Assembly (NCBI RefSeq): GCF_021869535.1
Contig: NW_026262679.1
Location: forward strand, 60,760,001 to 60,824,000
Length of the DNA: 64,000 bases
Source of the DNA: Mytilus californianus
Taxonomy: Eukaryota
Direction of reading: 5' to 3'
Part shown: piece by piece, positions 1 through 64,000 of the stretch
Layout of the letters: each line of letters starts with the position of its first letter
How positions within the stretch are numbered: position 1 is the stretch's first letter
Notes under the pieces: generated by a model
Databases searched by the model: none
The model's input: the letters and a program-made list of their open reading frames with translations, nothing else
What the model was told of the DNA's origin: nothing
Translations under genes and position numbers: made by a program

Positions 1-2
1 TT

Positions 3-293
3 TGTTTTTCAGATCCATTGTTTGTCAAAGAGAATGGTAGCGCTTTAGACAGGGACTTTTTCATCAGAAGTCTAAGACATGTACTAGATATTTGTGGGTA
101 CAACTCAAGCTTATACAATGGTCATTCTTTTAGAATTGGTGCCAGTACATCGGCAGGATCTGTTAATACTCAAGATCATCTTATCAAAACTCTCGGTCGG
201 TGGACATCAGACAGTTATTGTCGTTATATTCGTATTTCCACGGACACGATTCGAAAAGCACAGAAGTCTTTGACATTGTCTAAAAATATCTGA
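3..293 (+). CDS. C-terminal part of a DIRS/Ngaro-type tyrosine recombinase (partial, open off the window's left edge)
   Basis: Frame is open from base 3: PLFVKENG...GHSFRIGAST...IKTLGRWTSDSYCRYIR, i.e. the HxxR, GRW and catalytic Tyr region of retroelement YRs. Confidence 0.9.
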   Translation, partial: CFSDPLFVKENGSALDRDFFIRSLRHVLDICGYNSSLYNGHSFRIGASTSAGSVNTQDHLIKTLGRWTSDSYCRYIRISTDTIRKAQKSLTLSKNI

Positions 294-422
294 GTCATAT
301 TCGATATGTGGACATTATCGAACTTGAATGGATGTTATTTTACCAAGAACAATGAACTTTAATTGTGAACTTGTTGACCGTAATTGAACTTTTATGTGAA
401 TTAACTTTACTTGTTATGAAGT

Positions 423-800
423 ATTCAGCCATTCGAAGAGTTGCTGTTTTTTCCTCTCGATACACTTGGACATATCTTTATACATACAATATCGTTTAGC
501 AGAAGAAACAATGTATTTTAACTTTAAGCCTTATCTATAGTGACAATTATTTGAATTCGAATTTACCGATTTCATAGAATATTCAGCCGTTTCGAAGAGT
601 TGCTGTTTTCCCCTGATACATGTGGATTTATATTTTACTGTATTTAACGAACTTGTGTCATTGAGTTTTTGCCAAAAAACGCGTATTTCAATTTAGAGCC
701 TGCTTGGAATGTGAAAAGAAACACATGTGAACCTTATAGTTTTCTTATATTCAGCCATGTGACGAGTTGCTGTTTTATTTTTCTAGATACAATCAAACTT
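423..800 (+). repeat. Three diverged tandem ~160-bp units downstream of the YR
   Basis: ATTCAGCC...GAGTTGCTGTTTT recurs at 423, 581 and 749 (spacing 158 and 168). Confidence 0.8.
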
Positions 801-2381
801 TACAGTTATGTTTTGTGCATCATATTTGTATATTCATTTTGTTTTTCTCTCTCTCTCTGTCTAATACTTTTTCACCACATGCGACTTGAAGGCTCCCTTT
901 ATACCCCCTTTTGAATTCCACCTCACTTAATATCTTACAACTTGGGGGATTACTCAGCTCATATACTTTTTTATTTTTCATATAATCTGAGCAATGGCCA
1001 TTCATTGCATTTTTTATCACTGGTCAGTCTTTTAAATGACAATTGTTTATCCCCCAAGTTCTATCAACTTACAACTCACATTTCATTAGTTATACTACAG
1101 TTGATAGGACAGGTCACGTCGAATTTCCTGTCAACCACTGTTTCGCAAGCATCAATAGTTCGCGCAAACTACGCTTTACAACAGCTCAGGATTCAGGGAA
1201 TTCGACGGGAAAATATTTTCATAATTAGCAAAAATATTTTCAAAATTAGCTGAGATGATTTCCCAAGGGCAATACTATATATATTTTTTTTTTTGGTAAT
1301 AAATTTTATATTTCTTTTATATTTGTCAGTTTTCTCTGTTGAAATGTATTCGTTTTCAGTCAGGCATTTTGTCTCTGTTATAGCACCACCAGCCACTTAA
1401 TTACAGACTACATTACTTAACTTGGTACAGGTCATTAAGGTCAATTACAAGTGTATAACAGTTGTAACCTTCAGACGATGACCAATGAGCCTTTAACTAT
1501 GTCACAACGTAGTTAATTTACAGTATACCTTCTTGGAGAAACTTTGTGGTATAAATGTTAAATTATTTGAATATATAGCATATAATTTGGTTTATAATTG
1601 TTTCGACAGCTGCATTTTATTGCTCGTTTGAGAAGTTCTTCTCTTAATGATCCATAACGACTTTCGGGTGTTTGTTTTTGTTTCTGTGTCTCGTCGAGAA
1701 TTTTATAGCTTAGCAGTCAGATAGCGGTCAGACCATAGCCGTTAAAATAATTATTATTGAAATTATTTTGATAGATAACGCTGTCTTCTTGTTTCGATCA
1801 GTTTCGTTAGCAGTTCTCGTGGATTTTTGCATAGATTGTATTATAATGTCTTATGCAGCGCGAGATTTTAGCGTGATTACCCATGATGCATTTCGAAGAT
1901 GCTCAGCGTGCCTTAATTAATGGCGGATTTTGCATCTTACTATACAAATCCTTGCTTTCAGATATAAAATTTGAATAACAAATATTTTTTTATTTCGAAA
2001 ATCTTTAAATATAAGAATCAAATGCTATGTTTCTTAAAATTCATACGAAATTAAAACAAGTGTCCATCACAGTTTTAGCAAGAATCGCATCATGCATATA
2101 TGATGGTCACTTGCTTTCATTTCGTTTAATTAAAAAAAAAAAACATTTAGTTCTATGATATGAAAATTAAGACAAGATAATCATAGAATAACGGTATCAA
2201 TTCTTGACAGTCATCAACACTTTCACTGCATTCACAGATCTTCAAGTATAATGTGACTTATATGCATTAGTGTAAAATACATGAATATATTATTATAGCA
2301 TAAATTATAATGAACATCTAGACTCAGAAATTTCAGCATTGGTTTTGCAAGATTATCACACTGTTGCTTCAAATGTTTCAG

Positions 2382-2493
2382 CAATTTGCCTGCCTGAATG
2401 CAAAAATGGAGGAAAATGTACTTCGCCCGGTATTTGTTCATGTGTTGAAGGTTGGAAAGGGGACCGGTGTGAAATATAAGGATATTGTTGAAG
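2382..2493 (+). pseudogene. EGF-like domain exon, small-peptide gene copy A (TAA at 2477-2479 right after the 6th Cys region)
   Basis: tttcag acceptor and AAG|gtaata donor; phase-1 reading gives ICLPECKNGGKCTSPGICSCVEGWKGDRCEI*, a complete 6-Cys EGF pattern. Confidence 0.8.
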
Positions 2494-3313
2494 GTAATAT
2501 ATATATATAAATAAAAAGAGCGTCAATGATATTGCTACTCAATATTACAATCAAATATAAATGATATTAATAGGTCAGCTTTTTTTTACATGCGCACATA
2601 GATTGACACAATTGAATCAAAAGCCAGAGTAGGTTAAAGAACGGTTAAAATCGGCCCCAAGATTTTACTTCTATTTAATCTTGCCAAATCACTGCAAATT
2701 TAACATATAATTTTGTATTACAGCATAAAAACTTCTATTTAGCATATCATATATTGAATTAAGATGTTATGACAGCTTAAATATGCACAATTTGTGTTCT
2801 CGCGTCCGTTTTGTTCCGATTTTTTCTTAGTTTATTAGGATTTTTATTATAGTTATGTTGGTCCTAGTCCTGATTCAGACATTTTTCGTGTATAGGTGTT
2901 CAATATAAACCTTAACAGCTTTTGATTTTAGGTCTGCAAAATGCACAAAATCGTCTTGCTTTAACAACATATTTAAAATGTGCTAATTTAGGAGTCTATA
3001 ATGTATTCTTATGAAACAGATCATTTAACTTAGCGTTAAGACTTTTGAAATACGTCTATTTTAGATAAAAATGAAGCTTTTTTGATATTTTATGATAAAG
3101 TTTCTATTCAAGGCCATTGTTGGAAAATGTAAACCTTGTTGTGTAGTATCACCACCGGATATAGGTACTTCCGCAGCGGTGATAAAAACACGTGAATCTA
3201 TTCCCGTACAGAAAAACACTATTCGCCGTACAATTTATCAGCTTTATTTACATGAATTGTTCTGTGAAAACAATAGTTTATTCCGAAATACAGTGTCGTT
3301 CAAGCTTAAATAT

Positions 3314-4391
3314 TGTAACGGCCGGGTCTGTGCCTGGGGAGATTAAATTTCGGGAGGGACAATTATCCCATCATGTATGAAAAAGTATTTAACTTGTGGA
3401 TGGAAGTCAAGTGTTTGGGAATGGAGAAAAATTGTATAAATACCAAAATACTGTACGTTATTACCGGTGAAATGTCACCGTGAAGCAACACTCTAAAATG
3501 TCACTTAATTATAGTTATGTACACGACACGGTCTCAACACAGCTAGAGTGTCAACCATAAGAAGATACGTACGTTAATTCCTTTTGGGAAAATAAAGACC
3601 CGATATTTTAAATAGAGACCAGCTATCGAACTTAAATTTACTATAACATAGGAATATTTACTCTATATCACAAACAATCTGATTGGATACCTTTACTAGA
3701 AATTATTGAAGGCCAGCGGGCTATTTCACTAACACACAAAAGATCACTTAAATGTACGACACGCCAGCGACACACTTTTGAAATAAATTACAGAATATTT
3801 ATTAATAGAGTCGTGCATAATTATAAAGTAGATTGACATCTACATTTATGCCAATACGTTAGAGACAATAAACTATTAGGCATATACGTACAAACAGAAA
3901 CATCAAACATTGTTTAAAAAGAAGGATAATATTGTTGCTAGTGTTATTGTATTCTATTTATATTAATACACATGTATTTCCCATATATTGATACCAGAGC
4001 TAACAACGTGTAACTACCACGAATGCCAGTAAAGCCGTTTATTAATCCCTATTTCTATCTCGTGTTTTAGGATCACATTATATTACGAGAGCAGCCAATA
4101 TTGTTTTTAATTGTGTATACTATACTTATTAATATATTGTTCAACCTGTATAAACTATAGTGTTGTGGTTAATAAATCATTAACTTCATTCAGTATGATT
4201 CTATAAATGCCCTACAAGACTCAATCTCGATACTGATTACAGATTCGTTGGGTGCTACACTCAAAAATTCATGTAGCAATCCTCTAAGTACGCAACCTAC
4301 GACCTGTTTTCAGGTATATAAAATTATCAGACACATAACGCTAAGTATAAAGTCGTCCGTCACCGGAAGTCGGAACCCTCAGCCCGCTACA
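3314..4391 (+). repeat. 5' LTR (1078 bp)
   Basis: TGTAACGG...CCGCTACA; about 98% identical to the 3' LTR by hand count (roughly 20-25 differences) apart from one 514-bp gap. Confidence 0.95.
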
Positions 4392-4393
4392 AT

Positions 4394-4411
4394 TGGTGGC
4401 AGCGGTGGGAT
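4394..4411 (+). promoter_or_regulatory. Primer-binding site complementary to the tRNA-Leu (AAG/TAG type) 3' end
   Basis: TGGTGGCAGCGGTGGGAT starts 2 nt after the LTR. It is the reverse complement of ...ATCCCACCGCTGCCA-CCA, the metazoan tRNA-Leu(AAG/TAG) end as I recall it. Confidence 0.9.
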
Positions 4412-4432
4412 CTCTATTAGGGAATCCACAGA

Positions 4433-5997
4433 GTGACGTTTGAGACCAAAGACAACCTTTGTAAGACATTGCAAGCAACAGCACGACTACCACTCCACTT
4501 GGAAGAGATGAGGTGGATAACACAGGTGCCCAGGAGACGGGACTCCCCGCACCTGATAGAACACGCTACACCATCGGGAGAAGTACAGGTGCGGGTTACA
4601 AAAGAAAGGACTCGGACTAACCAATCAGATCTCAGACACATAGATGGTACGAGACTAAAATTTACAGATTGTGACAAAGATGAACGTGTCGGCAGGGCGG
4701 CGTTTCATAATCGAAATAGAAACGAATCAGCATTTGTTGACTCAGCATATTTCTTGGCTGAGCATCAACGGTCAACCCATGGAAGGGGAGATACAACTAT
4801 ATATACAAGTCCAAGTTTGACTACGGGACAGGACCCCACGGACATTCGGGAGGTTGGCCATCTCAACAAGAGTATCTCCTGTGATTCTCCTTTGCCAACT
4901 AGGCGAACTAGAATGCAAGAAGAATCAATTTCTATGCCATCCGGAGGCATGAGGGCATTCCCATGGAAGGTCCGCACTGACACTGAGGCTCTTAATTTGT
5001 GTGACGGCCGCGCACGGGAGTCGACAAGGCGAGTGTCAGGGTTTGAGGACAATGTACTTGGTCATTGCTATGACCAATTGACAGAACGACGCCGTTCACC
5101 AGTATTTGGAAATAGATGGGGGAAAATCGACAACCGACAAGGATGCACAATCAGCTTGTTGCAAACAACACAAACACAAGTAACAAAAACAAGAATGCTG
5201 CAAACTATGATTGGGCAAGCAGCTGGCAAGACTATCAGGTACATTTTGAAATGGTGGCTGAGATAAACTGATGGGATAATGCCACAAAAGCCCTAGAGCT
5301 AGCAACGAGTCTCAGAGGATCAGCACAGGCAATTCTCAGTGACCTTAGACCAGATCGAAGAAGAAACTACGAACAACTAGTAGCAGCATTAGTATCACGT
5401 TTTCAGCCCAGTAACCAGGCAGAACTATATAGGGTACAGATGAAAAATAGAACAAGGGATAAAGGACAAGTTTTGCCCGAATTAGCACAGGACATAAAAC
5501 GACTGACAAGACTTGCATACCCGACAGCACCAATTGAAGTGAGGGAACAACTTGCACGTGATTGCTTTATGGACTCCTTAGGGGACCCGGATCTTGAATG
5601 GGCAATTTTCCAGGGGAAACCCATCAATATTGATGACAGTGTCAGGATAGGCCTTGAATATGAGGCGTTCAGTACGGGACAAAGAAGGAAATTCCCGAGC
5701 CGTGTCGCTCTTAGAAGACAGACAGAAGTATCGGATGAATCCGATTGCAGTGACGATATGGGCAACTTAGTAGAAAGATTAGCGAGAATAGAGAAGCAGG
5801 CAACAAAACCAAAGCATCCACTTACCTGTTATTTCTGTGGCATAACCGGCCACATCAAAAGAGAGTGTAGGAAGTATTTGGCTTCACAAGGTCGACAGCA
5901 AAGTCGCCCAGGAGTCACAAGAGCCAACAACAGGACATACACACAGGGCACGCAAACTAATAGTGGATATTTCGTGTCCAATTCGGGAAACTATTAG
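4433..5997 (+). pseudogene. gag: gag, disrupted (frameshift near 5100-5190, in-frame TGA at 5269-5271)
   Basis: Capsid-like SWQDYQVHFEMVAEIN*WDNATKALELATSLRGSA...ELAQDIKRLTRLAYP and zinc knuckle CYFCGITGHIKREC. The start codon is uncertain. Confidence 0.9.
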
Positions 5998-6052
5998 AGG
6001 TCGAAGGAGGGGTCCCACCTTTGATCAGCTTTTGTAAAATTGCACAGGGACC
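5985..6052 (+). promoter_or_regulatory. -1 programmed ribosomal frameshift signal (G GGA AAC heptamer plus H-type pseudoknot)
   Basis: In-frame heptamer 5985-5991; 7-nt spacer; stem 1 5999-6007 pairs 6018-6026 (9 bp incl. 2 G-U); stem 2 6011-6016 GGUCCC pairs 6047-6052 GGGACC. The -1 frame is open into the protease. Confidence 0.85.
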
Positions 6053-6910
6053 ATCTGAGAATTTAAGATGTAGAGAGAATAAACATGATAGTTTGTATTT
6101 AAAAATTTATGTAAATAATGTTATAGTAAATTGTCTTATTGACACAGGGTCAACTATGACAGTACTACATAGCCGCAAATATTTTGCGATACCAGAGCCT
6201 AAAAGGCCAGGGCTTTCAACAAGTGGTGTGCGATTAAAAATGGCCAATGGGGAATTGATACCCACCATGGGTCAAGCAAATTTTTGTATTAAAATCAATG
6301 ACAAGTGTTATAGCCAACGGTTTTTGGTAGCAGAAATTGATGCTCCAGCCGTCCTGAGATACGATTTTCTATACTTACATAAGTGTAACTTGGATATGGG
6401 GGGGGGGGGGGGGGGATTGTTTACTATTGACAACACAGAGATACGTTGTAAGAAAGAAAGTCAAATGGCAGCCATTTTTAAGGTGTCAATTGAACATAAT
6501 ATTGTACTCCCGCCATTTTCTGAAGTGGTCGTACCTGGAAAAATAGAGGGAGACCCTACGCATATATCTAATGCAATTATAGAACCGAAAAATTATTCCG
6601 ACCAGACTGATTTACTTATTGCAAGGTCGTTGGTAGATCCTAGCAATGGAGTTGTACCACTCAGAATTGCCAACATGTCTGACACAGAACGGGTTGTATA
6701 TGGCAGTACAAGGATAGTCAAATATGAGACATTTATTATTGCTCAAGGACGTTTTCTGGATAACGACACGGAAGGACGGATAGATATGGTGAGAGATACT
6801 AAGGAGGAGGAAGACGAAAAACCAAACAGTTTCTGAAAAAGAAGATAAAGATGAACAGTTAGTGACTCGACGTCGGCATAAACCAGCTTATCTCAAAGAT
6901 TATGTTGAAT
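5992..6910 (+). pseudogene. pol: pol remnant: aspartic protease fused to the integrase C-terminal tail
   Basis: CLIDTGSTMTVL protease motif. After about 6730 the sequence jumps to an acidic tail ending TRRRHKPAYLKDYVE* (6908-6910), a typical Gypsy pol C-terminus. No YxDD, RNaseH or HHCC/DDE motifs remain. Confidence 0.88.
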
Positions 6911-7124
6911 AATTGAATTATTAAACTTGATGTACATAATTTACTTGTAAATATGTTGTGACTTTTATTATAATGTTACTAACCTTTAAACTTTGGGATT
7001 ATTTAGGAGTTCCAGTCAATGCAGTCGGAGGAATAACCATGGCTCTGGTATCATTAATTCTCTCCCTGAACGTCGCTTGATAAATAACTTATAATTATAT
7101 TTTCTTTTCTTTGTATCTTAATAG

Positions 7125-8374
7125 ATGAATACATGTATGGTGTGTATGAGAACATACAGAAAACAGGAAAGTTTAAAGAGGCACATGAGATATGCCCACA
7201 GTGTCAACAAAATAAGATGCAGGTGGTGCCCCTATGAGGTGTCGTCAAATGTAAGGTTCAGGATGAAAGACCACAAGCGGTCGCAGCACTGGTACCGGTT
7301 TCACGTTGAGCAGGCAGAACCATTGAAGGAAAATAACTCCAGGAGTTATAATTATAGAAAGGAAAAAGGAGAAAGGAAGAAAAAGAATACCTCAGCAGTA
7401 AAGTCAATAGTTAACAAAATTAGGGGTAAGAAAGAAGAAGAAGAAGAGGTAAAGAAAATTACTAAAGATGTCATTCCACAATTTATAGCTACACCTATTT
7501 CTCCACTAAGGGAGCCATCTCCAGTGGATATTGAGTTTGAAGAATTTGTAGCCACCAAACTTACTACGGAAAAAGAAGACGAGTTGTTTAGCGTACCAAA
7601 GCTAAGGGTGGCAACTCTCCCCATGCCACCTGCAGAGAAATAAAAAATATTGGTGGAGTCTTTGAAAGAGATGGTGGACTCCCCAATTACTGAGAAGACA
7701 GACAAATCATCTAGTGTGGATACGGAAACGGAGGACGTCACGCCTACCGAAAAGGAAACCAACACTAAAGAAGAGGACGTCATGGAAATAGAAGAGATGG
7801 AGGAAGGTGAAGGGAACTACAGGATACTTTCGCCACTACTACTATAGTAATACCTGAAGAGGTAGTGCCGAGCCCAGATGAAGATATCAGGGTGTTTGAA
7901 ATAGATGGGACACGGCCCACTCCACGCTATCTACCATCTAAAGTTAGCGTGATAGACAAAAAGTATGGCAGGGTCTATGACCATCGGCATTATCTATTAC
8001 CTGAAGAAAAGGATAATGAAGACCCTAGGCATGTTTTGGCATGCCCGCCGTCATCGTATAGCCTGGCAGAGGAGGCCTCACTGTTGAGGCGTCTACGAGA
8101 ACAGGCAAGGAGAAAGGGTGTGACATCTAATACTATACCAGATGGATATTCAGGTTTGATTAAGACCGAAAGATGTGAATTACCAGACGGAACAATTTAC
8201 TCACTTACAAGTCACTGGGTACCTGAGATACCAATAAGGAGGAGGCAACACATGGGCACGCAAGTGGACGATATGAAGACAACCGCAAAAGAGACGCAGA
8301 CGGAGACCGTGAAATCAGCTCAAACAGTAGATGTTGAAATAGAGTGTGACATTATTGCATGTAGAATGTACTGA
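7125..8374 (+). pseudogene. Accessory ORF3 (~415 aa reconstructed): two N-terminal C2H2 zinc fingers, acidic/Lys-rich linker, unknown C-terminal domain
   Basis: CMVCMRTYRKQESLKRHMRYAH (C-x2-C-x12-H-x4-H) and CRWC-x14-H-x4-H. ORFs 7125-7643 and 7650-7847 share a frame (one TAA); one frameshift between 7811 and 7845 joins 7865-8374. A polypyrimidine tract and AG directly precede the ATG. Confidence 0.8.
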
Positions 8375-8605
8375 TAATTACAAACAATATATTAGACAAG
8401 TATTCAGTGTGACTTTTGGATTTTATAGATAGTGGTATATATATGTTTGTAAAATTGCATATTATTTATGAATATTTATAATGATTATTTATATATAAGG
8501 TAATTGATAATGGTAAGTAAGCTACTTTACATTGGCATGTTCATGATAAGCTTAGGCTACTAGGGAAATAGTTTGGGAACAGTTTGGGGACACACTCTTT
8601 TTGTT

Positions 8606-8615
8606 AAGGGGGCAT
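8606..8615 (+). promoter_or_regulatory. Polypurine tract
   Basis: AAGGGGG(CAT) immediately before the 3' LTR TG. Confidence 0.8.
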
Positions 8616-10205
8616 TGTAACGGCCGGTCTGTGCCTGGGGAGATTAAATTTCGGGAGGGACAATTATCCCATCATGTATGAAAAAGTATTTAACTTGTGG
8701 ATGGAAGTCAAGTGTTTGGGAATGGAGCTGAATTGTATAAATACCAAAATACTGTACGTTATTACCGGTGAAGTGTCACCTTGAAGCAACACTCTAAAAT
8801 GTCACTTAATTATAGTTATGTACGTATTGAATTATTATGAAATGTGTTTCTTACCTTCCCTAGATAATTTGCTGGCGTTTTCGTGGTAGTTACCATGTAT
8901 TTTTAGAGCTTTAAAAGGTATGTGCAGCGTAAATGTTGCACGACACGCTCTGTGTTATGATATTGTCGTCAGCCATTATTGTTGACGTTATTGTATTGCA
9001 TCTTGGGATAGCGCAGGTGGCATGACGTCACAGACGTTATGCTATTTGCGTTATGTCTTTATTGAACTTTGTGTCGCACCGTGTCGTACTGATTATAAAT
9101 ACGGAAGTTCGCTTCTCTCGGGATCAGTCTTGTCTTTGCTGGGCGCCATATTCAAAATTTGAAAGTCTTACAAGCATTTGCAAATTAATATTGTCATATT
9201 GTCGTTAAGGTGGGCACAATTAATATTATTGTCGAAAGTAATTTCTATTCATTTTATCAATAAGTATTTATTTATCCTCATAAAGAAAACAGTTGGCTTT
9301 TATTAAATATAATATATCATCTTTACTGTGTACCGACACGACACGGTCTCGACACAGCTAGAGTGTCAACCATAAGAAGATACGTACGTTAATTCCTTTT
9401 GGGAAAATAAAGACCCGATATTTTGAATAGAGACCAGCTATCGAACTTAATTTTACTATAACACAAGAATATTTACTCTATATCACAAACAATCTGATTG
9501 GATACCTTTACTAGAAATTATTGAAGGCCAGCGGGCTATTTCACTAACACACAAAAGATCACTTAAATGTACGACACGCCAGCGACACACTTTTGAAATA
9601 AATTACAGAATATTGATTAATAGAGTCGTGCATAATTATAAAGTAGATTGACATCTTCATCTATGCCAATAAGTTAGAGACATTAACTATTAGGCATATA
9701 CGTACAAACAGAAACATCAAACATTGTTTAAAAAGAAGGATAATATTGTTGCTAGTGTTATTGTATTCTATTTATATTAATACACATGTATTTCCCATAT
9801 ATTGATACCAGAGCTAACAACGTGTAACTACCACGAATGCCAGTAAAGCCGTTTATTAATCCCTATTTCTATCTCGTGTTTTAGAATCACATGATATTAC
9901 GAGAGCAGCCAATATTGTTTTTAATTGTGTATACTATACTTATTAATATATTGTTCAACCTGTATAAACTATAGTGTTGTGGTTAATAAATCATTAACTT
10001 TATTCAGTATGATTCTATAAATGGCCTACAAGACTCAATCTCGATACTGATTACAGATTCGTTGGGTGCTACACTCACAAATTCATGTAGCAATCCTCTA
10101 AGTACGCAACCTACGACCTGTTTTCAGGTATATAAAATTATCAGACACATAACGCTAAGTATAAAGTCGTCCGTCACCGGAAGTCGGAACCCTCAGCCCG
10201 CTACA
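8616..10205 (+). repeat. 3' LTR (1590 bp)
   Basis: Same ends as the 5' LTR; carries an extra 514 bp (8824-9337). Confidence 0.95.
9023..9152 (+). promoter_or_regulatory. Candidate LTR Pol II core promoter (CRE, TATA, Inr, YY1-like)
   Basis: TGACGTCA 9023-9030; TATAAATA 9094-9101; TCAGTC initiator with A at 9126 (32 nt after the TATA start); CGCCATATT 9144-9152. Confidence 0.6.
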
Positions 10206-12520
10206 ATATGATACAACTTTGTTCTACGAAAATGTCAAATGAACAGTTGAAGGATAAATGTAAATGTGTTTTAACAAGTTTGAACTCGTCACATGCTTCT
10301 TTGAACAGTAACCACCCGGTCCGATTCTGACGATTTGAAGAGAGAAATCCATCAAAGATCATAATCAGCTTTAAACAGTCATGCTGGTTAAAATGAAGTA
10401 ATTATTTACATAGGCGACAATGGTAGCCTTTTTGGGTCCTACGTTTTAACTATAAAAGATCCGTTGATAAAACTGTCAAATTCTGAATTGTCAACACCTT
10501 TAGGGGTGAATAAAACTGCAAAACACATATGGTACCGCAGATTTTTTGATAGAAAAATGGCATTTTCTAAGGGTACTCTATGGTTCTAGAATTTTCAAAT
10601 AGTATGAATGATGAACACCCCTTGCTTGATTTTGCACAGAAAATATTAATGTTGCTCGTCACAGAGAGTTTCCTCCAAATTTCTCGCTATTTCTACACCA
10701 AATACCAACACTCATCTCTCACTATTTCAATTTAGAAAATGAACAGGGCAGCAGACAATAAATTTACTTCTACCTATTATCATGGATGTAAAAACTAGGT
10801 GGCGCCAGTCACTTTAATTACTTCCTTTTAACCTATATAGTAGCTACATTATGCGGAATCAGTATCACAAAACTTTATTAGTCAGCAAAATATGGAATAC
10901 AATGAAACTAAGAAAAAAATTAACCTTGTCTTTCCACCGGTTGGGGGTTACCTTTATCCGGTGGCGATGCTACACAGTGTTACCGTTATAATGATTGAAT
11001 GTTTGAGGGGATCATGAAATCAAGGTCACAATCTTAATTTGTCATATAATGTAAAACAATGAACATATGTACTAAGTTTCAAGTTAACTTAATCAATAAT
11101 TCATGGTAAACCTCCTTAATTGAAGACTTGAACCTGCGAATATAAATTGTTTCACACTTTTACATGTATGATGAACCGTGAAATTGGGGGCTAAACCATG
11201 ATGTGACATAAACTTTAACATTACTTTTCTATATGAGAATTTGACAATTAGGTCAGTTCATAAAATCGGGTTGATATAGAATTATTGCGAGGTTAGATCA
11301 TAGGAATTTTGTACTATATCGGAAATATTTGGCAGTTTACCCAACAATATCTTTGATATTTCATTAACAAATATATCGATACTTTTAAAGGGAAATATTT
11401 GAATCAATGCTAACAGTCAATAATGGAAGAAGGTGACAGATTTTATTTCAATAAGATTGATCGTATTATACTAACATACCCGTGATCCTTTGCGACACAG
11501 ATATAAACATTAGATATTGCATAACGCTCAAGTAGTAATAATGGCATCAGTTTATCTTTCTGAAAGATTACTTACTTAACAATTTAGAGACCTTGATGAC
11601 AATTCATCGTAGCAACATATAGTCTATTTTGATAGGAAACACAACCCCTGGAACATACTAAAAGTGAATTTCATCTAGTTAACCTTCGACTTTTTTAAAA
11701 CTTTTGCTTAAAAAAACATTTTCAATATATTATTTCGGAAAATCACCAGATAACTTTCTATTTATATTAAATCTTATATATACAATTGGATATTCAAAGC
11801 TGGATCAGCAAAATGGAAGTTAAGGGTCATACTAAAAACAGCTTTGACCAGCATGATGCATCTGGACCTATTAGAATCAGCTGACGGCTTACATTGATCG
11901 TGAATATTAGATGACAATTCTTGTGTAAAACACAAAATTGAAAGTTGCACTGCAAATTTGGCTTTTCATGTTGAATTTAAATTGTGTTGTCATCATAGAC
12001 ATATACTTCTGAAGACTGAAAGTTCGAGAATTTATGAGATGTGGCTTAAATTAAAATTCAAAATCAACACAGTCAACATTTGTTAATATTTGTCATTTAC
12101 AGATTATCTCTACCAGTATCACAGAAATAAATAAAGATGAGAAAAAACCCAACCAACTTCGCATATATATGAACACAGAGATTAAAGACTGCGTATTTTT
12201 TAATAGACAAATAAATACACAAATTACATTTAATTAAGGTTCGCGTTCTTACAAAAATACTAAAGTCAATACCATGTTTTCATAGATAAATTCAGATTGG
12301 TTAGTATATATATGGATTACTCTGACTGAGTTTTGCATCGCTTCGGTATTCATTAACACGTAGAAACCTGTCTGACAACATAAATATTAAAACATCTGGC
12401 TATAATTAAAAAAGAGTCGTGCCTGATGCAAATCTAGATTTATTGCTTTGAATTAAATAAAATATTAGATTTTGAGTCTTAGTTTACGAAAAAATGTCCT
12501 ATTCTTTTTTTCTTTTTTAG

Positions 12521-12566
12521 GATCAAAGCAAACAAAAGAACACTTAGACATGATGCAATCGCTTAA
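12521..12566 (+). other. Last exon of EGF-like gene copy A (phase-2 reading RIKANKRTLRHDAIA*), AATAAA about 45 nt downstream
   Basis: Strong T-rich acceptor ttttttag; homologous to 35704-35749, with the stop at the same position. Confidence 0.6.
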
Positions 12567-13469
12567 AAAGGATTTAACAAATAAAATCAACAATTGATTG
12601 AAATGTAATAATAAACATTGCATTTGAAATTGTTTTATATGTTTTGAACCAGTTTACAGAAAAGTCAAAAGCCTTTTAAAAATCTTCTTAGAAGAAATGG
12701 GCATATGTTTAACACCCAGTCTTTGATAGAACTGTGCAAAAGGCTTATTAGTTGGTCTACATGACGTGTCAACCAAATGTAATAAAATTTTGCACATATG
12801 CTTTTATAGTCAAAAGAATCAAAAGTTTTAACTTTTAAATTTGATATGATGCTATATAAATAAGAAGATGTGGTATGAGTGCCAATGAGACAACTCTCCA
12901 TCCAAGTCACAATGTATAAAAAGTTAATAATTATAGGTCAAAGTACGGCCTTCAACACGGAGCCTTGGCTCACACCGAACAGCAAGCTATAAAGGGCCCA
13001 AAAATGACTAGTGTAAAACAATTCCTTGTTTAGAGTTTGCAGCGCCATCAACTGAATAGGAATATTTCCCAAATGAAATTCAAATATGAAAGTTATAGTG
13101 CAGTAAAATAGTTTTATTCAGATATCTGAAGAATAATATAGCCTTCAAAATGGGTTTATGTGAACATCAATATTGTTTTTAATGTTTTATAGCCCGTTAT
13201 CTGTTTGACAGTCCGTAATTTCACATCTGTACCACTCATAGGTCCAGAAATTATTGTAGTGTTTTCCACCAAATATTTTACGCTCGAATCTTTCAATTCA
13301 TTTTTATGGAAAATAAGATGAAAATTAATGTTGACAGAATATGGAAGTTTGACATTTTTCAACTGAATCATAGATAGAAAAACACATTGTTTTGTCTAAA
13401 AACTCTCGTTTTACACTTTGGTATGCTATGTTTGATATTTTAAGATATTTCAAATTTTAAAAAATGCAT

Positions 13470-16210
13470 TTTAAGTGTATAATCTCCCTTTGTACCATGA
13501 TAGCAAATCAATATTCATGGCATATGATACTGTATTTGTATGTTCGTTGTTACTTAAACTAACCTTGTATAATATAATAATGCTTTTGAAAAATTTACAC
13601 TTACATTTAAAAAATTATCTACAGATAGATATTTTTAATTCATTGATTCAATGTGAGAAATTGAAACTTTAGGCATTTTTTGAATGAATTCGGGAAAGTA
13701 CTTAAACGAGAGTCCACAAATTTTGTAAGCTAAACTGCAGCATTGTTCACTCTCACGAACTCAAAAAGACAGATGAAAGTATGTTTATATTTTTAATGGA
13801 CAAAGAGCTGAATATTTTTTTAAAATGTGTACTCTTAAGATCTTGATAAATGCATTTTTACTGAATTATCTCCCGCTGTACCATAAAAAATCAATATTTA
13901 TGGCATCATATATGGTAATTATATTATGTTCATTATTTCTTAGTCTATTCTTTTCAAGTAATATAATGCTTTTGATAAAGAAATACTTTCCATCTACGAA
14001 TCGATAATTTAAATTCATTAAATTATTGAGAAAACATGCTAATTAGGCATTTTTCGAGTAGAATTCTAAGATGTTCTCAAACAAGAGCCCAGAAATGCTA
14101 TAAGCTAAAATGCATTATAAACTGTTTCACGTAAAAAGACAAACGAATGTATTTTTATTTTTTTGATGGACCAAACGCTTAACAGTTCCAAATATGTACT
14201 TTTTATGATTTTCTGAAATGACTTTTTTAGCTCACCGGGCCCGAAGGGCCCCTTGTGAGCTTATGCCATCACTTGGCGTCCGTAGTCGTCCGTCGTCTGT
14301 CTCTGTCGTCTGTCGTCTGTCGTCGTCGTAAACTATTTCTAGAATCTTCTCTGAAACTACACGGCCAAATACCTTCAAACTTTAACCGAATGTTTCTTAG
14401 TGTATCTAGTTTATAAATTGTATCCGAAGTTTTGATCCATCAACAAACATGGCCGCCATGACTAAAAATAGAACATAGGGGTCAAATGCAGTTTTTGGCT
14501 TATATCTCAAAAACTAAAGCATTTACAGCAAATCTGATGTCAGGTACAAATGTTCAATAGGTCCAGATCTATCAGCCCTTAAATTTTCAGACGAACCGAA
14601 CAACCCATTGTTGGCTTGCTGCCACTAAATTGGTAATTTTAAGGAAATTTTGCAGTTTTTGGTTATTATCTTGAATATTATTGAAGATAAAGATAAACTA
14701 TAAAGAGCAAAAATTTTCAGCAAAGTAAGATTTACAAAAAAGTTAAATGACCAAAATTGTCAATTGACTCTTTAAGGAGTTATTGCCCTTTAAAGACAAT
14801 TTTACACAATTTGTTCATCATGTTTGCTTATATTTAAAAAATCTTCTCCTCTGAAACTACGAAGCCAAATACTGCCAAACTTTAACTGAATGTTTCGTAG
14901 GATATCTATTTTATATATTTCATCCGATGTTTTGATCCATCAACAAAAATGGCCGCAATGGCTAAAAATAGAACATAGGGGACAAAAGCAGTTTTTGGCT
15001 TATATCTCAAAAACTCCAGCAGTTAGAGCAAAAGCGAAAGGAGTTAAAGTGATAAATGGGTCATGATATATCTAACATGAAATTTTTAAACAAGTTCGAC
15101 AACCCATTATTGGGTTACTGTTGGAAATAAATTTTTTTATTAAATTTTTCGGTTTTCGGTTATTTTTCTTAATATATATTATAATAGATAGAGAGAATCT
15201 GTCAATGGCAATAAATCTTCAGCTAAGTAAGATCTCTAAATAAGTCAACATGATCAAAATAGTCAGTTCACTCCTTAAGGAGTTATTGCCCTTAAAACTT
15301 TTTTTTTTTTTTTACATTTTTTCTGAAAGTGTAATTACTTTTTCAAAAATCTTCTTCTCTGAAAATACTTGGCCAAATACCCAAAAACTTTAATTAAATG
15401 TTCCTTATGGTATCTTGTTTATTGATTGTATCTTATACACTTTATAGCTTGCTGTTTGGTGTGAGCCAAGGCTCCGTGTTAAAGACCGTACTTTGACCTA
15501 TAATGGTTTACTTATATAAATTGTGACTTGGATGGAGAGTTGTCTCATTGGCACTCATACCACATCTTCTTATATCTATTATATGTACATTTTACCTATC
15601 AAGTATTCTTCAGACCAATAGTGTTGGGTTACTGTCCAGAAATAGTTATTTTTTAGGAAATTTTACAGTTTTGGGTATGTATTAACCTTAATATTATTAT
15701 AGAAAGAGAGAACGTGTAAATGACAAAAATTGTTCAGCAAAGTAAGATCTACAAATAAGTCAAATGCCTGAAACTGAAATTACAGGTGAGCGATATCAGG
15801 CTCTCATGAGCCTCTTGTTACTGGTTTCTCTCCCTTGGAATAATCCACAAAAGGTTTCTTGTAAATTTGTATTCTGATATAATGCTTTTGAAAAAGCAAC
15901 ACTTACCATTCTACAGTTATCTACAGATTGGTATTTTGAATTCATTGATTTATTGACAAAACATGTACATTTAAGCATTTTTCGAGTAGAATTCTAAAAT
16001 GTACTAAAACAGGAGCCCAAAAATTTTATAAGCCAAGATGCATTATTGACTATTTCACTTAAAAAAAAGAAGATATGTTTATATTTTCAATGGACCAAAG
16101 GCTGGATAGTTTTTAAAATATGTACTTTTTATGATTTTCTGAAATGTTTTTTCTCACTGGTTCATCTCCCTTGGAATAATCCATAAAAAGGTTTTTTTGT
16201 AAATTTGTGT
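13470..16210 (+). repeat. Three diverged ~380-bp tandem units, split by a HINE
   Basis: Shared blocks (ATAATGCTTTTGA, GCATTTTTCGAGTAGAATTCTAA, TGTACTTTTTATGATTTTCTGAAATG) recur near 13.5-13.8, 13.9-14.2 and 15.85-16.2 kb. Confidence 0.7.
14223..15819 (+). mobile_element. Helentron-associated non-autonomous element (HINE; pearl/CvA-like structure)
   Basis: 5' TTTTAGCTCACC, palindrome GGCCCGAAGGGCC, (GTC/GTCT)n microsatellite, ~500-bp internal repeats, 3' GGTGAGC, hairpin AGGCTC-TCAT-GAGCCT and CTTGTT; inserted in a T run. Confidence 0.9.
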
Positions 16211-16859
16211 AACAAATAATCAACCTTTATCTCATTGTTTTCCTCATTCATAACCTTAGGATGCAGAAATTGGTCATGTGTATGGAACATGGGGAAACTG
16301 GATCCGTATACATTACAGCATCTCCTTAGTAAAAGGCATGGAAACCAGATGAATTTTTTTTTTTTCATGGACTTTTTCCACAATGTTTTTTAAGTAAAAC
16401 AAGTTTCAATCAAATCTGATGTACCCCTTCTGGACTGTTTTGCATGGTTTTATGGTATACTGGGTGTTAATGACAAGATTGCTACGCCGTAGCGAAATAT
16501 TCCATGCGCTTATAAATAAGGTATTGAATTATGTGTCATTGTGGAAATACTAAAATTATGGTAAAACTGCCATAACTCCCATAGAAATAGTAAAATCAAA
16601 ATTACAACCACACATAATGGCAAGCAATCCTACCAAATATGAGAGCTTTCTGTCCAATGATCGAAGTGTAATGCGTTCACCATTTCAATTCTTCAAAAAA
16701 TATTCAAAGCGCGATAACTCCTGTTAAAATTGTCAAACCACAATGGCGGTACAATAAAGGTCAACTATGCATAATGGGAAATAATTCTACCAAGTATGAG
16801 AGCTTTCTACCAACAGTCTTAAAGATCACGCGTTCACATATGATTATGGTAACAACACT

Positions 16860-18075
16860 AATCTAAAGAGTCTAATATCTTGCGTTATAATGTGGCCCTG
16901 TTGTGTAGGAAGAAACGAACGCTCTGGTAATCGCCGTACACAAACGTTACTTTAGAAAAGGAGGTATTTTGGTAAATTATAAGTCCTTCATTGCCTCAAT
17001 GATTATTACATTGAAAGACAAATCTTGTTTGTATTTGAAACCCAAACGTCACAAAACTTTGTACAAACAACAGTACATTGCCGACTCATCTGATTGATCT
17101 GCTAAGGAATTGCCCGTTAGTTTAAATTACATTTTGTCTGCAGTAAAAGAGGTATTACAGAAATACTGTGATACTGTTTACTCGCTTAGTTGCATTAAGC
17201 TTATGTGGATTCTTAATAAATCAAAAGAACTTTCGGAAAATTTAAATTCTCGGTCAGTCTCTGAAATGCCATTTTGTTTTTCTTTGTTGACATATTTGTT
17301 GTTATTTATAGTGATTACGATTATAACACAATGTTGACTGCTGTACCTCTATTTTTGACATTTTTACCTATTATGTCTGTTTGTTTTGTTCACACATTGT
17401 TGTTAATATAACGGAATTTTATGCGACTCATACAATTGAGAGGTTTAGCTAGCTATAAAACCAGGTTTAATCCTCCATTTTCTACATAAGGAAATGCCTG
17501 TAACAAGTCAGGAATATGACAGTTGTTTTCCATTCGTTTGATGTGTTTGAACTTTAGATTTTGCCATTTGATAAGGGACTTTCCGATTTGAATTTTCCTT
17601 GGAGTTCGGTAGTTTTTTTAGTTTTTTTTATCAAAATCTTTGATTTGTCTTTACACCACAATACTGCATACAAGATTGAAAACCTATCTTAAAGAAATAA
17701 TCAACAATGTTGTCTCCATTGAAAAGGGTACCATACGCTACAAATTTATAGTATTGGGATACAGTTCGGCATATTTTGTTAAAAAGGAACCCGAGAATAA
17801 CAACATGCAATATCGAACAACAAGTGCTGTATGCCGAAGGTCCTCATTATAAACATATTGAATAAGGAGGTTATCGGCATTCCTATGGATCACAACTGTG
17901 GGCCTCTTCTTGATGACCTTTCTTATTATCATCGATGTTTGAGCAAAACACTGATGAGCCAGGGTTTTTCGAAGATTTTTTCTCAAAAAGTTTTTCGGAA
18001 AGTACCAAGACCAAATATTTAAATATTCAGTGTCTATTTTACAAATAATACAGGATGGTCTTGAGATATAAAATA
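16860..18075 (+). mobile_element. Decayed Penelope-like element RT fragment, interrupted by a ~360-bp retroposon tail (about 17266-17629)
   Basis: Relics of PKLHK, ILSAVKEVLQKYCDTVYS..MWIL, FDFSTLYT and IGIPM..NC.PLL.DL motifs; continuity resumes after the insertion. Confidence 0.75.
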
Positions 18076-18819
18076 TAGATGCTGACGCTGCGTATCATTT
18101 TCCCCTTTATTTGTCTTGTATTATTATATATAAATAAGAAGATGTGGTATGAGTGCCAATTTTTACACAGTTTTTGGCTGCTGAATCCCAATTATTGTCA
18201 CAATAACCACTTATGTCTGTTTAGGTTGATCACTCAAGTTTGTCAAGATAACGGAACTATGAACAACTATCAAAAAAGTGGGAGGTTATGCTAGCTAAAA
18301 AACCCAGGTTTAACACTCCATTTTCTTTAGATAATGCCTGTACCTAGTAGGGAATTTGACAGTTGTTTATCATTCGTTCTCTTTGGTGATATTGTCGAGC
18401 TTTTTATCAGGTCAGGTTTTATGGACTTTTTAATTAACCTTGGAGTTCGGTATTTTTGATAATACTTTTTCATTTTCGGAAACAAAAATATATAATCGTC
18501 GAAATCCAATAACTCATGTAAAATTATCGCATCAAAACGTCGCTTCAAAAATGTCAACTACACATGATGTAAATAATTCTTCCTTGTATAAGAGTTTCCT
18601 ATAATACAGTATACATGTAACAGGACATTGCCACAATACTAAGAAAAATGGCCAAAGTCCCATAACTCCTGTAAAATTGGTTCAATCAGAAAAGCGCTAT
18701 AATATGGTCAACGACACATAATGGCAAACAATCCTACAAAGTATGGGTGCTTTCTATAATATGATTTAAAAGGACTTGCGTTTGGTGCTATTGTCACGAT
18801 ACTATAAATAAAGAGCTGA

Positions 18820-19212
18820 GCCATGAGCGCATGATACGCCTGTCGCATTTCAAAGAATAAAGTTCCAAAAACTCCTCAATGTCATACCAGAAATTTATAA
18901 AAAACTAAAGCGAGTTTATTTTAATAGATATAAACCAGTCACCAAAGTTTCATAAAAACTGCTCAAAGCACTTTTGAGTTATTGTCCGAAAACTGGAAAA
19001 TCCCCCCTTTTCATGAATAAAATCCCATAACTCGGAAATGTAAAATTTAAAATTTATAAAAAATCAAAAGGGAGCTTACGTCAACAGATATAAATTACAA
19101 AAGTTTCACAAAAACTACTCAAAGTATTTTTGAGTTATTGTCAGAAAACTGCGAAATCTCCCTTTTTTAATGAATAAAAGCCCAAACTATGAAACGTAAA
19201 ATCTATAAAATG

Positions 19213-19215
<3 letters not shown>
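18820..19215 (-). mobile_element. HINE-type fragment with internal tandem repeats
   Basis: AAGAGCTGAGCCATGAGCGCATGATACGCC end and two copies of AAAGTTTCA..AAAACT.CTCAAAG..TTTTGAGTTATTGTC. Confidence 0.5.

Positions 19216-19274
<59 letters not shown>
19216..19274. repeat. (CT)n microsatellite, about 29 units
   Basis: Direct reading. Confidence 0.99.
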
Positions 19275-19279
<5 letters not shown>

Positions 19280-20491
19280 TATATATCTATTGTTTTTCCT
19301 TTACCTAGATAACTATATAATCGCTATAAATATCTATAAATCTCAATCTATCTGACTTTTCATTCAAAAGAGACGTGCACTATTTTTGTATTCCCTTATA
19401 TGATATAAAATAAGTATATGTACTCCTTCGGCAGATAATACCAATTATATTTTTTATTCGAAAGGCTGGAAACCGACCCAACTACCTCAAGACAGTCAAG
19501 GCATAACGAGTTTTTCGCACAATAAAGCAGAAATGACACCCTCAGCTTTTGATTTAAAGAAAAATTAGAATAAATCCCACCGATAATGCCAAAGATAATT
19601 GTGTCATCAATAACTGATTCTTTGACAAAAATTTCTTAAATGTCAAAATCAATAAAGCACCAAAAAATACATATACACCAGTGTTTTCTCTTGTGGCATG
19701 CAGGCACGTTTTATGTACATGTACGAGTCAAACTGGATAAAAGTACAAAAATAATACGGGGCAGTTATAAAATATATGTCGATGAACATGTATAAGGGAG
19801 AACCGATTATACAATGGAAAAAATTTGAAAAACAATCACGAAAAAAGAAAATAAAAAAACCCTACATAGGAACTAAATATTACAGTAACATGAACCTCTA
19901 CAAAATACGAATAAAGACGTTCTTTTTTTTCTTCGAACAAATGAGAGTAACAACAATTTGTAAAAAAATAGATAATATATGTTTAAAAAGCAGTCGTGAC
20001 AACTTTAACTGTTATAAATCTTACCAATACACCACAAAGCATACATACTACACAAATTAACCACTGGAAAAATAAAGTTGAAATTATGTTTTCATTCAAG
20101 ATTAAATTAAACCACCTTATACTTGTAGACATGTGTGTAGTCGGTTAGTACTATCCTGGAGATTTGAATATCGATGTGCATACCGGATGTAGCGAGCGTA
20201 AGTAGTAAGACAATAGCCTAACGAAAATATATACAGAGGCCTACATTAAATTTTGTAAGAGACAATTTTGGTTGTCATTGGTTCATGTCTGTCATATTTG
20301 TTTTTTCGTAAATTGTTTCGTTATAAATTAGCCCGTTAGTTTTCTCAAATGAATTGTTTCATATTTTCCATGTCGGGGCCTTTTATAGCCGGCTATACGA
20401 TATGGGTTTTTCTCATTGTTGGAGGCCGTACGGTTGCCTATAATTGCTTACATCCACTTCATTTGAACTTTGGTGGATAGTTGTCTCATTG

Positions 20492-22633
20492 CACTACAAA
20501 AGTCTAAAAGTCTGAAAAGACCAGTTTTTGTCTTAATTTGCATGAACTTTTACTCGACATTCTCCAAAAGTATGACTTGTGTCTTAATTTTTCTTGACAA
20601 ATTCTCATTTATATTAAATTTGTATGAAATTTACTCGACATATTCTCGACATTCTGAATATGGTCTTAAAATTTCTTGACAAATTCTTGACATTTGAATA
20701 CTGTCTTGAACTTTCTCGACATTCTTATTTTTTCTCAGTATGGCATGACATATTCTGAACATTTTGAATCGTGTCTTAAATTTACTTGACAGTTCTGAGT
20801 TTTACAAATCATGACCAATATTCATGATATAACTTTAATCTGTATTTCTCTTTATATGATATACTGTTGTTTCAATTTACACTTCTTTACAACAAAAATA
20901 AAAGTTGGGCATGTAAAATAATTGAAAATTTGGGTAATTATATAAATATTTTTACAAATGCAAATATGGCTATGAAATCTTTTAGTATAAAATAATTCAA
21001 ATGTGGGTGTGTTGATATAAAACAATTTCAATGTGGGTTTTTAAATAATTACAAATTTTGATTCCTAAATCTTATAAATTAAATGATTCAAACCAATCAT
21101 ACTGTAGACATATTTCATTCTACATTCATAATATTCAATGTTGATATGGTAAATAATTATTATACCAAAATGTGGTGTATATAAATAGCAAATTATGATG
21201 ATATACAAATCATTCATTTAACAGAAGAAAAATTTGTGTAATGTCATCTGTTGGAATATATTAAGTATTACACATGGACAGGATGTTCCCCATTAAATTA
21301 AGGTATTCCACACCCCAGAGTACACGCAACTGTCAAATAGAAGTTATTCAATTTGCTTTACCTGTAATCAGCCATACAACTTATCAGTTGACTGACCATG
21401 CCACTACAATTTAAAAAGTTTGTTGATAGATGAAAATGAAAATCATCATTTTGATGAAAAAAAATTGAATTGAAATGGATTTTCTTCATCAAAATTATGA
21501 AGTTAATTATTTTAACATAAAAACAAATTGAATTATTCCCAAAGATTAAAAGAAAATTATTATCTACTCCAGGAATAATAAAAAAAATGTATTTATAATG
21601 GGTCCCATCAATGATTTCTATAGAAATCATCGGTCTTATGAAATGGTTCTCAAACAGACATGCATAATATAGATCTAAACATTTTTTTCTTTTCAGGAAG
21701 GAGTTATCACAAATATTTATTTTTGATAAAAAATTATAAAATTCAACACTCAAATTTGAATAAAAAATGTTTTTGGGTTGTTCTAAAAAATGAATAAGGT
21801 TTTTGAATCAAGATGGGAACAAATTCTTTGACCTAAACAAAAGCCCCCCCCCCCTCTTTTTTTTAGCCACACAAACCCAAAATATGAATTGTGGGGGTCC
21901 AAAAGAGATACAAGACACTTATTTTAGTAAAGCAAATTTGACTGGCAGTTTTGCGAACGGCAAAAATCTAAATGCTGTTTGTCAATACCTTCGACTTATA
22001 TTCCAAGTGAAAACAATTACTTAAATGTTTAATAAAAATAAATAAAAATTAAACTACATGGGGGATTATTCAGGGTATTCCAACTTAGTTGCACCAAAAG
22101 GGTATCTTACTATACCAAATTAATCCTTGATTCTTCAAAGTTTAGTTTAGCCATAATAAAAAGGAGTATACAACAGCAATAGAATGTCTTAAACAGTGCA
22201 GAATAAGTCTGTTCACATTTCAGGCGAAATTTAAACTGTTGAGATAGTGTCAAGACATATTTAAGACTGTCAAGAATGTGTCGAGACATATTCAGACATT
22301 ATTTAGAACGTCAAGAATATGTCGAGACATATTCAGACATTATTAAGAATGTCAAGAATATGTCAAGACAGATCGAGACAAATTTAAGACAGTCAAGAAT
22401 TGGTCGAGACTAATCCAGACTCTTATCAGATGATACAGGAAGTGTCGAGAAATTTTAAGACAATGTTCATACTGTCAAGACACTTGTCAAGAAAAATCAA
22501 GAACCTTATTAGACAAATTCATACTATGTCAAGAATTTTTAAAAATTATTCAGACAAATTAAGAATGTCGAGTAAAAATTCATGCAAATTCAGACAAAAA
22601 CTGGTCTTTTCAGACTTTTTGACTTTTGTAGTG
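20492..22633. mobile_element. Non-autonomous CACTA (CMC/EnSpm)-type TIR element, 2142 bp
   Basis: CACTACAAAAG...CTTTTGTAGTG; 72-bp TIR with 3 mismatches; many subterminal CTYGACATTCT repeats; 3-bp TSD TTG. Removing it restores the host repeat GTCTCATTGGCAATCATACC. Confidence 0.93.
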
Positions 22634-23379
22634 TTGGCAATCATACCATATCTCCTTATTTTTATATTATGTAATGTAAACTGAAACCGTTACTGTATTG
22701 AATTTTCATTTTTTTTTCTCCAATTTTGTTTGATTGTAAAACATTTTTAACAAGGATATTTTCTAAACTACAACGTTGACTTTTCATAATTAAAAAAAAA
22801 GGTTATCTCCGCATCTTCCTTTTTTATTATTTAGGTAAACCGGGTTATAACCATGCACATCTCCATATTTAGAGTAAAGACTGATAGCTCATTCATTTGC
22901 CAAATGATTGACTTAACGCAATTTACGACCCAATACATCTTGTTCAATATTTCAATGACAGTAAACGGTTTCCATAAAAAGTCTATCAAGATGTCAAGTA
23001 AAATGCATGACGTCCGTCAGAGCTGGCTTTTACCTTATCAAACACAAATTTTATGAATTGCCCCACGAATTGTTCAATGAAAAGTACAACTTATAAAAAA
23101 AAACAACACATGTGACATGTTAAAGAAGGAAAGAAAAACACCATTCAACAAAACACTACCAAAAAACCAGGATTGAACTCAGGTCCTCAAGAAGGGTCAG
23201 CAGTTTTTGCTTCATAAGTGATCGACATTCTTCATAGAACTCCTTTTAAAAACAGTAGATTATTCACAACCGACAAGATTGTTACCGATAGCAAAACATA
23301 ATTTTGTAAATATTACATAATAAAAGCCCCCAAGGGTGACTAGGGAATAAAAATATTGTCACCTTGGTCTTTTTTTTGA

Positions 23380-23640
23380 CCGACAGTTAAACCCTTGCCA
23401 AAGTGGGGCGTCCGTTTGACTGTGCGGGATGTACGCAGCCTCGTCCGGTCAGAATGGGGACGTTAAATCCGACAGAATGTCGCTCTCTTTAAACGTTAAG
23501 AACCCCCTGCAAAAACTCTGAGGGTTTCGTAGGTGGTCTTTTGCAAGGCAAAATTTCTGTCCCTATCCAACATACCCTCATTTTTCAGAGGCAGTCAAAA
23601 CTTCCCAGACCTTCATCCCTAACGGCCTCTAACACGAACC
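23380..23640 (+). mobile_element. SINE-like fragment (Deu-domain-like core)
   Basis: GGGGACGTTAAATCCG...ACGTTAAGAACCC resembles the Deu SINE core from memory; no tRNA head is visible. Confidence 0.35.
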
Positions 23641-25155
23641 CATTGTTGCTAATAATGTGTTTTGAAACATAATATATTTAGAAAACTAGTACTTTAGAAT
23701 AAAATTGTTTTGATATGCAGAACTAGAATGGAAGCAATTATATCATATCTAATTTTAATAGAATAATTTCAGATGTCTTTATTGGCGTCGGATACGGGTG
23801 CCTTATTATAGAAATGAGACGTTCTGCTGTAATGGTTGGAAGTCCAGTACCAACCAAAACTGTGATCGAGGTGGGTTATAAAAATATTAAATACAGGTGT
23901 TATGATTAACATGATTAATGCGAAACATTTCAATCTTTTTAAACACTCCTTGTTACAAGAAAAAATGAATTTTACTGTAATCTACGCTAATTCATTAATT
24001 TTTACATAACGATATGTTCCAGTGAAAAGACGATTGCGCTGTAATTCATTGACGGATTTAAAACAAAGAGCGAAAATGGAAGAAATTATATAAAAAATAA
24101 TTAAAGAAAAGATTTCAGGCGTTGTTATTATTTGCGTGCGATACCACTGCTGGTAGAATATTAGTTAACGAGGTTATCATCAACTCAGTAGTCAGTGCTT
24201 CGGAACTGAAATGATTTATAACAATTTTTTCCCAAAACATTCCATAGATGAATTCAAATATTATAATGAAACTAAGGTTCCAACTTCCTCAGGCAAGTTG
24301 ACCTTAGATGCATTTGGCTTTGTTAAGCTACCTTTTAGTCACATAGATCTTCATGTGTTTTATCTTCATATTTATTCTTTATGTTTAGCTATCAAGTCGT
24401 TAAAATGATTGTCAACCCTTTCGTATATTTACAATCTATCTGATTTTTCTTTATCGGACACCTCGTTATGGTCAAGGCAAACAAACTATTTCACCAGATC
24501 CCATTTTGGTCCACATAAAAACAGAATACTGTTAATCTTGACAATGACTATTCATCCATGAGTGGTTCATAAAGTCAACGTTGAAATGTCGAACCAAGAA
24601 GTGCAAAACATAAAACAAAATTAATACTCTAGATCGGTAGTTGGATTGGTCCGCTAGGGCACCTTTTTTGTTGCTTACAACAAGAACTAAATTCGGTGAG
24701 GAGTGGTAGTTGTGATGTCACAATCGAGATAGACAAGATGGAATTAAGGCTACGACAGTTGTAGCATAGGCGTGGTCAAATATACATGTAGCAGTATAGG
24801 TAGAGATGTTACTAGTAAATCAAATCAAATCAAATAACTTTATTGGTGTAAATTCCAATACAGGAATGATACCAGCTGACATTTACAAAATACAAATACA
24901 AAAACAGACAAAAATAAACAAAAAACAAATATACAGAGATATGTTTTCTCAATGATAAGAGACACATATTTTATATCTACATTGCGTGGAGGTGTTATTC
25001 ATACTATATTACCACTTCAAGCTATTACAATAAGCTTTCATACTACAACAGTTCTTAACAACATTATGTTTGCTTTAAATGAATGTTCGAATCATACATA
25101 TCGCTTATTCCAGCTACACATACAGTACAAATGTCAGTATCATTACTTTTCAAAA

Positions 25156-27625
25156 TTAAACTAAATGTATCTTGTTCAGACATACCATATTAACAAAAGA
25201 TGGAACTGTATCACTTAAATTACAAAAGAGTATATTTCTATTAAATTCTAACGCTTTACATTTAATGAGGAAATGGAATTCATCTTCAATTCCATCCTTG
25301 CAAAGTGGACAAATTCTCTGTTCTAAAGGCGTTCTAGTATATCTACCAACTTCTATTAGTAATTTGCTATTACTAATTCTAATTTTTACCATTTTAGAAA
25401 TAACGTTTTTGTTCAGGTCCAGTAGGAGATATTTTTCTAATTCGTAATTATTTTTAACTTTGCGATACGTTCTTAGTTTATTACCATGACTAACTTTATT
25501 AGAGTCACAAAAAAGAGCTTGTTTCCAGGATTTTATGAATTCCTCCTCCAATTTCTTTTGAACTGAAAAAAGTAATTTTGTCTTTGACATAGTATTTTGA
25601 TTTTCCCAAACATGCTGAAAACCAAGTTTACCTAATAACACTTTTATTTTACAACAAAAACCATTAGACATGTTAAAGTTTTCACTGTATGCTTTCTTTA
25701 CCATACTCTCGCTATTCATAGTAATGATATGAATCCAGAAATTAATTGTATTTTTAAGGGCTGACAATGAAAGTGGGAATAAACCGAATTCAGCAAGTAC
25801 AGCATTATTCACAGTACCTTTATTTACACCCAATAAACATTTAGCAAATTTGATTTGAATCTTATTTGGACAAAAGTTTGCATAGTTTGACTCGATGGTA
25901 GTATTTTGTTTCACTAAACTAACAGTAGCCCAAACTTCACTCCTATATAGTAAAATAGCTTTAACACATGAATCAAAAAGCTTTAAATGTGGTAGTAAAT
26001 TCATCTTTTTAGAATATAATAATTTTCTAATACAAAAAATAGCTTTGCTAGCCTTTTTAGATAACTGATCAATTGCTGAAGTAAAAGACCCAGATGGTTT
26101 AAGAATTATATCTAGATACTTGTATTCATCAGTCAGCCCTTGTAGTTTTCCATTATAATAGAAATTGTGTTTTTTGATAATTTTTCCTGTTTTATTGAAT
26201 ATTATAATCTTTGTTTTATGAAGATTAACAGATAGATTCCATTTATCACAAACCATAGTTAATTTATCTAAAGCATTTTGCAGGCCAGATGCAGATTCTG
26301 ATATTACTACTAAATCATCTGTATAAAGAAGACAAGACACTTGTTTATCATCTAGGCATGCTGGATCACATTTGTGGTCAAACGTTTCAACCAGTTCATT
26401 TATATACAATGAAAATAATGTAGGGCTTAATATACAACCCTGTTTTAATCCTTCACCTGAGGGAAATGTTTGTGTTAGTCTCTCTTTTAATTTTACAGAG
26501 AAAGAGACATCTTTGTACATATCTTTTAAAATATTAAAAAAAGACCCTTTTATATTATATTTTAGTAGCTTATGAAAAAAGCCATCTCTATTGATTGTGT
26601 CAAACGCTTTTCTTAGATCTACAAAACAAGTGTATAGATGTTTAGATTTTTTAAAGGTCTTGTCAATCAGAGTTTTTAATGTTAAAATGTGATCACTTGT
26701 TCTGCTATTTTTCCTAAAGCCTATTTGCTCCTTGTGTAATATACTGTTAGTTTCAAGGAAGTTCTCTAACCTGGTAGATAATATCTTTAGGAAAAATTTA
26801 CCTTAACAGCTAGAAAGAGCTATACCCCTGGATCATTAAAACACCCTCATTTAGATATAGGCTTAATGATGTTTTCTCTCCATATAGAAGGAAAGATTCC
26901 ACTTTTAAATATCAAATTAAAAAACAACACATATGTTTTAACTAATTTACCACATGACACTCTAATCATTTCGTTTGTTATACCATCACAACCAGCAGAT
27001 TTTTTTAAACTTTAAGTCTTTTACAACCTTTAACACCTCCTCCGCAGTAATGCTATCATTTAAACAATCATTATTACAATCAATACTACTAATGTTTTCA
27101 TCAAAATTATTACAATGTTGAAAATTCATTAAATTTTTAAAGTACTTCAACCATTCATCATGTGAAATATTGGAGCTAGGGTCTTCCTTCGCTTTGTCCT
27201 TTAATAAATTTACAGATTTCCAAAATTCCGAAGGATTTTTGTCGGATAGGTCAAGTGTATTTTTTAGTATTTTATTTTTATAGACCCTATGTTTTTTACG
27301 TACAAGCTTGTTGAAGTTTTTTCTCTCTGTAAAAATTTTTAGTCTCAAACTTGAATCCCAAGGATTCCTACCTAAAGTTCTACAGAGAGCTTTTATATGC
27401 CTATATTTAACATCACAGTCTTTGTCAACCCATGTTTTTTTTAATTTTCCTTCTTTTTTGTTTTTTATGCAGTTTTGATTCAAATCTGTTATCTAGGGTT
27501 GCTGCTCCCTTTAGTAATTTATTAAAATCAGAAACCACGTCATTCACTTCTGATGTGCTGTTATCAGCATTCTCACTTGCTATCAGCTTTTCGGTTTTTG
27601 TAGAAATATTATTAAAACTTATCAT
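25156..27625 (-). pseudogene. LINE ORF2 linker, RT and C-terminal CCHC region (frameshifted)
   Basis: GLKQGCILSPTLFSLYINEL and CLLYTDDLV (RT motifs B' and C); FVDLRKAFD relic near 26600-26630. Confidence 0.9.
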
Positions 27626-28722
27626 AATTTAAGTTTTCAATAAATTTTTGCTCTCGAATTGGAGACCATCTTATGACTGGTGGCAATTTCCGAAGATTAC
27701 ATATGTCCTGTTTAATAGGACCCATTATATTACTACAAAAAATTTTTACGGTTATTTGACAGTGATCTGAATTATTTGGAAGAAAGTCTTCAATTCTAAA
27801 GTTCATTATATTTGATAGGAATGTTGAACTACAGATACAATAATCATCTATTGAGGTTCCATTGTAACTATGATAAGTTACTTTCCCTATAGAGTCTCCT
27901 AAAGTACGTCCATTTAAAATACGTAATTGGGAGCTAGTACACAATTCTATGATACTTTTTCCATAGCTATTTGTACGTTGTGGAATTTGAGTATTTCGTT
28001 TAATTTGTACTTTATACGCAATGTAGTTAGGTGGAAGAAAATCTTCCAAAGTGTCATTTAGCTCATCGCATATAATATCTATTTCTTTTGATTCAATATG
28101 AGCATTCAGATCTCCCATTATCATGACTTTACCTACTGAGTTAAAATTAGAAATATCAGTCTCAAGTTTTTCAAATATTTCTTTATCAATACAAGTTCTT
28201 AATGTATATGATGAATTAGAGGGTGATATGTACACAACACAAATATAAAGATGACGTTTAAGACCAAAGTAGGTGTGGTCTAATTTAAACCATAGCATGT
28301 CATTCAGAGATTTATCAACTAATTTCACACCACCTATTATTGTTCTCTTTACAAATACAGCTAAACCCCCTCTTTTTCTAATACTTTCAGTAGATCTACA
28401 ATAAACAAAACATTTATATAAGAGAGGGACGAAAGATACCAGAGGGACAGTCAAACGCATAGATCGAAAACAAACTGACAACGCCATGGCCTTCAAGGCA
28501 TAAAACATCATTAGAATGAGAATGAGTTTCTGATAGAAATACAATATCTGACTTAATGTTTTCTCTGAAATTTTGATCATCTAACTTGCTCATTTTATAA
28601 CCATTAATATTTCTATAAAGTCCATGTACATTCCATGAACTTACAGACACACATTTGGGCATTTTAATTGTCATAATATTTGATTTTCTTTTGAACTTAT
28701 CTATGGGATACTTAATAGTCAC
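27612..28722 (-). pseudogene. LINE ORF2 apurinic-type endonuclease, interrupted by a 70-bp insertion
   Basis: SWNVHGL, IVFLSETH, GGLAVFVK, VVYISP, IMGDLNA and SIDDYCI motifs. Confidence 0.9.
28419..28488 (-). mobile_element. 70-bp 5'-truncated copy of the Penelope-like 3' tail inserted in the LINE endonuclease
   Basis: Minus strand CATGGCGTTGTCAGTTTGTTTTCG...TCTTTCGTCCCTCTCTTA matches the tails at about 38495-38560 and 56065-56135. Its removal restores LCLEG-YKCFVYC. Confidence 0.85.
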
Positions 28723-28999
28723 ACAAATGAAAAAAGATAAAAAGAGTAATATTAATCTACAAATAAAATATCAAATATAAACCTTTTAGTTCTTAGCAGA
28801 ATAAAATACGGATTCTAACAAAATATAATAATACTGATTAAAGGGAAGTAGCTGTAACTTTCCTTTGACTAGAATGAAGTAAAAAAAACATATTAAGTTA
28901 TTTATCCTTGTTAACCGCTAAAAACACTCAAGGGTGCTGATGCTAGTGAATTCATCAGATTGTTATTAGACTGAAATTGAGCACTCTTCGGATTTTGAA

Positions 29000-29550
29000 A
29001 CACATTTCATCGATGTGAGTTGTGACTAGGTCTTTGATATGAAGACTTATTTGCATATGCACGGTTCTGATGTTCAGGGTCATAGCTCTGTCTCTTTGGC
29101 ATTTGTGAGTTGTTAGTATTGATTGAATCATCACGGTAGAAGATTGTTCGTCTTAAGTTACTGGCAAGTACCTTCACTCCTTGGTCTCTGGATAGTTTTG
29201 TGTCATTCCAATATAGTTGGTGTAGTATTTTGCCTTGACGACAGAAGTTGTTGTTCAAACACAGTACTATTTTGGATGACTTTTTGAATTCATATACAAT
29301 TAGATTGTTCATTGTAGATATCTTGCCGTTAAGAAAATCAGCTGCACTGGGAGTCGTGATTGTTCGATACTGACAGTGCACTGTTTACCAGGGCTACGTA
29401 TTGTGGAAAACTTTCATCCACATTGTGTGTTTTTAAGTCATTAACTCCGACGTGTAGGATGAGAGTATCGGCTCGATCAATCTTATTGATAACCTCTGTT
29501 GCTTGTTGGATTGTATAGGCCGTTTTTTTCTTTCCTGTTATGTTTGATCC
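29000..29550 (-). pseudogene. LINE ORF1 SGNH-esterase domain relic
   Basis: Manual translation gives ADTLILHVGVNDLK (GxND block) and L...G.KVLASNL. Confidence 0.75.
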
Positions 29551-30512
29551 ATTTGTTATGTATTAAACACGAACAAAAAAATTGGGAAGGTGTATTTTGG
29601 GGTTTGCAATTCATTCACTGTCCACACCAGGGACTATATTGGCGCAAATAATGGATATGAAAATACGCATTTACGTCTACGTTCACGTGTTAAACTTTGT
29701 TTTTTTCGATGAAGTGTAGGAATATATATAATATATATCTTTATTTATAAACACACCAAATTACATTAGTGTAGAGATACACGCAATATATATTACATAA
29801 TACATATGTAACGGCATACAAAAGTAAGATGGAGGATATTTCAATAGAGGTTAACACTAAAGGGTAAAGTACATGGTTTATCTAGGAGAGCCAACATGCA
29901 TACTAATTAACCTTATAAATTTACAAAAGTAAGATTCCTTTATGAAATTCTCAAGTAAATTTTACTTCCTGATTTAATTGCATCGGAATATCTGAAATTG
30001 ATGATACCACATCTTGTTTATAAAATGTTTACCTTCTGGGGATCCAGTAACTTTAGATTTAGTAAGCGAAGAATTCTAATTGTTTATTGTTTATTTATCG
30101 GATTATTCTAATTTTTATAAAGATGTAATTTTAGACATTTTGGAGTAAGCGGAGTCTTTGAGTAAAAAAAAAATAAGCACTACGTAAACAATACTTACTA
30201 AAAACATGTTAAACAAGCATTGTTAACAATTAAGAATCAACTTATCCAGCATTTTAATTGGTCAAAAGCACTTTACTTTATTCTAAAGAATAAAAAAAAG
30301 TATTATAAGTTTACAGTGAACTTTTTTTAACACAAAAAAAACTGTTTTATTACAATTTGAAAAGACAATTTACACTGACTATGACCATGTGTTGTACCGA
30401 TATATTTGTCAATACGATTTCATCTCATCTTCTTCGTCTGATTTTATCTTTTATCAGTATTGTTGCACAAATCTTAAGACTAATATAATATTATTTTTTA
30501 CTGTTTGTGCAG

Positions 30513-30551
30513 TAACGACAATTTTAGACGATCCGGTACCTGTCAAATTTA
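30513..30551 (+). other. Candidate 39-nt phase 1-1 exon upstream of the EGF exon of copy B (VTTILDDPVPVKF)
   Basis: ttttactgtttgtgcag acceptor, A|gtaaat donor; open and in phase with the next exon. No homolog is seen for copy A. Confidence 0.4.
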
Positions 30552-31849
30552 GTAAATGGTTGTTTTCCAATAGACTCATTTATATTCCAATCCGCTAAGC
30601 TCAAACACATATAAATTATTTTGGAAAATAAAGCAACACATGAATAGGATAAGTGTGTCTAAAGATTACCAGCCTCTAATGTATTTGTTACAACAATATC
30701 ATCATATTCGTCAAACTAATGTATATTCACTATACTCGGGCTTGTGCTACTAATCCAGGCATATAAGTTTGATACACAATCCAATATATCAACAAATGAT
30801 GAAAATTCATACAATTATAAGTTAAAATAAATATATACTCACATAAACAATTATCAAATCAAAAGAGTGGGTGGTTGTGTAAACATAATGACGAAGTTCT
30901 GCTACACAAACACATATTGGCAATTTCGAATAAACATAAACCTTTAGATATATAAATACTTATTCATGCTTATTACGAATTTCATGGGCTACATTTGTAC
31001 ATATACCCTTAAATGCGGGTATATGGCATCCTATCATAACATAACCACAAACCATGTGCTTAGTATAAACACATGCATGAGTTTATAGTAATCAAACATT
31101 AATTTGACCGTTACCAAATCATGTGACCAAGAACTTAAATATATATATACAAGAAAATTAATGAAAATTAAAAATAACGATTTCAATTCATAACATTTAC
31201 TAGCACTTTCTCTTTTTTCAAAGATCTGCAGGTGCAATATTACTTGTATGCATAAGTGTTTGATACATAAATACATTCTTGCATAACTTATATCTTGATG
31301 TATACTTATAATCCTGGGGGAACGAAATTAAGATATAATATTTTAGGCTAAATTTTTAGAATATATATATAAACTAAGCCTTGTGTAGCCGCAAAAGTTC
31401 TTGCAAGTGAAAACGAATATCATTTATATTCATGTACATGTATTATCAAATAGTTGTTCCTCACACAGTTTCTAACATGAAAATCACAAAATATATTCTT
31501 TGTATTGCAACTATAGGCAAGATGAGCCAAGATGTTTTTATTTATTTTATTGACTTATTTAAATATTATTCTGTTCAAATAAAAATAAACACCGTTGTTT
31601 ATTCCCCTTTTTCATTCGAGCCATATTCTTTTCGTGGCTCCTTAACACACGTGGGTTGTAATTGTATAAGCATACATGTATTGAATCCTGCACATTATTC
31701 CAATGATCTTGATGTAATATCCTTCTTCAACTGATTTGCATATCTAAAGTTCACCCATAACATTTCAGCATTGAATTTTCAAGATTTTACACACTGTCGT
31801 TTCAAATGTTTAATGTATGGTATATACATAACGATATAAAACGTTTCAG

Positions 31850-31958
31850 CAATTTACCAACCTGAAAGCGAACATAAAGGAAAATGTACTTCGCCCGGTA
31901 TTTGTTCATGTGTTGAAGGTTGGAAAGGGAACCGGTGTGAAAAAAAAATTTGTTGAAG
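31850..31958 (+). pseudogene. EGF-like exon of copy B (first two Cys lost; ...KCTSPGICSCVEGWKGNRCEKKIC*)
   Basis: Same acceptor and donor context as 2382-2493; in-frame TGA 2 nt before the donor. Confidence 0.75.
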
Positions 31959-32872
31959 GTAATATATATATGTATAGAAAGAGTGTCAATGAGATTGCTA
32001 ATCAATATCACAATTAAATATAAATGATATTTATAGGTGAGCTCTTTTTACATGCACACATAGATTGACACAATTGAATCAGAGTAGAATAGTTAAAATT
32101 TGCCCATATATTTTTTATATCTTGCAAAACACTGCAATTTTCACAGATTGTTAAAACATAATCTTCTTCGCTAAACACATTGAATAATGATGTTAAATGT
32201 AAAAACCACTTATTCATGCATTATTTGTGTTGTCACGTCGATTTTGGTCCAATTTTCCATAGTTTATAGCGGTTTTTATGATAATCATTTTTGGCCGCAG
32301 CTCTGATCCAGTGAATAGGGGTTCTATATAAACCTTAACACCTTTTGGTTCGCTTTTAGGATTGCTGACTATGTTAGGTCATTTACATATGCACAAAATC
32401 ATCATTTTCAAAATGTGCTGAATTAAGAATCTACAATGTATTCTTATGAAGCGATTCTTTTAACTTAGCGATAAGACTCTAAAATTACAACTGTATTAGA
32501 TCCAAATTTTGGATTTTTTATATTTCATGTTGAATGTTTTTGAGGCCATATATTGTAAAATTTGAACCTTGTCCTTTTACCGTTATATTGATTACATATA
32601 ATATCGACTGACCATTTGCAATATAAACAAGAATTTATGTCAATAGGACACAATCCCCGGCTCGCACTATCATATGTCCATGTTAAGGGGATCGTGAAAT
32701 CAAGGTCACAATCGTAATTTGTCATACAATGTAGAACGTTCAATAATATGGAACATGTGTACTAAGTTTCAAGTTTATGTAATTAATATTTCATAGTAAA
32801 CCTCCTTAACCAAAAACTTGAACTTGCAAATGTAAAATGGTTTCACACTATCATATTTTCAATGAATATAAA

Positions 32873-33380
32873 TAAGATGTGGTATGAGTGCCAATGAGAC
32901 AACTCTCCATCCAAGTCACAATGTATAAAAAGTAAACAATTATAGGTCAAAGTACGGCCTTCAACACGGAGTCTTGGCCCACACCGAACAGCAAGATATA
33001 AAGGGCCCCACAATGACTAGTGTAAAACAATTCAAACAGGAAAACCAAAGGTCTAGTCTATATAAAAAATCGAGAAACGAGAAACACTTGTGAACCACAT
33101 CAACAAACGACAACCACTGAACAACAGGCTCCTGACTTACAAATGCAGCGGGTTTCAATGTTTTAACAGGCGTTAACCGTAACCCTAACTGGAGATAGTA
33201 GTGTAACATTACAACACAAAAAGACACAATATAAAATATCAATTAAAATAGCTTAACTCGATTAAAAAGACATATAAACAAAAACAAGTAAACATACACT
33301 GAACGAATAAGTTTGATCTATGACACAATATGAATACAATATTAATAAAAAAAAAGATGTAGCAGCAGTGTCAAAAAGAC
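32873..33380 (-). mobile_element. Long copy of the abundant retroposon tail ending ...CATACCACATCTTCTTAT
   Basis: Copies share one end and are truncated at the other: about 12860-13025, 15438-15580, 20270-22670 (split), 39620-39800, 41700-41890, 43620-44105, 48020-48268, 50625-50765 and 62940-63110. Confidence 0.8.
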
Positions 33381-35703
33381 AACTCTAACCTGGGACAAAA
33401 TGGCATTAAATAAAATAACGTACACAGGTAAATTTAAATATAATAATTTTGTTGTTAGGAGTACGAAATCATTTTTTACAAAATTAATAAATGTGTTGTT
33501 CACAGTACAGAGTGAAAACTTATCGTCATACTAAATACTTATCAAAGGTGGTACATATCAAAAATAGTGAAACGAGATATAACACAAAATAAGTAAACAT
33601 TGAATTACAGAAATGCATTACAAATTGTGTCAACTTGTCAAATGAACATGAAAGTACGATTTGAGAGAACTCGCAGTTACTGAAAGCTAGTTAAAAGCCA
33701 AAAACAATTAATAATAAAAAAATCATGCATCAGAGACTAAAATCAATTAAAATACATCCAAGGGATTTAGTGTTTTAACGCCATGAACAGTCAAAGAAGA
33801 CATGACTTGTGCAATGTCAAAATAAAAGTATTGACAGGTAAGTAGAATAGTTAGGACCCATGAACTTAGGGTCAAAACCATGATATGACATAGAAGTTTA
33901 AAAGTTTACATCATAATGAGCAGGTTTATCTAGTTTCAAGTTGACGAGACTACACATTAGTGGTAAACTACATTAATCAAAATGTTTAACCTGATACTGG
34001 ACGGACAAATGGAATAACAGACGGACACACAGACTAGAAAACATAATCCCCCCATTGCTAATGCGGAAAACAAAAATGAAAACAGTTAAATATACCTTTG
34101 CTATGCTGATAATGTTTGACAAATAGTTTGGTGCATAAAATCAGACTGATATAGAATAATTGCATGTTTAGAACATAGAATTTTTGGACTATATCTGAAA
34201 TATTTGGCAGTTTTCCCGACATTATTTTGATATTCCATAGTAAAACAATAACCATACTTTTGAAGGCAAAAATTTGATTGAGTGGTAAAAGGTCACTTAA
34301 ATGAGAGGCGAAAGATACCACAATCAAACTCATAGGTCGAAAATAACGTGACCCTATATGAGAAGCTTTCAAATCTTACAATGGCGTCAAACAAATTTAA
34401 TGAAACAAGGTGAAAGATTTGGTTTTAATAAGGTTGTTTGAAACATACCCTTGGTCATTTGTGACACATTTATAATTGTACAATATTTCATAACGATCAA
34501 GCAAGTTTAATAATAAAAGCAAGTTATCCTTTCTAAGAGATGATTTATACTTTAAAATTTAGAGTTGTTTGTGGAATATGTCATCATAAGCCACATAATG
34601 GTCTATTCTAATAGGAAACCCAGCCCCTGGATATCCAAATGTTGCTTGCATAATAGCGATTTGTATGCATTTACTTTGTTTTACATACATTTTTGTACAT
34701 GCGAAAAGGGGAGTACATCTTGTTGACTTATTCGAAACTACTGCTTAAAAATATTCTTTTTAAATTCTTAAATAGATATTAGTTTTCAATATTCTATTTC
34801 CGAAAATCTTTTATTTTAGATAATAAATATGCAGTACGTACATTATTTTCTATTTTTCTGTTTTAAAGACGCTACAATTTTCTATAAATATTTTCCATTC
34901 GATTGGACAACCAAAACTGATTCACTTAAGATGGAAGCTTAAAGGTAATGATCATACGTAAAACAGCTTTGATCAATGCAACCTGATGCATCTTGACCTA
35001 TTTGATTCAGCTGATGGCTTACCCTGATCGTCATTGTCAGTTGACACTTATTATGCAAAATTGAAAGTTAGACTTCAAATTTATCTTTTTATGATTAAAT
35101 TTAGACTTTAGTTTTCCCACAGAAAAATAATTCTGAAGCGTGAATGTTCGAAATTTTATGAACATTATTCAAAAATCAAAATTCAAAATCCAAAATTGTG
35201 TTACTACTTGACTTTATGAAAGTGCCATTTATAGATTTTCTGTAAAAATATATCAGTAAAAAATGAAAAGTCCCAACAAGGACAGGAATATGACAGTTGT
35301 TTTCTATAAGTTCCATTGGTTTGTAAGTCCATCGTTTGGTTTGTCTGTTTGTATGGACTTCCCCTTTTTGAATTTACCTTTAAGTTTGATATTTCTGTTA
35401 TACTTTTTTTTTCTAAATACACAACCACATCTTATTTAGATTAAAATTCTGTTAAAGATACCAAAGATTATTAAAAGTGTTCATATTTAAACAAAGGGTT
35501 AGTGTAGAGAGATTACTCTGCCTGAATTTTTACATCGCGTCTATATCCAAGTAAACTAAAAACCTCTCTGACAAAATTAACATCAAATAATCTGCCTTAA
35601 CTTAAAAGTAAAAAAAAAAACATTCAACTCTAGGTACATTAATATGAATTTAATTTGAAAAGCTCAAATATGTGAACAACAATAATGTTCTGTATTTTTT
35701 TAG

Positions 35704-35749
35704 GATCAAAAGAACCAAAGAAACAGTAAGACAATATTCGATCGCTTGA
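35704..35749 (+). other. Last exon of copy B (phase-2 reading RIKRTKETVRQYSIA*)
   Basis: tttttag acceptor; 14 codons then TGA, aligned with the TAA of copy A. Confidence 0.6.
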
Positions 35750-38074
35750 AAAAAAGAAAACTAATTATTATGGATTGAAATGTAATAACTATTGCATTTG
35801 AATATTTTTCTTATATTATGCAGCTTTTTAAATGAAAAATCGAAAGCCATTCAAAGATTTACATACGGAAGATGGTCATAGATAAATTAAAAAGAAATAT
35901 TTTACTCATGCATCCAATAACACTGCCACTCAGTTGACTTTCAACTGCATAGGGTACACAAATGCTCCAGACCAAATGTAAAATCCTTCCCTTTCATAAA
36001 AGCCAAGAAATTTGACGACACAATTTCCTTGTACAATGAATCAATAAATTTGAAACGAGCGGCAAAACGGAAGTCGCAGGACGTCCGATCTTAGAATAGA
36101 TAACACGTTACAAATCAACAAGCGCCAGACCAAATATAACATTATAACATAGAGACAAGAAAATTTGACAAAAGTTTTCTACCCAAAGTGTTTCGGACGG
36201 ACGAAGTCGAGCAGTCTGTTACTTAATCTGTTTTCGCCGTTGGCGACGCAGGTAAACATATGATAATTGATTTACCCACAAATAATCACTTTCCTTTATT
36301 ACAATAAATTAAACATTCGGTCTTTACCGAGCGGAAGTACAAAGTATTATTTAGGGATAGACAGGATACATGTTACCATACGTAGTATCAACTTCGAGGC
36401 TCTTTTGCAAGAAAATTAAATACCTGATGAATCAGTTCCGGTGTTTTTGATATTTTCACTTTACATAAAGCTATATCTCTGATCTGATTTCTTTGTGCAA
36501 AATTCTGAATATAAGTGTTTCACCTTTGGCAATGTTGGAAGAACCTGTTTTGGATTATTTCATGAACCATTATATTTTACAGGCCGACTAGATTTAGAGG
36601 CGAGGGAATGTATATTTTTAGTGTTGTTCGCGAAGAACATATCATTGTTCTGATAAAGTTCCTAACAATCAAACACTATATATAATTGACATTTACATTT
36701 TAGTTTGCTGTGAAAATATTATCCAAATATGAACGACAATATAGACCTAAAATCTTTTTGAAAATTCCCTTTTTCATATGTCATTTGCGCGGGAAAGTCT
36801 TCCATTGACTAACCATTGCAATTTATTGGGATTTAATTTGTTATAGATTGACCATTGTAATTTATTGAGATCTAATTTGTTTTTCTTCTAAAGCTATAAA
36901 AGCTATGAAGGGCCACGACATATCAAATGTAAAACAATTCAAATGAGAAAACTAACGGTCTTATTCAAGTACAAACCAATAAAAAAAAAATATGATATAC
37001 AGCAAACGACAACCATTGAACTACATGCTCCTGACTTATGACAGACACATGCAGAATAATGCGGCGTTAACGATGTTCGGGGCTCAAATCTTTCCTTTAC
37101 CTGGGATAGTTTCGAAACAGCACAATACAATAACAAACTGTACAAAACAATAAACGAAAAGGTGTTATACAGCAAAAAAAAAAAACAACACAAAAAACAA
37201 TAATTAACAGGTTTCTGAATTAGGACAGGCACATACAGAATGTGGCGAGGTTTAACATGTTTTCGGACTTCACGTAACCTAGGACTGTGATGTAACAGCG
37301 CACCGTTAGAACACACTAAAAATTTGTCGAAAAAGTCCTGACCTATCACATCTATACAAAGCACTGAAGACACAAAGTACAGATCTGAGAGTACTCGCAG
37401 TTAATTGAATGCTAGTTCAAAGCCAATAACATCTATTAAAAAATCATGTGTTTTAGACTTCATTAGCAATTAGCCCATTTTAGCGTCAGAATAATCTGTT
37501 CACTTGTATTTTCGATAGCCGATCTTAGCAAAAGGCTAACCTCACTATACTTGAATCGTGAACAGTAATTGCATACAATTGAGAATGGAAATGGGGAATG
37601 TGTCAAAGAGACAACAACCCGACCATAGAACAGACAACAGCAGAAGGTCACCAACAGGTCTTCAATGCAGCGAGAAATTCCCGCACCCGGAGGCGTCCTT
37701 CAGCTGGCCCCTAAACAAATATATATACTAGTTCAGTGATAATGAACGCCATACTAAACTCCAAATTGTACACAAGAAACTAAAATTAAAAGTAATACAA
37801 GACTGACAAAGGCTAGAGGCTCCTGACTTGGGCCATGTTGGTTTTATTTTAGAATTGTTTGCATTAACAATTTGGATAAACATGGAAATACATGTTCTTG
37901 AAACCACCCAAGGAAAGAAAAGAGCAACATGTAACGGATACCGTTATGAGATAGACAAAGTATTCAAAGGTCAGAAAATAGCCCGGAGATGTTTGTTAAA
38001 TGTAATGCACTGCATACAAATAGAGTCATTGATTACATAATTCGAATATTTAACACATACAGTTCAATCTGCCT

Positions 38075-38560
38075 CATTTCTTGTCTAACATCTAGAAATT
38101 GATAATGAGGGTCGGTTAAAAACAAAACTTTACGACAAAAGGAATGATTTCAATTGTGAACTTCCAAGTGATGAAGTTGAAATCATCCCTTCGTAAATTT
38201 TACGGACGCCGTCACGAGTTGGATGACCGTTATGGAATATTTGTTTCACAAATGACGACGGATATGTTCCAATTGTCGTAACTTCAATCTCGTCCCCTTT
38301 CCCCGAATGTGTTATCACCGGGTTTGTACTTACATGAGCAACACGACGGGTGCCACATGTGGAGCAAGATCTGCCTACCCTTCCGGAGCACCTAAGATCA
38401 CCCCAGTTTTTGGTGGGGTTCGTGTTGCTCAGTCTTTGGTTTTCTATGTTGTTTTGTGTGTAGTGTTGTTTGTTTGTCTTTTTCTTTTTTATCCATGGCG
38501 TTGTCAGTTTATTTTCGACTTATGAGTTTGAATGTCCCTTTGGTATCCTTCGACTCTATT
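38075..38560 (+). mobile_element. Penelope-like element 3' fragment with an internal deletion and 3' tail
   Basis: HLEIDNEGRLKTKLYDKR jumps to LKSSLRKFYGR.HEL.DRYGI, then the GGAGCA.GATCTGCCTACCCTTCCGGAGCACCT tail. Confidence 0.8.
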
Positions 38561-41128
38561 TTAAATTTAAGAATCTTTTACGTATAATTGTTGCCGTTAG
38601 TCCTGGATAGAGCGGATTTACAACAGCTGAGGTCACAAACGGAACCAAAAGATGAGGTGATTAGTTTTATGCAGTATTGACTTTCATTTAAAAAGATATA
38701 ACATATTTACATTGCGCTGTTTAGATATCAAAATTAGTCATTGTTCTATTCTATAATGGAAAGAAAGAATAATTAATTTCTGTCGCTAAAATAGTCATTG
38801 ATAATTTTACTTTTCGTTAAAATTGGCTGACATCTTATGGGGAGTTGATTACACAAAACTTGTACCATCTTTTATAACGTTAACTGAAAAATAACTAAAA
38901 GTCTGGAAGAATACGAAAAAATACCTCAAACAATTTCATTTTAGCAGGAGCGTAGTTTCAACATATGTGCAATCTTTCTGTGAAGTTTCAGGGATCTTGT
39001 TTAAAAATTGTAGGAATGGTTGTTTACACTAATTAGGTATCCACTTTCCCCCGATATCCGCCCGCCCATCCGTCCGACATCGCCATACTGCAAGCCAGTT
39101 CTGGACATAGCCCAACCCTGCAAAAACCGCTGGCATAGTACAATTTATAATCAGACCATAATATAACTATATTTTCAGCTGAGTATAAAATCGTTAAAGA
39201 TTTATGAATCAAACATGTCACAATGTACTAGTAGCTACATATTTACAGAACAAGACATCCATCAAATTAACCCATTGCACCTTTCACAACATAGTATATT
39301 ATGCCATTTGACAGCCTGTTAGCTGAAAGAATGTGGATAGCGTAATATAAATTGGAAAAGTAATTGGAAAATGAATAACAAAAGTCATAAGATGAATATT
39401 TTAAAAAACTATGACGCTAACCTAGTATGTTTTTGTTCGATAGCAACGAATTTTGAAATATTTATGTTGGAAATTGCTATTTTCTTAAGTTAATCGGGAA
39501 AATTCTTGTAAAGACAACACTGATACAACTTTTTGTTTTAAATATATCGGTAAAGTTAATTCAATGTATATTTTTAAGCAGCTTTTCCATGGTTTTTGAA
39601 GATGATTCTATTAATATAAGAATAAGAAGATGTGTTATGATTGTCAATGAGACAATTTTCTACCGGTGACGAAATGACACAGAAGTTAGCAACTATATGT
39701 CACCGCGCGGCCTTCCATAATGAGCAAATCCAATACCGCATAGGAAACTTTAAAAAACCCTGCCATGATGAATGTAAAGTAATTCGACCCTGAAGACTAA
39801 CGGCCTGATTTATGTAAAAAAAAAAAAAATTAAATTCCCAGTTGATTAATTCAAAAAAATTTTATTAACTAAGGTTCTAGCTCCATGGACAAAGTTAGAC
39901 GAACGAAATTTAGAAGGTGTTATATGTATTTTAAAAAAAAAAGGAAAACAGTGATATGATTTTGTTCATTTTTACAGGTAGTTGTAAGAAAGTACTTTAA
40001 TTGTTAATGACAGATATTTAGAAATAAAATAAAACAGAAATAAGCTCCACGTCGATGTACTCACAAATTATTCAAATACGTGTTTTAGCACGGGAATGCA
40101 ATCAGTAGAATATAAATATAAATCCCAGAATAGTTTTGTAATATATGTTCCTTGTCCTTTTGACGCTAAATATAGGTCTTTTGGGTAATATCAGTTCCTA
40201 TAAATCGACTCTGATGGACATGAAATGTAATTTGCATCAGAACTGCAAGCGTTATTTATAGCTTTGAATCTGCTTTCTCCCAATAAAATTCTGATTATGG
40301 TTCAAAAGAAAATTGAAGATACACGATCGAACATGAAGATTAATATAAATGTTTAAAGGCCTTAATAACATTCAAATGAAAATTGATGGTTAACCAAATA
40401 ATTGTTTTGTTGACTTTTGTAACAGGAATACTTCGTGGTGCATATGCTGAAACATAATTTTAACAATAATGTAACACAAATGTGTCATAGCAATGCACAA
40501 TAGAAGATTGATAGACGTAATGATTAATTATTTTACATGAGGAAACACTCCTCTGCAGTAGTAAAATTGGTACAAATAATAAAAGGTTCTCGTGATAGAC
40601 TAAATCCATTCAAACAATATATTAAAAAAAAAATCTTTAAATAATCCACATTTAATATCAAGCGAACAACATTAAATGATCCCTGTGAGCAACAATAGAA
40701 ATCTCTATTTTGAGTCTGATACGTAATGTATCAATGTCGAATAGAATTATCGTTTCAATGTGTTGCCGGAGAGGAGAGGTAAGAATTGCCTCAAAGTAGA
40801 CTGGCTGATGATCAACAAGGTGACGTCAAAGTTAACAACAGTATGACAATGAATAAATCTCTCTCAAGATTTTGGGTAAACTACGTTCGTTTGAAGGACA
40901 GATGGTATCCCTTGATAATCATGATTTCTCTACTCTATATACTACACTACGGCATAATTTTATCAAATTTCAATTTTCCATAAAATATTTATATATATAT
41001 ATATAGCCGTTACAATTTTTGTTTGGAGTTATATATTGAAACTTATAAAATTTACAATAACGGAATTGGACTTACAGGAAACGATTGCAGCAATTCGTGT
41101 TGATAATATTTATGTTTCATTATTGCAG

Positions 41129-41330
41129 ACTAACATGCACGCAAAGTGGTTTGTGTTCGTACCGTCCTACGACGTGGTATGACTATAAAACTACAACAAA
41201 GTTATTAAGAATGACATTTTTTCTTATACATTCAGGTCCGTGTGTTTCACAGAGAGTCATATGGAAAACAATCATAACTTTACCACATCTCAGCTTAAAG
41301 CATCCTCTGAATATTTGAAGGTCCCTACTA
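41129..41330 (+). other. Two candidate exons (41129-41176 and 41236 to about 41330) of an unidentified, possibly decayed gene
   Basis: Spliced reading LTCTQSGLCSYRPTTW-SVCFTESHMENNHNFTTSQLKASSEY weakly recalls the start of an F5/8 type C domain; the 59-nt intron has canonical GT-AG. Confidence 0.3.
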
Positions 41331-41889
41331 TGCATTGGTTACGTACAGTACACAAAAAAGCGTAAAATAGCGTTTCATTGTGGCATCTAGTAAGTGTTCT
41401 GCAACTAATCTGTCAATGCCTCTATATAGTTCTTACTACTATCAAAAAACTTTTCATTAACTTTTGTAATAAAGCATATGAAAACATTGATTCAACTATT
41501 TTTGAATTGTGAAAATTTCTTTAGAGGTTTATAAAATACCTAAGTTTGATGGTCCTTTTAATTCGTTGACAGTTTTGACTTTTCAACGCTTTACACATTA
41601 CTTCCATACAATCTTATCAAACCAGAGGTTTACTATTTAATTTAAATCGTCGTTTGAAAAATCTGATTGCAAATTTATCTGCTGCAAATCTTATTGATAT
41701 AAAAATAAAAAGGAGATGAGGTATGAATGACAATGCGACAACTATCCACCAAGGTTCAAATGAAGTGGATGTAAGCAATTATAGACAACCGTACGGCCTT
41801 CAACAAGGAGAAAAACCCAAAGTCTGCTATAAAAGGCCCCGACATGAAAAATATGAAACAATTCAATTGAGAAAACTAACGGCCTAATT

Positions 41890-42730
41890 TAGAGCTTTCT
41901 TCTGTAATGAAAAGGATAAATATGCTTGATGTACTTACTGAAAGTGTGATGAGATGATTAAAGCTGTAAATCATCTCCTTGACAACATATGTGTACTTTT
42001 CGGCAATAAAGTTTATCGACAGTTTGTAGGTATACCTGTGACACCTATTGCAGCCTTTTGATAGCAGACTTGTACCTGTATTGTTATGATTGATAGATTG
42101 ATTGCTGGTTTGTTAAACGTCCGGTTGCAATTATTTTATGCATGTTCAGGACGAGTTTTGTTATGAATCACAGTTTATGGCCAAACTCATTAAAGATCCG
42201 TCTATAAATTTAACAACACTTTTTTTTATGATATTTTTTTAGTTTAATAACCAAGAAGTCTCTAAATATACTGTCGCAATTAACCAAAGGATCTTAAGTC
42301 AAATAAATGCAATATAAACAGCAATTATTATAACTGTCCGTTCCTAGATTAAAACTTTCAGATTAACACAGGAAATACACAAAAGGGGACGATTTTCGTG
42401 AATTTTCCTTTTTTTTTGGACGGAAATTCTCCTTTGGCACCATCGTACGGTATAAATATATCCCAACTCTTTCGTCATTGTCTGTATTGACATTTTTGTA
42501 TTTCAATGAATGCAATCTACGTATTACTGGTAAATGATCCAGTCAAGGGTTTCGTTACCACAAATTACTTTAGACCTTTACTACTAAACTCGTTCATAGA
42601 TACAAATTTTTGGTTTGGAAATTTGGTTGTATCTTGATACAAACGATATAGCACATCATAATCTATACGGTGATGTTGTTTACCGAGCTCGTAAGCTTAG
42701 ATACAATACGGGTGAACTATTGATCCTTTA
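41890..42730 (+). mobile_element. Decayed Penelope-like RT 3' fragment
   Basis: Relics of LLDNICVLFGNKVYRQFVGIP, ADLYLYCY, KRDDF and APSYGI.ISQL motifs. Confidence 0.7.
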
Positions 42731-45639
42731 TATAAACTTATTCTTAAATAAATATTGTGTTTTGTAGGTAAATATTTTATTACCAATAAATTAAAACCAA
42801 GCCAATCATTATGAATATAGTTACGTATATGTATGTTCAAAATCATACATTCTGTCGATACCTATAATATTTTGAAATTGCACAAGAGTAAGTTTTTTTT
42901 TCTGACTGTTAATGACATCCTTACACTAAATCCACTGGAAGTTGGATATGTTCTAAACGATTTTTTAGTCTTCAGATACATAACTTTTGTAGTAGTTGTT
43001 ATTTGCTTTCAGTCACTGCGAGTACTTCAGATCTGTACTTTGTGTCTTTTGTCTTTTGTGTTTTTGTTAGTTGTGTTTGTGATTTGAAAAGAATCGAAAC
43101 CCTTTCAACTGATTTTGATAGTTTGTTCTTATGTTGTGCTGTCCGAAGTAAGGGGAGGATTGAGCGCCCGCAAACATATTTAACCCCGCCATATTCTATA
43201 TGTTCCTGTCCAAAGTCAGGAGCCTGTACTTGAGTGGTTGTCGTTTTCATTTACTGATGTTAATCATAATTGTTTTTTGTTTGTTGTTTTGTATAGTTTG
43301 TTCGTGTGCTGTACTGTTGCACCACTGTCCAATGGCTAGGTTAGGGGAGTTAACGGCCGCATCACTAGTTGTCGTTTGTTGCTGTAACTATGTCATATTC
43401 ATTTTTCGTTTATTGTATTGTATAGTTTGTTCGTGTGTTGTGCTGTTGCACCACTGTCCCAGGTTAGGGGGGGGGGGGGGGGGTTGCTTGCCCGCTTGCA
43501 AGTTTAATCCCGTCACATCAGTGGTTGCTGGTTGTTGTTGTAACTATATCATATTTGGTTTTTTTTCGTTAACCATGTTAACTGTTTAAAACATAAATTA
43601 CCTTTAACGTCTATGTTATATAGGGACCTACGTTTTAATATTGTATTTATATTGTATCATAGATCAAACTTATTTGTTCAGAGTATGTTTACTTGTTTTT
43701 GTTTAAACATCTTTTTGATCGAGTTAAGCCATTTCAATTGATATTTTATAGTGTGTCTTTTTATGTTGTAATGTTACACTACTGTCTCAGGTTAGGGTGA
43801 AGGTTGGCGCCTGTTAAAACGTTTAAACCCGCTGCATTTGTATGCACCTGTCCAAAGTTGTTCAGTGGTTGTCGTTTGTTGGTGTGGTTCATAGGTGTTT
43901 CTCGTTTCTCGTTTTTTATATAGATTAGACCGTTGGTTTTCCTGGTTGAATTGTTTTACACTAGTCATTTTTTGGCCCTTTATAGCTTGCTGTTCGGTGT
44001 GAGCCAAGACTCCGTGTTGAAGGCCGGACTTTGACCTATAATTGTTAACTTTTTATACACTGTGACTTGGATGGAGAGTTGTTTCATTGGCACTCATACA
44101 ACAATTTCTTATTTATATTGGCGGTTAGTTTATTGTTTGGATTGTGTTACACATGTCATTTCGGGGCTTTTATAGCTTGTTTTGCGGAATGGATCTTGCT
44201 CATATTTGGAGGTCGTGGGGTAACTTATAGTTACTGTCTCATCCGTTATGTTGTCTCTGGTTGAGAGTTGGCTCATTGTCAATAATACAACATCTTCTTA
44301 TTTGTATATTAACTTGCCCTTCTTATAGCCGATTTAGTCTTTTTTAGTGTTACATGTATTAATAACTTCTAATATTGTAAACTACATTTTGTTTTTGTCT
44401 TTTGTTTTGGTTTAGTAATTATTTGGCTATTATAAAGTCAAATGTCTTCCCCTGTACTGATTTCTATTGTATGTTCTTTCATGTTCCCTATGTTAGACCA
44501 ATGTTCAAAATTTTATAGGGGAGCGGTGAGGTCTTATAACATTAAGTTGACGCCGCCAAATTTTTATTTTGCTGGCGAAAGTCAGGAACCTAGTCAGTGG
44601 TTGTTTTTTTATCATATCTAAATATGGTATTGTCTCTTTGGGGATTGGTGTTGATGGCAAATCTATGAAAGTATATTCAATTCTTACTCAATTTTTTTTT
44701 CTCACTCGGGTCGATTTAGAGTTTAATTTAATCGAAGATTATGTGTTGATCTTTTACTAGATGTTCATATTTGTTGGTCTAATTGTCTCATTGGCGTATA
44801 CCCCAGTTCTCCTGTTATTAATATTTAAACGATCATTACATGCCCAAACGTGAACATTTGAAGCGAGATAATGGTCGTTTTTTAACACGAATAATAAATA
44901 AAACAGACAGAAACAATTCAGACATCGAGACGTTAAAAATCATCTGTTGCTGGTTGCATGATATGTCATTCCTAGTTAGTCGTGTTGTCTCCATTTTATC
45001 TTATTGTTAGTTTTGTTGATAATTATTTCATATTTATTGTAAATGTTAAATGTCATAATAAGACAGTTCTTTGTCTCGGGAAATATTAGCTGCATTGCGT
45101 AGGCGCATATTTTATATTTGTTTTTGCAAAATGATTCAAATTTGCTGATCTCCTTTTTTCCGAAATAGATTAGGGAGATATTAATATGATATTGCTTTTC
45201 GTCTTACATAATAATTTCTTCCTTGTTCTACAAATGATGCAATATAGTTTCATAATAATGAATATTAATTCGTCGTGGAATCTATATTATAACAATTTGC
45301 ATGCTGTTTTGTCAGTGTGATCATCTTTGAATGCGTTGTAGTTGATTAAAGAACTGAAATACATAATTAATGACCTTCAAACGATGTGCCAGTGGTTTAG
45401 ATAAAACGCGCCACAGAAGTTAATGGATGTTCAAATCTCATAAATCCATTCGGAAGAGACAAATTAAAGCAACACACAAAACCCGAGGGTAATTAATGAA
45501 ATCTAAAAGGAGTGAAATCTGGTGCATCACCCGCCATACAAACTCGGCCAAACTGTCACAATCGGGAATACGACAAAATCAGTAAAATTAGACCAGACGA
45601 CTTTACCGGTATCTAAAGACCTAAGACCGCGAAAAACAA

Positions 45640-46390
45640 GTCGCTTCTTGTAACTCTGTATGAGCACTTTATGTGCAAGGAGCCCACTCCTGTAAATGTA
45701 GTCCGTATAGTGAAAACATGCAAGAGCGTATCGTATCAACTGAGATATGTAAACACTACAATTGCGCAGAGGGTATGGTACTGCCAAAACGGGAAACTGG
45801 GAAACGGAAGTTGACATTTGAAAAGTTAAAATCATCACGTTTGTCATAAATTTTATTTGAATTCGTCCATCAGAGTCAATATCGAGAAAAAGATCAAGAT
45901 ATGAAGTAAAGCTTCCAATTTTTGGTTGTATCCTTAATCTCAAAAGAAAAACAAGGAAATGGTGTATCCATCCTTGACACAAATTCCGAACATGCACAAA
46001 AAGCAAATGAACAGCGCTTTTATTGATGTTCTTCATCTAAAAGTCAGATTCATTACGATATAAGAGATGTAAGACCTCTTTGAAATATGGATTCTTGAGT
46101 GGCAGAACATCATCAATATATTTGAAAATAAAATTAAAGAACTTTGCTAGATCTTTTTTTTGTCTTTGAGAAGGTTCTGTATGAATTCTGCTTCACGAGT
46201 ACAATAATAAGTCGGCCAGAAGGGGTACACAATTAGTACTCATAATAATACCGACTGTCTGCTGAAATATCAATTCACCAAACAACAAATATGATATCGA
46301 TAAAAAAAAGTCCAGCATTTTGATGATATTATCTTCGGTGTATTTGTTTTTAGAAACAGTATGGTTCTTCATAAAGTACGATTAATCATG
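45640..46390 (-). mobile_element. Decayed Penelope-like RT fragment
   Basis: SYLDLFLDIDSDGRI and VYISQLIRYALAC in ORF 45527-46036; upstream relics continue to about 46390. Confidence 0.75.
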
Positions 46391-46952
46391 ACCTTAATCA
46401 AGGAAGTTCAAATGAAGCGAATGTAAGCAATTAAAGGCAACCGTACGGCCTTTCATGATCATTTTAACATAAGTAGGCATTATATTTGACCATATTTCGA
46501 CAAATATGATGCCTACCCATGTTAAAATAAGTATAGAGCATGACATGAAGGAATTATTTCTTAATTCATATTAATTACTGCAGTTAAGATACCACGTTCA
46601 ATATGAAGATTTTATGTCGACCACGAATCTATATTGTTTGTTACATGTAGCTGATTTACAGAAATTGAATAAATTGTCAAAAAAGACCTCTTTTGATTGA
46701 TGTTGCAAATAAACACATCTAAGCTCACCCATGAGCGTTAATGCTAAATCCGGTGTTACATGTACGAACGTGTTTGGTGAAAGTCTCACGAGTGTGGCTT
46801 CATCAGTGGTCGACTCAATAATTTATTTAACATCGTGTTTTCTTTGCTTTATTGTTTAATTTTTTTTTTATGTTATTGGACCATACACCGGTTGTCTTTG
46901 GATACATTAGTTAATGTGTTGGTTATTTTAGAGCTAAGTACCATATTGCGCT

Positions 46953-49148
46953 CAGTGGCGTAGCTAGGCCATTTGTAAGTGTACGCCCGATACTCGGCGA
47001 GGTGTCTGAGGGACCAAAGCGGGTCCAGGGCACAGAACCTCCTAGTAGGGGGTTGATGGGGTGAAGCCCCAGATACTCGCGTTATCGAGAAAGAGATACC
47101 ATTTCTGTCATTAAAAACTCATCCATAGCTAAATATTTAGAGTCTAGTTTATTTTTTTTTAAGTTTAATGTATTCATTGTGTTGATTTTGAATCCAATGA
47201 TCATTTGTCTTAGAGAAAAATGTCCAAACCAGTTACTTAAAATATGTTTAAAAGGAGATGTGGGATCTACAAATAGCCAAATCAAGATAATAAAAAAAGC
47301 AAGTCTCCATTTCAATATTGTTCTTTTAATTATTTCGACTTCATCTAAATTTTCACCCATTTTTATGCGCAAATTCTGTTAATAGACACATGAAATAAAT
47401 AATTTTCATAGATTTTCAGGTGAAATATAAAATTCGTAAAGAGTTCCGTGGAACCCTGTGTCTCGCCTGGGATTACTTCTGTCAGTGTGACTATAAAAAG
47501 TTATCTATTGATAAGTGAAATACATGATTTAAGAAAAGAAAAACTTTATCTTTAAGATAAGCTTATTTCCAAGGTTCATAACAATCTATGAAGGTTTACA
47601 AATTCATCATGTAAAAACAGACCGTCTGTTAATTATAAAAAAAAAATAAGTCAGTAAAATACTGAAAAATAAAAAAATAAAAAAAATAATTTCAAAATTA
47701 TCTCTTTTAAAATCTTTAAAAAGCTTCTGCCAAATGTTCATAAAATTTCATGAAAGTTTTGACAAAGTAATTGATTTGTAACAAACTTTAACCTCAAAAT
47801 GTATCTTCTTATTAACTACAAAACAACAAAGTCCTTTTATTAGTTAAATACGGAAAATAAAAAATATATATTTTCATTATGCTCTGGATACTGACTTTTG
47901 ATCATTAAAAGTTTGTGTCCAACTTAGGTAAAATTTCATGAAGGTTTGACAAAGTAATTGATTTCTGAAAAAAAACTTTAACCTTGTACGGCATCTAAAT
48001 ATTAACTGTAAACAAAAGTTAATAGATATAAGAAGATGTGGTATGAGTGCCAATGAGACAACTCTCCAACCGAGTCAAAATTTATAAAAGTAAACCATTA
48101 TAGGTCAAAGAACGGTCTTCAACACGGAGCCTTGGCTCACACCGAACAGCAAGCTATAAAGGGCCCCAAAAATTACTAGTGTAAAACCATTCAAACGGGA
48201 AAACCAACGGTCTAATCTATATAAAAAACGAGAAACGAGAAACACTTATGAACCACATCAACAAACGACAAGTCCATTTAGTCGACCGTGCAAGACCCTC
48301 ATTGAAGTCAAGGTCGTTAAACACCCCCTAGTAGTTAAATATCGTTGACATAACACTAGTGGTTTCCCATAAACAAACTTATTACAAACTAATGCATGTA
48401 AACCAAGCAAAAGTTTCAAAGTCAATAGACCATGACTGAGGGGGCGGGACCAAACAATCGCCATGGAAATGAGATGTGTCAATGATAATACAACTGCATA
48501 CTAAATATTATTTGCCTACCACTAGTGGTTCCTCATAAAGTGACCTAATAACAAACTTATACATTGTTGACGCCGCCGCCGACAACGACGCAGGAAACAA
48601 CATACCTATGTCTCACTTTTTGACTCTGTCAAGGCGAGACAAAAATCAAAAGAAATATTCATAAAATTTTGCTCTGAATACTGTCTTAAATTTGGTCATA
48701 AAAAGCTTCCGTCTAACTTCCGTAAAATTCCATGAATGTTTGACAAAGTTATTGATAAAACCAAAAATAACTTTAACAACAGACTGAACCTAAATGTTGA
48801 CGACACCGATGGAATCTAGGAACGCTTAGCCACGGTCTCGTTTTCCCGACATTAATGTCGCAGGCTCGTCAAAAATGCAAATCACATATCGAATGAATTA
48901 CTTTAAACAATAGGAAACTGAGTAGAATTCACAGTAGATTCAGACTTTGACGGAAAATGAACGAATATGTAATGTGAAACTATTTCATTAAAAAGTAAAT
49001 TTCGTGAATTTTAAAATTTATTATTGAAGAAAGAATATGAAGGCTCGTGTGGTTTAAGCTTTTTTTTATTTGTTTAGATTAATTATTTTTTTCTCCTAAA
49101 TTCATGTGTACGCCCGGGCGTTTTGACGTAAACGTAGCTACGCGCCTG
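46953..49148. mobile_element. Non-autonomous TIR element with a 5-bp TSD (hAT5-like), about 0.76 kb without nested inserts
   Basis: CAGTGGCGTAGCTAGG vs the reverse complement of the right end, CAGGCGCGTAGCTACG (13/16); GCGCT duplicated at 46948-46952 and 49149-49153. Confidence 0.75.
47439..48875 (-). mobile_element. Nested HINE cluster: outer HINE with ~180-bp repeats, containing a retroposon tail (48020-48268) and a second HINE (about 48268-48645)
   Basis: AAGAGTTCCGTGGAAC hairpin and TGTCTCGCC subTIR; TTTGACAAAGT.ATTGAT repeats on both sides of the inserts; (GCC)n and GGCGAGACAAAAA end of the inner element. Confidence 0.7.
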
Positions 49149-51170
49149 GCGCTGTGAAAATTCTAAAGAGCTGTATCTGCAAATGCTTTGAAAATAGTTC
49201 TTGTTTTTTATGTCTTTTATAAGCTTAAAGGATTAATGGTTTTCTAAAACAAGTTTCCAGTGTTTGATTGATACAACAAAATTCATTTCCAAGAAGTTAA
49301 GTGGTTTTAGGTTAACTAATTGTTATTTGCTTAACCTAAACGTCTAGTGACAAATTTTGCACATTCATAACTATATTGGTTGTAAATATAGCAATAATGA
49401 TAAAATGTATTTCGTGATACACTGGCGCCAAATGATTCATGCATTATTACGTAATATGCTTCAATTCTAATTTCTTTGTCTAAAAATGTTTCTCAAAAAA
49501 ATTTGACAACGTTTCACTTATTTTAGTTTATCATAGTAAAACTCATTTTCCTCTAAATTTGGAAACTGTTTATATATTCATTGTAAAATTGTCATTCATA
49601 TGCAATTTATTATTAGTGTTTTATTTACACTGCAGACGCTGACAAAGATAACCACACCGTCGTAATTAAATGTAAACACGACAAATCATCAGATTAACAA
49701 CCAAATACAGACAAAGTGCAATTATAGTTCTAAGTCCTGCTCGGTGACAAAAAATATATACCATGAACATGATAATATGGTAGTGTCTGTCTATGTACTT
49801 AAGGGTTTTAAATACTTATAAACAATTAATGACAGCTGAAGATAAAAACATTCTAGATAGTAAATGAAGGTTTCTTTTTGGGAAGGGGGTCTTCATTTCT
49901 TTATTACTTTTATTTTGTAAGCCATTTTTCACTTTTCTTTATATTTTGATTTCTATTATTCTCTTTTCTCTATATTAAAGCATTTCATTTTTCTGTTTTC
50001 TTCATATTTTTGCATCCAATTATTCTATTTTCATTATATTTTATTTCCATTATTCTCTATTCTTTATATTTTAGCATCCAATTATTCTCTACTTTTTATT
50101 TCCCTCATTTTTAACAATTCTTTATTTTGTTTCCCCCCTTTTCTGTAAACTTCATCTAGACCCTCATAAATGTAGGCGAGACAGTAGCAAACGATACAGG
50201 AAACATCATTCGTATACTGGCTTTTAACAGTCATCTTTACAACTTAAAACTAGCTTTCGTTTTCCTATCGGAGGTAATTAATCATTCTATTTTTTTATCT
50301 TTTATCTGTCTTCTTGTTTTGTTTTTATATTTATCCTTTTTCCTGCATTTATCACTTAAAGAATATTTGTTTGTCTCTTAAAGTACTACCAGCTTGTGCG
50401 AAGAAAATGTGGACATTCAATATAGGGAAAAATACTTTAAATTTTTCAAGACCTAACGGTACACATTTTAGTATATGATAATTCGTAATTTGCATCCCAC
50501 CGAGTATCACATCTCGAAGGTTTTTATTAATTTAGGGCGGGTGATCGTAATCAAAGAACGTCGTTTGTACAATTTCTATATGAAACAAGTTAGTATAATG
50601 AATGCAAGTTAGTATAATGAATGCCCTTTATAGCTTACTGTTCGGTGTGGGCCAAGGCTCCGTGTTGAAGACCGTACTGTGACCTATAATGGTTTACTTT
50701 TAAAAATTTTGACTTGGATGGAGAGTTGTCTCATTGGCACTCATACCACATCTTCTTATATCTATTGTGCTATTAAACATATGAACTCATAAAAACGCTT
50801 GGGTTCATAAATAACACATTGTTCATTAAAATTTCTTTAATCATGGCAATTTTTAACCAAGCAAGTTGTTCTTTTTTGTGAGAAGCATGATCATTTAACA
50901 AATACGTCTATTTCGTTATTTCCGGTGGATACTTCTTATTCTACCATCATAGACGAGACGTCTTATGGAATACCGTTGTCCGTGCGGTCACACCTCCACA
51001 CGTAATACAAATGCAAAGATACTGAATTGATTTCTACTTTTATTAATATGCCATGTTTTTCTTGCAATATCATTAACGGTACCCTTTTTATTGCACCAGA
51101 TTCGCATTTCGGCATTTACTGTGCTCCTGGTGCAGCTGTTTATTTTATTTTGATATCTTCACATTCATTC

Positions 51171-52743
51171 CAGGGATAGGCACGGTTACTGACAAATGTA
51201 ATCGATTAATAATCGATTACATGAAGGATTTTTGTGCAATCGATTAATAATCGATTACTCTGAATTTTGTATGTAATCGATTGCAATCGATTACTTTATC
51301 AAAAGTAATTATATTACTTTTCGATTATTATCAATTACATGCTATAAAATATTGAAGAAAGTTTAAACACAACTTATTTAGAGTGGTAATTTGGAACTTT
51401 ACAAAAACAGCTTTTAAAGCATTGTTTTCAAATGTTTTCAAATCGTTTTCTAGATAGACACTCTTAGAGAGGATCTAAACTATTCATATATTCTTGAGTG
51501 AGCGATGATAAACATGAGAACATTCTTTAAATGAAATCGACAATTGTATCAATTGCTTCCTTATATTGTAGGTCATTTTCTCCATAGTTTGCTAATTTTT
51601 GCTGTCATACTGACTTAGTTTTGATATTTACTCTTATTTAACAGGATGGTATATTTGAATATAATGAGTATGAGAGGTTTCCTATGAAAAAAAATAAATA
51701 AGAAGAGTTAGTTTTTTAACTAATTTTAAAAGATGGAAATTTATAATTTATAGTAACATGAATGAATTTATCCTTTTGTTTGGATAATCCCCCTAATTAC
51801 AGGTTATACAATTGCCAATGGAGAACAACTTATAACCTAAATTCAACAACATGTAGTAAATCTCTCATTTAATTAAACATAATTGAAAGCAAAACATAGT
51901 CTGTATCTCATTGATTAGAGGTCTTTGATCATCTGATTAGTAATTATAAAAACAAGAAGATTTTTGAGAATTCTTTGTTCTCTTTTCAAAATCATAAACA
52001 AGTTACATTTTAGTGACACAATGGGATACAAGTATCTATTACTGAACAAAAATTTCAATGCATTGGTTCCTTGTAAAAATGTTTTGTATTCTTTCCTAAT
52101 TTTGATGTCATAACACTATGACAAATCAACAGTTTATCTACTCTAAGCTAGAGTTCTAAATATAATTGAAAATTAAGCTTTAAAAAAGGTTATTACATAT
52201 ATAAAAGCATTCTTCTTTAGTATAGTACAAAACTTAACTTAGGACTACAAGTACATTTATGTATTTTCCTATTTTAAATCTATTTTCTTAATTTTAACAT
52301 TTTTGTGTTTAATAGAAAATATCTCAAATTATTGACAAGCATTGGAAGTCATTTATTTCAAAAGCTGGAAATAAAGTAAAATTTGTTAGCCTAGGAGATC
52401 TGGTTTATCATAATGCAGCTTGAGACAACAGATCTAAATAAGGTATTCGATAAACTCTCAAGTAATACTGATACATTCTATTTTATCAGTACTTTAAACT
52501 GATGAATACATGCAGTTGTCTATTTTCATTTAAACTAGGTTTTATTTCAAACTATATTACTAAAGTAATCGAAATGTAATCGAAAAGTAATCAATGATTA
52601 CATCATAATTTTTGCTGTAATCGAGTAAATTACGATTACATGTAATCGAAAATGTTGTCGATTACAGATTACTGTCGATTACTTGAACAAATGTAATCAA
52701 TTACAATCGATTACGATTACAGATTACGATTACCCCATCCCTG
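51171..52743. mobile_element. Non-autonomous hAT element, 1573 bp
   Basis: CAGGGATAGG / CCCATCCCTG termini, subterminal GATTAC/GTAATC arrays in both arms, perfect 8-bp TSD ATTCATTC. Confidence 0.93.
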
Positions 52744-53722
52744 ATTCATTCTTTTAAAGAAAATTGATAAACATCATTTACTCCCAATAATCTAAAATAA
52801 AGCATGACTAAGATAGAGTCTTTTTTTAAAAATTTTTCCCTTTTGTTTTTCTTGAATTGGGAAGTAATTGAAACAGTGTCAACAATCAATTTCCGTTTAG
52901 TAACTCAAACGTTGTCCTTGTTAACAACAGAATACGAATTATCAAAATGTTGTGTAGAACAAGTATATGGCTATTTTATTATGGTTTAATGTGTGGTTCA
53001 TTGTTGTTTGTGTATGTTCTTAGAAGAATCGATTGTTGGAGTGGTCTGTACATTTTGTAATTCCAGCTAGTCTTTTTTCTGTATTATGCAATGAAGTCAT
53101 TTGAAATTCAATACTCTGAACAATGTTCATACTTTTTTCAGTGCACCCTACACGTGTAACAACCTTCGCCAGTTACTCTCCCGACTAAAATTTCAATTCA
53201 AAATTCATACACGATTAGATGTATAAAAAAAATTGAACAAGATCAAGAACAGCATAAAGTAATTCTCTTGTAGTTGAATATTAACGATGATTCTTACGAA
53301 TAATAAAACAAGCCGCTTAAAGTATGAAAAGTGCTTTCACAAATGATTTGCCTACCGGTGGCTCTCTATAAAAATACCGTTACGAAAAATGACACAAGTA
53401 AGTTTAGCAATTTTCAGTGTAAATTACACGTTTGTGTTTGTAAAGGACCACACAATGACAAAACTACTGACGTAAATAATTGTTTTGCTTTCTGTATGAC
53501 AAATCAGTCCAATAAACTTAATAAACTTATCACAATATCCAAACAATTTTTATAATGACGGCAATAAGAACTGTTACGGAAGCTTGTAACATCTTTTTTT
53601 TTTTGTTTCGTCTGATAATTCTGTAATCACTAGTCATTTACACTATTATATATTACATTTCCGTAGTAGCATTGCTGATCATTACAGTAAATGGATTACT
53701 TCTACCTAGTAGACAGTCGCTT

Positions 53723-54256
53723 TATTATTGGAATCACATATATACTCATAATATTATTGTGGTTATTTGTTAAAGTACATGCTACACTACATGTCATCTG
53801 AACGACCGAGTAATATGCATGACGTATATTACAATGGACTTTCAGCAAATAACAACCAATAAATGATTACTTTTTACCTTTAATAGTAGAACAGTTACAC
53901 ATTCATCCTTGACTTTCAAATATTTGGCTTTGCGCTTTTCTGATAAAAGTTAAATCAAGAAAAGCTCTACGGGCGCGTTAAATTTATATATTTACCAGAC
54001 GGTTGCAGTATTATTGGAATCACATACTCGTAATATGATTGTGGTTATTTGTTAAAGTACATAATACACTACATGTCATCTGAACGACCGAGTTATGAGC
54101 ATGAAGTATATTCCACTGGACGTTCAGCAAATAACAACTAATAAATGATTACTTTTTACCTTTAGTATTAAAATACAGTTACACATTCATCCTTGGCTTT
54201 CATATATTTGCACTTTTCTGATTAAAGGTAAATCCAGAAAAGCTCTCCGGGTGTAA
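53723..54256 (+). repeat. Two tandem 286-bp units, each ending in a degenerate hammerhead motif
   Basis: TATTATTGGAATCACATA at 53723 and 54009; the units align throughout. Confidence 0.9.
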
Positions 54257-54547
54257 TAATTTTGTTATAGAACTGAGTCGATAGAGCTGCCGTTGGACTA
54301 TTTGTCCTCGATGATATCATCAGCTCAGTAGTCAGTGTTTCGGAACTGACATGATTTGTATCACAACTTTCTTAAATTTTCCGTTAATACATGTAGACAT
54401 TATACAGAAACTAAGGTACCAATTTCCTCATGAAAAGTTGACATTAAATGGCTTTGGTTGTTATTGTAAGGTCCGTCTTGGTCATAAAGCTCTTTGAGTG
54501 TTTCGGTTTTATTTGTGCATCCGTATCGTTCAAATATTTTGCTTCGA

Positions 54548-54589
54548 GCGTTCCTGATGAAGTTTTATCAAGATAAGCGCTTCGAACGC
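54548..54589 (+). ncRNA. Minimal type I hammerhead ribozyme motif (Penelope-type), probably inactivated
   Basis: Helix I GCGUUC/GAACGC, intact CUGAUGA, palindromic helix III AAGCGCUU and UUC cleavage triplet, but GAUA replaces the conserved GAAA. Confidence 0.65.
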
Positions 54590-56059
54590 AAAACATTTAT
54601 AAAGCGTTTTCATTTTTTTAATTAATTCACTTTCTATATCGATAAGCGAGAGGTCAAGTTATCATATGTTTCTACATCTAATAAATAATCATAACGTTCA
54701 TGATACAAACAGAAAAGCTTAGTAGAATTATACAAATAATTTATTATACAATAACGTATAAATGATATTAATCATCAAAACAATACACAGAAAAGTAAAC
54801 ATTTGAGCATTTTGAATCTAAAACAAAAACGCGATAAACTCCGTTGCTCCGTAAGGGTTACCGATGCCTCTTTCAAAGGTGTTTTTCGTCTTGTGTTACA
54901 TGATAATTGACGATAACGACATGCACGAAGATAGGGGACGAAATCAATATGTATAATTATTTTTAAATGTAATGATTTCCCTTGCTCTAACTATCTATGT
55001 CTTTGCTATTTTAGTCTTGACACAAAAGAAGTTGTTAAATGAAAGTTGTAGCGTCCCGCAGGTGTTTTGAAAATAAATTATAAGGCAATGAATTTAAAAT
55101 ATTAAACACCATAAAACAAAACTACAAGCTTAAGGTTTTAATTGCAGATTATGACGATTTGTTGAATAACATCTTTTAGTTATTGATTTGTCACCATTCA
55201 TCCTTTTTTGTCATTACTGTCTATATAATTTAGCATGATATGACAATCATGGGATTTCTGAAAATCGTTTATATTAATTTTATACAGTTCTTAAGTTCCA
55301 TATTTTTTTCATTTTAATTGCTTGCATATAAAAAGTGTCTTTAAACTAAAGGATATTGCCTTCTGTCGTTGTAGAAAGAATAGAGAAGATAGTCCTCACA
55401 CAACATACTATCATTACATGTATCAAAATATTCATTATCTAACAAATATACATTTTAACTTGGTAATATGTATCCATTCTACTACTTAATCATGGATTAT
55501 AAAGCACAAAATCGCTTTTCGTTATGGAACATAATGTAGAATTTTGTTTTGTTTATCTATTCCATCGTAATTTAAACTCGCTACCAAGGACAGGTAACCT
55601 TTTATTTAGCAGAAATTCGGAGATAACTTACAGGGGAGGCATCTCATAACAGCAGCAAAATCAAAGTTCAATGAACACATAACCTTTCTAAGATAGTCAT
55701 GCATTATTGAAGCTGAACAACATTTAAGTAAACTTAAGAATGATAATTATCTCAGAGTAAAATTTGATATAGCCGACATATGTCAATGTAGATGCAAAAT
55801 TCCTTAAGACGATGAACTATAAGCCATGTGGGACATCTGTGACAGATGATTCATTTATAACTATCCCAAACGATTATTGAACTTTCAAGAGAAATAGTCA
55901 AACATAATAACAATACCTTAAATAGTTAAATACGTAGCGATGACCTTATAAACGTCAAACTATTATATTTACAAAAATAGCACACTGCTATGTTAACGTG
56001 TTGTTGAGAAAGTAAAATAATTCCTGCCATGGTTCAAATCTATCGATTCATCAATTGGT

Positions 56060-56910
56060 AGTAAAAGAGAGGCGAAGGATACGAAAGGGAGATTGAAACT
56101 CATAAGTCGAAAATAAACTGATAACGCCATGGCTAAAAAAGAAAAAGGCAGACAAACAACAGTACACAAAACACAACAAAGGAAAAGGGAAAGGGATTGT
56201 AGTTACGACAATTGAAACATATCCGTTGCATCTGTGAAACGGATATTCTATATCGGTTAACCAACTCGTGATGGCATCCGTATTATTTAAGAAGGGACGA
56301 TTTCAACTTCACTACTTGGAACTCTTGGTTTCATAGCTTCCTTGTGAGCAGCAACCCTCTATCAAGGAAATCATGATAGGAAATACAAGCCCTGGAATAT
56401 CGTATGAACTGGGAGATATATACTCCGTATGCAGGCGCTGCTGGAATGTTGCTACATAGAAATTGAAAGTTCACAATTGGGAAGCTGAAATCATCTCTTT
56501 TGTCGTAATTTTTTGTTTTCAACCGACCATCATTGTCAATTTCTAGATGTAAGTCAAGATATGAGACAGACTTAACAGTATCTGTTGCATCCTTTATCTT
56601 AAGTTCGATGGGATAGATGCGTTCAACATAGTCCCCATTTTTTGAATTATTTAGTGATAGAACATCATCTATAGTGAAAGTGAAATTAAAGGATACTGCT
56701 AACTTCTTTTTTATTCTTCTTAATAAGTTCCTCATCTCATATGAATAAGGGAACAGTTGGTTGGTTCCCATGGGAATGCCGATTGACTGTTGAAAAACAC
56801 GACCTCCAAACGTAACAAATATGTTGTCAATCAAGAAATCAAGCATCTTGATAATGTCAGTTTCAGAGTATTTTTTGTTTGAATCAGTGTGATATATTTT
56901 ACATTTCATC
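56060..56910 (-). mobile_element. Penelope-like element 3' part (RT C-terminal half and tail)
   Basis: FQQSIGIPMGTN, TIDDVLSLNN, SYLDLHLE, YDKRDDFSFPIVNF and PAYGVYISQ.IRYSRAC; no downstream GIY-YIG domain. Confidence 0.88.
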
Positions 56911-57438
56911 CCGCCCTAAGACGAGAAATTTGTATCTACGTAGGTAAGTTGTTTTATTTGGAATTACAGTATAAAATATTTCATCATTACCAAATTCACA
57001 AATATTCATTTTGGGAGAAAATAAAAATTTGGACGAAGCCGGAAAATGAACATACTGACATTTGAAAGCAAAAGCTTATCCGAAACGAAAAATATATGAC
57101 GCCTTACAAAGCTGGTGATGCATGCAAAGTAAGAGACGCGTACTCTGTCGTCTTAATCGATTTTGCGCATAAGAGTTCATGCGATTTCCTCAATATTTCT
57201 CTCTTTGCTTGTTTATTTCAAATGGATTTACGAGATGAACATCGGTAAACTACTGTTGCCTCTTATTTACAATAATAAACATATAGACTGAACCTTACAA
57301 AACATTACTGTTTGGGTTTTATAAACCAACAAGCAAACAATTATAATAATGTATTATTAATACATTGTAACTAGTAACATCCCAATGATATATATATAAA
57401 TAATAAAGTACATGTATAAATGCTTCATAAAAAATACT

Positions 57439-57674
57439 GGTCTCGGTGGCCACGTGGTCAAAGTAGTCGAACTACTGTATCGCTAGCCTGTCAACACTAA
57501 GGCTGTGAGTCCGAATCCCGCACATGGCAGGTGCAATCGACTCCAATTTTAATTGACTAGGATTTACATTTTTACTACCGAAGTCTCTCCGGCTTCCTCC
57601 ACGAATAAAAATGACTGCCACGAAAAAGCAAAATAGTGCTGAAAGTGGCGTTTAACACCAATCAATCAATCAAT
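57439..57674 (+). mobile_element. tRNA-derived SINE
   Basis: A-box-like GGTGGCCACGTGG, B-box-like GAGTCCGAATCCC, CTCCGGCTTCCTCCAC core, GAAAGTGGCGTTTAACACC end and a (TCAA)n tail. Confidence 0.8.
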
Positions 57675-58699
57675 ATCATCAAAATTAGCTGTTTGAAAAT
57701 TTTCTAATCTGACATACCAAAAAAAAAAAACCCAACAATTATGCATAAGTCAACACAAAGTGTACACAAAAATGAATTTACAAAAACACCAAACTCTAAG
57801 GTAAATTCAAAAAGGGGAAGTCAATGAAACCTGACAAAAACAAACGCTCGAATATATCTACCATCAGAAGTGCTGGAAGACAACTGCAATATTCCTGCTT
57901 TGGCACAGGGATACAAAATGTGCACAATTGATATTATATGAGGATATATCAGAAGTTAAATATGCATATTACAGAACATACTATAGACATTAACAAGAAC
58001 CTTGCATCATGGGAAGGGATTGTGTATTAGCACACAACATGGAGAATATTATACACTTATTTACTGGCTATGAGGACAATATCAAGTTGTTTGTCCCTCT
58101 AGACACTGAATGTATCCAGACGCGAAGCGGAAAATAGATGATGTTGTCCGAAAAGCCATTAAGTAATTGTTTTATCATACAGAAAGAAACTGGTTGTTTC
58201 TGAATGTTTGTCTATCTGGTTTGAGGCTGAGTTTGGTGCATGTTGTGTTGATAAATAGCATTCTTCTTGCTATCTTTTTTTGAAATAATGAATAAACCAT
58301 TGATAACAAGAATAAAATATGTATGACTATGACTATTGAAATGAAATAAATAAAGAAACAACAAATGTAACATCTCAATGAAGTACAATTAAGTAAACTA
58401 TAATGAATATTAACAGTAAACATGTTCATAAATTAATTTTTAAACAAGCTAAGAATTCAAGGTTTTGTTTAATATTTTAAAATTCAAAATAAAGCCAGTC
58501 TATTCATTGATGAAAATGGCAATCTATGTTCGCATTATTGATATTTTGGACACAAATCCCTGTGGACTTTGGACTTTTTGAACCATTTTTTGAATTGCAA
58601 CAACTGCTGGAATACAGCTTACTGAGTTATGACTATATGTATTGTCCTAAAAATTCTGGACTTCTTTCTGTATTTTGTCTATAAGTACAGAATCAATTT

Positions 58700-60090
58700 C
58701 GAAAAAAGTCTATGTCTTGTAGCTGATTACTTGAAATTGGCAAGTGATTTTTAGAAGTACGCGAGATGAACGGGGAACCTTTACATGAGGATCTTCGTCT
58801 GGTTTTGTGCAATGGTTTATTATGTCCGACATTTCTCTTTGTTTTTTCTCACCAGGATAAACTGCACTTTCAGATTTGTGATCAATTAATCCCATAATAT
58901 GTCGGGTTTCGATGCCATTTTCATCCAGATTTGTAATACATGTAGCCCTGAAACAATAGCTATAAAACCAGGTTTAACCAACCATTTTCCTCGGCTAATG
59001 CCTGTACCAAGTCAGAAAAATGACAGCTGTTTTCCATTCGTTCCGTTAATAAAGTCTAACGTTTGATTTTGTTAGTTTTGATGGACGTCCTCCCTTTTAA
59101 ATTTACCTTAGAGTTCGGTATTTTTGTTATACTTTTTTGTATTTCGTTTGTTGAAGGGGGATTGTGTGTTTCAATTAAAATTTGTAAAAAATCTCTTTAT
59201 GACTATGTGCAAATGTAAATTTTTACTGTTATATCAATCCTACTTTTTGGTGAAAACCACATGGTCGTTAAAACCGTTATCTGATTTTTGAATTTTTTGA
59301 AACGGGTTTTTCTTAAAATCGACCTGCTTTGTTGTCAGTGTCAGTAAAGTCATTTCCTCTGTGATGTTTTGTTTATCTCTTTCGATTGACGGTGATATAT
59401 CTCCGTCCCCGACCATCAGTTTTTATCTCAAAGTTATCCTTTTGAACCTCTCTAACATTTTCCTCTCCCCCTGTGCGGTAACAATACACCCCAACAAAAC
59501 ATCCTGTTTTGAAACGATTCTGGTTTCTATTTTGAAAAATTGTCACTTTTATACATTTAATTCAAATCCTCTGAAGTAATACTGTCTTTGTATTTCTTTT
59601 CACCGAGTCTCTCCTTTCCCAACTGAACTAAAGCATTAAAAAGCTTGTTTGTTTGCTGATACTGGTCAAGATTTATTATCTTCACGTGTTTTAAAAAAAT
59701 GTTTCTGCACTCCAAAGTGTATAGTTATCAGGGACGTCTTTGCATAAAAATCAGTCTGTTGAATCTAAATAAAATGTCTAATAAAAATAGAGTTAAGGCA
59801 ACATCTCGAGTGCCTGTCTCGTCGAGCTCATTTACAGTTGAACATTACCTTTCTCAATTAAATATTCATTTAACACCTTGAACAAATTTTTTAACCCCCC
59901 CCCCCCCCCCCCCCCCCCCAATCCCCCCTTTTCATGCTCTTCGAATCAAGATCGATTAAATTTATTTTCTAATTAGCATTCGGCGAGAGATACAAATCGG
60001 CCTTCTGCAGCAGCGGCAATTTTTCTTCTGATGAATCATTCGAAAGTCTCGGGCACAATTCTATCGAAACGTTAAAATAATAGCATATTT
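58700..60090 (-). pseudogene. Crypton-type tyrosine recombinase relic (DUF3504-like), interrupted by a retroposon tail (about 58940-59135)
   Basis: Manual minus-strand translation: RFVSLAE, YAKTSLITIHFGVQKHF, SITSEDL, PESFQNRMF, GGEENVRE, TKHHRG, then RATCITNLDENGIETRHIMGLIDHKSES...KQREMSDI; several stops and frameshifts. Confidence 0.82.
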
Positions 60091-63000
60091 TCCAACGAAA
60101 ATGCAATCTTAATTAATGATTAGGAACATTTTTGCTTCAAGTAAATAGTTAATACCTAGCTTCTAGTAAATAGTTAATAGTTTTTTTCAGACAATTTAGT
60201 AAAAATAGTAAATGCATTTGTCTATAATTTTATATAAAGAAAACAAACACTGAGGTATAATAAGGCTTTTTAAATACTAGTCCAGTGTACTATTATTTAT
60301 TAGTTCAGCAGAATTTTAATTATGTATACCAGATAAATAACAAATATCTTGACGAGTGACAGCGTGGATTATTATCCTTCGTCATCAAACGAGGTTGACA
60401 ACAATCTGATTTATCACCCTTTCAACTATGAGCCACTCAATCTAATGAATAATCTGATAATATATATTTCATATAATAGATTTTTTGATTCGCCACTTTT
60501 ATTGGTTAATATATAGGTTAACATTTGAAGAATGTTACCCGCTGATCCATGGTTAAGAGTAAAAAGTTACATTCGTATTAAACAATGAAAAATAAGCATT
60601 TTAAAATATGAAGTATAAAACATATATACCGTAACACATTCAAAAGGGAAAAAGACGACACATATACCCACAAATAACACACAGTAAAAAAAACTGTAGA
60701 TCGAGCATTACGAACCAATTAAACCTAGGCTGAACTCAGGTGCTACGGGGATGGAAACCAGTCCACGCTGCTCTAGCGGCATCTGTTGTGTTGTTCATGG
60801 CAGTTAAACAGTCGGTGATCAGTCTACTTCCGCGATACCAAAAACAAGAAAAGAAGGATTGTGGCTTTGACAAATGAAACATATCCATGGTCATCTGAAA
60901 TACAGATTTCCATCACTGTCAACTAAATCAAAACGGCGACCATAAAACTATCCTAACGATTATTTCAACTTCACCAATAAGAACATTAGTTTGAGTTCTT
61001 GTACCTTCCTTCTAAAAGCAACCAGGAATAGCATCATAATAAAGACCAAAAGCGGGTCTGGACATTCGTCGCTTCGTGCAATTGAGTGAGATAACATGTA
61101 TACTTGAGCATAATTGATCTTAAATATTAAAATCATTCATTTGAATAGGAGCCAAGAAAAGTTTGACGAAATTTTTCCTTGTACAATGAGTGTTGTAAAA
61201 TTTCAAACTATCGGCAAACAGGAAGTGGCTACACGGCAGATGTAAAAATTGTTTACTCGCTTTAACTAAACATTATCAAGCTGCAGACCAAATATAAAAT
61301 TATTCCCTGTCATAGAAGCCAAGACAAATTTGACGAAAGTTTTCTTTCGGCCGGGGGTACAGACGGAATCGAGCGGTTACTAGACCTATTTCCGCCTTCG
61401 GCAACGCAGGTAAAAACAAAAGCTATATATAAACTAAGAGATATTTTTTGTACCAAAAAACTGTGTGAACTACGATATCACAGATTGCAATCTAGATCTG
61501 CATTAACTACAGTGTTTAACCATTGCATTTACTTCTAAATATTTGCATGGTTCAAATGTAAATAAAAAGAAATTTGTTATTTACGTCCAATGAGAAATAA
61601 ACACAACGACCAACAAAAGTAATGCCACTTACGGGTCAACATACAGTCTTTAGCGATGAACAAAGTTTCAATGCAATACATGCATGTCATGCCCTAAATT
61701 TTATGATAAAAGAGTTAGAAATAACCAAGTTGAATATATTGAACAGAGTATATTAGAAATTGTCATTCATACATATTTTTTAAAGACAAATTTGTAGGTT
61801 ATAATTGTTTGTTTTCGTTTTATGTCTTTTTTCTAGGACGAGTGTGTTTAAGTTGTTTGTAGTCGATGTGGTCTGTTGTACTGTCAAATATGTTTCGTAA
61901 TGTTGTGCTTTTCATGCATTGTACCAAAGCTACATCAAAATACAACCAATAACGTTCAAATAGGTATTCTTTTTTAGCAATCAAACTATGTTATTTTTAA
62001 TCTAGGTCAATAGAATAACAAATAAATAGAATGATATAAAATAGTTTCTTTGCGAAATTCAGATAAATGATTTTCTGAATGCATGAATCTAAATAAAAGA
62101 ATGCACTCATATTCGATTCATTCGTACTTGAATAAACAACATTCGTAGCTTGCACTTTTCCCTGATTGTAATTTAATTTTAATGTACTAGTTTTTACAAC
62201 CTTATGAATTAATTTGAAACATCTTATGCAATCTTAGAAATGAAAAAAATATGTTATCAAACATTCCTAAATTAAATTTAAATATAACACTTGTTTGCCG
62301 TTGAATCTATGTATTTAGTACTAAATTAACTAGCTGACATTTCCCAAATCTTTGTTGCTAGTGCACTTTGGCAATTAAAGTTCATAAAAAACGATTAACA
62401 GTTAATTTGTGGTAGATCAAACGATAAACTAGGAATCTAGAATACAATGTTGCTCATCATATTAGACATTTGAATTGGGAATATTATACTAACATATCCA
62501 GCGATGTTAAAATTCCTACATAGTTTTCGATATGAAAACAAGGTACCTTAAAGACGACCAAATATAAAGATATAACTGTTTAATCCCTAAATGATTTTTA
62601 AAATGTACACAAAGTACGTTCCAGACGATAGCAGAGGACTAGATTATACTCGAAAACGAAAATGCTTGGTTATAGTAAATTCTCCAGTTCATTCATCTCG
62701 GGTTTTCGCGCGTTTTTTACGGTCACCAATTGTCCACAACCGACACGAGTAAAATTGAGGTACATACTAAAGGTACAAGTTCTAACACTTGGTGTTGATT
62801 GTTTTTAAACTATCAAGCATTTTCAGTATAATTCAGTTTATTTACATTCTAAATATATCAAGTCAGATTATTTATTTAAACAGCTTCAATAAGCATATAA
62901 ATACTTACTTTTGATAGGTACAATATATTGACCAACTATAAAAATAAGAAGATGTGGTATAATTGTCAATGAGACAACTCTCCACCAGAGGTCAAATGAC

Positions 63001-64000
63001 ATAGAAATTGACAACTATAATAGGTTACCGTACGGCCTTCAACAATGAGCAGAACCCATACCGCATAGTCAGCTATAAAAGTCCCCGAATTGACAAATGT
63101 AAAAACAACCTATACAAAACAAACCACAACGTTTAAGTGTTCTAGTTTTCATAAGATGACCAACTACATATGTTTTAACAAAACTATGCAAGGGAAAATC
63201 AATTGACCTTTTGCAAGGGAGAATTGATCCGAAATTGACAAAAAAAATAGTGAAGAACACACCAGTCACAGACAATTTCGATGATCTAGACATATTACTA
63301 CCAAGCAAGTTTTTCTTTGAAATAATTAATTTATATAGGCATATGGCCGAGTAACTTTTTAAACTATACGACACAAAGTTTTAGGTTAAAAGTTGATTAA
63401 TAATATTTATGAAACATTCAGTCATCTTTCGTTTTATTCTAATACAACCAATGCATTACATCAGAATTTGAATGATACAAAACGTATCAGACCTTAACAA
63501 AACGATTCAAATGTCAATGTTTAGAGGGTGTTTTTAAAATATCAGTTTCTAATAAATAATATTTAGGTTTGCATTAATTAGAACAATGATGGGGGAATAT
63601 TCTTCGGAACAATGGTTGATTGGTGTTGGCTTAACGCCGTATCAGCACAAAAAAGCTATATCGTCGCGAGCTTAACAAATTAAATTTGTCTCTTATTTAC
63701 AATTCAGAATTACCATGTCGTACTGTTTCAAATTAAACACAAATTCTATTTTTAAGTTTTCGATTTAGTTCAATAAATACAGTGGTTTTATATTTTTTTT
63801 AATTTTCCATTGCTGTTATCTAGCATTATTGATTGAGGATAACAAATTTTTGAGAAATACTAAAACCATTTTACTGTGGAGAAGGACTAGTTTCATTACA
63901 AAAATAGTTAAAACGGACAAACCTTGTTACGTTTATTTACCTTTTTACTCAAATTCTTAATTTTACAGATAAAGATACACTGCAGAAATTGGTAATGTTA

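Follow-up and report, generated by a model that had tools for sequence, protein, structure and literature searches.

The window analyzed here, a stretch of 64,000 nucleotides from Mytilus californianus, carries a decayed, internally deleted copy of a Ty3/Gypsy (Metaviridae) LTR retrotransposon, a dead element that is one among many. The whole element, delimited by its LTRs, target-site duplication, primer-binding site and polypurine tract, occupies positions 3314..10205 of the plus strand, on which all of the element features given below also lie. A direct read of the letters shows a 4-bp target-site duplication on its left (3310..3313) that is repeated at 10206-10209. The 5' LTR (3314..4391) has TG...CA ends, the 3' LTR (8616..10205) was defined by LTR-LTR comparison, and the pair is 97.1% identical over 209 nt and 98.2% identical over 870 nt. 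The 5' LTR lacks about 512 nt that the 3' LTR has at 8824-9335 and that other copies and RNA-type contigs have too. The primer-binding site (4394..4411) is complementary to the 3' end of a host tRNA-Leu(TAG), and the polypurine tract, also read directly, lies at 8606..8615. Gag survives in pieces (4421..5997) with a CCHC knuckle in the part 5272-5997, for which Pfam gave PF00098 over the cut-off and PF03732 with an E value of 0.0009; the gag frame 4421-5266 had no match in a Pfam search. The protease part of pol was identified with Pfam at 5964..6836. Behind it RT, RNase H and integrase are deleted, with a junction near 6833, and the stretch 6833..6912, common to family copies with integrase upstream, holds the last pol codons and the stop (6910-6912).

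Between this stop and the polypurine tract lies a third open reading frame, ORF3 (7125..8374). Relatives that bear ORF3 and have a whole pol show the Gypsy order protease-RT-RNase H-integrase that is deleted in the window, and the best solved match of their RT is the Ty3 RT (E 7e-77). Pol remnants are kept in the copies L017, L018 and L024. An earlier sequence-only reading of this DNA had proposed that the ORF was retained even though RT and integrase were lost. This proposal finds no support, because the sister copy L016 (97-99% identical) has a different deletion, in which gag and RT are gone and integrase is kept, and because the ORF3 of the window is itself broken; the loss of RT and integrase is particular to the window copy and thus says nothing about ORF3 retention. 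The flanks of the element (3250-3313 and 10205-10300) are part of a repeat that is common in RNA-type runs, where many reads join both flanks, indicating that the element inserted into another repeat. Elsewhere in the genome, the locus L105 (G000 C86, from 2091989) is a tandem array with a 1300-nt period of the tRNA-Leu(TAG) gene, the element's primer, and the primer pattern has 308 exact matches genome-wide.

In the window ORF3 is interrupted twice, by a stop (7641-7643) and by a frameshift near 7813, and reads as a frame of 172 aa (7125-7643) up to the in-frame stop, a middle piece, and a 187-aa open frame ending at 8374. A reconstructable ORF of ~415 aa had been proposed here from the letters, and this gene length is correct since L016, the nearest natural ORF3 copy (97% identical), is open for 347 aa across the stop and frameshift sites and the relative P0008 is open for 416 aa. 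Natural ORF3 proteins with the whole layout are open for 345-426 aa. The two predicted N-terminal C2H2 fingers were found at 7134..7289: finger 1 (7134-7199) is canonical, C-x2-C-x12-H-x3-H, and matches PF00096 with an E value of 0.012, below the cut-off, and finger 2 (7218-7289) has an atypical longer spacing, C-x2-C-x14-H-x5-H, that is kept in most families. Next comes a charged linker, in whose middle a short motif, SP...P...LF (7500..7589), is conserved; the linker leads to a C-terminal domain that belongs to no Pfam family (7985..8245, extended back to 7883 in families A and B) and comprises a PPS motif, a helix, a beta-hairpin LPDGTxY and a Trp. Behind it are two LC8-type anchors (8249..8305), GTQV at 8249-8269 and ETQT at 8285-8305, for which binding is predicted from the motif. 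Basic NLS-like runs occur in 11 of 12 ORF3 proteins and Ser/Thr-Pro clusters are also present.

No signal peptide or membrane anchor of the env type was found in ORF3, in agreement with the sequence-only reading. We detected no hydrophobic segment, the top 19-residue hydropathy mean being 0.45 and 0.58 in the window pieces and at most 1.01 in 12 proteins, and ORF3 had no Pfam or PDB match to an F- or gB-type fusogen. ORF3 resembles the third ORF of errantiviruses, the Ty3/gypsy elements with env, by its place between pol and the 3' LTR (PMC13524379) and differs in having C2H2 fingers instead of a signal peptide, a membrane segment or a fusogen family. According to the available text of the same survey, errantiviruses occur in molluscs and tRNA-Leu primers occur among them; the words 'zinc', 'C2H2' and 'Mytilus' are absent from its main text (PMC13524379).

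Candidate splicing signals precede ORF3. We predict a branch-point-like TACTAAC (6977-6983) with a candidate first acceptor AG at 7005-7006 (feature 6977..7006), a 41-nt mini-exon (7007..7047) with an ATG at 7039 (ACCATGG), and a 77-nt intron (7048..7124) that runs in frame from a CTG/GT donor (GT at 7048) to a pyrimidine tract and AG at 7123-7124, directly before the ATG at 7125. All coordinates that the sequence-only reading had given, among them those of the pol stop, of the upstream ACCATGG and of the AG at 7123-7124, proved correct. Env of the Drosophila gypsy element is made by splicing, and a spliced accessory gene had been suggested here as well. Its signals are conserved: the pyrimidine tract and AG stand directly before the ORF3 start codon in families A-D, and a CTG/GT donor is found 60-81 nt before this start in 13 of 14 loci from four families, loci that form four or five independent groups, compared with about 0.02 per locus after shuffling. 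The upstream ATG fared less well as a start: it keeps the frame in families A and B but not in family C, and L018 and L020 lack it, so that the intron is better supported than the three extra residues. An in-frame Met before finger 1 is absent in 7 of the 33 sister-lineage loci described below (four belong to a single family, in which a stop lies shortly upstream of the AG), suggesting a 5' exon at these loci. The missing ATG in L070 is no proof of splicing, as its close relatives L107 and L108 and a gene model have the Met.

The RNA joint itself was not seen in the contigs of three presumed-RNA runs (two samples, one study). RNA-type contigs cover ORF3 and the LTR, leave 4194 to 7025 uncovered, and have other letters than the window at the stop codon; their origin from the sister copy was rejected, as only 4 of 17 variant letters are common to both. 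One such contig (7105-7284, depth 4.9) is unspliced over the acceptor, though its intron part is no longer than 20 nt. In the raw RNA run X8, of which 6% was read, almost nothing fell on ORF3, and RNA coverage of family C fell on the LTR only, with none on ORF3. Judging from the conserved signals, ORF3 is likely made from a spliced sub-genomic RNA.

To judge from its sequence comparisons, ORF3 is a real element-encoded, non-env accessory gene under purifying selection that is common to many families. A DNA search of the genome gave 15 matches including the window (69-100% identity), and a search with the C-terminal domain gave 49 places (28-100% identity). Twenty diverged places were fetched, leading to the identification of at least four further families (B-E) with a finger ORF or domain behind pol or gag and before the LTR; five of the 20 (L072, L074, L075, L076 and L080) are fragments without clear pol context. 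In all, ORF3 is present in at least five diverged families (A-E) of the host genome, behind integrase and before the LTR, which speaks against a one-off capture. In alignments trimmed to runs of identity, which lowers dN somewhat, dN/dS between the window and family copies was 0.06-0.17 for the fingers in 6 of 7 comparisons (the near-identical sister gave 1.47 on seven changes), 0.09-0.18 for the linker in 7 of 7, 0.11-0.33 for the C-terminal domain in 6 of 8 with two saturated, and 0.17-0.55 for the tail in 3 of 3. In family C the fingers gave 0.00-0.25 in 6 of 8 comparisons and the domain 0.10-0.53 in 7 of 8, with close pairs alone falling outside these ranges, and the RT control gave 0.04-0.10 in 6 of 9 with three saturated. 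Values of about 0.06-0.33 between subfamilies are far from the value near 1 that would have counted against a maintained gene. Pairs of near-identical copies have a dN/dS of 0.5-1.5, as expected of decay after insertion. The integrase tree and the domain tree both split A+B from C+D with starred support, and long branches are flagged in the domain tree.

The finger ORF extends beyond these families. A C2H2-like open frame lies within 1.5 kb behind integrase at 33 of 40 related loci, on the opposite strand at 3 of 40, and in 4 of 70 window tiles; the 40 loci, drawn across the ranking from 150 listed integrase matches with 31-94% identity, are copies of roughly twenty families and not independent draws, 8 of them had been picked with prior knowledge of a nearby match (7 of these scored), the blind picks scored 26 of 32, and L126 is doubtful. 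The fragments behind the integrase of L126 look by eye like a nuclease that we take to be TatD. L111-L113, one family with a related integrase, have no C2H2 ORF behind it. The type of C-terminal module follows the integrase clade. The window-type domain is found in L107, L108, L110 and L121. In L114-L119, L122, L124, L127, L143 and L145 the third ORF combines a C2H2 finger with a KCTD-type BTB at its C-terminus (BTB_2, PF02214; E down to 4e-19, three above and one at the cut-off), and several copies are open over 400-460 aa. Coiled-coil-like ends are present in L128, with weak Pfam support, and by eye in L130 and L136. Three other C-terminal blocks match no Pfam family (L125/L131/L132/L135/L140, L129/L133/L134/L141 and L137-L139), and two of the three were confirmed as common within their group. 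The locus L106 and five places like it form a young multi-copy family with a finger ORF of 274-275 aa and no Met before finger 1; of the domain, only the hairpin and a TQC anchor are kept.

These data bear on whether a captured host zinc-finger gene hitch-hikes on the element and does it no service. Annotation pipelines do call these proteins host C2H2 genes and the family L111-L113 does without such an ORF, but purifying selection between subfamilies, congruent trees, a constant position in many families and the decay of the gene in dead copies leave this explanation close to refuted.

Searches of protein databases with the domain profile returned 50 proteins in a word-indexed search and 186 clusters at 50% identity in a full scan. 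The named close relatives are all from Mytilus, and of 20 distant clusters looked up the three with names are from Argopecten, Potamilus and Haliotis. The finger pattern is found upstream of the domain in 20 of 48 long new representatives, many of the others beginning inside the gene. Among the database proteins, the element context shows in gene models of Mytilus to which pol domains are fused. No relative could be confirmed in metagenome or viral contigs. In Mytilus annotations ORF3 goes under the name of a host 'C2H2-type domain-containing' gene (P0019, P0026, P0027 and P0114-P0121) and is joined to pol or ankyrin exons at the same acceptor.

The C-terminal block, called compact-looking in the sequence-only reading, is conserved, but a compact fold was not recovered. 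AlphaFold2 models built from 11 and 48 sequences, both of which ended just before the first TQ anchor, reached a pLDDT of 56.6 and 53.7 and showed a helix and a hairpin with no packing. These are poor models, and fold searches with them found no match, which says nothing about novelty. A PDB sequence search gave one weak match of 14 residues, and the ESM Atlas gave no match at 0.9 or more.

TQT motifs are concentrated in the tails behind the domain. In the set where the motif was first noticed there are 22 in 18 proteins, compared with 1.7 expected, and none upstream; in 15 lineage representatives there are 18, compared with 1.4 expected. We then scored an independent set of 72 new representatives, after 55 of 127 proteins had been set aside because they had no hairpin motif, a short tail or a very long sequence. 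A strict tail TQT was present in 29 of the 72 (shuffle mean 3.7, highest 13 in 3000), and in 1 of 53 upstream controls. The broad anchor was present in 48 of the 72 and missing in 24, and the GTQV of the window sits at the offset that is fixed family-wide, with ETQT behind. Both a distant group (P0057/P0100/P0128-P0134) and the locus L121 lack TQT despite having fingers or the domain. These motifs predict that the host hub protein LC8 dimerises ORF3. The host genome has at least seven single-exon LC8 genes; seven close ones were located at L081-L087 (G000 C154), and four or more diverged ones at L088-L091 (C13).

The TQ motifs could also belong to a regulatory ORF3 without being LC8 sites, either as a structural strand of the domain or as TQ phosphorylation sites of the ATM/ATR type. 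The first anchor stands at exactly one offset in 38 of the 48 proteins, as a folded element would, and both structure models, which stop just short of it, showed no packing. Against this, extra TQT copies, up to three or more, recur further down the low-complexity tails, the residue after TQ is mostly T, V or C, for which kinase sites have no need, and the reordered controls QTT, TTQ and TQE are not enriched. We regard such a non-LC8 role as improbable. The LC8-type anchors and the lineage-wide finger ORF are features that go beyond the earlier reading.

Two host proteins combine comparable parts. ASCIZ/ATMIN has an N-terminal zinc-finger domain and a disordered C-terminus with 7-11 LC8 TQT motifs (PMC5963919, in the portion available); the layout of fingers and TQT tail is alike, with 1-4 motifs in ORF3 instead of 7-11, and ORF3 has its own conserved domain before the first anchor. 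Panoramix has two proven LC8 sites, TQT and TQV, beside a second dimerising unit (PMC7919418, likewise), a pair that the predicted GTQV/ETQT sites of the window resemble. Both are host genes whereas ORF3 is element-borne, and no Pfam family was found that links ORF3 to either. ORF3 was also considered as an ASCIZ/ATMIN orthologue and rejected, being multi-copy and element-borne and not a single-copy host gene.

Our preferred interpretation, to which we give an even chance, is that ORF3 is a nuclear finger protein, produced from a spliced message and dimerised by LC8, that acts on the element's own DNA or chromatin to tune expression. A spliced sub-genomic message would give the ORF3 protein, and LC8 would hold two ORF3 tails together beside the conserved domain. 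As two fingers on their own are weak DNA binders, LC8 pairing would supply avidity, as in ASCIZ, and the paired fingers would gain it for a site in the element. The acidic, Ser/Thr-Pro-rich linker would then act on transcription or chromatin. By analogy, the KCTD-type BTB and the coiled coil that sister lineages have in this place suggest that the C-terminus serves oligomerisation, for which they would be alternative means.

An action after transcription must be weighed against this. ORF3 might bind the element's RNA or particle, in export or packaging or in the manner of Rev/Rex, with the LC8 motifs used for assembly or transport. RNA binding is known for C2H2 fingers, LC8 motifs are found in several viral proteins, finger 2 departs from the usual spacing, and a gene that depends on splicing calls for a means of switching between the spliced and the unspliced RNA. 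However, ORF3 has no membrane or capsid feature, its finger-linker-oligomeriser layout, Ser/Thr-Pro clusters and basic runs are traits of nuclear regulators, and LC8 mostly dimerises its clients (PMC7919418, from the part seen). We therefore hold this role to be unlikely.

Slightly less unlikely is an anti-silencing adaptor, the fingers of which would grip a host silencing factor or chromatin while the C-terminus recruits or titrates a hub, LC8 here and Cullin-3 in the BTB lineages. Lentiviral Vif or Vpx, which recruit ubiquitin ligases, offer an analogy. The solved relatives nearest to the sister BTB are KCTD5, the closest, SHKBP1, KCTD17 and Cul3 adaptors, and recruitment of Cullin-3 by the BTB-type third ORF is possible by analogy. 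The resemblance to KCTD5-type proteins concerns the C-terminus of sister-lineage ORF3 only (L114-L119, L122, L143), not the window family, and in these lineages the BTB differs in being C-terminal to a finger and on a retrotransposon. The C-terminal modules vary between lineages, as in an arms race, and LC8 is needed for piRNA-guided silencing in flies (PMC7919418, in the text at hand). On the other side, Panoramix is a protein described in flies, an element protein of low copy number is not likely to titrate a hub that is abundant and has at least seven genes, and the strong purifying selection seen on the fingers is more in keeping with a fixed target than with a chase. Regulation of the element by an LC8-dimerised ORF3 remains the interpretation that we prefer.

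Genes at the 3' end that act on the element's own expression are known from complex retroviruses, namely tax/rex of HTLV, tas/bel1 of foamy virus and tat/rev of HIV, and are expressed from RNA that is spliced more than once or starts internally and that has a small leader exon. ORF3 shares the 3' placement; the retroviral regulators are not C2H2 proteins and would not be expected to be related to it in sequence, and the host of ORF3 is an env-less Metaviridae element. The Drosophila MDG1 genes sORF1 and sORF2 are likewise accessory genes under purifying selection on an env-less Gypsy element, and sORF1 is nuclear with a possible helix-turn-helix, but they are small (70-110 aa), mostly upstream of gag, unspliced and without fingers (bioRxiv 10.1101/2025.03.14.642691, from its accessible text, in which 'zinc' and 'mollus' do not occur). 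The plant Tat/Retand elements have extra genes between pol and the 3' LTR, as here, in a plant lineage (PMC11963269, in part). A survey of mollusc LTR elements names the Gypsy clades A, B, C, MolGy and others and uses neither 'zinc' nor 'ORF' in its main text, and the Troyka paper mentions zinc fingers, in the text available, only for Gag (PMC6238403; PMC12440569). Full-text searches, largely of openly accessible papers, turned up no account of a third ORF with C2H2 fingers or a BTB for molluscan Gypsy elements. What appears to be new is the gene class, a non-env finger ORF on an otherwise ordinary Gypsy element.

Other features of the window surround the element. At positions 1-290 and 422-776, a frame resembling a tyrosine recombinase comes to its end with three 29-nt repeats behind it, which presumably marks the terminus of a DIRS-type or Crypton element. 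An EGF-like coding stretch at 2285-2479 resembles a host exon, and the retrotransposon may sit in an intron of an EGF-like gene. Diverged repeats with a period of ~500 nt, together with an inverted-repeat pair 2.4-2.6 kb apart, are found at 12854-15780.

Animal LTR retrotransposons have been described as gag-pol, sometimes with env, and self-encoded regulators are known mainly from complex retroviruses. Tentatively, and with somewhat less confidence than for the function of ORF3 itself, we propose that a large and old molluscan Gypsy clade may consist of 'complex' retrotransposons, with a spliced finger regulator in the env slot and a swappable C-terminus that would plug into a host hub (LC8, a KCTD-type BTB with possible Cullin-3, or coiled coils), serving self-switching or counter-silencing and seeding finger genes that are annotated as the host's. 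In the mussel genome, a finger gene whose C-terminal module is exchangeable accompanies most of the sampled relatives of one integrase, and one family of modules reaches from bivalves (mussel, scallop and freshwater mussel) to a gastropod, the abalone. The C-terminus of ORF3 defines a new protein domain, and many 'C2H2 domain-containing' gene models of molluscs are flagged as element genes. The finger ORFs make it possible to test directly whether transcription or anti-silencing factors are encoded by retrotransposons themselves, with LC8 and Cullin-3 as the named host partners.
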